From positions 1 to 49,530 of the IMG/VR virus record IMGVR_UViG_3300015050_000527: a DNA stretch of 49,530 nucleotides; one strand, given 5' to 3'. Source of the DNA: a virus. Taxonomy: Duplodnaviria > Caudoviricetes. The notes beneath the pieces are model-generated. The model was not told the origin of the DNA. It was given only the letters and a program-made list of their open reading frames with translations, and did not search any database. The translations under genes were made by a program, and so were the position numbers. This document shows positions 1-49,530 of this stretch, in pieces (within the stretch, counting starts at the first letter, position 1; each line of letters opens with the position of its first letter).

Positions 1-117
1 GGTTGCAGTTTGTATGCATGGGCTGCTTGGACTCGGAAATCTTTTGGTATGCTTGCTAACTATATCTTGTTGACGACGATTGATAGCATCGGATTGATTC
101 GCATGATCGTCGCTTGA
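1..117 (+). CDS. 3' end of a small membrane protein (truncated by window start)
   Basis: Frame 1 open from base 1 to TGA at 115-117; hydrophobic GCSLYAWAAWTRKSFGMLANYILLTTIDSIGLIRMIVA. Confidence 0.6.
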   Translation, partial: GCSLYAWAAWTRKSFGMLANYILLTTIDSIGLIRMIVA

Positions 118-142
118 CATCCGATCTTCTTTGTGTTATGAT
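114..142 (+). promoter_or_regulatory. sigma70-type promoter
   Basis: TTGACA-17bp-TATGAT upstream of 169 ORF. Confidence 0.6.
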
Positions 143-168
143 GGTAAAAATTGAGTAAGGAGTATATT

Positions 169-630
169 ATGCCGGATAAAAGTTACACCGTTGATGTTCA
201 GCAAAACGATGAGGGCGAGTCATTCATTGAGTTTCCTGATGAAGTCATGTCCACTCTAGGATGGGAAGAGGGCGACACAGTTGTTTGGAAAGACAATCAT
301 GACGGATCTTACACCATCTCGAAACGAGAGACTGAGTGGGTTCTAGTTGAAACTGTGCAGACTTTCCGACATCGATACATGATCGAAGTTCCTAAAGGCA
401 AAGCTGACTGGGCACTAGACACTGTTACAATGCAGGAAGCAAAAGAGTTTTCACAGAAACACCTTGATGAAACGATTGTATCTCATCGAGTTGTCTCAAA
501 AGAAGAGTCGATTGCATTGTGTGATGAAGACAATGAATACACATCAGAATGGAACAAAGAACTAAAACTGAATGCATTCTACACTCCATGGCCATGGAAC
601 GAAGACGGTGAACTTATTGAGACAAAATAA
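169..630 (+). CDS. hypothetical protein with N-terminal AbrB/MazE-like domain
   Basis: IEFPDEVMSTLGWEEGDTVVW resembles the AbrB swapped-hairpin motif; AAGGAG RBS before ATG 169. Confidence 0.55.
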   Translation: MPDKSYTVDVQQNDEGESFIEFPDEVMSTLGWEEGDTVVWKDNHDGSYTISKRETEWVLVETVQTFRHRYMIEVPKGKADWALDTVTMQEAKEFSQKHLDETIVSHRVVSKEESIALCDEDNEYTSEWNKELKLNAFYTPWPWNEDGELIETK

Positions 631-632
631 TC

Positions 633-1370
633 ATGAAAGTATACTTAGGACCACACACTAGCTGGTTTGGACCATACCAGATGGCAGAAAAGATTCTGTT
701 TTGGTTGGACAAAGACAAAGACAAAGTTGTTTACAAATTTGGTCAATGGCTAGCTGGAGACTCAGACAAAGATGAAGACGGCAATGTAGACAGCAAAGAA
801 ACGCTTCTATATAAGTTTCTCACATGGATCGAGTCTAAGAAGAAACGTAAAGTAAAGATTCGGATTGATGATTACGATACGTGGAACATGGATGGAACTC
901 TCGGATTGATCATCTTGCCCATGCTCAAGCAACTCAAAGAGAAGAAGCATGGTTCTCAGATTGTTGATGTAGAGGATGTGCCTGAACATCTTCGCTGCAC
1001 AACCACCGAAGACTATGACAGTCAACTAACTTTTGAGTTCTATCAAGAGCATGAAATCAAAGAAGGTGAATGTGATATTCACGCTCGGTGGGATTGGGTG
1101 ATGGATGAGATGATATGGGCATTCGAGCAAATTCAACCCGAGTGTGATTGGGAGGCGCAGTATCAGAGCGGAGTTTCAGACATTCTTTGGAAGAAGTCTG
1201 GTAAAAAATACTCAGACTCTGAGACTGGCGAAGATCAAGAAACATATCAAATGGTAGATGGTCCTAATCACACACGGAAGTACGATTGGGATGGAATGAA
1301 AAAGCATCAAGACAGAATTAACAATGGCTTTCGTTTGTTCGGAAAATACTATCAGGGTCTTTGGGATTAA
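633..1370 (+). CDS. conserved phage hypothetical protein
   Basis: 245-aa ORF in operon; Trp/Asp-rich, ends LFGKYYQGLWD. Confidence 0.75.
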   Translation: MKVYLGPHTSWFGPYQMAEKILFWLDKDKDKVVYKFGQWLAGDSDKDEDGNVDSKETLLYKFLTWIESKKKRKVKIRIDDYDTWNMDGTLGLIILPMLKQLKEKKHGSQIVDVEDVPEHLRCTTTEDYDSQLTFEFYQEHEIKEGECDIHARWDWVMDEMIWAFEQIQPECDWEAQYQSGVSDILWKKSGKKYSDSETGEDQETYQMVDGPNHTRKYDWDGMKKHQDRINNGFRLFGKYYQGLWD

Positions 1371-1372
1371 TC

Positions 1373-1597
1373 ATGACGTTACCTATTGAGCGCCATCGTG
1401 CTGTTGTATGCACTAAACAATTTCTACTAGATTTGTGCGATGCAAAAAAGACTCCTAGAGTATCTAAAGTCATTCGCACACGCGCATTGTCTCTGCTTAG
1501 ACACTATCCCAGCGAATATGAAATGGATATTGTTGCTGAACAAAGCGACAACTCAAATACAAATTTTTATCAAGTGTTCGGAAAAAGGTTTATATGA
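1373..1597 (+). CDS. BPSL0761-like small protein
   Basis: MTLPIERHRAV...FLLDL...PRV...IR.RA.SLLRHYP pattern (recalled family resemblance). Confidence 0.55.
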   Translation: MTLPIERHRAVVCTKQFLLDLCDAKKTPRVSKVIRTRALSLLRHYPSEYEMDIVAEQSDNSNTNFYQVFGKRFI

Positions 1598-2439
1598 AAT
1601 TCTCTCTAGCCAGCGATATTCACTTAGAGTTTGGACATCTAGACTTAAGCAATAGCGAAAAGTCTGAAGTTCTGGTTCTTGCAGGTGATATCTTCGTTGC
1701 TAATGATTTTAAAGCTAAGTCGAAAAGAGTCGGAGTATATCATCGATTCTTAGAAGAAGTGACGAGTCGATATGATCATGTTGTCTACGTTATGGGCAAT
1801 CATGAACACTATCATGGAGACTACGCAAAAACTGCTGAAATTCTACAAGAAGAGTTTAAATACTTCACAAACTTCAAATTCTTAAACAATGATCATGCTG
1901 ACATCTGCGATGTGAGATTCATCGGTGGAACACTGTGGACAGATTTCAACAAGATGGATCCACTCTCTCTACAGAACATCAAGTATAAGATGAATGACTT
2001 CAATGTCGTCGAGAACAGTAACGCCCAAGTTTCTTTTAGAACAAAAGATGCAGATTCTAATGCAATCTTCAAAGAGAGAAATTCTAGATTTTCTCCTCAA
2101 GATGCATATGAAGAACATAAGGTGTGTCTGAGTTCAATTGATGAAGCTATAAACAGTAATCTAGACGATAGAAAAGTTGTAATTGTTGGACACCATTTAC
2201 CAACTCACCAATCTGTGCCTGATGAGTATAAGAGAGATTATCACGGCAACGCTGGATACGCATCCGATCTATCAGAGTTTATTCTAGATAGACCTAAAAT
2301 ACAGTATTGGATACACGGACATACTCATACTGCATGTGATTATATGATGGGCAGTTCTAGAGTAATATGTAATCCAAGAGGTTATGTTGGTTATGAAGCA
2401 TCTGCACAAAACTTTAGAATAGCACAGTATATTATATAA
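1594..2439 (+). CDS. calcineurin-like metallophosphoesterase
   Basis: SDIH, AGD, GNHE, HH and HGHTH metal-binding motifs in canonical order. Confidence 0.9.
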   Translation: MKFSLASDIHLEFGHLDLSNSEKSEVLVLAGDIFVANDFKAKSKRVGVYHRFLEEVTSRYDHVVYVMGNHEHYHGDYAKTAEILQEEFKYFTNFKFLNNDHADICDVRFIGGTLWTDFNKMDPLSLQNIKYKMNDFNVVENSNAQVSFRTKDADSNAIFKERNSRFSPQDAYEEHKVCLSSIDEAINSNLDDRKVVIVGHHLPTHQSVPDEYKRDYHGNAGYASDLSEFILDRPKIQYWIHGHTHTACDYMMGSSRVICNPRGYVGYEASAQNFRIAQYII

Positions 2440-2454
2440 TTAAATTACAAATAG

Positions 2455-2517
2455 TGTAGCTAAAAAACGACAAGCGCATAAAAACCGCTTGACAAATTCA
2501 TCAGGATCGTTTACACT
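2455..2517 (+). promoter_or_regulatory. sigma70 promoter with upstream TGT-N12-ACA palindrome
   Basis: TGTAGC-TAAAAA-ACGACA 2455-2472; TTGACA 2489-2494, 17 bp, TACACT 2512-2517. Confidence 0.65.
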
Positions 2518-2560
2518 AAATACTGTGAGAAATTCAGCAAATACGAAAGATGTGTCCGCA

Positions 2561-3103
2561 ATGAAAGCAAAACTGATCATCACTGTTCTAGCCTCTATGT
2601 TCGCAGTCTCTGCTGCCGTTGCGCAGGATGTTCGCTACGCACGTGTCGTGTCTGTGACTGCAAATGAAAAGATGTATAGTTCTTACGAACTTGGTCCTAC
2701 TGTATGCACGATCCAGAACGTTCCTGTAGAGCGTCAGATCCCTATCTATAGGGAAGTGTACGGCAACAACGGCAATCAAGCTGCGGGCATGATCATCGGT
2801 GCAGTCATCGGCAATCGCATCTTCGATAGTTCTAACGGTTCTAGGATCGCTGGAACTTTTCTCGGCGCTGTTGTCGGCAACTCATTGGCATCAGACTCGC
2901 GCAGGACTATCGTAGAATATCGTTCGGAAGTCCACTACGTCGAACAGCAATACTGTGGACGTAAGAGTGAGTTTGTAACTCGACCAGTGATCGATAGCTA
3001 CAATGTTGTCTATGAGCTTGATGGTGTTCTTCGGAGTGTTGTTATGCGTAATCCCCCGGGAGAGCGTATTCGAATCACAACAACCATGACAATAGAGAAT
3101 TGA
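2561..3103 (+). CDS. secreted glycine-zipper 2TM protein
   Basis: N-terminal signal peptide; AAGMIIGAVIGNRI and AGTFLGAVVGNSL glycine zippers. Confidence 0.75.
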   Translation: MKAKLIITVLASMFAVSAAVAQDVRYARVVSVTANEKMYSSYELGPTVCTIQNVPVERQIPIYREVYGNNGNQAAGMIIGAVIGNRIFDSSNGSRIAGTFLGAVVGNSLASDSRRTIVEYRSEVHYVEQQYCGRKSEFVTRPVIDSYNVVYELDGVLRSVVMRNPPGERIRITTTMTIEN

Positions 3104-3426
3104 TGTTTTTCATCTACGGAGCGGAGAATAGCAAAGCATGTGACAAAGCAGAATTCATTCTGTATACGCTGGATATCGATTACAGAATCTATATTTTTGG
3201 AAAAGACTACACACTAAAACAATTGAACAGACTTGTTCCCGATGTTCAGACTGTGCCTCAGATATATCATGGCACTAAGTACATTGGCGGTGTAAAAGAA
3301 CTTGCAACATATTTACAAAATGATGAGGTGGTAAATGAATCCCGAAGTGAATCCGAAAGAGCTAAGAGAATATTTGAGCTCCTTACTGAAAGACGGCGAG
3401 GTAAAGGTGACATTCACGAAAAGTGA
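3103..3426 (+). CDS. glutaredoxin-like protein (single Cys, SKAC)
   Basis: TVPQI and YIGG motifs of NrdC-type glutaredoxins; CxxC replaced by SKAC. Confidence 0.75.
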   Translation: MFFIYGAENSKACDKAEFILYTLDIDYRIYIFGKDYTLKQLNRLVPDVQTVPQIYHGTKYIGGVKELATYLQNDEVVNESRSESERAKRIFELLTERRRGKGDIHEK

Positions 3427-3607
3427 TGGTACGCCTCGCGAGATGCGATGCACTCTTAAAGAAGATGCAATTGAGCAGACTGAGAAGAAGACAGATAGAG
3501 TTCGTAAAGAAAACACGGATGTCATGTCTGTGTGGGACCTGGACAAGAATGCGTGGCGATCATTTCGCATTGACTCTGTGAAAGAATTTTATTTTAATAT
3601 TGCATAA
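3335..3607 (+). CDS. SH3/WYL-like beta-barrel protein (DUF2693-like)
   Basis: VTFTKSDGTPREMRCTL...VWDLDKNAWRSFRIDSV motif; GAGGTGG RBS. Confidence 0.75.
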   Translation: MNPEVNPKELREYLSSLLKDGEVKVTFTKSDGTPREMRCTLKEDAIEQTEKKTDRVRKENTDVMSVWDLDKNAWRSFRIDSVKEFYFNIA

Positions 3608-3609
3608 TC

Positions 3610-4740
3610 ATGCGTAAACTTGTCGCGATAGACTCACCAATGATGGGCCCTGAACCATCGTGGGCAGTTGAACCCAATAATCCAAAAGAAGCATTTCTCC
3701 GATCACTGAATTGGTATAATTACTCGTTCGGTCGAAAGGAAGCTAAGGAATTCTTTATCGATTATTTGAAGTCTGTTGGACGAAGCAAAGATGAAATTGA
3801 ACTTGCTAAGTCAATTCCAGATACCAAGATTCCTGCGCAGTTTGGATGGATTGCACGAATGATGTGCGTTGGGTTCAAGCCAGACGACAAAACTAAAGAG
3901 TTCTTCACTCAGACATACAAGCGCCTTATTGCTTTGACTAAGAAGAATCAAGTCAAAGAACCGATTGAACAAATTGAAGAATCTACTGATGTTGGTGTCG
4001 TTGTTCCTAAAGCAACGATACAAGAGCGGATCTCAGATAAGGCAAGAGAAGAAGCGGGCGAACTTGAAGGACTTATTGACGACTTCGTTGCGTCTGGATG
4101 CAAGATGCAATTCGATCTTGATAGCTATGTGAAGAGTAAGAAACTCAGTTCGGTTGTTCTGAACAAGATATGTGATATTTTTGTGAATCAATCGAAGCGT
4201 CTACAGGACGATATTGCTTCTAATGATCCTCAGGTGAAAGAAGGTTACTCCAACTTCACCCGTGCAGAGTTGCGTAAACTCAAAGACTTTATCGATGGTA
4301 TCGTCGCTGCAACCAACAAGGGTGCTGTAGACTCTAAGCCTGTTCGAAAAGCGAGAAAGAAGAAAGAAAAGCCCGCTGCTGTTCTCGCATCTAAGGCACT
4401 CTATCTGATTGAAGATAAAGAAACTGGACTGAAGAGTATTCATCCAGAGAAGATCATCGGTGCATCTCAAGTCTGGGTTTATAATGTAAAAACTAGGACT
4501 CTCGGCGTATACTTCTCTAATGATGCGCGTGGACTTACAATCAAAGGAACGACAATACTGAACTTCAAAGAAGATATATCGATCGGAAAGAAGCTAAGAA
4601 AGCCTAAAGAAACACTGGATGACCTAATGAATTTTGGTAAAGTTAAATTGAAACAATTGCTAGTGAATTTGTCAACTAAAGAAGCTCCCTTGACAGGTAG
4701 ACTGAATAGTGATACAATCATTGCAAAGGTGGTAAACTAA
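3610..4740 (+). CDS. conserved T4-like hypothetical protein
   Basis: 376-aa ORF directly upstream of rnh; basic C-terminus KKLRKP...GRLN. Confidence 0.75.
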   Translation: MRKLVAIDSPMMGPEPSWAVEPNNPKEAFLRSLNWYNYSFGRKEAKEFFIDYLKSVGRSKDEIELAKSIPDTKIPAQFGWIARMMCVGFKPDDKTKEFFTQTYKRLIALTKKNQVKEPIEQIEESTDVGVVVPKATIQERISDKAREEAGELEGLIDDFVASGCKMQFDLDSYVKSKKLSSVVLNKICDIFVNQSKRLQDDIASNDPQVKEGYSNFTRAELRKLKDFIDGIVAATNKGAVDSKPVRKARKKKEKPAAVLASKALYLIEDKETGLKSIHPEKIIGASQVWVYNVKTRTLGVYFSNDARGLTIKGTTILNFKEDISIGKKLRKPKETLDDLMNFGKVKLKQLLVNLSTKEAPLTGRLNSDTIIAKVVN

Positions 4741-5601
4741 ATGATTCTTCTCGATCTAAACCAAGTAATGATTTCCAATCTGATGATGCAACCAGGTGGA
4801 TTGGAAAACATCGACGAAAACATGATTCGGCACATGGTGCTGAACAGTCTTCGCATGTACAATGTGAAGTTCAAGAAAGACTACGGTGACTTGATCATCT
4901 GCACGGATGACAAGAACTACTGGCGCAAGGACATCTTTCCCTTCTACAAAGCGTCTCGTAAGAAGAGTCGAGAAGATTCGCCTTACGATTGGAATGCAAT
5001 CTTCACTGTGCTGAATCGTGTTCGCGATGAAATCAAAGAGAACATGCCTTATCCCGTTGTGCAGGTAGACAAGGCAGAAGCAGACGACATCATCGGCACT
5101 CTATGCTATAAGCATGGTGTTCAGTTGAAGTCATCTTCCACGGAGAAGATTCTTATCCTGTCTAGTGATAAAGACTTCATGCAACTTCAGAGGTTCGCGA
5201 ATGTTGAACAGTTTAGTCCGATGGCGAAAAAGTTTCTTCGTACAAACGATCCTGAAAAGTTTCTTCGTGAGCATATTATTCGTGGTGATCGTGGCGATGG
5301 TATTCCTAACATTCTGTCTCAAGATGACACTTTTGTCTCGGAAGCGCGGCAAAGACCTGTAACCGAGAAAAAGCTAAATACATGGCTGACGCAAGAACCC
5401 GAGTCTTTTTGTGATGATATGATGCTAAGAAATTTCAAGCGCAATGAAGCACTCATTGATCTTGAGAAAGTTCCTGCTGACTATCAGACTAAGATCATGA
5501 ATGCGTTTGAGAGTGCTCCCAGAAATGGAAAGGGCAAATTAATGAACTACTTTATCAAGAATCGCATGAAAGTCTTGATGGAATCCTTGCAGGAATTTTG
5601 A
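4741..5601 (+). CDS. rnh: T4-type RNase H (5'-3' exonuclease)
   Basis: MILLDLNQ, YWRK..FP.YKASR, EADDII, SSDKDFMQL and GDRGDGIPN motifs. Confidence 0.93.
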   Translation: MILLDLNQVMISNLMMQPGGLENIDENMIRHMVLNSLRMYNVKFKKDYGDLIICTDDKNYWRKDIFPFYKASRKKSREDSPYDWNAIFTVLNRVRDEIKENMPYPVVQVDKAEADDIIGTLCYKHGVQLKSSSTEKILILSSDKDFMQLQRFANVEQFSPMAKKFLRTNDPEKFLREHIIRGDRGDGIPNILSQDDTFVSEARQRPVTEKKLNTWLTQEPESFCDDMMLRNFKRNEALIDLEKVPADYQTKIMNAFESAPRNGKGKLMNYFIKNRMKVLMESLQEF

Positions 5602-5605
5602 ACAA

Positions 5606-6064
5606 ATGGCAAATATCGACTTGAGTAAAATGACTCTTCCAGAGATCATGAATCATCTATCGGCGGATGTATCCAATGATGATCGCCCTGAGGCTATGCG
5701 GCGGGTTGCAAATTTTAGACCAGACTTCAAAGCTGTTCTTCAACTTGTGTACGTCGAAGCAATTCAGTTGGATCTACCTCCAGGAATTCCTCCGTACAAG
5801 CAGCAGAACATGCCTCAGAATTGGGGCTACAATCGTCTTCCAAGAGAATTGAAGAAGATGCATTACTTCATTAAGGGTTCACCTAACAACGTCAATCGAC
5901 TGAAGAAAGAAAGCATGTTCATTGAAATGCTTGAAGCTCTTTCTCCAGACGAAGCCAAACTTCTTATTCAGATTAAAGATAAGAAGTTGGACTACAAAGG
6001 TGTAAGCAAGAGGTACGTCAAGAAGGCGTTTCCTGAATTTTTTCCTGGAGAAACAGAAGAGTAA
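5606..6064 (+). CDS. conserved T4-like hypothetical protein
   Basis: LPPG.PPY and ESMFIEMLEALSPDEA motifs; position after rnh. Confidence 0.7.
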   Translation: MANIDLSKMTLPEIMNHLSADVSNDDRPEAMRRVANFRPDFKAVLQLVYVEAIQLDLPPGIPPYKQQNMPQNWGYNRLPRELKKMHYFIKGSPNNVNRLKKESMFIEMLEALSPDEAKLLIQIKDKKLDYKGVSKRYVKKAFPEFFPGETEE

Positions 6065-6067
6065 GAT

Positions 6068-6253
6068 ATGCCAAAGAACGAAGACAAGAAGCGTAAAGGT
6101 TTTAGGGAATTTTATGAAGACGAAGATCAGAGACCTAATCGTAAACGGGTTGAAGAGTCTCATAAAGATAGAATGAGGTTCAAGGACAAAATTAAGAAAT
6201 TTGATCCGAAGACATATTCCGAAGAAGACTTTGACGAAGACTATTTCAACTAA
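6068..6253 (+). CDS. small highly charged hypothetical protein
   Basis: 61-aa ORF in operon. Confidence 0.55.
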   Translation: MPKNEDKKRKGFREFYEDEDQRPNRKRVEESHKDRMRFKDKIKKFDPKTYSEEDFDEDYFN

Positions 6254-6269
6254 AGAAAAGAGATACATT

Positions 6270-6461
6270 ATGAATAAAAGCTCAGTTGCACTGATATTGA
6301 TTGTGGTTCTGATTGCAATCATTGTCTCACCCTTCATGTTCATTTGGAGTCTGAACACTCTTTTTGGATTGACAATTGCTTTTGGATTCTATGAGTGGCT
6401 AGCTGCATTGCTGCTGGTCGGAACTATCACGGGCAATGGCGTAAAGTTCAAAAAAGAATAA
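6270..6461 (+). CDS. small membrane protein
   Basis: Two hydrophobic segments, IWSLNTLFGLTI. Confidence 0.6.
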   Translation: MNKSSVALILIVVLIAIIVSPFMFIWSLNTLFGLTIAFGFYEWLAALLLVGTITGNGVKFKKE

Positions 6462-6496
6462 AATAAATCTAGTTTTTTCGTTCTGGTTGCATATAT

Positions 6497-6530
6497 AAGA
6501 GCCCTAGAGACGAAAGTTTCTAGGGCTCTT
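6497..6530 (+). terminator. intrinsic terminator-like hairpin
   Basis: AAGAGCCCTAGAGAC-GAAA-GTTTCTAGGGCTCTT. Confidence 0.7.
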
Positions 6531-6578
6531 GCTTGTTGTGCTGCAACAACATTAGTTGACTAATTTGATCAACAATGC

Positions 6579-6757
6579 TTTACAAACCAACACAACTCAT
6601 GTATACTATGTTCTGTTGAGTGAGAAATCATTCAACGTCAGAGGAAGAAGAAAGACTGACTAAAACAGTCAAGAATTCAGAAACCTCTTGACAAGATGCG
6701 GTGGATGATGTATACTGTATCTGTTGAGTGAGAAATCGCTCCAAGTTCTTTAAAAAT
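6579..6757 (+). promoter_or_regulatory. tandem sigma70 promoters P1/P2 plus boxA-like antiterminator driving the tRNA operon
   Basis: TTTACA-17-TATACT (6579-6607); TTGACA-17-TATACT (6688-6716); both followed by TCTGTTGAGTGAGAAATC; GTTCTTTAAAAA at 6745-6756. Confidence 0.75.
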
Positions 6758-6800
6758 TTGACGATCAGCATATGTTTCCCAGGGTTCTGAACTCTGGGTG

Positions 6801-7302
6801 CCATATTGAAATGCATTACAGGTTGGGTAGCATTCGCGGTGCTACTATTTGGGATGAAAAGCCGGCATGACTGCAGGGTAATAATCTAAGATACGCAGTG
6901 TGTTTCAATATGGTGTAAGCCAGTAAGAGCAGCGGTTTCTTTTCTAAGTTGAATCCAGTATGAGCAGCACGGTAAGCTAGCTAAATCCGTGGGCAGGCAA
7001 TAGTATCAAAATGTAACTTAGATGACAGCCAGGAAAGTCTGGCACCATATTGAAGCGCATTCTAAAACATAAAGATTTAGGATCATCAAGGGGTACTTTC
7101 AGCACATCCCCGAGTGTGCTTCAATATGGTGTAGCTTAATTCAAGAGCGGCGGGCACACAGGTTCAGACGTCTACCCGTGAAGTGCAGGTGCAAGTCCTG
7201 CCGCCATATTGAAACACATTGCTTGCCCGACCGTAAAAGTCGTGGTAAACTACTAGAGAAACAGGTTCGAATCCTGGGGACTGGCAGTGTGTTTCAATAT
7301 GG
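6801..7302 (+). repeat. alternating inverted-repeat array (CCATATTGAARCACATT / AGTGTGYTTCAATATGG) x3
   Basis: Arms at 6801-6817, 6897-6913, 7045-7062, 7112-7129, 7204-7222, 7284-7302. Confidence 0.9.
7125..7209 (+). ncRNA. tRNA-like element with 20-nt anticodon loop
   Basis: Acceptor TATGGTG/CGCCATA, D arm GCTT/GAGC, stem GCGGG/CCCGT, T arm GCAGG-TGCAAGT-CCTGC. Confidence 0.65.
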
Positions 7303-7315
7303 TAAAAGAAATGAT

Positions 7316-7402
7316 GGGTGTCGAGAAGCATTGGTGACTTCAGCAGACTGTAAATCTGTAGCCCCTAGGGGCAACGGGGTTCGAATCCCTGGACACCCAC
7401 CA
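7316..7402 (+). tRNA. tRNA-Tyr(GTA)
   Basis: Cloverleaf, loop CTGTAAA, long V arm, CCA. Confidence 0.9.
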
Positions 7403-7409
7403 AAAATTG

Positions 7410-7484
7410 ACCCGCGTAACTCAGTGGTAGAGTAGCGTCTTGATAAGGCGAAAGTCATTGGTTCAATCCCAATCGTGGGTACCA
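7410..7484 (+). tRNA. tRNA-Ile(GAT)
   Basis: Cloverleaf, loop TTGATAA, CCA. Confidence 0.88.
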
Positions 7485-7497
7485 CAAAAAGTTATTC

Positions 7498-7572
7498 GGG
7501 AGTATGGCGCAGTGGTAGCGCAGCGGACTTTTAATCCGTTGGTCGAGGGTTCGAATCCCTCTGCTCCTACCA
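7498..7572 (+). tRNA. tRNA-Lys(TTT)
   Basis: Cloverleaf, loop CTTTTAA, CCA. Confidence 0.92.
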
Positions 7573-7583
7573 AAAAAGAATTT

Positions 7584-7660
7584 GCGACTGTAACTCAGTG
7601 GATTAGAGTAACCGGCTTCTACCCGGTATGTCGGGGGTTCGAATCCCTCCAGTCGCACCA
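7584..7660 (+). tRNA. tRNA-Arg(TCT)
   Basis: Cloverleaf, loop CTTCTAC, CCA. Confidence 0.92.
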
Positions 7661-7664
7661 ATAG

Positions 7665-7694
7665 TTGACATCCAGTGTGATCCGTGTTATCATG
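7665..7694 (+). promoter_or_regulatory. internal sigma70 promoter in tRNA cluster
   Basis: TTGACA-17bp-TATCAT. Confidence 0.55.
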
Positions 7695-7768
7695 TGATCT
7701 CACTAAGAAAGGCACGATGAAGATCGCCAGATCCGAGTGCACCGGGGTTGTGGAATCTGCCTCGTAAT

Positions 7769-7843
7769 GCTTGATTAGCTCAGTGGTAGAGCGTCTCCTT
7801 TACACGGAGAGGGTCCGCGGTTCGATACCGTGATCAAGCACCA
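7769..7843 (+). tRNA. tRNA-Val(TAC)
   Basis: Cloverleaf, loop TTTACAC, CCA. Confidence 0.92.
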
Positions 7844-8041
7844 TTTAGTCTATTGTTAAGGAAAATTCCTGTGTTCACCAGGACAGTGAACTGTCAATGT
7901 CTCGGATGGTACCTCACAAGAGATATACAGTTTTGAATTGACGAATCGTGGATTTAGCGGTCCTAGCAATAAGCAATTCATAATAAAAGCAAACGATAGT
8001 AGGGCGATTGCTATCAATAACTTGACAATAGACTAAATGGT
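7840..8041 (+). ncRNA. putative ~200-nt structured ncRNA closed by a 21-bp stalk
   Basis: ACCATTTAGTCTATTGTTAAG pairs with CTTGACAATAGACTAAATGGT; no ORF inside. Confidence 0.55.
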
Positions 8042-8049
8042 AATAATTT

Positions 8050-8124
8050 GGCTTCAAAGTGTTCATGGACGCACACATGCCTGTCACGCATGTAGAAGGG
8101 GATCGTTACCCCTTGAAGCCGCCA
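8050..8124 (+). tRNA. tRNA-Asp(GTC), atypical T loop ATCGTTA
   Basis: GGCTTCA/TGAAGCC acceptor, loop CTGTCAC, G73, CCA. Confidence 0.82.
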
Positions 8125-8143
8125 CATATATAATAGCATAGTA

Positions 8144-8228
8144 GCCCCCTTGGCGGAATTGGTAAACGCACCAGATTTAGGTTCTGGCATCGAAAGGTTT
8201 GAGAGTTCGAGTCTCTTGGGGGGCACCA
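8144..8228 (+). tRNA. tRNA-Leu(TAG)
   Basis: Cloverleaf, loop TTTAGGT, long V arm, CCA. Confidence 0.9.
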
Positions 8229-8306
8229 TATTGAAGCACATTAGAACATGCCCCTAGTAGCAGTAGTGAATCAAGGGCAGAATGTTGAGTGTGCTTCAAT
8301 ATGGTG
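8224..8306 (+). repeat. fourth copy of the inverted-repeat stalk, fused to tRNA-Leu CCA
   Basis: CACCATATTGAAGCACATT ... GAGTGTGCTTCAATATGGTG. Confidence 0.88.
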
Positions 8307-8322
8307 AATAAATTAACACAAA

Positions 8323-8399
<77 letters not shown>

Positions 8400-8545
8400 A
8401 CATATATAAATGTATAACGACGATTCCTCCCACCAAAATGCACAGCATCGCTTTATGCTGTGGTAGGAATGCCTCTCAGTCCTAGGTCTGATGCATCTCA
8501 AACTACAACTAGAGTTCTAGCAAAAGAACATAGCACCAATTCAAT

Positions 8546-8578
8546 TCCTCAATAGCTCAGTCGGTAGAGCAACGCACT
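8546..8578 (+). pseudogene. 5' half of a tRNA (probably Asn) truncated at the anticodon loop
   Basis: TCCTCAATAGCTCAGTCGGTAGAGCAACGCACT followed by unrelated A-rich sequence; no matching 3' half. Confidence 0.75.
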
Positions 8579-8593
8579 CAGAAAACAAAAACA

Positions 8594-8601
8594 TATAAAT
8601 A
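8594..8601 (+). promoter_or_regulatory. T4-type late promoter
   Basis: TATAAATA upstream of endonuclease ORF with AGGAGG RBS. Confidence 0.7.
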
Positions 8602-8620
8602 ATAGCAGGAGGAAAACAAA

Positions 8621-9244
8621 ATGCTGTTATGTATATTCTGTAGTAAATCTTGTAAGAATGCAAACTCACTCAGAAACCATGAGAGATTGTGTCATTCTAA
8701 TCCAAATCGACAGATAAGTTCATTCTCCAAACAAGAGGTCAAAGATAAATTAAAGCCAACTAACGGAGCAATAAAGGCAAAACAGGAAGGGCGAGAATTT
8801 GTTTTCCCTGAAATCACCAGAAAAGCATTATCTGATGCTACATTAAATCGTACCGCTGAATGGCATAAAGAAAATGGTAAGAAAATCTCCAAAACAATAC
8901 AAGAAAAAGTATTAACTGGTGAGTGGCATACTTCTTTAGCTAAACATATGCACTATGAATATAATGGAGTTGATCTGCACGGAAAATGGGAAGTTGAATA
9001 CGCAAAATATCTGGACAGAAATGGGATAAAATGGGCGAGAAATAAAGACTCATTCGCATATACGTATGATGGAAAAGAGCGACGTTATACTCCAGATTTT
9101 TATCTCCCAGAAACTGATGAGTATGTAGAAATAAAAGGATATAAGACTGATAAAGACGAGACTAAGTGGGAACAATTTCCCAAACATCGAAAATTATTAG
9201 TGCTTATGAAACAAGAACTAGGATCTTTAGGAATAAAAACTTGA
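8621..9244 (+). mobile_element. free-standing homing endonuclease gene (Zn-finger + PD-(D/E)XK domain)
   Basis: CIFC...HERLC N-terminus; YTPDFYLP...YVEIKG catalytic motif; AT-rich; inserted in tRNA cluster. Confidence 0.8.
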
Positions 9245-9250
9245 TATTGC

Positions 9251-9325
9251 TGACCGATATCGTTCTAGGTGAGGCGAGTCTGACTGTTAATCAGAAATAG
9301 GTTGGTTCGAATCCAACTCGGTCAG
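9251..9325 (+). tRNA. divergent tRNA-Asn(GTT), no encoded CCA
   Basis: TGACCGA/TCGGTCA acceptor, TCTGA-CTGTTAA-TCAGA, GTTGG-TTCGAAT-CCAAC, G73. Confidence 0.8.
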
Positions 9326-9362
9326 CAATATCAAGACCAATATATAAAGAAAAGGAAAAATT

Positions 9363-9536
9363 ATGCAAAAGAAATGGTACATGTCAAAAACGGTTTGGGT
9401 CAACGCACTAGCTCTAGGAGCAGTGCTGCTACAAACTCAGTTTGGTTTTATTTTGACGCCTGAATTGCAGGCGATGGCATTGACTTTTATCAACCTTGGT
9501 CTACGTACAGTAACTAAGGAAGAAATCGTCTGGTAA
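9363..9536 (+). CDS. small 2-TM protein, holin-like (not in ORF track)
   Basis: MQKKWYMSKTVWVNALALGAVLLQTQFGFILTPELQAMALTFINLGLRTVTKEEIVW; AAGGA RBS. Confidence 0.65.
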   Translation: MQKKWYMSKTVWVNALALGAVLLQTQFGFILTPELQAMALTFINLGLRTVTKEEIVW

Positions 9537-9543
9537 AAAGTTT

Positions 9544-9619
9544 TGCGGGTAAGGTCTGGTCACTACTTCGGTCTCATAAGCCAGGAGCATCGCTGGTTCG
9601 AATCCAGCACCCGCAACCA
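9544..9619 (+). tRNA. tRNA-Met(CAT), initiator-like, atypical D and anticodon arms
   Basis: TGCGGGT/ACCCGCA acceptor, loop CTCATAA, canonical T arm, CCA; weak D stem and bulged anticodon stem. Confidence 0.65.
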
Positions 9620-9624
9620 ATATT

Positions 9625-9698
9625 GCCCCCATAGTTAAGTGGTATAACAGTTGCCTTGTAAGCATCAATTCCTAGTTCGATTCCAGGTGGGGGCACCA
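9625..9698 (+). tRNA. tRNA-Thr(TGT)
   Basis: Cloverleaf, loop CTTGTAA, CCA. Confidence 0.85.
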
Positions 9699-9758
9699 GT
9701 ATAAAATCGCGATGACACTCCGCGTACAATAGGATAAGTAGTGTGTCAACGAATTCAT

Positions 9759-9834
9759 GGGGGATTAGCACAGTTGGGAGTGCGCCTGCTTTGCAAGCAG
9801 GAGGTCGTCGGTTCGATCCCGTCATCCTCCACCA
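9759..9834 (+). tRNA. tRNA-Ala(TGC)
   Basis: G3.U70 identity pair, loop TTTGCAA, CCA. Confidence 0.92.
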
Positions 9835-9853
9835 AATATTATATGGAGTAAAA

Positions 9854-10039
9854 ATGAATGATGGCGGTAAAGGTTCAAAACCAAGACCATTCAGTATAAG
9901 TCAAGAAGAGTGGTCAAACAGATGGAATGCTATTTTCGCAAGGGACTTGCCTGATGAATTATCGAAAGTATTACCTGAAGCAAATTCTTCGATTGCTGAA
10001 AGCGAGTCTTCTGATGACAAAGGGAATGATTCTGAATAA
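9854..10039 (+). CDS. small phage protein (GGKGSKPRP family)
   Basis: GGAG RBS, MNDGGKGSKPRPFSISQEEWSNRWNAIF. Confidence 0.65.
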   Translation: MNDGGKGSKPRPFSISQEEWSNRWNAIFARDLPDELSKVLPEANSSIAESESSDDKGNDSE

Positions 10040-10050
10040 GAGAATTTAGT

Positions 10051-10124
10051 GTCTCGCTAGTGTAATGGCAGCATACGGGTCTCCAAAACCCTTGGTGGGA
10101 GTTCGAATCTCTCGCGGGATGCCA
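10051..10124 (+). tRNA. tRNA-Trp(CCA)
   Basis: Cloverleaf, loop CTCCAAA, G73, CCA. Confidence 0.88.
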
Positions 10125-10125
10125 A

Positions 10126-10133
10126 TATAAATA
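10126..10133 (+). promoter_or_regulatory. T4-type late promoter
   Basis: TATAAATA upstream of 10158 ORF. Confidence 0.65.
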
Positions 10134-10157
10134 ATCTTATTTGCATTGGAGATCATT

Positions 10158-10613
10158 ATGGCAACACAAACACTGATCATAGCGAACACTTCGCCCACAG
10201 TTGAAATCTACAGAGTAACTGATGGTGCAAACTCTTACATCATCGCACAAGATGGTTACTCAACAAACTCACCCAACACTGTATCGATTCAGATAGACTA
10301 TTCTCCTTTCCTTGAGAGAATAGCAACATCGCTTGAAACAATTGCAGTAGAAGTGTCAACTGCAAACTCATCTTATACTTTAGGTGAAAGTTTAGTTGGC
10401 ATGTGGTTAGCTATCAATAATCTTAGATTAGATGTTGGTGATCTTGTGCTTGAAGCTAACTCATCAACGCAGCATCTAAGTACAATAGCAAGCAACTTTG
10501 AAGTCGAAAGAGCGGTGAACGTATCCGAGATGAAATACGCAGATTACAATGATGACAACTTCGATAGACTAACTGTTGTTTCAAATGAAGTTCAAAATCC
10601 AACACAATTTTAA
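10158..10613 (+). CDS. late-expressed hypothetical (possibly virion) protein
   Basis: GGAG RBS, late promoter, S/T/N-rich acidic composition. Confidence 0.65.
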   Translation: MATQTLIIANTSPTVEIYRVTDGANSYIIAQDGYSTNSPNTVSIQIDYSPFLERIATSLETIAVEVSTANSSYTLGESLVGMWLAINNLRLDVGDLVLEANSSTQHLSTIASNFEVERAVNVSEMKYADYNDDNFDRLTVVSNEVQNPTQF

Positions 10614-10620
10614 ACACATT

Positions 10621-10694
10621 GCGGGGTTGGTATAGTGGTTGTGCTCTAGCCTTCCAAGCTAGTGAGACCGGTTCGATCCCGGTACCCCGCTCCA
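10621..10694 (+). tRNA. tRNA-Gly(TCC)
   Basis: GCGGGGT start, loop CTTCCAA, U73, CCA. Confidence 0.9.
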
Positions 10695-10724
10695 AAACCT
10701 AAGAGGTGTATCGTGTACTATAGA

Positions 10725-11207
10725 ATGAACATTGATGCGGTAAAAGATTTTATTATGAGTCAATCTCCAGAGACAAAGGTCTACATCGGTGGAGACTCTG
10801 AACGTATTCTTGTTAATGATGTATGGTACGCAGATTACACCCTTGCAGTAGTTGTTCACATTGATGGAAATCATGGATGTAAAATCTTCGGTGACGTTCA
10901 GCGTGAAAAAGACTACGAAAAGAACAAGAACAGACCTCGCATGAGACTGATGACTGAAGTCTATAAGATTTCAGAACTCTATCTTCGGCTTGCGGATGTT
11001 CTTGAAGATAGAGAAGTTGAAATTCATCTAGACATTAATCCCGATGAACGATACGGAAGCTCTTGCGTGGTGCAAGAAGCTGTTGGCTATATCAGAGGCA
11101 TGTGTAATGTGATCCCCATGGTTAAGCCAAAAGCGTTTGCAGCATCGTATTGTGCGGATAGACTAAAAGAAATCATGAACATGCAGCAACAAAAGATTGC
11201 TGCGTAA
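10725..11207 (+). CDS. RNase H-like YkuK family protein
   Basis: VYIGGDS, RLMTEV, EIHLDIN and KPKAFAASYCAD motifs. Confidence 0.8.
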   Translation: MNIDAVKDFIMSQSPETKVYIGGDSERILVNDVWYADYTLAVVVHIDGNHGCKIFGDVQREKDYEKNKNRPRMRLMTEVYKISELYLRLADVLEDREVEIHLDINPDERYGSSCVVQEAVGYIRGMCNVIPMVKPKAFAASYCADRLKEIMNMQQQKIAA

Positions 11208-11210
11208 AAC

Positions 11211-11239
11211 TTGACAGAGATTCGGTTCTCTGATACAAT
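11211..11239 (+). promoter_or_regulatory. sigma70 promoter
   Basis: TTGACA-17bp-TACAAT. Confidence 0.65.
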
Positions 11240-11284
11240 GAATTTCATTGATTGAATGTGATTTTTAACTATAAAGGTACTACT

Positions 11285-11722
11285 ATGAAGAAGATTGCTA
11301 TTGTTATTTCCATGATGTTTGCGGGTGCAGTAAGTGCCGCTGAAGTCTCCACTTCTTATGTGCATGACTATGAAACTGGTAAGAATGGTGCGCGAATTGA
11401 ACTGCCCGTCGGCAGTGTGTACGGCATCAAGCCCGTTCTCGGTGTCTCATACGTTGATGAGTCTTACACTCGCTACAGCGCAGGTGCAGATTATCAAGTT
11501 GTAAAGCTGGGTCCAGTCGCACTCTCAGTCGCGGGATCTGCTGTCTTTCAAGACTCACGCACAGGCAGTGATGGTTTTGGATTGACTGCTGGTGTCAAGG
11601 TATCAATGCCAGTGACTAAATCTGTTGATGTTGTTAGTCGAGTTGATCGATTCTTCGGTCAAAATCGAATCGCCGGCTTTGATGGGAACGTTGTCTCCGT
11701 CGGTCTAGCAGTGAAGTTCTGA
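11285..11722 (+). CDS. small outer-membrane beta-barrel protein
   Basis: Signal peptide ending AVSA; amphipathic beta strands; C-terminal VGLAVKF beta-signal. Confidence 0.75.
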   Translation: MKKIAIVISMMFAGAVSAAEVSTSYVHDYETGKNGARIELPVGSVYGIKPVLGVSYVDESYTRYSAGADYQVVKLGPVALSVAGSAVFQDSRTGSDGFGLTAGVKVSMPVTKSVDVVSRVDRFFGQNRIAGFDGNVVSVGLAVKF

Positions 11723-11760
11723 TTTAAATAAAAAAAACACCGCGGTGTTTTTTATACACA

Positions 11761-11847
11761 GGAAACGTGGCCGAGTGGTTTATGGCTCTAGTCTTGAAAA
11801 CTAGCGAAGGTTAACGCCTTCCGTGAGTTCGAATCTCACCGTTTCCG
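11761..11847 (+). tRNA. tRNA-Ser(TGA)
   Basis: Loop CTTGAAA, long V arm, G73; followed by CCG not CCA. Confidence 0.9.
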
Positions 11848-11862
11848 CCGCTCCGGGTTTTT

Positions 11863-11951
11863 AGTGAGTTGGATGAGTGGTTTAAATCGACACCCTGCTA
11901 AGGTGTTGTTCGTATAAACGCGAACCGTGGGTTCGAATCCCACACTCACTG
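11863..11951 (+). tRNA. tRNA-Ser(GCT)
   Basis: Loop CTGCTAA, long V arm, G73; followed by CCG. Confidence 0.9.
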
Positions 11952-11957
11952 CCGTTA

Positions 11958-11986
11958 TTGACAAGATATGATGTTTGTGATATAAT
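11958..11986 (+). promoter_or_regulatory. consensus sigma70 promoter
   Basis: TTGACA-17bp-TATAAT with extended TG. Confidence 0.75.
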
Positions 11987-11996
11987 GAACAAGTGC

Positions 11997-12073
11997 GCCC
12001 TGATGACGGAACTGGTATACGTGCGGGACTCAAAATCCCGATTCTGTGGGTTCGACTCCCACTTAGGGCACCA
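11997..12073 (+). tRNA. tRNA-Leu(CAA) with short variable loop
   Basis: Loop CTCAAAA, 5-nt variable region ATTCT, A73, CCA. Confidence 0.85.
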
Positions 12074-12082
12074 AAAGATTTC

Positions 12083-12161
12083 GGGCCGGTAGCTCATGTT
12101 TGGTTAGAGCAGCGTACTCATAATGCGTTGGTAGTGTGTTCGACTCACACCCGGCCTACCA
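12083..12161 (+). tRNA. tRNA(CAT), Ile2 or elongator Met
   Basis: Loop CTCATAA, GGGCCGG/CCGGCCT acceptor, CCA. Confidence 0.85.
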
Positions 12162-12181
12162 GTTATTGATATGTAAACTGT

Positions 12182-12273
12182 GGGAGCGAGACTTGGTAGT
12201 CAGGGAGTCCTTATAAGACTTTTAGCGCCAGATTAGCGTTCTTGAGAGGGTTCGATCCCCTCCGCTCCTACCA
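12182..12273 (+). tRNA. atypical tRNA(TAT), nominally Ile(UAU), with long V arm and 4-nt D loop
   Basis: GGGAGCG/CGCTCCT, GACT-TGGT-AGTC, loop CTTATAA, AGCGC/GCGTT extra arm, canonical T arm, ACCA. Confidence 0.75.
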
Positions 12274-12282
12274 ACCGAATAT

Positions 12283-12367
12283 GCTCCGATGGCGTAATAG
12301 GTAGCCGCAACGGACTTAAAATTCGTTATCGAAAGGTGTGCCGGTTCGATTCCGGCTCGGAGCACCA
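12283..12367 (+). tRNA. tRNA-Leu(TAA)
   Basis: Loop CTTAAAA, long V arm, CCA. Confidence 0.9.
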
Positions 12368-12373
12368 ATATAT

Positions 12374-12448
12374 GCACGGGTGGCAGAGTGGTCCAATGCA
12401 CAGGATTGCAAATCCCGATAACCGTGAGTTCGAATCTCACCCCGTGTT
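12374..12448 (+). tRNA. tRNA-Cys(GCA)
   Basis: Loop TTGCAAA, U73; followed by CCC. Confidence 0.82.
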
Positions 12449-12587
12449 CCCTGTTATGTTCTTGTGATAAGACGCTGTTGCACAAAGACAACACACACAA
12501 AATAACAGTTGACTCTATTGCTTTTATATGATAAAATTGATGTGTTGACAATTGTAATCAACACAACACAAATCAAAAGGAAATTGA

Positions 12588-12746
12588 ATGTCTGAATATT
12601 ATGCAACCGCCGAATACGCTGAGTTTCTTGATGCCGCCTTTTCTGACATTGAAAAGGGTGTCGCAAATCAAAATCAGATTTTGGCGTATTTGAACGAGAT
12701 GGTTTCTGGATGGGTTCGCGAGACTATGCAGGAGAAATCAGAATGA
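12588..12746 (+). CDS. small hypothetical protein (not in ORF track)
   Basis: AAGGA RBS; MSEYYATAEYAEFLDAAF..., stop overlaps next ATG. Confidence 0.55.
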   Translation: MSEYYATAEYAEFLDAAFSDIEKGVANQNQILAYLNEMVSGWVRETMQEKSE

Positions 12747-13054
12747 GCGGCGGATATTTCAATTACGATCAATACAAGATCGGATATATCTCAGATCAAA
12801 TTGAAGACATTGTTGATAAGTATACCGAAGACGGTCTTACTCAATATGGCGATAGGTGTAGAGTTATTTACACTGAAGAGGAGATCGAGAAGTTCAAAGA
12901 AGCATGTTATGCTTTAGAGAAAGCACAAATCTATGCGCAACGCATAGACTGGCTCTTATCTGGTGATGATGGAACGGATAGCTTTTTCCGCAGACTTGAA
13001 GTAGAACTTAAAGAATTGGAAGAAAAGTATGAGCAGAAAAAGTCTAAAACTTGA
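12743..13054 (+). CDS. conserved phage hypothetical protein
   Basis: MSGGYFNY...YAQRIDWLLSGDDG motif; GGAG RBS. Confidence 0.7.
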   Translation: MSGGYFNYDQYKIGYISDQIEDIVDKYTEDGLTQYGDRCRVIYTEEEIEKFKEACYALEKAQIYAQRIDWLLSGDDGTDSFFRRLEVELKELEEKYEQKKSKT

Positions 13055-13238
13055 CTATGAAACAGCGGATAGAATCACAATACTGAATCTAAAAAAATCT
13101 AGAAAGTTTATACAGAAAGAACTTGCTAAGAAAGAATCTTTGGATAAAATGCCCGATTACCTGTTAGCAGACTATGGATATGATCAGCGACTAATTCTAG
13201 CAATGACAACTATTCTAAACTACTACGGAGAAGATTAA
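13029..13238 (+). CDS. hypothetical protein
   Basis: 69-aa ORF coupled to upstream gene. Confidence 0.55.
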   Translation: MSRKSLKLDYETADRITILNLKKSRKFIQKELAKKESLDKMPDYLLADYGYDQRLILAMTTILNYYGED

Positions 13239-13603
13239 AGCGAAACTCTTTGATCATCTTCTCTTCTTTCTCTCTTTCTCTTATATTTCATATCTTGAAA
13301 TACAGTATAAAAGAACATAAGAAGAACTAGAATTGCAAGATTTATATTCATGACAGCTTCACCAAAATGACCCAACATGTTATATGATAATGAATGATGT
13401 GTTCCTGCTATCCACTCAATAACTATTGTCAGTGCAACGAATAGTGAACTGACGCCGACGTACCATATAGAAGTTGAAGCCCACGTGGGCATAATTCTAG
13501 AATGAATAGCAACGTAGAGTCCACCGAGAAACACTATCATATAACATGTGAAATTAATAATATTTGAGTAGCTGTCAATGTAAGAAATAAACTGAGTTAT
13601 CAT
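13235..13603 (-). CDS. 3-TM membrane protein
   Basis: Three hydrophobic helices and a basic C-tail. Confidence 0.7.
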   Translation of the reverse strand: MITQFISYIDSYSNIINFTCYMIVFLGGLYVAIHSRIMPTWASTSIWYVGVSSLFVALTIVIEWIAGTHHSLSYNMLGHFGEAVMNINLAILVLLMFFYTVFQDMKYKRKRERREDDQRVSL

Positions 13604-13609
13604 GGTGAA

Positions 13610-13993
13610 TTATTCCTTGTCTTTTTCTATAACAACTATAATCTTTTGATCTTCTTTCTTCTTCTCACCACCGCCCTTGACTTCTTTTACAACTTCTACA
13701 ATATCTTTATTTTGATTCTTCAACAGGAAGTTTGCGATCATTCCAAGAACACCATAAGCTAAGAATCCTACGCAGAATCCTGCCATGGATTGATTCTCCC
13801 ACGTTTGACTCATCTTGAATATATCAAGAAATGGTGTAGAGAATATTGTCGCGGAGCCGACTGAAACGCCGCCTCGCATGAATGCTTCGCCAATAGATTT
13901 GGGACGAATAAATGTAAGAATTGCTGCACCCCCCAAGAATCCACCGATCATAGCCGCTAGTTTTGCACTAATATAACTAATCGGTTCTGCCAT
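13610..13993 (-). CDS. membrane protein, putative holin-like
   Basis: GGAG RBS, Gly-rich TM segments, highly charged C-terminus. Confidence 0.65.
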   Translation of the reverse strand: MAEPISYISAKLAAMIGGFLGGAAILTFIRPKSIGEAFMRGGVSVGSATIFSTPFLDIFKMSQTWENQSMAGFCVGFLAYGVLGMIANFLLKNQNKDIVEVVKEVKGGGEKKKEDQKIIVVIEKDKE

Positions 13994-14166
13994 GCACAAT
14001 CTCCAGTAAGTATTGGTTTAATCTATTTATTTTTAATGAATATTTAATTCCGATTTGAATGTAATTCAAACAGAATATTTAATGTAAGAGTTAATCTATA
14101 TTTAGACGAGTGCTTTAAAGTTAACTGTTTTTGTCAACTACCACTTGATAAGCAAAGGAATACGAA

Positions 14167-14385
14167 ATGAGTAATACCTCCAGCATCTTTATTGTCATTG
14201 GCCACTCCGCTAGCGGCAACGAAGTTTACATAATGGGAATCTACCCTACACTGGCGCTGGTTCATGAACGAATGGACTGGCTCGAAAGTGATGAGGGTCA
14301 GAAAGAATTGGGCGTCAACAGTGTATATTATGAAATCGTTACACCCGGTCCAAATGGCACGAACTGTGAAATCGGGATTGTGTAA
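14167..14385 (+). CDS. hypothetical protein
   Basis: AAGGA RBS, 72 aa. Confidence 0.55.
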   Translation: MSNTSSIFIVIGHSASGNEVYIMGIYPTLALVHERMDWLESDEGQKELGVNSVYYEIVTPGPNGTNCEIGIV

Positions 14386-14470
14386 TAGTTGACAAAAACA
14401 GTCAACTATTAAAAAAACGCTTGACACGCATCTTCTCCTTTGCTATACTGAGTCTAACGAATCAAGAAAG
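14384..14470 (+). promoter_or_regulatory. early sigma70 promoter with IscR-type-1-like palindrome
   Basis: ATAGTTGACAAAAACAGTCAACTAT then TTGACA-17-TATACT and GAGTCTAACGAATC leader; near-identical copy at 23204-23288. Confidence 0.8.
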
Positions 14471-14476
14471 CAAGAA

Positions 14477-14908
14477 ATGAGAACCGAAAAGATTTTCCAT
14501 CAAAAGTACGCAGTGCAACCTGAACGGCAACTGCAAGTCGTCGAAACCACTCGCGGTACGATGAAGTTCAAGACTCAGAAGCAAGCCTACGATTTCTTCT
14601 GCACGATTGGTACCTGGGGCGAGTTCCGCACTCGCGAAGAGGGTTATCGGGCAATGCCCCACGATCTGACTACTGCCGTCGAGTACCACTTGGCTTACAC
14701 AGAAGGTGGGTTCGAGGAAGTCGAGAAGATTTTCGAGGCTCGCGTTGCTAAGTCCCGAATTCGGGAGAAGGAAGAAAAGGAAGCCAAGTCTTACTGGCGC
14801 GCCGAAAGTGAACTGCGCTACGCAGTTGCTGCTCTAGCTCCTCGCGACAGCGATCTGTATCTGAGTCACTATTCGATGAGTCATCCTTCTTATCGTTGGG
14901 GCGATTAA
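14477..14908 (+). CDS. early hypothetical protein
   Basis: 143-aa ORF right after strong promoter. Confidence 0.65.
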   Translation: MRTEKIFHQKYAVQPERQLQVVETTRGTMKFKTQKQAYDFFCTIGTWGEFRTREEGYRAMPHDLTTAVEYHLAYTEGGFEEVEKIFEARVAKSRIREKEEKEAKSYWRAESELRYAVAALAPRDSDLYLSHYSMSHPSYRWGD

Positions 14909-14913
14909 GCAAC

Positions 14914-15114
14914 ATGAACATGTTGCTTGAAGTTAAATATATAAATTCTAAGCAAGGCTACTATGTTATCAATCCATTCGATGGTGTTATTTCAGGCAAG
15001 TTTTGCAAACGATCCGACGCTGAAGACTTTGCTTACTCAAAAAACGCAAACACTTCACGCATGATTTTGAATACAATTGAAATTGACTTCAAGAAACAAA
15101 GGAACGCATCATGA
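14914..15114 (+). CDS. hypothetical protein
   Basis: Short ORF in operon. Confidence 0.5.
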   Translation: MNMLLEVKYINSKQGYYVINPFDGVISGKFCKRSDAEDFAYSKNANTSRMILNTIEIDFKKQRNAS

Positions 15115-15467
15115 CATGGGAAACAATGACTGATCTGGAACAAGCTCAATGTATGCATTGGGACATGTACAAGGATGCTTATGGTGTCCGTCCTCGCGGC
15201 ATCGATACCAGCACATGGACGATGGAGGACTTCGAAAAAGAATTTGAGATTCTGGGTAAAGTGATCGAACGTGCTGAAGCTGAACGTAAAGTCAATGAAT
15301 ATTATGCAGCTAAGGACTTTGAAGAGCGCATCGATGGGCTCATCAAACTTGGCGCTAAGACTCGCGAGACTGCACTGAAGTGGATTATGGAAGCTGATGA
15401 GTGTAACGGCGATTGGGAATATCTTGCGTACACTAACGGACTCTCTTACGGCTACTTTAAGAAGTGA
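15111..15467 (+). CDS. conserved phage hypothetical protein
   Basis: WDMYKDAYGVRPRG motif typical of T4-like early genes. Confidence 0.7.
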   Translation: MTWETMTDLEQAQCMHWDMYKDAYGVRPRGIDTSTWTMEDFEKEFEILGKVIERAEAERKVNEYYAAKDFEERIDGLIKLGAKTRETALKWIMEADECNGDWEYLAYTNGLSYGYFKK

Positions 15468-15471
15468 GATT

Positions 15472-15672
15472 ATGATGGCTGAATACTACGTTGAACTTCA
15501 AGACGCTAACGGTACTTGCTACGGTACTGTTGACCGCAACGACGACGTTCTGTATTTTGACGACATCGATGAAGCTCGGATGTACGCCAAGGATCAACTG
15601 TCTGAAGAGTATGTTGTGGTCAGGGTGATCGATGCTAGCAGTCAGCGAGTAGTGGACTTCTTCAAGGGGTGA
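15472..15672 (+). CDS. hypothetical protein
   Basis: Short acidic ORF. Confidence 0.55.
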   Translation: MMAEYYVELQDANGTCYGTVDRNDDVLYFDDIDEARMYAKDQLSEEYVVVRVIDASSQRVVDFFKG

Positions 15673-15673
15673 T

Positions 15674-15883
15674 ATGATGAACGAACGAATTCAACAAATG
15701 ATCTTCAGTCTCAATGAAAAAGTTGGAGTTCATTGGACTAATGAGGACAAGATAAAATTCGCCGAACTGATTGTTCGAGAAGCTGCTCAGGTCGTTGATA
15801 TTTGGTCAGATGAGGAACCTTGTTCCGAGGGCTATGACAAGTTCACGGTTTACAAGTTGAAGCAACATTTCGGAGTTGAATGA
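15674..15883 (+). CDS. HFGVE-family paralog 1
   Basis: MNERI...KFAELIVRE...KQHFGVE. Confidence 0.75.
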   Translation: MMNERIQQMIFSLNEKVGVHWTNEDKIKFAELIVREAAQVVDIWSDEEPCSEGYDKFTVYKLKQHFGVE

Positions 15884-16200
15884 TGGTACACTTTACAAAC
15901 ACAGACAATCCTATTGATTTTCCTAAGTCAACAATGACTATTAGAATTCGAGAACTTGTGCTAGAGGCTGGTTTCGTACACTACGGTGAAGATCAGGGTT
16001 TCTATAACATTCCAGTGCCTGCATTCAACGGTCGTATGGAAAAGTTCGCCGAGTTGATTGTACGGGAATGTATTGACAAGATTGAAACATATCGTATCCC
16101 AGTCGGAAATAGTGCCGCAGGTGAAATGGCATGTGAATGGACTTACTCTGCGTTACATGAGATTCGTGATGATATCAAAGAAACTTTTGGAGTTGAATAA
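15880..16200 (+). CDS. HFGVE-family paralog 2
   Basis: RIRELVLEAG...KFAELIVREC...IKETFGVE. Confidence 0.75.
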   Translation: MMVHFTNTDNPIDFPKSTMTIRIRELVLEAGFVHYGEDQGFYNIPVPAFNGRMEKFAELIVRECIDKIETYRIPVGNSAAGEMACEWTYSALHEIRDDIKETFGVE

Positions 16201-16576
16201 TGGGTTGGAATTTTGAAGTAAATGTCTGGGATGGTCCCGTTGATGGTAAGTTTAACTGGCTGCAAATTTATGCAGGTAATAGTATAATCCGAACAGTGTA
16301 CAACCTGTGTTGGGCAAAGCGCAACGGATGGAAGTGCATCAAACTGGAATGGAGACCCTGATGATTCGCTGGTATTGGCATAAGTTCATGCAATTTGTTG
16401 GGTATAGGGAAGTGTGGTATTTTCCTTCCAGACATATGCCAATGAGTGACTTTTGGCTCTGGGAATATAGACCTGATCTGCCCCGAGGAACCTATAAAGC
16501 ATGATTGCCATTTTTCACTTTACTTTTATTCAGATTAGTAGTATAATAACTTATTGAAACGTGAAAGATAAACAAC

Positions 16577-16774
16577 ATGAAGCAATATACAGTTAACTAT
16601 GGCGCAGTACCCCACCAACAACGGGCATTCCGCAACTACGCTGATGCCTCGGCATTTATCAAACAGCAATTGGATTTGGGAATTGCTGTTCGATCAGTCT
16701 CCAAGGAAGAATGCGAATATGCTGATTCCAGAGATCAACTGATCAGGTCAGTAGACATTATTGGAGATCGGTAA
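16577..16774 (+). CDS. hypothetical protein
   Basis: Follows TTTACT...TATAAT promoter-like sequence. Confidence 0.55.
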   Translation: MKQYTVNYGAVPHQQRAFRNYADASAFIKQQLDLGIAVRSVSKEECEYADSRDQLIRSVDIIGDR

Positions 16775-16916
16775 TGACTTACACCGTAGTTATCCTGCAG
16801 GACGACGAGACTGCTCGTTTGCCCTGCGCTACACTGGAAGAAGCGCATGAAGTTCGGCGCAGTTTCATCAACTACGGCAAGTATCAAGAAGTCCGTATTG
16901 AGATAGAGGAGCAGGC

Positions 16917-17138
16917 ATGAACGACTGTATTGAAAAATTGCGAGAGATGTGTAAGATCCAAGGTTACGATGGTAACTGGAACTATGATCCATATATGATG
17001 GGACTTTACAATGGACTAGAATTTGCTGTGTCTATTGTTGAGGACAGAGATCCGGTGTTCAAGAGTCAACCAGAACAGTGGCTAAAGGATATTCCAACCA
17101 CGCACATCTTAAGCAAAGAAGCAGAGGTTGAGGGTTGA
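16917..17138 (+). CDS. conserved phage hypothetical protein
   Basis: Q..DGNWNYDPYM.GLYNGLE motif; GGAG RBS. Confidence 0.65.
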   Translation: MNDCIEKLREMCKIQGYDGNWNYDPYMMGLYNGLEFAVSIVEDRDPVFKSQPEQWLKDIPTTHILSKEAEVEG

Positions 17139-17141
17139 ATA

Positions 17142-17558
17142 ATGACTGATCGAGAAATTATGCAACAGGCTCTGGAAGCATTAGAGTCTTGTGATCCGGG
17201 TGACTACACTACCGGGCATGTGATTTACCCGAGCTATCACGAGGATGCAGTTGAAGCTGCCATCACCGCCCTCGAGACAGCACTGGCAGAGCCGGTGCAG
17301 GAGCCGGTGGCGTGGATGACCGTTCGACTGGGTGCGCCTATTCAAACCACAGCGCGAGAGGATGTCGCCAACGAGTGGGCTAAATGGGGCGAGCAGCCCC
17401 TCTACACCGCCCCACCCCAGCGCAAGCCGCTGACGGAAGAACAGTGTGTAAGTATCTTCCGCGAGGCGTTCTTAGCCAGTCCAGATCCACTAGTTAAAGA
17501 CAACATGACTATTGCTTTTGCCCGCGCCATCGAGCGGGCACATGGGATCGTATCATGA
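17142..17558 (+). CDS. GC-rich hypothetical protein of proteobacterial temperate-phage type
   Basis: QALEALE...QEPVAW...PLYTAPPQRKPLT...FARAIERAHGI motifs; visibly higher GC. Confidence 0.7.
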   Translation: MTDREIMQQALEALESCDPGDYTTGHVIYPSYHEDAVEAAITALETALAEPVQEPVAWMTVRLGAPIQTTAREDVANEWAKWGEQPLYTAPPQRKPLTEEQCVSIFREAFLASPDPLVKDNMTIAFARAIERAHGIVS

Positions 17559-17737
17559 TCCAGAATGAGCACAAAAATGATGTTGTCACCGCAGCCATTC
17601 AGGGATTGATTCAGGGTGGTTGGGATAAACTTTACGCAGAATCTCTTTACATCTTGCTTGAACGAGTGTATAATTGTGGATACAATGAAGCACGACGCAA
17701 CATGGAAGAAAATCCACGAGATTGGGGAGCATACTGA
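17555..17737 (+). CDS. hypothetical protein
   Basis: ATGA-coupled ORF. Confidence 0.5.
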   Translation: MIQNEHKNDVVTAAIQGLIQGGWDKLYAESLYILLERVYNCGYNEARRNMEENPRDWGAY

Positions 17738-17851
17738 TGTCTGATGAAGAACTAGTCAACACACTTCGTATTGCGAGCAAGAGTATGCGCGACGAAAATA
17801 TAGCACTGGCAATGTTATTGATGATGGCTGCTGAACGTATCGAGGAGTTGA

Positions 17852-18178
17852 ATGATGAAACTGAGTGAACTGAAACAATTTGTTGATCGACAACTTGAGT
17901 TCAATGGTCGCGAAGATCCCGAAGTTGTAATTCGCATCAAAATGCCATATACCACTGTGGGCGCATCACCTACGGTCAAGGTTAAGAATGTTCAAATGGG
18001 GTTTGACTGGGACTCAGGCAAGTTTATGCTGTACCCAGAAGAAGACCTTACTCCCAGTGATCGTGACTTTGCCAAACAGATGACGGAGATGCAGACACGA
18101 GCAGGAAACGCAGACTACGAAAATCGCAATCTCAAGGCAGAAATTCGCCGACTGCAAAAGAAGTTGAATACACCATGA
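17852..18178 (+). CDS. hypothetical protein
   Basis: GGAG RBS; GFDWDSGKF motif; C-terminal coiled coil. Confidence 0.6.
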   Translation: MMKLSELKQFVDRQLEFNGREDPEVVIRIKMPYTTVGASPTVKVKNVQMGFDWDSGKFMLYPEEDLTPSDRDFAKQMTEMQTRAGNADYENRNLKAEIRRLQKKLNTP

Positions 18179-18286
18179 AAGAAAAAGAATGAAACCAGCT
18201 GATAAATTTTTGTGTTTTAGTTTGATATTCTTCACCGCTTCGTTGACCTATGCTATATGCTCTGTGTATTTGTAAGGAATTAAAGA

Positions 18287-18508
18287 ATGAACGAACGAAT
18301 TCGAGAACTTGCTAAACAGGCTGACATTTACTCTGACAAACACGCTGAGTCCAGAGATTATGTGGTGTTGCGTGACCAGTATTTCGCCGAGTTGATTGTT
18401 CGAGAATGTGCTGGCATTTACGACAAGATTGACAACGGCAATTCGCATATGGGTACAGATGATTATCTGGAAGCATTACATAGAACATTCTTCGGAGTTA
18501 AAGAATGA
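18287..18508 (+). CDS. HFGVE-family paralog 3
   Basis: MNERIRELA...FAELIVRECA...FFGVKE. Confidence 0.75.
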   Translation: MNERIRELAKQADIYSDKHAESRDYVVLRDQYFAELIVRECAGIYDKIDNGNSHMGTDDYLEALHRTFFGVKE

Positions 18509-18654
18509 AATATGTTGTAAAACTGGCGGATTCAAATGATGAAACCTGCTCTGAATATGTTCAATCATTTGAATCAAGAAAAAACGCACAAGATTATGCC
18601 GACACTTTGAATGAACGGGGTGACGGTTATTACTATGTTGAATTAAAAGATTAA
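18505..18654 (+). CDS. 49-aa hypothetical protein (not in ORF track)
   Basis: ATG overlapping paralog stop with GGAG RBS. Confidence 0.5.
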   Translation: MKYVVKLADSNDETCSEYVQSFESRKNAQDYADTLNERGDGYYYVELKD

Positions 18655-18679
18655 ACAACATTTCGGAGTTGAAGAATGA
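18650..18679 (+). pseudogene. orphan 3' remnant of an HFGVE-family gene
   Basis: ATTAAACAACATTTCGGAGTTGAAGAATGA = IKQHFGVEE* out of frame with the upstream ORF. Confidence 0.7.
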
Positions 18680-18828
18680 GTAACCTATGGTTCAATGTAC
18701 GTTTCGGCACTAGACACTTTCAGTTCTCTAGAGACTGGGAGATTAGCTTTAAGGTGAATCCATATTTTGTCGAGAACCCTCCGCAAAAATGGTTTGAAGT
18801 TTACTGCTTGTTTGGAAAGCACTTTTGA
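18676..18828 (+). CDS. 50-aa hypothetical protein (not in ORF track)
   Basis: MSNLWFNVRFGTRHFQ..., uses RBS inside the remnant. Confidence 0.55.
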   Translation: MSNLWFNVRFGTRHFQFSRDWEISFKVNPYFVENPPQKWFEVYCLFGKHF

Positions 18829-19021
18829 TTATGAAAGATAAAGTTGAATTTGTTCACTACTCGGATGTATTAGGTGCTCTGATTATGAAGGCTACTAACT
18901 GGAAAGAAGCAGCGAGTGAACTATACAATGAAGGGTTCGCTAATTCCGGCAAGTGCAAAGTAGTCAAGCGCACTTATAAGTGGATCAGCGACGAGCCACA
19001 GATTATTGATACGGACTACAA

Positions 19022-19249
19022 ATGAATGACCGAATCAGAGAACTTGCCGCTTCAATTGGTATCAGTGTTGAGTATTTGGCGAATACGAAGCAAATTGAGT
19101 TGCTTGATAAGTTCGCAGAGTTGATTGTTCGGGAATGCTTGAATGAACTTTGCGAGCAGATGGATAAACATAATGTCGATCTTTCCAATCTCCCATCCTG
19201 GTATAAAGCATTAGCAAAAACTGAAGAACATTTTGGAGTTGAAGAATGA
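19022..19249 (+). CDS. HFGVE-family paralog 4
   Basis: MNDRIRELA...KFAELIVREC...EHFGVEE. Confidence 0.75.
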   Translation: MNDRIRELAASIGISVEYLANTKQIELLDKFAELIVRECLNELCEQMDKHNVDLSNLPSWYKALAKTEEHFGVEE

Positions 19250-19530
19250 AGATTGTTATCAACACATGTTACGGCGGATTCTCTCTGTCTGACGCAGCAA
19301 TCACAATGTACTGCGAAGCGAAAAATCTTAACACGAAAGAATTTTGCGAGTGGGAAGTTCCTCGCAATGACGCTACACTCATTTCTATCGTAGAGAAACT
19401 TGGCGATAGCGTCAACACAGGATATTCTAAGTTGAGGATTGTTGAAATTCCAGAAGATGTCAATTGGACAGTTGAACAGTACGATGGAAACGAATGGGTA
19501 GCCGAGGTTCACCGTACTTGGAGATATTGA
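19246..19530 (+). CDS. conserved phage hypothetical protein
   Basis: KIVINTCYGGFSLS...LRIVEIP...EQYDGNEWVAE motif. Confidence 0.75.
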   Translation: MKIVINTCYGGFSLSDAAITMYCEAKNLNTKEFCEWEVPRNDATLISIVEKLGDSVNTGYSKLRIVEIPEDVNWTVEQYDGNEWVAEVHRTWRY

Positions 19531-19752
19531 ATGAACTCACATGTACTAGACCTTGCTAAGAAAGCTGGGCTCAAAAAAGATCATGGATCTGACAGAGAGT
19601 ACATTGGTGACTTCGACTGGCGTAAGTTTGCCGATTTGATTGTTAGCGAGTGTGCTAAAATCGGCGAGTTAAAAGAACAGGGTCATGAAGAATATGACAC
19701 AGATGTGTCAGTTGGATGGTACATGAAGCAACATTTCGGAGTTGAAGAATGA
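19531..19752 (+). CDS. HFGVE-family paralog 5
   Basis: LAKKAG...KFADLIVSECA...KQHFGVEE. Confidence 0.75.
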   Translation: MNSHVLDLAKKAGLKKDHGSDREYIGDFDWRKFADLIVSECAKIGELKEQGHEEYDTDVSVGWYMKQHFGVEE

Positions 19753-20009
19753 TTACCTTTTATCCCAGAGATATCGGATTGTGGAGGAAATCATTCAACT
19801 TTGAAATGCCTGGTGTCCATGGTCCTAACAAGATATTTTATGATAGAGATGAATTAATCGGGTTCTGTAAACAACACGGTGTTAGATTAGATGATCCAGA
19901 AAATCCATTTGAAATTTTGAACGATTTTGCAAATCCGGTATTTGGTGATGGAACTTTTGTTGTAAAACAATGGACCGTTATTGGATGGTTAAAGGATAAT
20001 TTAGTATGA
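19749..20009 (+). CDS. hypothetical protein
   Basis: ATGA-coupled to paralog 5. Confidence 0.6.
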   Translation: MITFYPRDIGLWRKSFNFEMPGVHGPNKIFYDRDELIGFCKQHGVRLDDPENPFEILNDFANPVFGDGTFVVKQWTVIGWLKDNLV

Positions 20010-20278
20010 ACGAACGAATTAAAGAACTTGCTGTTGAGGCTGGAATCATTTCAGTAGAATACAACGGATTTGACCCCACTGGTCTTACTAAAGCACAAAG
20101 AAAGTTCGCAGAGTTGATTGTTCGGAAGTGTGCCGATATTTGTCTCAATGAGAATGTATCTAATCTTGATTTGGATGTTATTCGTATGTCTGGCAAATTT
20201 ACTTTACAGGATCTTGCTACTAAATCGTGTGGTGAGAATTTGACTAAACGGATTAAAGAACATTTCGGAGTTGACTAA
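20006..20278 (+). CDS. HFGVE-family paralog 6
   Basis: MNERIKELAVEAG...KFAELIVRKCA...IKEHFGVD. Confidence 0.75.
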   Translation: MNERIKELAVEAGIISVEYNGFDPTGLTKAQRKFAELIVRKCADICLNENVSNLDLDVIRMSGKFTLQDLATKSCGENLTKRIKEHFGVD

Positions 20279-20520
20279 TGAGTGAAGAAGTTAAGATGAG
20301 GACGTTTAAAGTCGTTTGGAACAGCGAAGGAAACGTACCTCCTATTCGATCTGCAAATGGTCGTGCTCCTGCCGAAGTTATCGTCCGCGCTGAAACAATC
20401 GCAAAAGCTCAAGATAAGTTTTTAGCGTGGCTGAGAAAACTTCCACTCTACGAACATATGTGGCGACTGGATTTTCAATTCACTGAAGTTGCATATATTG
20501 AACCACTAGTTCTGGAGTGA
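20278..20520 (+). CDS. hypothetical protein
   Basis: TAATG-coupled to paralog 6. Confidence 0.6.
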   Translation: MSEEVKMRTFKVVWNSEGNVPPIRSANGRAPAEVIVRAETIAKAQDKFLAWLRKLPLYEHMWRLDFQFTEVAYIEPLVLE

Positions 20521-20571
20521 CATTGCATTTGCAACTTGACTAGGACACCATATAGAAACAGTCTGTCTATC

Positions 20572-20760
20572 ATGATATATACCAAAGAACACTATAATAG
20601 ATTACTGATGTCTCTAATCGGTAATGAATCTCTTATCGAGAGATGGTGGAAATCGCCCAATAGAGCGTTCAATGGATTAACACCTGAACAGACAGCAGAT
20701 TCGAATCCCATGAAGCTACATAATTACATACTTGGACAATTCAATGGCGATTATATGTGA
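20572..20760 (+). CDS. Xre/MbcA/ParS antitoxin C-terminal-like protein
   Basis: IERWWKSPNRAFNGLTP resembles the W..xPNxALxGxxP motif. Confidence 0.55.
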   Translation: MIYTKEHYNRLLMSLIGNESLIERWWKSPNRAFNGLTPEQTADSNPMKLHNYILGQFNGDYM

Positions 20761-21296
20761 AGGAAAACTTAAAGCTAGTCATGCTATTAAAAGATTTAAT
20801 TACATATTTACAGGAATTATACTTCACAGAATCGAAGTTGAGTTCATCTGAGCCAGAGATTGTCATACATGCGTATAGACAAGTTGATTCATTGGGCAAT
20901 TATGAATACAGTGGAACGTCCAGAAATATTAGCGTTGAAACTCAGGGAAGAAACAAACCTCTTGTGATTTCCTATAATGACGATTTCGATAGTACATTAT
21001 CTCCTATTCCAGATGATATGCAGGAAGAAGATCCGAAAATGACATTCAAATATCAGATAGAGTTGCTGTCTGATTTTCCTAGAGTACAAGCAAACATAGC
21101 ATCTTTGTGGGGAACTTTGCGCGGAAGAGAATGTATATGTGGATTACTTATAGATGATCGTCCAGGAAGAGAGAATAGTAAAGTAAAAGGCTTTCCGCCT
21201 GAAGTGTATGTTACTATAAACAATCTTCTTGTTATACATGATAAGATTTTTCCTAAGTTAATTCCACCAACAAGTCCATGGGACATTAAGATATAA
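20757..21296 (+). CDS. hypothetical two-domain protein
   Basis: C-terminal FPRV...LWG...LLIDDR...GFPPEV module. Confidence 0.6.
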   Translation: MKENLKLVMLLKDLITYLQELYFTESKLSSSEPEIVIHAYRQVDSLGNYEYSGTSRNISVETQGRNKPLVISYNDDFDSTLSPIPDDMQEEDPKMTFKYQIELLSDFPRVQANIASLWGTLRGRECICGLLIDDRPGRENSKVKGFPPEVYVTINNLLVIHDKIFPKLIPPTSPWDIKI

Positions 21297-21316
21297 CAAC
21301 AGAGACGAGACAAATA

Positions 21317-21535
21317 ATGAGTAAATTTTCAGCAACTCTTGGTTTTATTTTGGGCGCAATGCTTGTGATCTTTTTTATGTCCACCGCAATGTCTTGGGTA
21401 GTTTATATTGTATGGCAGGGCGTAATGGGATCAGCACCACCCTTCTGGATCTTCTGGTCCTCATGTTCTATGGCACTTATTGCAGCATGTTTTGCTTCAA
21501 GTGTAACACATTTTGCTCCGAAAACTCGTAAATAA
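21317..21535 (+). CDS. small membrane protein
   Basis: Two hydrophobic helices. Confidence 0.55.
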   Translation: MSKFSATLGFILGAMLVIFFMSTAMSWVVYIVWQGVMGSAPPFWIFWSSCSMALIAACFASSVTHFAPKTRK

Positions 21536-21545
21536 AGTATATCAT

Positions 21546-21875
21546 ATGGGATACAACATCGATCTTCGTAAAAAGTTTCGCGATTACTTCAACGAACTAG
21601 AAGGATATGGACTACGTTCAGAAAGATTCTACGGCACTCTAGATACACATACATCTAAGAAAGAGCTAGCAGATTCAATGACTCTATGGCTTGAAGCTGC
21701 ATATCTACAAGGTGCGCGTGATATGGCACAAGATACTGTTGAAACTCTAGGTGATTATGCGACATCACTTGCTGGTATCAACGAAGTAGTCTATACTCGC
21801 GAACAAGCATATGATGCTGCTCATGATGCACTTATGGTTTACTATACAAAGGTACTTGATAATGGAATCGACTAA
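21546..21875 (+). CDS. hypothetical protein
   Basis: F.ELEGYGLRSERFY motif. Confidence 0.6.
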   Translation: MGYNIDLRKKFRDYFNELEGYGLRSERFYGTLDTHTSKKELADSMTLWLEAAYLQGARDMAQDTVETLGDYATSLAGINEVVYTREQAYDAAHDALMVYYTKVLDNGID

Positions 21876-21957
21876 ATTCTATTGCACCTTTATTGGTGCC
21901 TTTTTGGTGGGAATGACATTTGGTTTCTTTTTAGCACTCATATCTCTAAATTGAATT

Positions 21958-22290
21958 ATGACGAATAGATATACTCCCGACTGCTGGGTAATCGTTGAAA
22001 TCTCTGGCACTAAAGTTCCAAAGACGTATCGCCGCATTCTAGCTGGATGGTACGGCGGATACGCTGGAAGTAATAGTTGGAAACTCTCCAGTGGCATTGA
22101 AGATATGATTGATCGTGAAGATCATTGGGAAATTCCTAATCATAGCGGTAGCATATACTATTGTTATAAATCTCTCGAACGATTTAGTATGTTGACTGGA
22201 AGTATCTTCTCTAATTATGCTAAAGATAATAATGAAGATGTCACTATGACTCATATTAAAATGGGCGAAGACTCTGAAGTCTCTGTGTGA
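21958..22290 (+). CDS. conserved phage hypothetical protein
   Basis: YTPDCWVIV...LAGWYGGYAGSNSWKLSSG motif. Confidence 0.72.
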   Translation: MTNRYTPDCWVIVEISGTKVPKTYRRILAGWYGGYAGSNSWKLSSGIEDMIDREDHWEIPNHSGSIYYCYKSLERFSMLTGSIFSNYAKDNNEDVTMTHIKMGEDSEVSV

Positions 22291-22390
22291 TTTTTACAAC
22301 ACAATGCATGGGTAGTTGATCATTCTTGTCAACTACCGCTTGACACGTGGCACCGATTTGTTATACTGAGTCTAACGAATCGAGAAAGCA
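22284..22390 (+). promoter_or_regulatory. early promoter with both palindromic boxes
   Basis: TGTGTG-N6-ACAACA; TAGTTGAT-N7-GTCAACTA; TTGACA...TATACT-GAGTCTAACGAATC. Confidence 0.75.
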
Positions 22391-22394
22391 AGAA

Positions 22395-22616
22395 ATGAAC
22401 CAAGTCCAAATCACTCTCCATGGCAAGCAAGCCCTTGTTGATGCTGATCAAGTCAAACTCCTCCTGAAGAAAGAAGCTCTCGTTGCAGAAGCATTGTCTC
22501 TTCGTGACCGTGCAAACACTCTCTCCGCGTATGATCATATGCAAGAGTCTAGCAAGATTGCGACGCAAATCATCCGACTGAATCGTCGGATCCGTAAGAC
22601 TGTGCAGTTTATCTAA
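22395..22616 (+). CDS. early hypothetical protein
   Basis: First ORF after promoter. Confidence 0.55.
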   Translation: MNQVQITLHGKQALVDADQVKLLLKKEALVAEALSLRDRANTLSAYDHMQESSKIATQIIRLNRRIRKTVQFI

Positions 22617-22940
22617 GGAGAACACTGTGAGCAGAAGGTTGATATTGTTTTACGCAGGAGCTATTGTGTGGTTCATCACTATTGCTGCGCTACTTGGAAA
22701 ATACACAGTGAGTCCTCTGTCCGCGCCTCGATGGACAAACACGTACTTGACTCATGAAACCGGGCGTTGTTTGGATAAATCCTGCAAAATATAGGAGAAC
22801 AAGATGAAGGTGTCAGAACTGATTGAGATGCTGAAGGACTTTGATCCTGAGCTGGAAGTGACTGTGTACGACTATGAACACGGACAGACGGACTGGATCA
22901 ACAGATTTGAAGTGGAGAATGATGAGCTGGTGATCTACGC

Positions 22941-23204
22941 ATGATGGACTCACAACAAATTCTTGAGCATCTCACGCAGTGGGCAGAATCGCGCAACTTC
23001 ACTGCGCCCTACGGCATTCTTACGGGGCAACATGTGAACTCTAAAGGTAGGAAATATCTTTCTTTGACGTTCGGTCGCGCACGAACTTTAGACGCAACTG
23101 TGGAAATCTACAATCGCAACTTCATGATTCTCCGTGCTAGCAATCGCCAGCCTGAGGTTTTCAAAAATCTGCGCGAACTTGAACTCCAGCTGGACACTCT
23201 CTGA
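22941..23204 (+). CDS. hypothetical protein
   Basis: 87-aa ORF. Confidence 0.55.
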   Translation: MMDSQQILEHLTQWAESRNFTAPYGILTGQHVNSKGRKYLSLTFGRARTLDATVEIYNRNFMILRASNRQPEVFKNLRELELQLDTL

Positions 23205-23288
23205 TAGTTGACAAAAACAGTCAACTATTAAAAAAACGCTTGACAGATACCACTACCTTTGCTATACTGAGTCTAACGAATCAAGAAG
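23204..23288 (+). promoter_or_regulatory. early promoter, duplicate of 14384-14470
   Basis: ATAGTTGACAAAAACAGTCAACTATTAAAAAAACGCTTGACA...TATACTGAGTCTAACGAATCAAGAA. Confidence 0.8.
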
Positions 23289-23297
23289 GAAAGAAAA

Positions 23298-23543
23298 ATG
23301 TCGATATCTAATGCTGTTCGGTTTGCCAAGCAACGTGAAGTCTACGAAGACTGCGAGACGGCAGTTCAAAATCTGAGCAAAAAGATTGCGAACGAATACG
23401 AAGCAAAAGGCAATGTTCGCCAAGATGCTATCGCATACACCAGTGGATACATGATGTCGGTTCTTACCAATCTTATCGCTGATCTTCCTAACAAACAGCG
23501 AAAAGAAATTATTGACAATCTGACTCGGCGGGCTGCGCAGTGA
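23298..23543 (+). CDS. early hypothetical protein
   Basis: AAGGA RBS after promoter. Confidence 0.6.
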   Translation: MSISNAVRFAKQREVYEDCETAVQNLSKKIANEYEAKGNVRQDAIAYTSGYMMSVLTNLIADLPNKQRKEIIDNLTRRAAQ

Positions 23544-23767
23544 ATAACAAAATCAATTTTTACTTGCAGTGGATTGCTACTGCGATCACCGTTCTTGGTG
23601 CTGGATTCACCGCGGTGAATATCTATCCTGCCAACGTCATTGCGTTCAACCTCGGTAGCGTTCTCTGGCTTGTCTACGCATACCGCATTCGTGCCAAGTC
23701 TTTGATCGTAGTCAACCTGTCTATGTTGATGATCTACTTCGCTGGCACGATCTACGCAGCACTTTGA
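23540..23767 (+). CDS. small 3-TM membrane protein
   Basis: LQWIAT...NIYPAN...GSVLWL...LIVVNL pattern. Confidence 0.65.
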   Translation: MNNKINFYLQWIATAITVLGAGFTAVNIYPANVIAFNLGSVLWLVYAYRIRAKSLIVVNLSMLMIYFAGTIYAAL

Positions 23768-23881
23768 GTTGCAGAAAAACAACAATAGTTGACTAAATCA
23801 CTCTGGTTTCTATTGACATCTGATGCCGCTGTGATATACTGATCTTGTTGATTAGATAACACCTGATTGAAAGTAAACATC

Positions 23882-24130
23882 ATGCGTACCAAGACAATTA
23901 TTCCCGGTTTGAAGAACTCGCAAAAAATTCGTGTCATCGTTAACGGTGTCGGTTTCGAAACGACCGTTGAGGGTATGACTCGAATGACGTTTGCAGAACA
24001 GAAGATTGCGATTTGGACTGGGCTTGAGAAGATCGCCCGCGAGAAGTTGCTTGGCTTTGCATCTACCACTACGTTTTACGATAGTAAGTTGGCGCAACAA
24101 AAAGTTGACTTTCAAGTTAACATTCTCTGA
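23882..24130 (+). CDS. early hypothetical protein
   Basis: Downstream of TTGACA-17-TATACT promoter. Confidence 0.6.
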   Translation: MRTKTIIPGLKNSQKIRVIVNGVGFETTVEGMTRMTFAEQKIAIWTGLEKIAREKLLGFASTTTFYDSKLAQQKVDFQVNIL

Positions 24131-24296
24131 AAGAAAATATGATTCGCATCATTCTTGGTATTCTGATCGTTTACGGTGTTGCTGGCGGCATTGACAACAT
24201 GCCTCTTGATCCTTCGCTTTCTTATATTCTGGCACAAATCACCGTGCTGTGTGTCGGATTCTCTCTCGCCCTCTGGGGCATAAAGGATGTTAAAAA

Positions 24297-24500
24297 ATGA
24301 CTTTTCTCGCAATGCCCTCGATGTTCAATCGAACGAACTCCAAACAGTTCAAAACAATCGCCTCAGCTAAAGCGTATCTAGATGAGACTACAGGATACAA
24401 AATGCGGGCTGATGAGTGGTGCATGGTTGGAAAGATCATGGAAGTTGACAAAAATGGTCAACTAATTCCAGCTATTGACATCGATGCAATTTTGGTGTAA
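24297..24500 (+). CDS. hypothetical protein
   Basis: AAGGA RBS. Confidence 0.5.
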   Translation: MTFLAMPSMFNRTNSKQFKTIASAKAYLDETTGYKMRADEWCMVGKIMEVDKNGQLIPAIDIDAILV

Positions 24501-24542
24501 ACTATATCTGTTCTGTTGACTAAACCTAAAAGGAAATATATT

Positions 24543-25004
24543 ATGAGCAACTCCCATCAAGCCAAGGTCTACAACATGCTTAAGGCATCCAATGGACCCG
24601 TCACCGTTGAGCAACTTCTTTCTATCGAAGGTCTTCTGCCATACAAGCTGTCTGCGTATGTTCTTTACGCAAAGATCGACTACGGCGCAGTCATCAGGCC
24701 GATCCGCGATGGTCGCAAAGTAACTGCATATGAGATGGTTGATCCTGGCACTGGTGTTGGTACACAGAAAGCAAAGCCAGCAAAGCCAGCTAAGACTGTT
24801 GTCGCCAAGACTCCAAAGACTCCAAAGACTCCGAAGATCAAGACTGTTGTTCCCAAGACTAAGAAGACTGCACCCGTTGTGACTAAGACTCCAGCATTCA
24901 TGCCGAAAGATGACAAGATCGTGGACATTCTCGATGAGATGGACACCAGTGTGTCTTCGTTCGAGGATCGTGAGTTTGCTGAGGACTTTGTAAACAGTTT
25001 GTGA
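24543..25004 (+). CDS. putative DNA-binding protein with K/P/T-rich tail
   Basis: Possible winged-helix N-terminus; AKPAKP and KTPKTPKTP repeats (AAGACTCCA tandem); acidic C-end. Confidence 0.6.
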   Translation: MSNSHQAKVYNMLKASNGPVTVEQLLSIEGLLPYKLSAYVLYAKIDYGAVIRPIRDGRKVTAYEMVDPGTGVGTQKAKPAKPAKTVVAKTPKTPKTPKIKTVVPKTKKTAPVVTKTPAFMPKDDKIVDILDEMDTSVSSFEDREFAEDFVNSL

Positions 25005-25263
25005 AATGATGATATGATGTACGAATCGCTAAAGTATTATGTTGTGCGCGCATGGGCGCTAGGGCTGACTGGTAGCGATGCTGTTGAATACATAAGTGAG
25101 ACTGCCAACGTAGATTTCGCAGTAGCTGAAATTGCAGTCTCGCAACTCTCTCTAGATATGTCGAAGTGATTTTTATGAAGAATCTTTACGATTTTATTCC
25201 TAGCGATGTCAGTACGGTGGAGTACATTCTTCACGGCAGTTCTCTTTTCATTCTTCTATTGCT

Positions 25264-25770
25264 ATGACAGTACGCATCAAAACGGTCTATCTTGACATGG
25301 ATGGTGTCATAGCAAGTTTCGATGGTCGATGGAAAGAAGTATTCAACGAGACTCCCAACGAAACGCGAGAGCTTAAAAAGTTCAACGTAAGTTGGGAGGA
25401 CTTCGTTAAGACTGAACAATTTGCATCGTTGCCAACGATAGATGGTTGGAATCTTCTCATTGAGAAGCTCTCCTCTTATGGTGTAAATCTGGAGATTCTT
25501 AGCTCAAGTGGTGGAGAAAAGTATCACAAAGAGGTATCAGAGCAGAAAAGAACGTGGCTAAAAAATCTGGGAATTGATGTTCCCACAAACTTTGTTACTG
25601 AAGGTAGACTCAAAGCAAAATATGCAACGGCAAACACGTTGCTGATTGATGATACTCTTGATGTAATCTTGAGCTTTCACGAGGCTGGTGGACATGCAAT
25701 TCTTCACGACAGCACTAATCGTACAATCAAAATGCTGGACGGCTTCTTCAAAGACGACAGAGTTTGCTGA
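25264..25770 (+). CDS. HAD-superfamily 5'(3')-nucleotidase-like protein
   Basis: YLDMDGV, ILSS, K..WL and LIDD motifs. Confidence 0.85.
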   Translation: MTVRIKTVYLDMDGVIASFDGRWKEVFNETPNETRELKKFNVSWEDFVKTEQFASLPTIDGWNLLIEKLSSYGVNLEILSSSGGEKYHKEVSEQKRTWLKNLGIDVPTNFVTEGRLKAKYATANTLLIDDTLDVILSFHEAGGHAILHDSTNRTIKMLDGFFKDDRVC

Positions 25771-25787
25771 ATAAGGTAGGTGGTGTT

Positions 25788-26006
25788 ATGAAATTTCTTA
25801 AAATTACAGACTGTAGCGATCCGCATATGTGGTACGCAAATAAAGTTGGCAAATATGTGCCATTTCTGCGTGAGTATGCAGACTGCTATCTGAGTCGAGA
25901 AGATGAAGGATTTTCTAACATCGTAAAGCTGGACGAAGCGACACTTGTGCAATGCTGCACAGGAAACTGTAATCAGGGTCGCGAGTGTCCGCTGAGGCAA
26001 CTATGA
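25788..26006 (+). CDS. small Cys-containing hypothetical protein
   Basis: C-terminal CTGNCNQGRECP. Confidence 0.55.
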   Translation: MKFLKITDCSDPHMWYANKVGKYVPFLREYADCYLSREDEGFSNIVKLDEATLVQCCTGNCNQGRECPLRQL

Positions 26007-26152
26007 GACTTCTTCGTGATGATTTAAATCAAATCTACGTATGGGTAGACGATATCGATGAAAGCATTAGATTGAGTCCTAGCTTTGACTACGAAGAAGA
26101 TGCAGATAAATGGTATCAGGATATGATGTCCCACTTTAAAAAGCAATGATCA

Positions 26153-26350
26153 ATGGACATAAACGATAGAATGAACCTGAATTTTCTATTGAACTCTAGT
26201 GACGATGTACTGAAAGATTGGTACTCGAAAGTAGATGAAGATGATCACAAGTATGCGGAATCTCTTCTAACGATTGCATCTCTAGAATTTATTGATGAAT
26301 ACATGGGCACTAAAGATGCTGAAATTGTCTTAGCAAAGTACACACTATGA
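26153..26350 (+). CDS. hypothetical protein
   Basis: D..NLNFLL...W motif. Confidence 0.55.
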   Translation: MDINDRMNLNFLLNSSDDVLKDWYSKVDEDDHKYAESLLTIASLEFIDEYMGTKDAEIVLAKYTL

Positions 26351-26910
26351 AAAAAGAACTAGACGAACAACTCGTCAAAAAGTATCCTAAGATTTTTGTA
26401 AATCGTAGAGGAGACATGCGAGAAACTGCAATGTGTTGGGGCTTTGAATGTCTCGATGGCTGGTACGATATCATTGACAATCTTTGTCGAGTGATTCAAA
26501 ATCACGTAGACAATAAACAAAGGAACTATCATTTCAACGTAGACTTCAATAAGATGATCGATTCTGTTAACGCGGGCGACACCGAAATGTTTAACGCACG
26601 ATACGCGGGATACAAAGAAGAATACAAACAAAAAATCTTAGAAGACATCAGGTCAGGAAAGTTTGCAAAAGTGTCAACCGAAGATGGTGAATTTCCTCAT
26701 ATCGTTGTTCAACAAATCAAAGAAAAATACGGTACGCTGAGGTTCTACACAAATTACACAGATGACTACATCAACGGTGCAGTCTCAATGGCAGAATGTA
26801 TCAGTTCAGTCACGTGCGAAGAATGCGGCAAACCAGGCAAGCTGTACACCTCAGGCTGGTGGCGCGTTGCGTGTCAGGATCACAAGCCAGACGATGATCT
26901 GGACGACTAA
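26347..26910 (+). CDS. conserved phage hypothetical protein with Zn ribbon
   Basis: GFEC.DGW, QIKEKYGTLRFY, CEECG...C..H. Confidence 0.75.
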   Translation: MKKELDEQLVKKYPKIFVNRRGDMRETAMCWGFECLDGWYDIIDNLCRVIQNHVDNKQRNYHFNVDFNKMIDSVNAGDTEMFNARYAGYKEEYKQKILEDIRSGKFAKVSTEDGEFPHIVVQQIKEKYGTLRFYTNYTDDYINGAVSMAECISSVTCEECGKPGKLYTSGWWRVACQDHKPDDDLDD

Positions 26911-27010
26911 AAGAATGTAGTTTTTTAGCAACATTCATAATAACACTACGGTTGACTCTGGTATTGTTTCGTGTTAAACTGGCTTTATCGAATTGAGAAA
27001 GACACAGATC

Positions 27011-27352
27011 ATGACTGAGAAAATTGACTCCGACTTCCAAGTGTGCATTGACTCTTATCTTGACCACATCAAGAGCGACTACTGCGGTTTCAATAAAAAT
27101 GAGACTGAAGTCGGTGCGCGGATGCGCGACGAGTTCATCACAGGAATGAGTCTCGACATCGGCAGCAAATACATCAAGGTTATCACTCGCGGTTCAGTCC
27201 ACTCGTTCATCGTTCTCAAGGACGGCGGTAAATGGCGCAAGGGCGACATTCTTAAGCCTGCATCATGGAAAACGCCTGCGACGAATTTCTCACGCGGCAA
27301 CGTGATCACTGGCAAATACCAACAAAGAGTAACGTGGACTGGTGCACACTAA
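27011..27352 (+). CDS. conserved T4-like early protein
   Basis: KYIKV...SVHSFI...GDILKPASWKTPA motif. Confidence 0.75.
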   Translation: MTEKIDSDFQVCIDSYLDHIKSDYCGFNKNETEVGARMRDEFITGMSLDIGSKYIKVITRGSVHSFIVLKDGGKWRKGDILKPASWKTPATNFSRGNVITGKYQQRVTWTGAH

Positions 27353-27363
27353 AAGGATAAATT

Positions 27364-27597
27364 ATGATTGTCTCTCGCAAAAATTTTAATTCTGGTCGAC
27401 CCGTGATTGATCTTTCTGGTCCAGAAGGAAACGCATTCTCACTGATGGCAACTGCCGAACGGTGGGCTAGGCAGCTAGACATTGAATCTGGTGTTGTCTC
27501 TAAGGAGATGCAGCAGGGCGATTACGAGAACTTAATCAATGTCTTTGAAAAACACTTTGGATCGTACTGCGTTCTTGTAAAGTCATATGATGAATGA
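27364..27597 (+). CDS. conserved phage hypothetical protein
   Basis: IDLSGPEGNAF.LM...M..GDYENL motif. Confidence 0.7.
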   Translation: MIVSRKNFNSGRPVIDLSGPEGNAFSLMATAERWARQLDIESGVVSKEMQQGDYENLINVFEKHFGSYCVLVKSYDE

Positions 27598-27728
27598 GAC
27601 TCTAAAAATTCATGTTCCTAAGCCGCGCGACTACGTTGGCAAGGACCTTCGCTCGCCAAAGTATCGGATGCGCGTGATCGACAACAAACGCCGCAAGGCG
27701 ATGAAGTATCCTAAACAGGAACTCTTGT

Positions 27729-28037
27729 ATGAATTTTCTTGACGGCATGGGTCCTCGCGAGTCTATCGCGTGCCAACTTCAAGACACAGTCCGCTTCGGC
27801 GGCTTGGACACCATCAACGCAGCAAAGAAGAATTACTCTAAGATAGTCCGTGAGGGCAAGTCTTTCTACATCGTGCCGTTTGGTCAGTCCAGCAAGATGT
27901 ATGGATTCGTTGCAGTGGAGTCTCCCACCAAGATCGTGTTTCACTACGTCAAGAACGGCAAGAAACTCAAGAGAAACACCCGATACCTTTCGGAAGCCAA
28001 GTGGTTCATGGTAGACGAGTTTGTTAGTGAGTGCTAA
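27729..28037 (+). CDS. hypothetical protein
   Basis: AGGA RBS, 102 aa. Confidence 0.55.
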   Translation: MNFLDGMGPRESIACQLQDTVRFGGLDTINAAKKNYSKIVREGKSFYIVPFGQSSKMYGFVAVESPTKIVFHYVKNGKKLKRNTRYLSEAKWFMVDEFVSEC

Positions 28038-28073
28038 CTAACTTATATCAAGTAAGTAAGTGCTAACTAACTT
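28025..28073. repeat. tandem imperfect repeat (AGTRAGTGCTAACTAACTT) x2
   Basis: TAGTGAGTGCTAACTAACTT ... TAAGTAAGTGCTAACTAACTT. Confidence 0.7.
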
Positions 28074-28343
28074 AGCTTGATTTCCGTCTCGAAAACCTCA
28101 GTTTTCGCCAAATTCGCCAGTCCAAGTCACCAAAAAGACCGTCCAGGACGGCTCAGGAGCGTTCACCTGGACCACACCGATAGGCTAGCATCAACCACCA
28201 GAAAAAAATCGCTCCTCCAAAGATGTAGCATAAAAGCAACAATAATAGTTGACTGTTTTGTACGTCTTTTATTTTGTTGTTGACATCAGCCAGAAACCAG
28301 CTAGAATGGTTTCTGTTGAGTGATTGATTGATTGGAGAAAAAA

Positions 28344-29210
28344 ATGCCTCGTGGAGTTCCTAAAGCTGGTTTTCGTATGACCAAGAATCGTACCGTTCCC
28401 ACTGTTGCGATGCAGACTTTTGGCACGTTTGCCCAAGAGAGCACCGAAACCGAAGAGCAGATTCTTACTCGGCTCGAAACCCGATTCTCTGCGATGGATC
28501 TGATGACGGAAGCAACCTGCTTCGGTCACAATCGGTCACTCATCATCTCCGGTCCTGCCGGTCTTGGCAAGTCTTACGGTGTTATGAAGACGCTGGAAGT
28601 TGCTGAGAAAAAGAACTATGTTCCCATCGTGATCAAGGGCTACATTCGCCCGACCGGTCTGTACAAGTTGCTGTACGAGAATCGCTTTAAGAAGTGCATC
28701 ATTGTGTTCGATGACGCGGACTCTATCTTCGGCGATGACGTTTGCCTGAACCTGCTGAAGGCGGCTTGCGACATGACGGAAACGCGCCGTCTTCACTGGT
28801 TGACGGAAACCAAGATGGAAGATGAGGACGGTGAGCGCCTGCCTCGTTCGTTTGAGTTCGAAGGCTCTATCATCTTCATCACGAACTACGATTTCGACGA
28901 TCTTATCGCCAAGGGCAATAAGTTGGCACCTCACTTCGAGGCTCTGATTTCGCGTTCACACTACCTCGACTTGGCTATGAAGACCAAGCGGGACTACGTT
29001 GTTCGGATCAAGCAAGTTGTCTTCGGCAAGGGCATGCTTTCTCGCGAAGGTTTCACCGATCTCGAAGCTCTTGAGATTGTTGACTTCGTTGAAGACAATA
29101 CGGAAAAGTTGCGTGAACTGTCTCTTCGCATGGTAGTCAAGCTGGCTGGTCTGTTCCGTATGAATAAGAAGTCGTGGAAGGATCTTGCTGCTGTCACCTG
29201 TATGAGGTGA
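28344..29210 (+). CDS. AAA+/P-loop ATPase
   Basis: Walker A GPAGLGKS, Walker B IIVFDDAD, sensor IFITN; GGAG RBS; own promoter. Confidence 0.85.
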   Translation: MPRGVPKAGFRMTKNRTVPTVAMQTFGTFAQESTETEEQILTRLETRFSAMDLMTEATCFGHNRSLIISGPAGLGKSYGVMKTLEVAEKKNYVPIVIKGYIRPTGLYKLLYENRFKKCIIVFDDADSIFGDDVCLNLLKAACDMTETRRLHWLTETKMEDEDGERLPRSFEFEGSIIFITNYDFDDLIAKGNKLAPHFEALISRSHYLDLAMKTKRDYVVRIKQVVFGKGMLSREGFTDLEALEIVDFVEDNTEKLRELSLRMVVKLAGLFRMNKKSWKDLAAVTCMR

Positions 29211-29253
29211 TATCACCTCACCTAGGTGACATATGTCACCTGTATGAGGTGAT
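29192..29253. repeat. nested palindrome/direct-repeat cluster at ATPase stop
   Basis: TGTCACCTGTATGAGGTGAT x2 with perfect palindromes TGAGGTGATATCACCTCA, TCACCTAGGTGA, AGGTGACATATGTCACCT. Confidence 0.85.
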
Positions 29254-29438
29254 CGCCAGACGCACCAGGAAGCTCTAGGAGCGTTTCTTGTGCTGTGGTT
29301 GACACTTCCACACAGACTGCAACAAAAAACATGCTGGTAGACGCGGTTTTTTGTTGCAGTTATACAACAAAATGTCAAAATGTTGTTGACATTGTTCCTC
29401 AGTGTGATACACTGGATTTATCGAATGAAAGGACACGT

Positions 29439-29684
29439 ATGAGCAAAATTAGTTCTCTGATTCTGGCCATCCAAGAAGAGTTGATCCAAAACTCACTCAG
29501 TCTAGAAGAAATTTCACAAATCTACAATGTTCCACTGAGCTGGATTCAAGAAGCATCGGACATGCTGATGTACGGCAGTCCTGATCCTTACGATGACTCG
29601 ATGGACGGAGATGCGGAATCGGCACTCGCTTCCGTCGGTTGGGGAACAGATGAAGACTACGGCGCCTATGCTGAAGATGTCTGA
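29439..29684 (+). CDS. acidic hypothetical protein
   Basis: AAGGA RBS; MDGDAESALASVGWGTDEDYG motif. Confidence 0.65.
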   Translation: MSKISSLILAIQEELIQNSLSLEEISQIYNVPLSWIQEASDMLMYGSPDPYDDSMDGDAESALASVGWGTDEDYGAYAEDV

Positions 29685-29768
29685 GTAAATTAGTCAACTA
29701 TTTTTATGATGGTTGACAGGTTCTCCGGATGTGTTATAATGATTGTGTTGATTTGATAAGGCACTCAA

Positions 29769-29930
29769 ATGCGTTTCTATAAGGCTTTCTACCGCGGTAA
29801 AACTTGCATCGTCGAAGCGACATCCAGCTATCATGCTCAAGGTCTTGCGACAGTTGTGCTGAAAGCTCGTCGAAGTTTCGATGTTGCCATTGTTCTGGTT
29901 GATGTTCCTCTTGCAACTAACAGTCTTTAA
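29769..29930 (+). CDS. 53-aa early protein (not in ORF track)
   Basis: After TTGACA-17-TATAAT; MRFYKAFYRGK...EATSSYHAQ. Confidence 0.55.
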   Translation: MRFYKAFYRGKTCIVEATSSYHAQGLATVVLKARRSFDVAIVLVDVPLATNSL

Positions 29931-29948
29931 TTTTTAGGAGTAATCAAA

Positions 29949-30362
29949 ATGGCTTATGTCTCTCAAGAACGGAAGAAAGCACTGTCTCCTAAGATCAAAG
30001 CAATCTGCAAAAAGTATGGTGTTAAGGCATCTCTCGCGGTTCGAAGCCACTCTACGCTTGTGCTGAATATCAAGTCTGGCAAGATTGACTTTATTGGTAA
30101 CTCCAACCGAGTGTGCAGTGCTGACCACTATCAAGTTGCGCGAGGTTTCAAGCCGAACACCTCTGGCTACGAAGATGTGAATCCGTATCATTACAAGAGC
30201 CATTTCGATGGCAAGGCTCTTGCGTTTCTGTCTGAAGTTCTTCCTGCGATGAACAACGGCAATCACGACAACTCAGACTCAATGACAGACTACTTCGATG
30301 TTGGTTGGTACACCCGTGTCAACATCGGCAAGTGGAACAGTCCTTACCTCGTCGAGGCTTAA
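29949..30362 (+). CDS. conserved phage hypothetical protein
   Basis: AGGAG RBS; MAYVSQE...D.SDSMTDYFDVGWY...IGKW motif. Confidence 0.75.
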   Translation: MAYVSQERKKALSPKIKAICKKYGVKASLAVRSHSTLVLNIKSGKIDFIGNSNRVCSADHYQVARGFKPNTSGYEDVNPYHYKSHFDGKALAFLSEVLPAMNNGNHDNSDSMTDYFDVGWYTRVNIGKWNSPYLVEA

Positions 30363-30506
30363 CATGGAAATGACTCAGTTCAAAGTCAGATACATCCCGG
30401 GTGGTATGAGTCTGCATCACAGTGGTTGGTGGCTGTGTGAGACTTTTCTCCATTCGGGAGTGTACGTTGATCATCCACAGAAATATTTGCGACGGTCGGA
30501 CTACGC

Positions 30507-30764
30507 ATGATTTCGCTACACTTTTCGCTGAGGAATCCTTTCAATAGTAGATTCTCTACTGTGCGATTCTTTCATGGCAAAACTCCACTGCGCAACAAGT
30601 TTTGGGAAATTGAAATCACTAAATGCGGTGACATCATTGCGTTCGAATTCGAATTCACATTTTTGCGAGACCATCCAGGAATGAGACTCAATCTTAGTCT
30701 AATGGGATATTCGATTGGTGCTTCCATCTATGATAATCGCCATCGAGACATGATGAAAATCTAA
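30507..30764 (+). CDS. hypothetical protein
   Basis: 85-aa ORF, DH.G and YDNRH motifs. Confidence 0.55.
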   Translation: MISLHFSLRNPFNSRFSTVRFFHGKTPLRNKFWEIEITKCGDIIAFEFEFTFLRDHPGMRLNLSLMGYSIGASIYDNRHRDMMKI

Positions 30765-30804
30765 CACGCATGTAGATAAAATGTCTACAGTGTAGACATA
30801 AATT

Positions 30805-30826
30805 AGCCCCATCATAGGGGCTTTTT
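30805..30826 (+). terminator. intrinsic terminator ending the early region
   Basis: AGCCCC-ATCATA-GGGGCT-TTTT. Confidence 0.65.
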
Positions 30827-30864
30827 AATATCCTATATAATGATCACGACAATCAAATTCACAT

Positions 30865-31074
30865 ATGAGATACTACACATTTGTTCAGCCCGCCAATGAT
30901 GCTGGAGATCCAGAGTACGTAACAATGTCAGAAGATGACATTCGAAAAGAATACTGGCCATATTGGTACAAAGCTATGTGTGAGAAGTATGAACAATCTT
31001 ATGTGGATGAGCATTATTGTTTTGAAGATTGCCTTGACGATTGGCAAATTATTCATTGGGCATGGAAGGCATAA
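30865..31074 (+). CDS. hypothetical protein
   Basis: EYWPYW...EDCLDDW motif. Confidence 0.6.
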   Translation: MRYYTFVQPANDAGDPEYVTMSEDDIRKEYWPYWYKAMCEKYEQSYVDEHYCFEDCLDDWQIIHWAWKA

Positions 31075-31076
31075 GA

Positions 31077-31826
31077 ATGAAAATTGTATTAGCTACAGGC
31101 GGATTTGATCCTATTCATAGTGGGCACATCGTATACTTTAAAGATGCTGCGAAGTTCGGTCACAGACTAATTGTCGGTATCAATAGCGATGCTTGGCTGA
31201 AAAGAAAGAAAGGAAAAGAATTCATGCCTTGGGATGAACGATTTTCTATAATTTCAAACCTGAAGATGGTCGACGATGCGATAGACTTCAATGATGATGA
31301 TAACACCAGCGTAGGTGCAATAGAAAAACTCCTTGATCAATTTCCCAATGACGATATCGTATTTGTCAATGGTGGAGATCGAGCCGCGGGCAATGTTCCT
31401 GAACAAGAGTTTTTTAAGAATAATCCTAGAGTGACGTTTGTCTTCGGTGTTGGTGGAGACAATAAGAAAAACAGCAGTCGATGGATTCTTGATGAGTGGA
31501 AATCTCCAGTCACTCAACGAGTGTGGGGTAATTACAGAGTCCTCTATGAGAACAACTCAACAACAAAAGTGAAGGAGTTGGTTGTTGAACCAGGCAAAAA
31601 GCTGAGTATGCAAAAGCACTCTATGCGAAATGAACACTGGTTCATCGCACAAGGTCAAGCAACATTGTACTCAAAAAATCCTCCAGTCGTCTTCAATCAA
31701 CATGAGAGTCTTATGATTCCACAAGATTCTTGGCACCAACTTGCGAATGAAACAGATAGGGAATTGAAGGTCGTAGAAATCCAATATGGTGAGTGTTGTA
31801 TTGAAGAAGACATCATCAGAAAGTGA
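31077..31826 (+). CDS. cytidylyltransferase-like / mannose-6-phosphate isomerase cupin fusion
   Basis: TGGFDPIHSGH (HIGH), NGGDR, KKNSS; C-terminal LSMQKH..RNEHW...VEIQYG...EEDIIR cupin. Confidence 0.88.
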   Translation: MKIVLATGGFDPIHSGHIVYFKDAAKFGHRLIVGINSDAWLKRKKGKEFMPWDERFSIISNLKMVDDAIDFNDDDNTSVGAIEKLLDQFPNDDIVFVNGGDRAAGNVPEQEFFKNNPRVTFVFGVGGDNKKNSSRWILDEWKSPVTQRVWGNYRVLYENNSTTKVKELVVEPGKKLSMQKHSMRNEHWFIAQGQATLYSKNPPVVFNQHESLMIPQDSWHQLANETDRELKVVEIQYGECCIEEDIIRK

Positions 31827-31872
31827 TGTCAATGCAACTTGACAATACCAAATAAGCGTGATACACTAGTTC

Positions 31873-32457
31873 ATGAACATTTTTTATCTAGATCCATCGC
31901 CAAAAGTGTGTGCAGAGATGCACTTGGATAAACACGTAGTTAAAATGATTTTAGAATATGCTCAACTTCTTTCTACTGCTCATCGTGTGCTTGACGGCAA
32001 TCTGCATGTTGGCTTGTCTAAGACTGGTCGAAAACAAACAAGATATGTTCTTCCTGATGACCGTGAGTCTATTCTCTACACTGCTACTCATATCAATCAT
32101 CCTTCAGCTAAATGGACTCGACATTCCTATGAGAACTATGTTTGGCTGTATACCATGTGGGTGAATCTATGTCAAGAGTACACACACAGGTACAACAAAA
32201 CGCACTTGTGCGAAACGAAGTTGCTCGATGAACTTCGTGTAGCACCTGCAAATATCGTGAAGAGTGAATTCTGTGAACCTTGGCGAGCTATGCCAGATGA
32301 ATTCAAAGTAGGCAACGATGCAGTTCTGTCTTATCGCAATTATTACGTTGGTGCAAAAGCTCGATTTGCAAAATGGACTAAACGCGACACTCCAGAGTGG
32401 TTCGTAACTATGCTACATACTAACATCAACACAGGAGTAGTTCATGCCCACGTATAA
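31873..32457 (+). CDS. pyrimidine-dimer DNA glycosylase/DenV-like family protein
   Basis: MNIFYLD...HLDKHVVKMILEYAQLLSTAH...THINHPS motifs. Confidence 0.8.
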   Translation: MNIFYLDPSPKVCAEMHLDKHVVKMILEYAQLLSTAHRVLDGNLHVGLSKTGRKQTRYVLPDDRESILYTATHINHPSAKWTRHSYENYVWLYTMWVNLCQEYTHRYNKTHLCETKLLDELRVAPANIVKSEFCEPWRAMPDEFKVGNDAVLSYRNYYVGAKARFAKWTKRDTPEWFVTMLHTNINTGVVHAHV

Positions 32458-32680
32458 TTTCAGACATCGAGAAACAGGCGAGATTATCGAGAAGCTCATG
32501 AAAATTAGTGATCGTGAAGAATTTCTGAAAGAGAATTTACAATATGAGTCGGTGATTCTAAGCGCGCCTTCAATCGGTGATCCTGTCCGTCTTGGTATAC
32601 GAAAGCCCGATCAAGGCTTTCGTGAAGTTTTGCAGAAAGCTCAAGCTGCACATCCAAGGGGAAAGATTAATACCTTTTGA
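32444..32680 (+). CDS. conserved T4-like small protein upstream of phoH
   Basis: MPTYNF...TGE...GFREVL...HP pattern; AGGAG RBS. Confidence 0.7.
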   Translation: MPTYNFRHRETGEIIEKLMKISDREEFLKENLQYESVILSAPSIGDPVRLGIRKPDQGFREVLQKAQAAHPRGKINTF

Positions 32681-32712
32681 AGGAGAAGATAAATTCATCT
32701 CAAAAGGCAAAT

Positions 32713-33501
32713 ATGGCACGCAAAATATTAAAAGGTTTAGCAGACGGAGCGCCACCTGAGTTAGACGCAGGAAGAGGTCAAGTAACGAATTCGTTGAAGC
32801 TCAGACTAGATCATATGAAAACGTTTAGTCCTCTGACTAACAATCAGAAAGTTTTCTTTGATGCGTACAAGCGGGGAGACTATTTCATTGCACTTCACGG
32901 CGTTGCGGGTACAGGCAAAACTTTCATTGCATTGTACAAGTCATTGGAAGAAGTTTTAGACAAGTCAAATCCATTTAATAAAATTATTGTTGTTCGCTCG
33001 GCAGTTCAGTCTAGAGAAATCGGTCACTTGCCTGGAGATGTCACCGAGAAGATGGTGATCTATCAGCAACCGTACAGACAAATTTGCGACACACTCTTCG
33101 GAAGAAAAGATGCGTGGGATAGACTAGAAGAACAAGGTCATGTAGAATTCATCTCGACATCATTCATTAGAGGAATGTCATTCGACGATGCAATCATCAT
33201 TGTTGATGAAATGCAGAACATGACGTATGAGGAAATCGATACCGTCATGACTCGCGTTGGATACAGATCGAAGATCATTTGGTGCGGCGACTACAGACAA
33301 ACAGACTTGAATAAAAAGAGGAATGATGTCTCTGGTATTCTAAAGTTTTTTGACATTGCATATCATATGTCTGCGTTCACTAAGATTGAATTCACAGCAG
33401 ACGACATCGTTAGATCATCGTTGGTTAAAGACTACATCTTAGCAAAACTGAAATACGAAGATAACATCGATGATGCGCAATACAGGCAAAACAAAGACTA
33501 G
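32713..33501 (+). CDS. phoH: PhoH-like ATPase
   Basis: GVAGTGKT, IGHLPG, FIRGMSF, IVDEMQN, CGDYRQTD and DIVRS motifs. Confidence 0.93.
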   Translation: MARKILKGLADGAPPELDAGRGQVTNSLKLRLDHMKTFSPLTNNQKVFFDAYKRGDYFIALHGVAGTGKTFIALYKSLEEVLDKSNPFNKIIVVRSAVQSREIGHLPGDVTEKMVIYQQPYRQICDTLFGRKDAWDRLEEQGHVEFISTSFIRGMSFDDAIIIVDEMQNMTYEEIDTVMTRVGYRSKIIWCGDYRQTDLNKKRNDVSGILKFFDIAYHMSAFTKIEFTADDIVRSSLVKDYILAKLKYEDNIDDAQYRQNKD

Positions 33502-33510
33502 GGTTAATCT

Positions 33511-33972
33511 ATGCAAATAAGCAAAAACTTTTCTCTTCACGAATTGACTAAAAGTGAAGCTGCACTCAGGCACGGAATCGCTAATAATCCAGACGATGCA
33601 TCTCTTGAAAACTTGAAACTTTTGTGCGATAATGTACTTCAGCCTATTCGAGATGCACTCGGACCGGTTAAAGTAAATTCTGCATATCGAGGACCTGAAG
33701 TCAATGCTGCTGTTGGTGGTGCAAAGAAGTCTGATCACATGACTGGCATGGCAGCAGACATTGAAATTCCTGGCATGCCTAATGCTGAACTTGCTGAGTG
33801 GATTAAATCCAATCTAGAGTTCAGACAAATCATTCTAGAATTTTATACGCCAGGAATTCCAGACAGTGGTTGGGTTCACGTGAGCTATGACAAAAACGAT
33901 CTAAAGAATCAGTGTCTGACTGCAATCAAAGAAAATGGCAAAACCGTATACCTGAATGGATTGATCGCATAA
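33511..33972 (+). CDS. peptidase M15A (putative endolysin)
   Basis: SAYR...N..VGG...SDH..G.AAD...WVHVS Zn-binding motifs. Confidence 0.88.
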   Translation: MQISKNFSLHELTKSEAALRHGIANNPDDASLENLKLLCDNVLQPIRDALGPVKVNSAYRGPEVNAAVGGAKKSDHMTGMAADIEIPGMPNAELAEWIKSNLEFRQIILEFYTPGIPDSGWVHVSYDKNDLKNQCLTAIKENGKTVYLNGLIA

Positions 33973-34626
33973 GTGTTTAAGCATGTACCCACACAATTGA
34001 CTGAGCTAAATACAGTCACAAATAACGGAAAAAGATTCTATCAAACTCCTGATGGCAATTTTTTTCCATCTGTGACTACCGTGATGTCTATTCATAGTAA
34101 AGCTGCAATTCTTGAATGGCGTAAACGAGTCGGCGAAGAAGAAGCAAATAGAATTTCTAGCAAAGCTGCACGACGGGGCACAAAAATGCACACCGTGTGT
34201 GAGCATTATCTTGAGAACAAAGAACTCAAGAATGTTATGCCAGACACGATGGGTTTGTTTAAGTCTATTCAGCCATTCATTGATGACTATGTTGACAACG
34301 TATACGCAGTCGAAGCACCGCTGTACTCTGAGCATCTAAAAGTTGGTGGTCGAGTTGACTGCGTTGCTGAGTTTGACGGTAAGCCTGCAATCATTGACTT
34401 CAAAACATCCTCGCGAGTGAAGACTGAAGACAATATTCAGAACTACTTTATGCAGTGTGCAGCATACGCAGTGATGTTCGAAGAGAGAACTGGCATTTCA
34501 ATTCCTAGAATCGCAATCATCATGGCAGTAGAAGGAAATGATCCACTTCTGTTTGTGAAGAAGCGCGATGATTACATTGACAACTTCATCAGTCTTAGAC
34601 TACAATACGCTTCAATGTATGAATAG
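33973..34626 (+). CDS. PD-(D/E)XK exonuclease
   Basis: PSVTTV, RGTKMH, GRVDC, IIDFKTS and YFMQCAAYA motifs. Confidence 0.88.
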   Translation: MFKHVPTQLTELNTVTNNGKRFYQTPDGNFFPSVTTVMSIHSKAAILEWRKRVGEEEANRISSKAARRGTKMHTVCEHYLENKELKNVMPDTMGLFKSIQPFIDDYVDNVYAVEAPLYSEHLKVGGRVDCVAEFDGKPAIIDFKTSSRVKTEDNIQNYFMQCAAYAVMFEERTGISIPRIAIIMAVEGNDPLLFVKKRDDYIDNFISLRLQYASMYE

Positions 34627-34777
34627 AGGTTGGAACTTATGGGCTAAAGCTCTTGGTGAAAAGCAAGGCAAAACAGACTCTGACGCGGACATCATCGCTA
34701 TCATAAGAACTACAATTTTAGCTGTCTATATAATAACGAATATTTTTATCATTGCTGGTGTCTTACGACACTGGTAA
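34619..34777 (+). CDS. conserved small membrane protein
   Basis: WAKALGEK...AD..A.IRT...N.FI.AGV.RHW motif. Confidence 0.65.
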   Translation: MNRGWNLWAKALGEKQGKTDSDADIIAIIRTTILAVYIITNIFIIAGVLRHW

Positions 34778-34782
34778 ATTAT

Positions 34783-35080
34783 GATCGTATGAAGTAAATC
34801 AAAAAGTGTTCTGGACGCGGGTTCGATTCCCGCCAGCTCCACCAAAAGCATATTCTTTGAGGTCTTGATCGTTACCTGCGTAGCAAAAACGGTGACAGAG
34901 TATGCTTTTGATGGGGCTGACCTGGTTTCGACAGGGCAACAAGTAGAGGAATGGACGATCCAGTAGGCGATGACTGTAAATCAAGCAAACCACGTAAATG
35001 CAAACGACGAAAAGTTCGCATTAGCCGCCTAAACTCGGCTTAGGGTTTCGGTGGGTTTCCTCGTAACAGAATAACCCACC
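34783..35080 (+). ncRNA. ssrA: circularly permuted (two-piece) tmRNA, tag ANDEKFALAA
   Basis: GACGCGGGTTCGATTCCCGCCAGCTCCACCA (ends 34844) precedes GGGGCTGACCTGGTTTCGAC (starts 34913); tag ORF 35000-35032. Confidence 0.9.
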
Positions 35081-35101
35081 ACCATCAACTGGAAATATAT
35101 C

Positions 35102-36025
35102 ATGCAAACTTTGCTTATATCGAACAATCACGAAGACTACACAGGCGGTGGTACTTACGTGATGATGATCCTCAATGTTCTAAAAAAATACTACAAAATT
35201 TACACTGACAAGAACGTAGGCTATTACACTGCGCACAATACTCCATGGAGATTGGACGTTGATGAAATCAGTCTAGCTGATTCTTCTCTAGTTCCAGATG
35301 TACATCTCTTAGCTGATTACTGGGGATGGACACATCCGCGCGGTAAGCTCAATGCGCAGATTGTGTACTATCCTCAACCAAAAAAGATTGATGGATGGAA
35401 CAAGTTCTTTGCGCTGAACGAATTTTGTAAAGAAGTTATTGATAGACTGTACTCAACAGACAGTCACATCATAACACCGTACTTTGATGCATCTGAGTTT
35501 CACATAAAAGAAAAAAGAAACACGATCATCAACATCGGACAATACTTCATCGATCCAGATGGACACAGCAAGAATCAACATGCGATAGCTGAATGGTTTA
35601 AGTCTCAGACAGATTTTGAGACCCTTGTCTTTCATGGCAAGATGACAAACCAGAACTACTATCAGCATGTTGTCAATTCAGCTAAAGGTGATCCTAGGAT
35701 CATAGTGAAATGTAATAGAAGTCAAATCGAAATTAGGAATGATCTCGCACAATCAAAATATATGGTTCATGCGATTGGTCTAGGAAGAACAGATCCATCT
35801 CAGACTGAACACTTCGGACTCGTTGCAGTAGAAGCACTTCTGAGTGGATGTTTACCTATTGTGCATAACTCTGGTGGTTGCAAAGACATCCCAGGTGTGT
35901 TATCATATAACAATCTGTCTGAGATAACTTTTCCAAAAGCTGATCCAGAAGCACTCAGAACACTAGGATTAAAGTTCAGTATAGATAATACAGAGAAGCA
36001 ACTGTTAGGAGCAATAAATGGATAA
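35102..36025 (+). CDS. glycosyltransferase, GT-B/GT4-like
   Basis: HSKNQH and EHFGLVAVEALLSGCLPIVHNSGG (ExFGx6E) motif. Confidence 0.82.
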   Translation: MQTLLISNNHEDYTGGGTYVMMILNVLKKYYKIYTDKNVGYYTAHNTPWRLDVDEISLADSSLVPDVHLLADYWGWTHPRGKLNAQIVYYPQPKKIDGWNKFFALNEFCKEVIDRLYSTDSHIITPYFDASEFHIKEKRNTIINIGQYFIDPDGHSKNQHAIAEWFKSQTDFETLVFHGKMTNQNYYQHVVNSAKGDPRIIVKCNRSQIEIRNDLAQSKYMVHAIGLGRTDPSQTEHFGLVAVEALLSGCLPIVHNSGGCKDIPGVLSYNNLSEITFPKADPEALRTLGLKFSIDNTEKQLLGAING

Positions 36026-36476
36026 ACTGAACTTAGGGTGCGGAGACGATTATCGGCAAGGATACGTTAATGTAGACATCGGACTATGCAAAAAAGATGT
36101 AGAGCATGATCTAGAGAATTTGCCATATCCATTCGCAGACAACACATTTTCTGAAATTGTTATGCAGCATTGCATTGAACATATTTCTAGAGAAAACTTT
36201 CCTCTGTTGGTGCAAGAACTTCATCGCATTTCAAAACCGAGTGCAGTGATTCATATTTCTGCACCATACTATCTCAGTAGAAATGCGTACACTGATTTTA
36301 CGCATAAGAACTTCATGACTGAAGAAAGTTTTGCGTACTTTGATCCAAATCATCCTCTGAGAAAGTTGGGAAAGATTTATGGATTCAATTGCGAATTTAA
36401 TGTTACCGCAACATTAGATAAAGATAGGCATCATCCAGAGGTGAACGTCCACTACGTGCTGAAAGTTATAAAATGA
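36018..36476 (+). CDS. class I SAM-dependent methyltransferase
   Basis: LNLGCG, YVNVD, PFADN and HCIEHI motifs. Confidence 0.85.
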   Translation: MDKLNLGCGDDYRQGYVNVDIGLCKKDVEHDLENLPYPFADNTFSEIVMQHCIEHISRENFPLLVQELHRISKPSAVIHISAPYYLSRNAYTDFTHKNFMTEESFAYFDPNHPLRKLGKIYGFNCEFNVTATLDKDRHHPEVNVHYVLKVIK

Positions 36477-37444
36477 AAAAAGTCGCATTTGTAACTGGCG
36501 TAACAGGGCAAGATGGTCCTTATCTTGCAAAATTACTTATCGAGAAAGACTATAAGGTCTATGGGCTCGTCAAGAGGTATTCGAATCCTAATCTAGACAA
36601 TCTGAAATTTCTCGGCATTGAAAATGATCTTGAGTTGATCACAGGAGATATCACTGACGAAAACTCAATGAATCATATCATTAAAGGCATAAAGCCCAAT
36701 GAGTTGTACAATCTAGCTGCGCAGAGTTTCGTCGGTGTTAGTTGGGATCTGAACAAGCTAACGACTGAAGTCAATGCAATGGGTCCTCTGAACATTCTGA
36801 ATTCACTGAAGATGCACAGCCCATCGACACGATACTATCAAGCAAGCACTAGCGAGATGTATGGAAACAGCAACGGCGAGATGCAGAGTGAACTGACAAC
36901 GTTTAAGCCTAGAAGTCCATACGGAGTCGCAAAGCTCTACGCATACTGGATCACAGTAAACTTCAGAGAGAGCTACAGTCTTCACGCAAGCAATGGTATT
37001 CTGTTCAATCATGAAAGTCCACTTCGAGGTATCGAGTTCGTGACAAGAAAGATCACAGACGGCGTTGCTAGAGTCAAACTAGGGCTGAAAGACAAGATCG
37101 TTCTTGGCAATCTAGACGCTAAACGAGATTGGGGCTATGCAGGAGACTTCGTTGAAGCGATGTGGCTCATGATGCAACAAGAAAGTCCAGACGATTACGT
37201 GATTGGCACAGGTGAGCAACACTCTATTGGTGAGCTTCTACACATAGCATTCAATCACGTTGGCATCGAAGATTGGAAGAACTACGTAGAGTCTGATCCA
37301 CGATTTAAGCGTCCAGCAGAATTACACAGTCTCTGTGGCGATAGCAGCAAAGCAAGATCAAAACTCGGATGGACTCCAAAAACAAAGTTCGAAGATATGA
37401 TTCGAATGATGATGGACGCAGACATTAAAAGGCACACAAAATGA
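36473..37444 (+). CDS. gmd: GDP-mannose 4,6-dehydratase
   Basis: TGVTGQDG, YNLAAQSFV, QASTSEMYG, SPYGVAK, FNHESP.RG.EFVTRKI and RDWGYA motifs. Confidence 0.95.
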   Translation: MKKVAFVTGVTGQDGPYLAKLLIEKDYKVYGLVKRYSNPNLDNLKFLGIENDLELITGDITDENSMNHIIKGIKPNELYNLAAQSFVGVSWDLNKLTTEVNAMGPLNILNSLKMHSPSTRYYQASTSEMYGNSNGEMQSELTTFKPRSPYGVAKLYAYWITVNFRESYSLHASNGILFNHESPLRGIEFVTRKITDGVARVKLGLKDKIVLGNLDAKRDWGYAGDFVEAMWLMMQQESPDDYVIGTGEQHSIGELLHIAFNHVGIEDWKNYVESDPRFKRPAELHSLCGDSSKARSKLGWTPKTKFEDMIRMMMDADIKRHTK

Positions 37445-38076
37445 AACAATACGAAAATAAAATTCATTCCCAACAGGGCGAAGATGGAATCATACAACAC
37501 ATTTTCAACACTATAGGAGTGACAAACAAAGTGGCAGTTGAAATTGGAGTATCTGCTAATTGGGGAGGCAAAAAAGGAGCAGAATGCAACACACTAAACT
37601 TAGCAAACCAAGGCTGGAAAACATATTGGTTTGATATGATGGATGTGGATGTTCATCCAGAAAATTGTACGTTCACAAAGGGAATGTTGACTCCAGACAA
37701 TGTTCTAGAAGTATTTGATTCTGTTGGTATTCCAAAAGAGCTGGATTTGCTATCAATCGATATCGATGGTAATGACTACCACATAAGAGAGAAGCTAGAG
37801 GAATATAAGCCTAGAGTTTGCATACAAGAGTACAACGGTTCTTATGATGCAAATACAGAATACATAATGCCTCGCGATGACAGCTATATGTGCAATGGAG
37901 ACACTCGTTTCGGAGCAAGTCTATTGTCTATGGTAATGCAAGCCGAAAGGCAAGGATACGATTTAGTGTACTGCGACAGCCGCGGCGTAAACTCTTTTTA
38001 TGTCAGAAAAGACATCAATCCATTTCCTGCACAAACAAGTCAATCGGCATGGATCAAACTATTTTGGGCACCATGA
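37441..38076 (+). CDS. FkbM-related methyltransferase-like protein
   Basis: SQQGEDG, EIG, DLLSIDIDGNDY and EYN...GASL motifs. Confidence 0.75.
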   Translation: MKQYENKIHSQQGEDGIIQHIFNTIGVTNKVAVEIGVSANWGGKKGAECNTLNLANQGWKTYWFDMMDVDVHPENCTFTKGMLTPDNVLEVFDSVGIPKELDLLSIDIDGNDYHIREKLEEYKPRVCIQEYNGSYDANTEYIMPRDDSYMCNGDTRFGASLLSMVMQAERQGYDLVYCDSRGVNSFYVRKDINPFPAQTSQSAWIKLFWAP

Positions 38077-38819
38077 AAGTTAGCACAATCGTTAGCTACT
38101 GTAGTCTAGACAAACGATTCATTAAGCCGTTAGTGAATCAGTTGTTGATGTTCAGCGATGATATCGTTATCGTATGTTTCGATAAACTTCTCAACGGAAC
38201 ACACGAAGACTTAGGCGATCTTGACGAGGTGAGAAAACTGAGCCCTGAGAAGATCAAGACATTATGCTTGCCATTCGTTGCTGGTCAGAAATCAAGACAC
38301 TATCACAATCTCGCACGATGGGAAAGCGTACAGTACACAAAGCACGATAGAATTCTGTTTCTTGACGCAGATGAGATTCCAGAGGGTGCTGTATTCAAAA
38401 ACATTCTAGACTCAAACGCACTAGATGAATTTGATGCAGTAGACTTTATGTGCCATTGGTATTTCAGAAGCGCAACAAATCAAGCAAAGCAGAAAGAACA
38501 ATGTGGACTCTACATCAAACGAGAACTCATCAAAAAAGAACATATGTTCACTGAACATGAACGATGGGCATATCGGCACGTGCGCGGACTGAAATACGTT
38601 CCTATGGCATCAACTCCACAAGGACCTATTCTTCATCACTACAGTTGGACTAGAACAAAAGAAGAGATGTTGACTAAAGTCTCTGCATGGGGTCACATGC
38701 ATGATAAAGATTGGAAGTCATTGATTGAAAAAGAGTTTACTCACGAATTCGACGGAACAGACTTTGTTCACAGATACTCGTATGACAAAGTGCCAGATCG
38801 CTTCAATATCGGAATATAA
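38073..38819 (+). CDS. glycosyltransferase, GT-A/GT2-like
   Basis: ILFLDADE DxD motif; HHYSW...K...WGH. Confidence 0.75.
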   Translation: MKVSTIVSYCSLDKRFIKPLVNQLLMFSDDIVIVCFDKLLNGTHEDLGDLDEVRKLSPEKIKTLCLPFVAGQKSRHYHNLARWESVQYTKHDRILFLDADEIPEGAVFKNILDSNALDEFDAVDFMCHWYFRSATNQAKQKEQCGLYIKRELIKKEHMFTEHERWAYRHVRGLKYVPMASTPQGPILHHYSWTRTKEEMLTKVSAWGHMHDKDWKSLIEKEFTHEFDGTDFVHRYSYDKVPDRFNIGI

Positions 38820-38822
38820 ATA
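38815..38822 (+). promoter_or_regulatory. T4-type late promoter
   Basis: TATAAATA before sleB-like gene. Confidence 0.7.
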
Positions 38823-38849
38823 CTCTTCCATCAACAAAAAGGAGAATGG

Positions 38850-39326
38850 ATGAAGCCCTTAAAAAAGGTTTTGCTATTACTTACTCTTGCTCTTTTTACA
38901 CTCAATATTAGTCCAGCAGTTCCAACAATAGATAGAACAGAGTTATATTGGCTAGCAATGAACATATACCACGAGGCAGGCAATCAATCTATACAAGGAA
39001 AAATTGCAGTGGGTATTGTGACTATCAATAGAAAAAACAATCCGCGATATGCAAATAGTATCGAGGGAGTTGTTAAACAACGAAAACAGTTTTCTTGGTA
39101 CAACAAAAAGAAGATTTCTTCTCCTAAACAAAATGCAGCATGGGAAGAATCTGTGAATGTTGCAAATTACTTATTGACATCATCAGAGACTCCTGCTATA
39201 ATGAACTCTCTGCGGAATGCAACGCATTTTCATGCAACTTATGTAAGGCCTCAATGGAAAAACTCTATGATAAAAGTCGCTCAGATTGGCGACCACATTT
39301 TCTACAAAATGAAAGAGAAGGCATGA
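38850..39326 (+). CDS. cell wall hydrolase, SleB/Hydrolase_2 family
   Basis: LAMNIYHEA, V..NR, QFSW, ATHFHATYV.P.W and IGDHIFY motifs; N-terminal signal. Confidence 0.88.
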   Translation: MKPLKKVLLLLTLALFTLNISPAVPTIDRTELYWLAMNIYHEAGNQSIQGKIAVGIVTINRKNNPRYANSIEGVVKQRKQFSWYNKKKISSPKQNAAWEESVNVANYLLTSSETPAIMNSLRNATHFHATYVRPQWKNSMIKVAQIGDHIFYKMKEKA

Positions 39327-39562
39327 ATGAAACGTTTGGATTGAAGATTCTTACATCGAAAGAGTTTGAAACAAAGATCAAACTCATCATGGAAGAATCT
39401 TCAATGACTATGATCGAGTCAATCATTCACTACTGTGAGATTAACAAGATTGAAGTTGAAACGGCAGCAGCGTTAATCTCACCTCGAATGAAAAGCGAAA
39501 TTGAAAGCGAAGCAATCAATTCTCGTATGATCATCAGCAAGAAAGCGAGACTGCCAATTTGA
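39323..39562 (+). CDS. 33: late transcription coactivator gp33
   Basis: F...I...IIHYCE.N.IEVE....LIS...K..IE.EA...LPI; synteny 33-59-32. Confidence 0.85.
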   Translation: MNETFGLKILTSKEFETKIKLIMEESSMTMIESIIHYCEINKIEVETAAALISPRMKSEIESEAINSRMIISKKARLPI

Positions 39563-39570
39563 GTATCGTA

Positions 39571-40167
39571 ATGGAAGCAATTGACGCATATAAAGTTTAC
39601 ATTGCACTTAAGAATCATTTCACACAATCGTCGTATGACTACTTCAAGTACAACAAAAAAACGAATGTGACATTTGATTCTTTTCAGAGGCGTAAAGATA
39701 AGATTTTTTTCGCTAAACTAGGTAAGAGAAAAGAATCGTATCTTGAAGAGTTCCTTGTTGCAAATTTTCTGAGTGACCCTAGAGTCTGGATCGGTGAACT
39801 ACTCTCAGATGATGCTGAGAATGTATATAAAGAATGGAAGAAGAAACAAGAGTCTATCTCTTATCTGTTCAAGAGTGAGATAGACTTTTTATCCGACTAT
39901 GACACTAAAGATAAACTGGAAGAGTTTTTTGCTGTTCCGAAAGACAACTCTCATCCAAGAATCTTCGTCATGTTGTTAAGAAAAGAAATCAGCACAGAAA
40001 CGTACCTAATCTTAGATTCTATCTTGCAATTCTCAAAGAAGTATGATAGAATGTATGATGATCCACTCTACAAGGAAGTAAGCAATCAATGCAAAAAGTA
40101 CCTGCCATTCTTAAATCTAGATATACCAAAACAGAAGAAACAACTGAAGAGTGTATTAGGAATCTAA
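39571..40167 (+). CDS. 59: helicase loader gp59
   Basis: Y..YIALKNHF...YDYFKY...RKDK.FF.KL...KY.PF; synteny. Confidence 0.88.
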   Translation: MEAIDAYKVYIALKNHFTQSSYDYFKYNKKTNVTFDSFQRRKDKIFFAKLGKRKESYLEEFLVANFLSDPRVWIGELLSDDAENVYKEWKKKQESISYLFKSEIDFLSDYDTKDKLEEFFAVPKDNSHPRIFVMLLRKEISTETYLILDSILQFSKKYDRMYDDPLYKEVSNQCKKYLPFLNLDIPKQKKQLKSVLGI

Positions 40168-40291
40168 AGAGTAAAAATAAACTTTGCGCACTGGTGCTAC
40201 CAAAATGTAGCATACATAGAGATGTACATCATGAATCAAGTGGACAAGTAAAAAATACATCGCAATACACTAAACATACGGAGTAATGAAC

Positions 40292-41206
40292 ATGGCTACA
40301 AATTTTTCTGATCTAAAGCGTTCGCGTAACAAAGACCTTGAGAAGCTCACTGCACAAGTTAGCAAGCTCGGTGGAGAAGGTGAAAAGAAGAGTTACGAAG
40401 ACACGCGATTTTGGCGACCAAAGGTCGACAAAGCTGGTAACGGTTTCGCAACGATCCGTTTCATGCCAGCACCAGGCGGCGAAGACATGCCCTGGGTTCA
40501 AGTATTCTCGCACGGCTTTCAAGGTCCCACTGGTAAGTGGTACATCGAGAATTCTCTGACTACACTCAACAAGAAAGATCCAGTCTCTGAGTACAACACT
40601 CAGTTGTGGAACTCTGGCGTTGATTCTGACAAGGACATTGCACGAAAGCAAAAGCGGAAGCTGCAATACATCTCTAACGTTTACATCGTTAAGGATCCTG
40701 CTAATCCTGAGAATGAAGGTAAAATCTTCTTGTTCAAATTCGGAAAGAAGATTTTCGATAAGCTGAACGACATGATGAACCCTGAGTTCGAGGATGAGAC
40801 TCCGGTGAATCCTTTCGACATGTGGGAAGGTGCAAACTTCAAGCTCAAGATTCGTAAGGTCGAAGGCTATCCTAACTACGATAAGAGCGAGTTTGAATCA
40901 GCAGCGCCTCTGTCTGAAGATGACGAAGAGCTTGAGCGTATTTGGAAGGCTGAGTATCGTCTTCAAGAATTCATCGAAGAGAAGAACTTCAAGTCGTATG
41001 ACGAACTGAAGACTAAGCTATACGATGTTCTTGAGTTAGGTGAAGCTGTTGTATCAGCAAAGCCCGCGGCTCCAATCTCGCGCAAGCCTGAAGTTGCAAA
41101 GCCTGCGCCAGCTCAAGCGAAGAAGACTGTAGAAGATACCAAGTCTTGGAAAGATGAAGATGACTCTGACGATATGAGTTACTTCGAAAAACTTGCTGAA
41201 GAGTAA
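40292..41206 (+). CDS. 32: single-stranded DNA-binding protein gp32
   Basis: DKAGNG.A.IRF, HGFQGP.G.WYIENSL, FGKKIFDK, GANFKLK; acidic tail YFEKLAEE. Confidence 0.95.
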   Translation: MATNFSDLKRSRNKDLEKLTAQVSKLGGEGEKKSYEDTRFWRPKVDKAGNGFATIRFMPAPGGEDMPWVQVFSHGFQGPTGKWYIENSLTTLNKKDPVSEYNTQLWNSGVDSDKDIARKQKRKLQYISNVYIVKDPANPENEGKIFLFKFGKKIFDKLNDMMNPEFEDETPVNPFDMWEGANFKLKIRKVEGYPNYDKSEFESAAPLSEDDEELERIWKAEYRLQEFIEEKNFKSYDELKTKLYDVLELGEAVVSAKPAAPISRKPEVAKPAPAQAKKTVEDTKSWKDEDDSDDMSYFEKLAEE

Positions 41207-41208
41207 GT

Positions 41209-41238
41209 AAAAAAAAGGAGCCCTAGAGCTCCTTTTTT
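41209..41238. terminator. bidirectional intrinsic terminator
   Basis: AAAAAAAAGGAGC-CCTAGA-GCTCCTTTTTT between convergent genes. Confidence 0.85.
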
Positions 41239-41242
41239 GTTT

Positions 41243-44200
41243 CTAGAATGATCTAGGTCTAGTTGATGATCTTGAGAAAGAGTTCATCATAGGATTATCG
41301 CTTCTCACACCGCCTGTACCAGAAGACACAATGTTAGTTTGTGGACTTGAAACATTGTTCACAGTTTGATTTACCATAGAGTTGTTGACAGAAGATACTA
41401 TGTCTCGTTCAGCACTCATCGCTGTGTTCATTGCTTGCTGCATCATATAAGCATCAGATATTGGATTTGGTTCAGGTCTTGCCGAGGTCAAAAGTTTTCT
41501 CGTCTTTGAATCTAATGAAGATGCATTTTGAACTGCTTCAATAATCTTATGGGTCGGAATGATTGATCCCATTGCGTTCGGCATCATGATTTCAGGACCA
41601 ACTTCACCCACGACAATAGGCTTATTGGATCCATATGATCCGCCCGCTGCTCTTGCTGCTACAGTTCCATTAGCAACTAAATTTTTGTACCAAGGCAGAG
41701 TCGTCAAATAATCCACATTCATAAAATTAAATCCAGGACCCATAATAGGAGTTGTAGCTGGCGCAACAGCGACTGGCACAGGTCTATCGTACCAAGCGTC
41801 AACAGAAGAAACAGTTGAGTATCTAGTGGCGCCGCCTGTGCCGAACAGGCCTGTACGCATATCTCTTGTTCTTCCATATTCTATAATGGCTTGATCTAAA
41901 TTCGCCTTTGTAATATCACCCGAAGCGATCATATCATTATAGAAGTTTTCTTTGTCTGTAATAGATCCCGAAGTGTTCAATAATTCAATTGATCCTTGAA
42001 GTGTTCCTGCTGTTAGCGCAGGAACAGCTGGAGTTACAGGAGTTGCCGGAGCAGGTGCGGGTGCTGGAGCGGCCGCTGACGCGGGTGCTGGAGCGGGTGC
42101 TGGAGCGGGTGCTGGAGCGGGTGCAGGTGATGGACCAAAGCCCAACTCACCTGCAGGACCAGGACCAGTGCCAACTGTTCTTGCTGTGTTTACAATATCA
42201 GCAGCATCAGTTTCAGTCAATTTGTTCGCAGCTTCGTATGTCAGTTGCGCAGCAGTCATGAAATCTGAGCCTGCGTCTTTGATTCCTTTTTCTAATACTG
42301 CATATTCTTTAACGTTTTCTTCTGTGCTTGTCAACATCCAGCCATAAGTCTTCTCAAAGTCTTCTACCATCGTTCTGTAGCGCAGACGCTGAGCCTCCAT
42401 GAAAGTCTCTTGATCGACGGCTTGCAACTCCGCAGTAGTACCAAATCCTTGAGTGAACTGAGTTGCACTAATAGTTGTGTCTTTAAGTGCTTCAGTTATT
42501 GCTTCATTCGCATCCCTGATCGCTTGATTTGACTTTTCTTCTTCTGTGTAGAATAGATTTACGTATTCGGTCTGAACACGATTCAGCTCTTGAATTCCGC
42601 CAAATGCAGCAGTGTATGCATCTTTCATATCTGCAACAAATATTTTTGTTGCATTGTCTAACTGACCAGTCAAGCGAGTGAACATAGAATCTATGTTTTT
42701 GCCTGCAATCTCAAGAACAGAGTCCATAGCCAAGTTGAACACTTGATCTATTTGAGTCAATCTGATCAGAGTCTGTTCATATGACTCTAGAACTTCATTG
42801 CCGCTTTGATCTGTAATAATGTTTCGTGCAGCTTCTAAAGATGCGCCGAAAGTGAATCGATACATCTCATCATTAAACTGTTGGAAAACTTCTTCCCATT
42901 TCTTTTGTTGTTGTTCAGGCGTTAACTTCGTCATGTCCAATCTAATGGTCTTGCTGAAGTTGTATGCACTTGAGATGTCTAGTTTTAATCCTTCAGTGAC
43001 AAGTTTAAGATTGTCGTATACACTAGCTATAGCATCATTGACAGCATCGGTTTCTTCGGACGTAAATTGTTTTACATCAGTTCCGCTTTTACTACTTCTA
43101 AACCATCCGCCTTTTTGCTTCCAATCTTGTTCTGTTCTAAGATTAGATGCATCATACTTCAAGTCTCCAACGACTCGACTTGCTTGAACTTTCTTTGGTC
43201 CTCGACCAAATGCTCTGTTGACAAGACCTCCGATGACGCCTGCGATTGGACCCACAAAATAACTTGCGATTGCTGCTATCTCGTTAACTGGAAGACCTGT
43301 CTTATACTCACCGCCAATCATTTTAGATAAGTTGTAGGACATCATAGCTGGTCCAAGAATACCGCCAACTTCACCAAGAGCTTGACCAATTTGCATTGTG
43401 CCTGTTCCTGCTGAACCGAATGCAACACCCGCTCCACTCTGAGCCATGCCTGCGCCAAGTTCAGTCACGAATTGACTTCCCATGTTAGCGCCGAGATTGG
43501 CAATTGTTCCACCCATATTCATCATCATGTTACCGCCCACGTTTTTGAATCCACTCATAAAATCTGTCATCGATGCGCCAGGACCTAATTTGACGCCAAA
43601 AGTATTTCCTAATGATTGAAAGAAGTTAAAGTTTCCTCCCGAGAATAGACTTTTTCCGAAGTCTGCTACTAAACTTCCACCAATTTGACCTGCGAAGCCA
43701 CCGCCGAGCGAACTTGATATTTTTGATGTTATGAAATTGTCTAGAGTTTTCGATGCAAATGAACCGACTCGACCCATTGCAGAAGAACCTATTGAGCCTA
43801 GGGATAAATTTCCCATTCCAAATTTAACAGAAGATGGCGCTGGAGGACCAACAAATCCCCCCGAAGATTCAGTTGCGATATCTGTGTAATAAGTTTCACC
43901 CGTCTCTGAATTAAATGCCGGAAACATTCCTCCTGGAATGGCAGTGCCGCTTGGTTTATTTCCAGATATAGTGTTTACTACATCTTTTGCGATATCGCCA
44001 CCTAGACGTTCGAGGATATTGCCACCACCTGCGCCGCCAATATTAATTCCAATGGAACCCAGCGCGCCTTTAAACATGTCTGCGCCTGATGTAAACACAG
44101 AACTCATTCCATTCAGAAGTTTCTCAAACAATCCAGTTTGAGCAGTCAAAACATTTTGTTGCAACTGAGAATGTGCTTGAATATTCTCAGTGTTGACTGC

Positions 44201-47200
44201 TCTAGTTTGTGTCACTTGTTCAGTGGCGAGTTGTCTTCTCATTTCAACTTCTTTGGATGCAGTGTCAGTTCCAACAGGAGATGCTTTAAACAAACCAGCG
44301 ACAGGTGCGCCAAAGATAGCTGCCAAGTCTTCGACAAGTCCTTCTGATCCTCTGTTGCCATAGATGTCTTCTAGAACGTTTCGTGGAGTTATTGCTACGC
44401 CGGTCATTCCATAAACCAAGTCGCCAATAGCAGCAGTCTTGTACTCTTTTCTTACTTCTTTTGTTTTGTCTAGCTGCTCTTGGTTTACTCTAATGATTTC
44501 ATTTAATCTATTGATTTCAGTTAGATTTGCTTGCTCTTCAGCGGTGAAGCCTTTTCTTCCACCTGCGCGAATGATGTCTGCACTAGTGATCACACCCTTT
44601 TCTGCTTGATATGTCTTCAGTTCAGTTTTTGTTTTCTCGATTTCTTTTTCGAGTCTCTTTATCTCAGGCTGAGTCTGCTTATATCCTTCAAGGAACGTAT
44701 TGATCGATCTGTTCAGATACTTCGAATTCATTCCTAGTGCGGGTGCTAGTGCTTGATCGATGAATTCGTCTAGATAAACACCAGCCAGCTTTTGGAATGT
44801 TTCACCGATTGCAGCGCCCTGTTGTTTGCCAAATATCTTTGTTCCGAGTTTCTGGAAATCATCAGACAGAAGAGTTCCTGTTATGTTTCTTCCTGCTCTG
44901 CGTTCGTCTTCTCTGCGAGCTTCGCCTGCTGGACCAAGAAGTCCCTGAACTAGAGGGCTGAAAATGCCCTTCAGTTCAGAATTAAATTCTTCTTGCAGTC
45001 TATCTCTCTCTTGTTGATATTCATCAACGTTTCTATACAATTCTGTCTGGCGTCTAGCTTCTTCGAGTTGATCTCTAGATAGGTTTCTTGACCCGACGGA
45101 TAATGAATACTGATCTTGAACAGTATTAAGTATTTTACCTAATTGTTGAGTTTGTTGCTGTGCGTAGGGCGATCTGAGTCCACCACCAGAAACACCAGTG
45201 TCTGAAAGTGTAATAGATGATGTATCAGAAGTAAGAGGAGTATATTCCGGCAATTTAAATCCACCACCAGAAACACCCGTGTCCGATGGTGTAACAGATG
45301 ATGTATCAGCAGCAAGGGGAGTGTATTTTGGCGTTGGAGGTCCTCCGCCAAAAGTTCCTTGTCCATTATCTACGCCCTTAGCTCTAGAGAAGTCTACGTG
45401 GAAATGTCCGCCCGTCTTATGTGCGGAATCTTCTGCGTACTCATCTTTAACCCAAGCGCCAGTTGCAGCAGAAATTGATTTAGCTATAGACTGTCTGCTG
45501 CTATCATTTTGCGCCAGATTTGGCGGTATAGTCATATCAAAAGCAAGACCTCTTGTATGAGGACTTCTAGGAGATTTTTCTTGATGATACTGATCATTAA
45601 ATCCCGTGAATCTAGCTCCAGATATATTTCCTTGAACCCACTGAGCACCACCAATTGTACTTGCAGAGATTGTCCCACCAGATTTTTGTGTGTATCCTTC
45701 TTTGATGTTTAGACCAAGTCTCTTTAGGTCGGCTTCTGTATATAAATTTCCAGCAACTGCTGATTGTGGCGCTCCTGCTGCTGCTGCGGGTGGTGTTGCC
45801 GCCGCCGGCGCTGATGGTGACGCTGCTGCTGCCGGCAGTGGTGTTGATGTGTTCGCTACAGAGAATCCACCAGACGGATTTCCTCCATATCCAGTAAAAC
45901 TATCATCTAATCTACCCAGCTTAGTGATTTCAAATCTGTCAGGAAGAGCTTTGTTTATTTTCTCAATTATCCAGTTTAGAGAATCTACAATTAAGTTGCC
46001 CATTTTCGCAAAAACAGGAGTCAATAAACTGCCTATCATTTGAAATGTATTTTTGAATCCACTAATGATGCCATCGAATATATTCATTCCTGCATCTTTG
46101 ATCACTTTCCAGTCGAGTGTGAATATGCCCACAACCAAATCAATGACATTTTTGAACATGTTCAATGCAGTTTTCAACTGTTCGCCGATGTATGTGCCAA
46201 TGCTGCTATAGATTTTCATCGCAGTTTCTGAGAATAGTACGTCTCCGAGAAAACTGAATAGCGATGATAGTCCATTAAATGCAGTTGTGAATAGCTCTTT
46301 AGCTGCGCCAAACACTTTTTGTGCGGGCTCAGATGTTATGATTTTACCTATGAATTCTAAGAATGATTTAATGCCATCCAGTATATCTCCGGTAATGAGT
46401 GTCACTGTTTTAGTGAGATATTCTTGAATTGGAGTTCCATCGCTTGTTTGAATTCCCATCATTTTGCCTAGGAAGTCGAATAATCCGCCTATGCCGCCAA
46501 TGAATCCACCGATGAAGCCGGAAATTCTTTCTCTCATTCCAACTTGTTCTACGCCAAAAGTTGCTTGTAGATATTCTGTGTCGAGTGCTGTTGTTAAGCC
46601 ATCGAAAATACTCAATATAAGTCCTAGAGGACCCAATACTTTACCTATACCTTTAACGAAAGCAGTAACGTCTGTCATCTCTCCCAAAAATCTCAAAGGA
46701 CCCTCAAGCATTGGTTTGAATCCAGCGAAGAATCCTCCTATTTTAGATATGGTTCCACCTAAAAGAGATGCGTCTTTTACTACATCACCAACAGTGTCAA
46801 CTGTTTTGACAGTTTCTCCAATAGTAGTTGCTAATCTAGCTGTGTCAGCACCAGCTCCAGCAGCTTTAGCGACATCACCCGCTCCGCCGGCAGTTTTAGC
46901 TAATCCAGTTTCATCCGCTACAGCTATAGGAGATTTAAATGATTTCTGTATCGCTGAAAGATCATCAGCCAATGCGATAAACGTTTTCTGAACACCGCTT
47001 TTTAGATAATTAAGTGATGATGCAAGATCGTCACCCAACATCGATACGGCTTTACCCATATTAGAGTTCTTTAGTATGCCCAGAGACTCGTTTATTTTAG
47101 ATGATAATGTAGTTCCTATAAGATCAAAGAATGAACCGAATCGTTTTCCGATATCAAGTAAAGATCCAAACACTGATGTTTTTATTTCAGTGAGTTTTGA

Positions 47201-48139
47201 ACTTGTTGACTTTTTCAAGTCATCGAAGCCAGAAGAAATTGTAGACTTTAACTCACCGATCTTAGTGCCGAATGCAGTTTTCAAATCTCCGAATTTATTT
47301 TTTCCTAAAGTTTTTAGTTCATCTAATTGAAACTTAGCGAACTCAAATACTATAGCAAATGCTGTAATAAATTTCTTTGCTTTTAATGCGATATCATCAA
47401 GTTTCAATAATTTTTTTATATCATCAAGTTTCAATAGCTTTTTGAGACCATTTAAAAATTCACCTATTAGGGCTGATGTTTTTGGAAATTTTATTTTCTC
47501 AAACATACTGCCAAGTCTTTTGAGAAACTCAGTGACCTTAGGAAATTTAGTGTCTAAAAGAGATTTTATTCCTTTTATAAAACTGTCTATACCAGGAAAC
47601 TTAATCTTCTTAAAGAAATCACCTATTCCTCGGAATAAATTTTTTAGATAATCTCCTATCTTTAAATCTGGAAGTTTGAACTTAGTTTTTAAATCACCTA
47701 AAACTTTTCCCAGTAATGCAGCAAGTTTTTTAGGCAAAGCAACCAATCCAGACAACATGGCTTTCAGCATATCTAAAATTGGTGTTTTTTCCTTGTCTCT
47801 CAGTAGATTGAGAATCTCAGAGACATCTTTCTGAATCTTGTCTACGTTGATCGCCATGCCTTTCGTGATAGCCATGAAGATAGCGTCAAACTTTTTCTTC
47901 TCGTTATCTCGCTCTTCAGCAAAGCCGCGATCACGGCTCGCTTCTTCACTTCTTCTCTTCTCTTTGTCTTTTTCAGTTTTGTCGATTCTGCTGAGACCTT
48001 TGCTGAGTGCAGAACTCATTGTTGAGAAGCCAGCGCCTTGAGATAGTGATCCCTTTATGCCAGATGTGAGTGCCTGCATCGATCCTGATACGGACGATGA
48101 GATGATGTTACCTAATTTGAGTGCAGCAGAATCAGCCAT
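41243..48139 (-). CDS. tape measure / baseplate hub (gp29-like) protein with embedded Zn-peptidase-like domain
   Basis: 2298 aa, long amphipathic G/A/F repeats, position after gp26/gp51; SPH..GLA.D...HFH motif; PA linkers. Confidence 0.8.
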   Translation of the reverse strand: MADSAALKLGNIISSSVSGSMQALTSGIKGSLSQGAGFSTMSSALSKGLSRIDKTEKDKEKRRSEEASRDRGFAEERDNEKKKFDAIFMAITKGMAINVDKIQKDVSEILNLLRDKEKTPILDMLKAMLSGLVALPKKLAALLGKVLGDLKTKFKLPDLKIGDYLKNLFRGIGDFFKKIKFPGIDSFIKGIKSLLDTKFPKVTEFLKRLGSMFEKIKFPKTSALIGEFLNGLKKLLKLDDIKKLLKLDDIALKAKKFITAFAIVFEFAKFQLDELKTLGKNKFGDLKTAFGTKIGELKSTISSGFDDLKKSTSSKLTEIKTSVFGSLLDIGKRFGSFFDLIGTTLSSKINESLGILKNSNMGKAVSMLGDDLASSLNYLKSGVQKTFIALADDLSAIQKSFKSPIAVADETGLAKTAGGAGDVAKAAGAGADTARLATTIGETVKTVDTVGDVVKDASLLGGTISKIGGFFAGFKPMLEGPLRFLGEMTDVTAFVKGIGKVLGPLGLILSIFDGLTTALDTEYLQATFGVEQVGMRERISGFIGGFIGGIGGLFDFLGKMMGIQTSDGTPIQEYLTKTVTLITGDILDGIKSFLEFIGKIITSEPAQKVFGAAKELFTTAFNGLSSLFSFLGDVLFSETAMKIYSSIGTYIGEQLKTALNMFKNVIDLVVGIFTLDWKVIKDAGMNIFDGIISGFKNTFQMIGSLLTPVFAKMGNLIVDSLNWIIEKINKALPDRFEITKLGRLDDSFTGYGGNPSGGFSVANTSTPLPAAAASPSAPAAATPPAAAAGAPQSAVAGNLYTEADLKRLGLNIKEGYTQKSGGTISASTIGGAQWVQGNISGARFTGFNDQYHQEKSPRSPHTRGLAFDMTIPPNLAQNDSSRQSIAKSISAATGAWVKDEYAEDSAHKTGGHFHVDFSRAKGVDNGQGTFGGGPPTPKYTPLAADTSSVTPSDTGVSGGGFKLPEYTPLTSDTSSITLSDTGVSGGGLRSPYAQQQTQQLGKILNTVQDQYSLSVGSRNLSRDQLEEARRQTELYRNVDEYQQERDRLQEEFNSELKGIFSPLVQGLLGPAGEARREDERRAGRNITGTLLSDDFQKLGTKIFGKQQGAAIGETFQKLAGVYLDEFIDQALAPALGMNSKYLNRSINTFLEGYKQTQPEIKRLEKEIEKTKTELKTYQAEKGVITSADIIRAGGRKGFTAEEQANLTEINRLNEIIRVNQEQLDKTKEVRKEYKTAAIGDLVYGMTGVAITPRNVLEDIYGNRGSEGLVEDLAAIFGAPVAGLFKASPVGTDTASKEVEMRRQLATEQVTQTRAVNTENIQAHSQLQQNVLTAQTGLFEKLLNGMSSVFTSGADMFKGALGSIGINIGGAGGGNILERLGGDIAKDVVNTISGNKPSGTAIPGGMFPAFNSETGETYYTDIATESSGGFVGPPAPSSVKFGMGNLSLGSIGSSAMGRVGSFASKTLDNFITSKISSSLGGGFAGQIGGSLVADFGKSLFSGGNFNFFQSLGNTFGVKLGPGASMTDFMSGFKNVGGNMMMNMGGTIANLGANMGSQFVTELGAGMAQSGAGVAFGSAGTGTMQIGQALGEVGGILGPAMMSYNLSKMIGGEYKTGLPVNEIAAIASYFVGPIAGVIGGLVNRAFGRGPKKVQASRVVGDLKYDASNLRTEQDWKQKGGWFRSSKSGTDVKQFTSEETDAVNDAIASVYDNLKLVTEGLKLDISSAYNFSKTIRLDMTKLTPEQQQKKWEEVFQQFNDEMYRFTFGASLEAARNIITDQSGNEVLESYEQTLIRLTQIDQVFNLAMDSVLEIAGKNIDSMFTRLTGQLDNATKIFVADMKDAYTAAFGGIQELNRVQTEYVNLFYTEEEKSNQAIRDANEAITEALKDTTISATQFTQGFGTTAELQAVDQETFMEAQRLRYRTMVEDFEKTYGWMLTSTEENVKEYAVLEKGIKDAGSDFMTAAQLTYEAANKLTETDAADIVNTARTVGTGPGPAGELGFGPSPAPAPAPAPAPAPAPASAAAPAPAPAPATPVTPAVPALTAGTLQGSIELLNTSGSITDKENFYNDMIASGDITKANLDQAIIEYGRTRDMRTGLFGTGGATRYSTVSSVDAWYDRPVPVAVAPATTPIMGPGFNFMNVDYLTTLPWYKNLVANGTVAARAAGGSYGSNKPIVVGEVGPEIMMPNAMGSIIPTHKIIEAVQNASSLDSKTRKLLTSARPEPNPISDAYMMQQAMNTAMSAERDIVSSVNNSMVNQTVNNVSSPQTNIVSSGTGGVRSDNPMMNSFSRSSTRPRSF

Positions 48140-48476
48140 TTTGTTCTTCTTGATCCTTTGACGTAATTACATTCGTCTGTCTTTGATTTGATGTAGCAAC
48201 GAGAGATGTGGCTCCAGTTTGCATTTTTTCTTGTCCTCTGCTCCAAGCAGTCACACCAAGAATAGCGCCCATAGACAAATGAAAAAGCCCAGCGCCCTGA
48301 AGTGTCAGTGGCAGCCAGGCTTCTGTGACATTACCTTTATACGATGCTTGAAGAATGCTCCATAGAATGGGAGCAGCAATGAAATCAAAAATACAGATAG
48401 TCATGTAAGACCATGCCATGGCAGGTCTCCATTTTTTATTGAACCATGTTTCTTTTTCTATCTGAGAATTCTGCAT
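48132..48476 (-). CDS. 3TM holin-family membrane protein
   Basis: WRPAMAW.Y...FDF...PLTLQG.GLFH..MGAILG..AWSRGQEK. Confidence 0.7.
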   Translation of the reverse strand: MQNSQIEKETWFNKKWRPAMAWSYMTICIFDFIAAPILWSILQASYKGNVTEAWLPLTLQGAGLFHLSMGAILGVTAWSRGQEKMQTGATSLVATSNQRQTNVITSKDQEEQNG

Positions 48477-48482
48477 TCCTTG

Positions 48483-48686
48483 TCACCTCTTAGATGATCG
48501 CATTCTGGCTTCTTGCTCCCTCATGCGTTCGTTTTCTTCTTTGATGTGTTGAGCTAGAAGAGTAACATAAATGTCTCTCTCAAATGGAAGCATATCTTCA
48601 AGTTCACTTAAACTGTATTTATGATGCTGAACTAAAGCAAAGTTTGTCTTGTAATAGTTTATAATCGATTCATGAGCGAGGATCAG
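48483..48686 (-). CDS. 51: baseplate hub assembly protein gp51 (no upstream ATG; not in ORF track)
   Basis: LAHESIINYYKTNFALVQHHKYSLSELEDMLPFERDIYVTLL...EEN. Confidence 0.85.
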   Translation of the reverse strand: MILAHESIINYYKTNFALVQHHKYSLSELEDMLPFERDIYVTLLAQHIKEENERMREQEARMRSSKR

Positions 48687-49423
48687 CCGAAAAAATTTGC
48701 CATTCCTTCAACCTCAACTGAATCTTCGCATCCACATTCAGAACAAGTCCACTTCAAATTGTGCTTTAGCTTTGGCATGTTGCCGAAGAAGTCGGTGAGC
48801 TTTCGGAACTGATCCTGCGAAAGATCATTCACGAAGTCGAGAAGCTCTTTCTTCGATGTATCTTTTGCAGGATAAACATTGTCTTTATCGTAGATGTATT
48901 CAATGCTTTCAGCGACAAGATCAAGCACAGATTCAATCTGACTCTTCTGAGTGACTAGTTGCATTTTGTCTGCAAGAGCCATCGTTGGATATTTGAGACA
49001 GACGCCAATCATTGCATCTTCATCGATTAAAATCTTATTTGTATGATCTGCATCTTTCTGAACTTCAACCTCCATCAAGTTCAACTTGAACTTAGTGACA
49101 TGACTGCATTCACGAATATCTGAGTTCGTATTGTTTGGATGAGTCAACTGAAGCTCAATGATTTCGCCAACAGACTTTGCGCGAAGTTTGATGAAGAAGT
49201 ATTCAAGATCAAACATAGGCAACTGATCAACATCAATCTTGTCGATTGCGCAGTTGTTGATGATTTGCTTCATTGCGCGCATCATCTCTTTTTGTTCTTT
49301 GCTTTCTAGCGCCATCAGCAAGAGTTTTTGCTCTTTGACTAGAAATGGACGATACTTAACTTCTTTTCCTGTCGAGGGAAGTGTAAGTTCATGAATTGGT
49401 GAGTTTAGTTTAGGTAAAGCCAT
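48683..49423 (-). CDS. 26: baseplate hub subunit/chaperone gp26
   Basis: MALPKL..P...L.LPST...YRPFLVKE, FDLEYFF..LRAKSVGE, KYP, MPKL, C..CG...G..NFF. Confidence 0.92.
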   Translation of the reverse strand: MALPKLNSPIHELTLPSTGKEVKYRPFLVKEQKLLLMALESKEQKEMMRAMKQIINNCAIDKIDVDQLPMFDLEYFFIKLRAKSVGEIIELQLTHPNNTNSDIRECSHVTKFKLNLMEVEVQKDADHTNKILIDEDAMIGVCLKYPTMALADKMQLVTQKSQIESVLDLVAESIEYIYDKDNVYPAKDTSKKELLDFVNDLSQDQFRKLTDFFGNMPKLKHNLKWTCSECGCEDSVEVEGMANFFG

Positions 49424-49530
49424 GATTTTTCACGCTCCTTATATTAATTGCGTTCTTAAAATTAAAAAATACTATCTATTGCAATCTATTCCAAAATACT
49501 CTCGTGTAGTATCTATATGTCATAGTTACA

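Follow-up and report, generated by a model that had tools for sequence, protein, structure and literature searches.

Conserved stems in a T4-like phage tRNA array as likely host RNase III sites that would release an exchangeable set of small RNAs of putative function

The array and its leader

The window analysed here, a whole viral record of 49,530 bases with an estimated genome completeness of 27%, is a fragment of a T4-like phage with genes for gp32, gp59, gp33, the baseplate hub and RNase H. It carries 21 tRNA genes within 7316-12450 and, on the plus strand at 34783..35032, a permuted (two-piece) tmRNA gene of betaproteobacterial type, for which the permuted and betaproteobacterial models score best. 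Because the tmRNA is of this type, the phage host would be a betaproteobacterium.

Four F and four R arms of 17 nt each were located in the window, all eight with 0-1 mismatch to a degenerate pattern. With up to three mismatches allowed there were 11 matches in total, against a shuffle mean of 1.32 and a shuffle maximum of 5. It was suggested in an earlier, sequence-only reading that such arms alternate over 6801-7302 and recur near 8224-8306, and the eight matches confirm this. The enclosed segments, given there as 45-130 nt long, are indeed unrelated to each other, but the F-to-R inserts measure 79, 51, 65 and 45 nt, and lengths of 131 and 74 nt belong to R-to-F intervals.

The arms, inserts and intervals described below are on the plus strand. 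F1 (6801..6817; predicted cut 6807/6808), the 79-nt insert 1 (6818..6896) and R1 (6897..6913; predicted cut 6908/6909) form the first unit, whose insert has no family member and one partial relative (locus L299). The R1-to-F2 interval (6909..7051) is predicted to be a product of a second class, with a 6-bp stem closing it. F2 (7045..7061; predicted cut 7051/7052) and R2 (7113..7129; predicted cut 7124/7125) enclose the 51-nt insert 2 (7062..7112), which belongs to a family of 4 with its other copies behind tRNA-Ala and tRNA-Lys. The predicted R2 cut falls at base 1 of a tRNA-shaped RNA (7125..7210) with an acceptor stem (7125-7131/7202-7208), a D arm and a T arm and no terminal CCA. In this cloverleaf (7125-7208) a 20-nt loop replaces the anticodon loop, and its forced fold has -22.8 kcal/mol against a minimum of -24.0. 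Relatives at loci L074 and L076 have the same fold with other acceptor letters, and the 20-nt loop is conserved.

F3 (7204..7220; predicted cut 7210/7211) and R3 (7286..7302; predicted cut 7297/7298) frame the 65-nt insert 3 (7221..7285), a three-hairpin junction from a family of 5 found elsewhere behind tRNA-Leu, -Glu and -Gln. The T-arm that had been noticed in one insert lies here, at 7262-7276. Three consecutive units (F1 to R3) thus stand in the window with no tRNA between them. A tRNA-Tyr gene starts at 7316 on the plus strand, 18 nt past the predicted R3 cut. The fourth unit, F4 (8226..8242; predicted cut 8232/8233), the 45-nt insert 4 (8243..8287; family of 10, with covarying inner helices) and R4 (8288..8304; predicted cut 8299/8300), stands alone, as do many units in other phages. 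The first three bases of F4 are the CCA of tRNA-Leu(TAG) (8144..8228, plus strand), on which the predicted cut would leave a 4-nt trailer. Of the earlier proposal that every F begins with a CCA, a real one at tRNA-Leu, the latter part holds, and in the window F4 is the only arm that follows a real tRNA.

Upstream of F1, also on the plus strand, lie two sites matching the sigma70-type promoter consensus, at 6579..6607 (10/12) and, 109 nt downstream, at 6688..6716 (11/12). They are followed by a small hairpin (6726..6741), in what would be the boxB position of an rRNA-operon-like leader, and by a perfect match (6745..6755) to the BoxA consensus GYTCTTTAANA as given in PMC5725501. Neither strand of the window has another BoxA-like match. 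Among the matches listed, the motif occurs at 74 of 269 loci in the sense direction and at 3 in antisense; it often stands some 100 nt ahead of an F. The order of tandem promoter-like sites, hairpin and BoxA before the first stalk is that of an rRNA-operon leader with tandem promoters and boxB-boxA antitermination. However, such a leader drives rRNA, whereas the phage leader precedes an array of tRNAs and small RNAs, and Nus binding is putative here.

A family of stems in phage tRNA arrays

Viral contigs were scanned three times and prokaryote genomes once, which yielded at least 381 sequences including the window. With pairing at 15 or more of 17 positions required, these hold at least 504 different F-R units, whose first occurrences are spread over 270 of the sequences. 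These units lie in phage tRNA arrays, with F-to-R inserts of 23-193 nt in at least 281 families. Family counts refer to loci, some of them overlapping, and all units form one family, so that the counts are not independent. The stem measures 19 bp, because pairing extends to positions -1 and 18, in 79% and 83% of the 504 units among the matches listed.

Double changes occur at many stem positions in the 504 units listed. When the pairing filter was lifted, 208 changes in F outside position 8 broke a pair, and R restored 178 of them; with that position included, it restored 238 of 390, again among the matches listed. Compensatory changes of this kind, spread over at least 504 units, support the view that the arm variants reflect selection on RNA structure. 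The units are also tied to tRNAs: in the listed matches, 468 of 504 lie on the same locus strand as the tRNAs, 224 start on the CCA of a called tRNA, and in 96 the final R bases are the start of the next tRNA. The upstream tRNAs listed are enriched in Lys-UUU, Glu-UUC, Leu-UAG and Gln-UUG (Lys inflated by the third search pattern, and kinship uncontrolled), and none of the 81 Asp or 79 Ser-GCU tRNAs listed is an upstream neighbour, kinship being uncontrolled here too.

Among cultured phages no similar DNA was found, nor were there stalks in the tRNA regions of DLP6, X1 and Astolliot. A search of 185,579 prokaryote genomes, with a pattern that spanned 25-55-nt inserts only, gave a single match, on a 1.5-kb MAG contig with a tRNA array. 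A CRISPR-like repeat-spacer array was considered and rejected: direct repeats and even spacers are absent, the arms are inverted, and the inserts range over 23-193 nt.

Inverted arms around variable interiors, one of them found in many contexts, could also be the terminal inverted repeats of DNA-level mobile elements of the MITE, REPIN or integron-cassette kind. We consider this highly improbable. Wobbles favour the tRNA-sense strand (644 G-U against 149 A-C, 110 at position 8), a bias of which much is inherited consensus. Copies in tmRNA genes carry the inner 10-11 bp of the arms only, and no transposase or integrase was detected in the 54 ORFs scanned of the 182 listed for this 27% complete genome. 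The rarity of the units in prokaryote genomes, with the one match on a short tRNA-array contig, speaks against mobile elements as well.

Alternating arms allow each R to pair with the next F as well as with its own, from which two mutually exclusive folds had been proposed. Such pairing is possible in the sequence, most cross pairings are close in energy, and an unconstrained fold of 6725-7315 mixes both registers. It is not, however, the selected register. In 132 F-R-F triples among the matches listed, the preceding F is the better partner of R in 53 and the following F in 5, with 74 ties (P 3e-11), and position-11 pairs of the window arms show the same preference for the own partner. In 106 listed R-to-F intervals, pairing drops to background past 6 bp. 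As the arms covary with their own partners and R-to-F pairing ends at 6 bp, the switch is unsupported; many units are moreover solitary, F4-R4 among them. As to the kindred proposal that the inserts are antisense guides or circles, a search with seven window segments in this partial genome gave antisense matches no better than those of shuffles, and the comparison with rRNA was negative too. Taken as one alternative, a switch, guides or circles would be very hard to credit.

Predicted cleavage and the tmRNA spacer

For E. coli RNase III, Pertzev and Nicholson (PMC1540722) describe a distal box of U-A/U-G, a proximal box of G-C, W, A-U, W and an 11-bp helix. A G-C pair next to the cut slows the enzyme 14-fold, blocking catalysis and not binding (PMC1540722), and natural E. 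coli sites deviate from the consensus too (PMC5371410). We set the box spacing from the numbering in PMC1540722 and the T7 R1.1 sequence and scored every register with a 2-nt overhang (PMC3867540), by rules that are those of E. coli and not of the phage host. A cut before F8 was the best register in 498 of the 504 listed units, with a mean of 7.8 of 10 reachable rules against at most 4.55 elsewhere. In pair-order shuffles the four commonest stems reached P 0.002-0.036, whereas the fifth was not significant (P 0.28-0.30).

In this register at least 11 bp extend beyond the cut, as F8-F18 pair, with position 18 paired in 83% of the 504 units among the matches listed. The distal box has U-A in 484 and U-G in 387 of the 504 listed units, and both in all four window units. 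Positions 2 and 3 of the upper proximal box (A-U/U-A and A-U) agree in 503 and 466 of 504 listed units; F10, the most invariant pair (503 of 504 listed), is the box position described as most sensitive in PMC1540722. At the other two positions of this box, the canonical G-C of position 1 is present in just 88 and an A-U/U-A pair at position 4 in just 83 of the 504 listed. A second, lower proximal box lies at the offset expected for a 2-nt overhang and agrees at its four positions in 498, 495, 498 and 432 of 504 listed units, so that both proximal boxes stand at a 2-nt offset. Cleavage in this register would leave a 4-nt trailer on 221 of 234 nearby tRNAs and a 3-nt leader on 82 of 172, among the matches listed.

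Beside the upper cut, 264 of the 504 listed units, including all four in the window, have a G-C pair. Given that in E. coli such a pair prevents catalysis and not binding (PMC1540722), and that the lower box, on which the R-strand cut would depend, is almost without deviation (agreement in 432-498 of 504 listed), RNase III or another dsRNA-binding protein might bind the stalk and nick the R strand only, or nothing, the stem serving to clamp the insert or mask the CCA. This is an unlikely alternative: the tmRNA spacers of Cupriavidus share that G-C yet need removal at the CCA, and at this position 127 of the listed units are mismatched (A-C) and 65 have A-U.

Cleavage by RNase III accords with the layout of known sites. 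The phage T7 early site R1.1 has the same arrangement, and its upper stem aligns with the distal box, the A-U-rich proximal box and the 11-bp upper helix; the 23S stalk of Cupriavidus contains a 10-bp look-alike. In contrast to the T7 and rRNA sites, the phage stem is repeated, anchored on a tRNA CCA, combined with interchangeable inserts of 23-193 nt and often has G-C beside the upper cut, and its cleavage is a prediction. The 19-bp stem is thus likely to be cut by host RNase III, to judge from the sequence. One processing signal shared by all units had been postulated, and the conservation of stem and register across at least 504 units agrees with it. To speak of a new processing system was too strong, because the signal resembles a known host signal reused.

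The enzyme had been thought RNase III-like or a phage nuclease. The fit to RNase III rules in one register favours the first, but a phage-encoded RNase III domain was found in 0 of 36 larger stalk-search records (two of them without a counted unit) and in 0 of 13 near-complete ones, by a search that detected its control in 8 of 14 genomes. A candidate nuclease of the phage itself is the DUF458 RNase H-like protein (PF04308) encoded at 10662-11207. PF04308 occurs in 21 of the 36 records and 10 of the 13 near-complete ones, mostly a few kb from the array, as would be expected of an enzyme that recognises the stalk. It is, however, also present in or beside the tRNA regions of the three stalk-less cultured phages and missing from 3 of 13 near-complete records, and half of the stalk is present in bacterial tmRNA genes. 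We regard a phage nuclease of this sort as very unlikely.

The link to tmRNA is direct. As had been noticed, the arm core also forms the stem of the tmRNA intervening segment of the window (34845..34912, plus strand), in which an inner half-stalk (34845-34855/34898-34908) follows directly after the CCA and agrees with 6/6 rules. The inner half of the phage stem is nearly identical to the spacer stem of the two-piece tmRNA of Cupriavidus (10/10 and 9/10 for one unit), which in the predicted cut register starts exactly after the CCA. Three Cupriavidus plasmid tmRNA genes have the F8-17 arm directly after the CCA, an R-like arm at the end and an 8-nt loop. Two further rows of a published alignment, CP000089.1 and CP001281.2, are presumably betaproteobacterial. 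In that alignment (PMC11915505) the seed row CP000092.1 has the F8-17 arm directly after the CCA, and these two rows and the Rfam beta consensus have related stems, with a one-base shift where the A of the CCA is not encoded. Of 13 distinct permuted-tmRNA spacers (12 viral ones and that of the window), 9 score 3-6/6 from CCA+1 and 4 score 0-2.

Betaproteobacterial permuted tmRNAs (Rfam RF01850, RF04321; Nawrocki et al., 2025, PMC11915505) thus have the same or nearly the same inner half-stalk at CCA+1. In the bacterial spacers compared, the loops are of at most 8 nt, whereas phage spacers hold inserts common with tRNA arrays, and the array stalks have an extra outer stem of 7-8 bp. The tmRNA insert of the window is shared by 7 array units of other phages among the matches listed, and array inserts have matches in two further tmRNA spacers of phages. 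A host origin of the half-stalk is likely on these comparisons, though the plasmid tmRNA copies could be mobile themselves. The available text of PMC11915505 ascribes spacer removal to "tRNA processing enzymes" and does not name RNase III; in that of PMC9004378 phage two-piece tmRNA is described without such spacers.

We therefore hold it to be moderately probable that the arms form a conserved 19-bp stem cut by host RNase III, by which an rRNA-operon-like transcript would be split into tRNA precursors and swappable small RNAs. One long transcript, likely begun at the rRNA-operon-like leader, would be carried through the array by Nus antitermination. RNase III would cut F between bases 7 and 8 and R between bases 12 and 13. 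The upstream tRNA would keep a 4-nt trailer, and a tRNA that follows directly would keep 3 nt of leader, left to RNase P. The inserts would be freed as RNAs closed by the stem, with 3' overhangs of 2 nt. The cut halves would re-close the R-to-F intervals, one as the anticodon-less cloverleaf, so that the two pairings would act in succession and not as a switch. If this is right, RNase III is predicted to make the 3' CCA end of the acceptor piece in bacteria as well, in the two-piece tmRNA of betaproteobacteria.

Exchangeable inserts and their putative role

The inserts move between sites. Among the matches listed, the 505 inserts group into 281 families, of which 174 have a single member, and 24 of the 53 families with at least three members follow two or more tRNA isotypes. 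Inserts 2, 3 and 4 of the window have 3, 4 and 9 relatives in other contexts in the listed matches. For one 29-nt insert, 8 of the 12 array copies listed and 3 of 4 tmRNA copies share the same sequence, while the arms differ; the pattern used required the half-stalk, and the counts show sharing and not frequency. Such shuffling would proceed by recombination at the repeated arms.

Folding of the inserts is slightly better than that of shuffles (median z -0.27, 7% below -2). The inner helices of insert 4 covary: among 8 of the 10 family members, with relatedness uncontrolled, both partners differ at three inner pairs. The T-loop alone is a strong shared motif; it was found in 29 of 281 families against 0.8 expected among the matches listed and usually lies 3-8 nt before R. 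The comparison with Rfam suggested by the sequence-only reading left the units without a family, be it YrlA, GOLLD, CRISPR repeats or ribozymes. No family matched any window unit or, GOLLD at locus L288 excepted, 40 fully listed related loci, and a wider scan of related loci gave none for any unit among the matches listed (150 of 212 rows). Bacterial Y RNAs (YrlA, RF02553) and GOLLD (RF02032) are likewise non-coding RNAs that are tRNA-like or linked to tRNA arrays. However, the GOLLD match lies at that one related locus, YrlA scores, far below cut-off, only on ordinary tRNAs, and neither matches a window unit.

Mimicry of rRNA was also considered, several inserts resembling pieces of 16S and 23S by eye, and was rejected after three negative tests: 1 of 141 beat all shuffles, k-mer z reached at most 2.0, and 2 of 53 profiles matched against about 1.3 expected. 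Similarity to rRNA was higher in sense than in antisense (P 0.0009) but not above shuffles, and is therefore read as composition. A motif of insert 4 resembles E. coli 23S near position 241 and is absent from the rRNAs of three other species.

It could be argued that the stalk serves tRNA and tmRNA maturation only and that the inserts are passengers, either filler or remains of decayed tRNAs, which recombination shuffles. The weak folding signal and the many singleton families agree with this, as do the bacterial spacers, which function with an 8-nt loop, and the cultured T4-like phages, which mature their arrays without such stalks. We consider it quite unlikely, as inserts can exceed the arms in conservation (the 29-nt insert), inner helices covary (relatedness being uncontrolled), and the window has its run of units with no tRNA to mature between them.

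The overall reading that we prefer is that of stalks cut by host RNase III, which likely release an exchangeable library of small RNAs with a putative function. Phage tRNA arrays counter tRNA-cleaving defences. From this role, together with the tRNA likeness, diversity and mobility of the inserts, we tentatively suggest by analogy that the released RNAs may be structure decoys, many of them tRNA-like, that occupy host defence proteins attacking tRNA or other RNA; this is the weakest step of the argument. A bolder version, which we regard as rather doubtful, is that an uncultured T4-like clade has a pseudo-rRNA operon whose RNase III stalks, and the discarded tmRNA spacer with them, are slots for a recombining decoy library of hundreds, in which every insert would neutralise another RNA-targeting defence or toxin of the host, as an RNA-only counter-defence. 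Decoy inserts would make the arrays a modular counter-defence system built of RNA; with passenger inserts, nothing more than a processing signal would remain.

The processing logic is of a known kind, and what is new is the framed, exchangeable RNA library. The small RNAs of the T4 tRNA cluster (species 1 and 2, RnaC/RnaD), stable non-tRNA RNAs that are co-transcribed with the phage tRNAs, would be a comparable case. T4 has two fixed small RNAs and is not known to have a framed exchangeable library. If correct, our reading would add several hundred uncatalogued phage small RNAs with exactly predicted ends, which could be cloned and tested directly, and would account for some of what large phage tRNA arrays contain besides tRNAs. 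In the accessible literature our searches found no description of a stalk-framed exchangeable RNA family. Thousands of RNAs have been predicted from IMG/VR (Fremin et al., 2023, PMC10690425), among which pieces of the stalk family may be listed unnamed; the arm motif is absent from six supplementary files of that study. One RNA run (0.05 word share) holds related units as assembled contigs of relatives only, from which ends and expression are not readable. One metatranscriptome contig covers 6929-7021 of the window with 9 differences.

tRNA-like RNAs and conserved stretches in the array

Many of the intervals between the R arm of one stalk and the F arm of the next are recurring tRNA-like RNAs, with examples in the compared loci L002, L041, L079, L289, L317 and L377 among others; in these RNAs the anticodon arm is altered or the acceptor stem is long. 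In the window, a called tRNA-Asn (9243-9336) lacks a CCA, and inverted repeats on either side of it lengthen its acceptor stem to about 15 bp.

Two stretches of the array are also conserved in other loci, and neither found a match in the Rfam search. The first (7851-8030), a non-tRNA sequence flanked by tRNA-Val and tRNA-Asp, is 70% alike in L065 across 185 nt, and parts of it recur in L212, L005 and L184. It is a candidate structured RNA. The second, an element of 85-90 nt located 3' of tRNA-Pro (8432-8520), recurs with about 80-85% similarity in L258, L072, L030, L214 and L078.

Similar helices in Cupriavidus

In the megaplasmids of several Cupriavidus, a permuted tmRNA gene adjoins an H-NS gene; that of C. 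pinatubonensis plasmid p2 lies at 370-420 of locus L509. The intervening spacer of the Cupriavidus plasmid gene is a minimal hairpin resembling RNase III sites. The 23S rRNA processing stalk of C. metallidurans (L136, 2590-2632 and 5505-5530) contains a 10-bp helix that, in this one species, differs from the phage half-stalk, the inner part of the stalk stem, at about one position per strand.

Protein genes and a promoter-like site

A tRNA 5' half with its D arm (8543-8580) ends before the anticodon, and downstream of it lies a zinc-finger endonuclease ORF (phrog_15137; 8621-9244). Together, they look like a homing-endonuclease insertion into the array. Also within the array is a DUF458/YkuK-type RNase H-like gene (10662-11207), and genes of this type are found close to tRNA genes in many phages, including cultured ones. 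The short ORFs at 15758-20285, a repeated family with starts and ends in common (repeat families D2, D3, D6 and D8), are probably paralogous small early genes. An additional, strong promoter-like site internal to the array (7665-7693) matches the consensus at 11 of 12 positions and has an extended -10.

Follow-up and report, generated by a model that had tools for sequence, protein, structure and literature searches.

A conserved tRNA-shaped RNA with predicted RNase III processing in a shuffled tRNA array of an uncultured T4-like phage

The job of the stable RNAs that accompany tRNAs in phage tRNA clusters without being tRNAs themselves, such as species 1 and 2 of T4, has been open for decades. 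Small phage RNAs can also act through base pairing, as in the C4-type antisense RNA, whose loop is complementary to targets repeated at the ribosome-binding sites of the phage. Candidate phage RNAs are also catalogued in supplements to papers, which may list RNAs like those described here; in the literature that we searched, we found no description of the hairpin cassette motif, the tRNA-like family, or the cut register reported below. Two further strands of work bear on this locus. The early RNA of T7 is described as carrying five RNase III processing signals (PMC3867540), and jumbo phages are described as investing in tRNA repair against tRNA-targeting defences (PMC7824862).

Here we analyze a 49,530-nt stretch of viral DNA (IMG/VR record IMGVR_UViG_3300015050_000527), referred to as the window, in which a tRNA-like element at 7125-7208 lies among repeated hairpins at the head of a tRNA cluster. 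Judged by comparison with related sequences, the element is a real, conserved, and uncatalogued RNA in a shuffled array, and its processing is predicted.

The phage and the head of its tRNA array

The window is a 27% complete fragment of an uncultured T4-like phage genome, an assignment resting on its T4-type RNase H, single-stranded DNA-binding protein, helicase loader, baseplate hub, and PhoH. Relatives of the single-stranded DNA-binding protein, at approximately 55% identity, are spread over cyanophages, the Methylophilales phage Melnitz, and the Pelagibacter phage HTVC008M. A blastn search of cultured phages with positions 6500-7450 gave no match, and searches with 7190-7310, 7120-7212, 8222-8310, and two related elements from other loci (L167 and L173) gave only short or ordinary-tRNA matches.

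ARAGORN places a cluster of 21 tRNA genes at 7316..12450 on the plus strand, and the tRNA-like element stands at its head on the same strand. Upstream, also on the plus strand, are two predicted sigma70-type promoters, TTTACA-17-TATACT at 6579..6607 (10 of 12 consensus positions) and TTGACA-17-TATACT at 6688..6716 (11 of 12), followed at 6745..6755 by a predicted boxA-like antitermination site that matches all 11 positions of GYTCTTTAANA as given in PMC5725501. Among 59 loci, 13 have a boxA-like 9-mer in the sense orientation no more than 300 nt from the first tRNA or stem, and none has one in the antisense orientation.

Behind these signals, four copies of repeat A (CCATATTGAARCRCA) alternate with four copies of its complement, and each repeat A pairs with the next complement downstream. 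The resulting units, referred to as hairpin cassettes, consist of a CCAUA...UAUGG stem and a variable head, and all lie on the plus strand. Cassette 1 occupies 6801..6913 (18/19 pairs; head relatives in L025 and L160), cassette 2 occupies 7043..7131 (20/20 pairs, z -7.4; head identical in L053 and L135), and cassette 3 occupies 7204..7302 (19/19 pairs, z -6.2; head relatives in L025, L042, and L052). Cassette 4 (8224..8306; 19/19 pairs) begins at the CCA of a tRNA-Leu, and its head recurs in other phages behind tRNA-Glu, tRNA-Arg, tRNA-Gln, and non-tRNAs. A divergent-stem cassette at 7841..8040 (plus strand; head relatives in four loci) begins at the CCA of a tRNA-Val and scores weakly against the RNase III consensus (7 and 6 of 16). 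Between cassettes 1 and 2, a structured RNA outside the tRNA-like family is a predicted product (6909..7051, plus strand, ends inferred from the cut register), the middle part of which is related to L041 and L160.

Several other features of the window deserve mention in their own right. A tRNA-Asn at 9240-9335 sits inside a perfect 18-bp inverted repeat that lengthens its acceptor and is possibly another processing stem. A free-standing structured RNA with a CCA end at 8430-8540 is 80 to 86% identical in L013, L021, L046, and L067 and has no Rfam match, and a long tRNA at 12182-12273, with a UAU anticodon, a short D arm, and a long variable arm, has only a weak tRNA-Sec match. An endonuclease gene at 8621-9244, between tRNA-Pro and tRNA-Asn, resembles the homing endonucleases of phage tRNA clusters. 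The ARAGORN tmRNA call at 34752-35134 has an implausible tag and is probably spurious.

A tRNA-like element with a 20-nt loop

The acceptor stem of the element pairs TATGGTG (7125-7131) with CGCCATA (7202-7208) at seven of seven positions, one of them a G.U. It is followed by a D stem (GCTT/GAGC) with the loop AATTCAA, a stem GCGGG/CCCGT closing a 20-nt loop (7155..7174, plus strand) in place of the anticodon loop, a variable loop GAAGT, and a T stem (GCAGG/CCTGC) with the loop TGCAAGT; bases 73 to 75 are TTG. The initial annotation had read from the sequence a full set of cloverleaf arms (7-bp acceptor, D, 5-bp anticodon stem, 5-nt variable loop, and T), a 20-nt loop, a D loop without GG, the T loop TGCAAGT, and an acceptor not ending in NCCA, and all of this is present. 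It had also expected a pseudogene call or none from tRNA finders, and ARAGORN indeed made no call at 7125-7208, while Rfam returned no match to the element at E<=1. A cloverleaf descriptor recovers the element; over 901 kb of loci it returns 413 unique cloverleaves in all, whereas 851,636 bases of shuffled sequence from tRNA regions yield none. The cloverleaf is therefore not a chance fold. Set against a canonical tRNA, the 7-bp acceptor, D, anticodon, and T stems are present, but the 7-nt U33 anticodon loop is replaced by 20 nt with A at position 33, and the elbow formed by G18G19 and T-psi-C is absent. Since a CAU tRNA with a normal anticodon loop (L188) likewise lacks GG and carries the T loop TGCAAGT, these two features alone cannot rule out decoding.

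Pattern scans of viral records yielded six distinct versions of the element, counting the window copy. An acceptor-plus-T-arm pattern gave two matches, both members and identical in sequence (L165 and L166); a loop pattern gave three, including one new member (L167); and a D-arm pattern gave six, all cloverleaves and three of them new (L173, L174, and L175). Two stricter patterns matched nothing, another matched only the window itself (L163) and two chance stretches of unrelated DNA (L162 and L164), and a last one gave six matches, two belonging to another tRNA-like family and four lacking a tRNA or paired stem. A covariance model scored the members at 71 to 101 bits, these being its own training set, and ordinary tRNAs at no more than 45, the best of which (40 to 45 bits) were of CAU, Trp, and Ile types. 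It found no new member above 70 bits in 100 sources or 50 whole records, with loci after L096 covered where their record was among the 50, and the family is thus rare. Only the distant L173 scores as RF00005 (39.8 bits). A stretch of the cultured Rhizobium phage RHph_I1_18 (L177) was considered as a member and rejected, at 42 bits in the range of ordinary tRNAs and with five of seven acceptor pairs. This unannotated tRNA-like gene, at 561-635 of L177, stands at the head of the phage's tRNA cluster, without GG and with the loop CACAAGG and a GCCA end.

Taking the window copy as reference structure, 124 of 126 stem cells are paired across the six versions, and two-sided changes occur at 13 of 21 pairs, including all seven acceptor pairs. 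None of 500 shuffles reached 124/126 with 13 changes, and slid controls paired at 40 to 51%. The bases U8, A9, A14, A15, U48, U54, and A58 are kept in six of six versions, and the half of the molecule formed by the D arm, T arm, and acceptor is the best kept. Invariance of the D arm is in part by construction, as this arm was the search pattern for three of the six versions; L165 and L167, found without it, match the D arm at 16 of 17 and 17 of 17 bases. The scaffold that the initial annotation proposed to be conserved is therefore conserved, and the random decay of stems by which it would have recognized an ordinary tRNA pseudogene did not occur. On this comparative evidence, the cloverleaf at 7125-7208 is real and under selection.

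The element also occurs in assembled contigs of sequencing runs X1 and X2 (wetland) and X3 (freshwater), with two, six, and seven differences, respectively, the last over 58 bases. In other contigs of runs X1 and X2, from close relatives of the phage, the sequence jumps from 6817 to 7305, and from 6787 or 6818 to 7286; the element is therefore missing, and one cassette stands where the window has three. Absence of the whole segment from close relatives would fit a decaying tRNA pseudogene, as would the G.U pairs that the window copy has where relatives have standard pairs and its misfolding: folded alone, its minimum-energy structure is not the cloverleaf, whereas the cloverleaf is the minimum in four of the six versions (L165, L167, L173, and L174). 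Decay is barely credible, however, with only two of 126 cells unpaired, both in distant versions, and two-sided changes at 13 pairs.

Not all versions are tied to the hairpins. L167, L173, and L174 are free-standing, have unrelated acceptor sequences, and end in ACC, GCCA, and AGA, respectively; two close versions are free-standing with ordinary acceptor stems. The acceptor of L167 is a wholly different 7-bp stem followed by ACC, with no cassette stems, and this copy has protein genes on both sides and no tRNA closer than 1.5 kb. L165 comes after a different stem type, L175 lies between variant stems, and the complete genome G048 has a version of the RNA and no CCATA...TATGG stem. The free-standing versions and the stemless G048 indicate that the tRNA-like RNA is an independent unit able to plug into the array.

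The loop is 20 nt long with the pattern ACACAGG...ACG.CTA in the four closest versions, whereas L174 has a loop of 16 nt and L173 one of 10 nt; two versions with the conserved loop, L165 and L175, were retrieved by patterns blind to it. The expectation that the scaffold would be kept while the loop varied is thus borne out for the stems, and for the loop only in the distant versions. A possible inner stem, AGGU/GYCU, could form within the loop: T7171 is C in three of three contigs and in L165 and L167, which turns a G.U into a G-C pair and favors AGGU/GCCU, but the stem is broken in L175. A likeness of the loop's ACAGG to a CsrA site was considered and dropped, as GGA is absent.

Positions 34 to 36 read CAC in four versions and AAC in L174, both valine anticodons, and could suggest a functional if atypical tRNA, such as a tRNA-Val interrupted by a 13-nt intron following position 37; the ACC and GCCA ends of L167 and L173 point the same way. 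Yet position 33 is A in those five versions, no bulge-helix-bulge shape is present, the window already has a tRNA-Val(UAC), and the discriminator base varies (T, A, or G). To our knowledge, moreover, bacteria lack a tRNA splicing endonuclease. We regard a working tRNA-Val as very improbable. The core tertiary bases are kept and the U33 loop is not, which makes decoding unlikely; the RNA very probably does not decode, in agreement with the initial annotation.

The same annotation suggested that the tRNA frame displays a guide or antisense loop. Such a loop would pair with host or phage RNA in the manner of the phage P1 C4 RNA. Conservation of the partly single-stranded loop core fits this proposal insofar as a fixed host target would also conserve the loop. 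The comparison covered the window and two complete genomes (G048 and G049), in which perfect 7-nt complements to the loop occur in 1 of 123, 4 of 343, and 2 of 422 phage start regions, all below the shuffled means, and the longest complements genome-wide are 9 to 10 nt, the same as for shuffled loops. The element therefore does not share the excess of complementarity at phage start regions that marks C4-type RNAs, and it has no Rfam match. Being fixed in the four closest versions and giving no sign of antisense pairing with these phage genes, the loop does not behave as a variable guide, and we consider antisense action improbable. The alternative use offered for the loop was as a sponge for host anticodon nucleases. 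These enzymes read U33 and the shape of a 7-nt anticodon loop; with both lacking, any decoy would more likely act via the D, T, and acceptor half.

Hairpin cassettes and predicted processing

The 3' arm of cassette 2 also supplies the 5' strand of the tRNA-like acceptor stem. The initial annotation saw the acceptor continuing for approximately 12 bp into the repeat. Such an extension is feasible, with 11 of 12 additional positions paired and a single C.A mismatch, but its arms belong to two separate hairpins, 7043-7131 and 7204-7302, each better paired internally, and among the six versions it is possible only in the window and L175. With both neighbors present, constrained ensemble energies are -106.6 kcal/mol with the cassettes closed, -95.0 kcal/mol with the extended acceptor, a deficit of about 11, and -90.8 kcal/mol with the 7-bp acceptor and inner stems. 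The extension is better read as the arms of neighboring processing stems. In a whole-array equilibrium fold the acceptor has a pair probability of 0.0; cassette 3 pairs there with the arms of cassette 1 rather than with itself, which leaves the exact fold of the precursor uncertain.

Scans with cassette patterns hit 25, 6, and at least 128 viral loci (approximately 200 estimated) and two contigs of genome bins. Of 160 sequences, 139 had tRNAs that fixed their orientation, and the other 21 were set aside. The matches listed hold 219 unique cassettes and 87 unique inter-cassette segments. At position +17, which lies outside the search pattern, repeat A pairs with the downstream arm in 0.82 of 219 cases and with the upstream arm in 0.46 of 87; the stems thus form with the next arm downstream rather than enclosing the RNA body between cassettes. 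A cassette starts at the CCA of a tRNA called by ARAGORN in 92 of the 219 cases, 88 of 1,094 unique tRNAs are followed by a cassette, and the heads fall into 167 clusters, the largest of which (nine heads) is found behind tRNA-Glu, tRNA-Arg, tRNA-Gln, tRNA-Leu, and non-tRNAs. One locus, L028, has the same head twice, behind a tRNA-Leu and behind a non-tRNA. The head of cassette 4 (8243-8287) covaries across nine copies and keeps an AGUA/GAA internal loop, which resembles a bulged-G motif. For 20 cassette-rich loci, the 150 of 191 Rfam matches listed include tRNAs, GOLLD, tmRNA, and a group I intron; none of those listed assigns the cassettes to a family.

This distribution invites the explanation that the stems are the termini of mobile hairpin DNA elements, or else serve as a handle for some phage protein such as an RNase H-like one, with the tRNA-like gene merely lying between two of them. 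One head stands behind different tRNAs and twice in L028, and close relatives have one cassette against the three of the window. The commonest cassette neighbor is PF04308 (20 of 81 loci, 20 of 50 records, and 7 of 10 complete records), which in the window is an RNase H-like gene within the tRNA cluster (10722-11207), a candidate trimming enzyme. However, the G.U pairs of the stems fit the plus strand only, conservation falls on the positions specified by the RNase III consensus, the window proteins scanned include no transposase or recombinase family, and recombination between identical stems can account for the shuffling. Ro60 was detected in 1 of 50 records. We judge this explanation distinctly unlikely. 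Readings as mobile DNA with a TA duplication, as attC-like sites, and as REP-like elements were considered and set aside.

The alternative is that the stems are processing sites, as their fit to RNase III suggests. The E. coli consensus, WNAGWGNNCWUNNN^NAWGNNCWCUNW, is a weak one as published (PMC4357697); a single set of proximal and distal boxes is reported to be enough to position cleavage (PMC1540722). E. coli sites mapped more recently are described as not matching the consensus perfectly (PMC5371410), and another account gives the distal box as not conserved across species and the ideal substrate as 22 bp (PMC3867540). We scored the stems against this E. coli consensus at 19 registers with 2-nt 3' overhangs. 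One register is best in 218 of the 219 stems (mean match, 0.70 versus 0.26 to 0.45), although these stems share descent, were mostly retrieved with the core motif, and come close to one observation. In that register both boxes are present, weak as the consensus is, and the conserved U.G and U-A pairs at +15/+16 on the inner end correspond to the "UA/UG" distal box described in PMC1540722. The helix length is likewise appropriate at about 20 bp (20/20 and 19/19 pairs in the cassettes flanking the element), with an outer half of 5 to 7 bp rather than the ideal 11. In a set of 52 stems divergent from the core, variation is greatest at the two positions flanking the predicted cut, and the consensus G at +10 is kept in only 18 and the C at +13 in only 26.

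The best register would cut CCAUAUU^GAA and UUCAA^UAUGG, which in cassette 2 corresponds to predicted cuts at 7051|7052 and 7124|7125. Positions 7113-7128 of this cassette match 10 of 10 specified consensus positions, and the 3'-arm cut would fall exactly at base 1 of the tRNA-like acceptor (7125). Inter-cassette segments as a class show no excess of closure, with 26% of 87 closing by at least seven pairs versus 24% for shuffled ends. In 5 of the 87, a T arm lies where it would in a tRNA. Two further tRNA-like families located between stems likewise start at UAUG, one of them (L025) with a compensated TATGATG/CGTCATA stem. These families, in L017/L020 (97 nt) and in L025/L028/L031 (153 nt), have large inserts in the anticodon arm, and their acceptors are built from junction sequence. 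A phage RNase III was found in 0 of 50 records and 0 of 10 complete ones, and a CCA-adding enzyme in 0 of 50 records, most of which are fragments; host enzymes are therefore implied. In one RNA run, searched as assembled contigs like the rest of the 23 runs listed, no contig covered 7122-7212.

Taken together, the predicted signals and modeled folds make it probable that the two sigma70 promoters and boxA would drive an rRNA-operon-like transcript in which each cassette folds as a 19- to 20-bp stem, burying the acceptor strands in the precursor. Host RNase III would cut each stem at the two sites given above, and cuts in both neighboring cassettes would free an 86-nt RNA (7125..7210, plus strand, ends predicted) comprising the cloverleaf and a 2-nt 3' overhang. 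This RNA would have its 7-bp acceptor from the first base and a UU overhang, and the cloverleaf would fold only then. The ordinary tRNAs of the array would be left with CCA plus four bases for trimming.

The tRNA shape could instead be only a cutting signal for RNase P or a 3' nuclease, similar to a t-element, with the released piece having no job of its own. Preferential conservation of the D, T, and acceptor half would suit such a signal, as would the copy in L167, between protein genes and with no tRNA nearby. But the loop sequence, unneeded for cutting, is kept in four versions, and in the window precursor the cassette stems conceal the acceptor. We find this unlikely, and we prefer release of the element as an RNA with a function of its own.

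Possible function and comparison with known systems

In the reading that we favor, the element is a conserved, anticodon-less, tRNA-shaped RNA that is released by RNase III, does not decode, and binds a host tRNA-handling protein via its D, T, and acceptor half; as a whole, this model has about an even chance of being right. The lack of excess loop complementarity makes a protein partner the best guess. As an early RNA from strong promoters that is tRNA-like at the elbow and acceptor, it might occupy a nuclease, transferase, or sensor with which the host acts on tRNA. That it serves specifically as a decoy or competitor for a tRNA-targeting defense enzyme or a tRNA sensor is a guess, which could equally well prove right or wrong. 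If so, it would represent an RNA-based counter-defense against tRNA-targeting immunity. A more speculative extension, doubtful but conceivable, is a modular arsenal in which swappable RNA cassettes share one standard RNase III site and the cut itself builds the acceptors of anti-defense tRNA decoys; if true, this would be a natural counterpart of engineered tRNA-gRNA arrays. The tRNA-like RNAs form a defined family that is backed by covariation and has ends predicted to the base. Mapping the cuts would fix the ends of approximately 200 cassettes and of the RNAs between them at once, and the standard junction could serve as a tool for obtaining several small RNAs from one transcript.

Among tRNA-derived forms, the element shares with canonical tRNA (RF00005) the common 7/5 acceptor branch, a 4-bp D stem, a 5-bp anticodon stem, and the core tertiary bases; it differs in having no 7-nt U33 loop, no G18G19, and no encoded CCA after the window stem. 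Allo-tRNAs of the 8/4 and 9/3 types are described as having a longer acceptor, a shorter T stem, and a long variable arm (PMC5389517, PMC7609411), and the 7/5 branch and 4- to 5-nt variable loop of our family set it apart from the form given in PMC5389517. YrlA (RF02553), as described in PMC4201824, is also non-decoding and phage-borne and keeps the D arm, T arm, and Levitt pair. In that description YrlA is permuted, with a closed acceptor, a GNCGAA Ro60-binding motif, and a nearby Ro60 gene, whereas the window RNA has normal tRNA topology. The element has no RF02553 match, and no Ro60 gene lies near it in this 27% complete fragment; the single record with Ro60 among the 50 has a separate YrlA-like RNA. 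Within 7 kb, positions 1-6991 of L189 (which contains L173) hold a Ro60 gene and a YrlA-like RNA, together with a distant member of the family and a second tRNA-like RNA, which has a 15-nt loop.

Species 1 and 2 of T4 (rnaC and rnaD; NC_000866) are small stable RNAs other than tRNAs and, like the element, belong to the tRNA cluster of a phage of the T4 type. Their matches to 7125-7208 are only 7 to 9 nt long, so that similarity does not place the element with them, and the T4 tRNA region has no cassette stem motif. The head of cassette 3 (7221-7286) does resemble rnaC, with 79% identity over 33 nt that include a T arm, and is possibly a truncated form related to species 1 RNA.

The closest parallels to the array as a whole are T7 early RNA and the rRNA operons. 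Both have stems of approximately 20 bp with the E. coli consensus and a UA/UG distal box, as the cassettes do, although cleavage here is predicted. The rRNA operons with boxA (PMC5725501) are further matched by the tandem sigma70 promoters and perfect boxA upstream of the window array. The products of T7 and rRNA processing are mRNAs and rRNA, whereas the window array would give tRNAs and many small RNAs, from stems that, unlike those of T7 and the rRNA operons, start at a CCA end and are repeated as a swappable unit.
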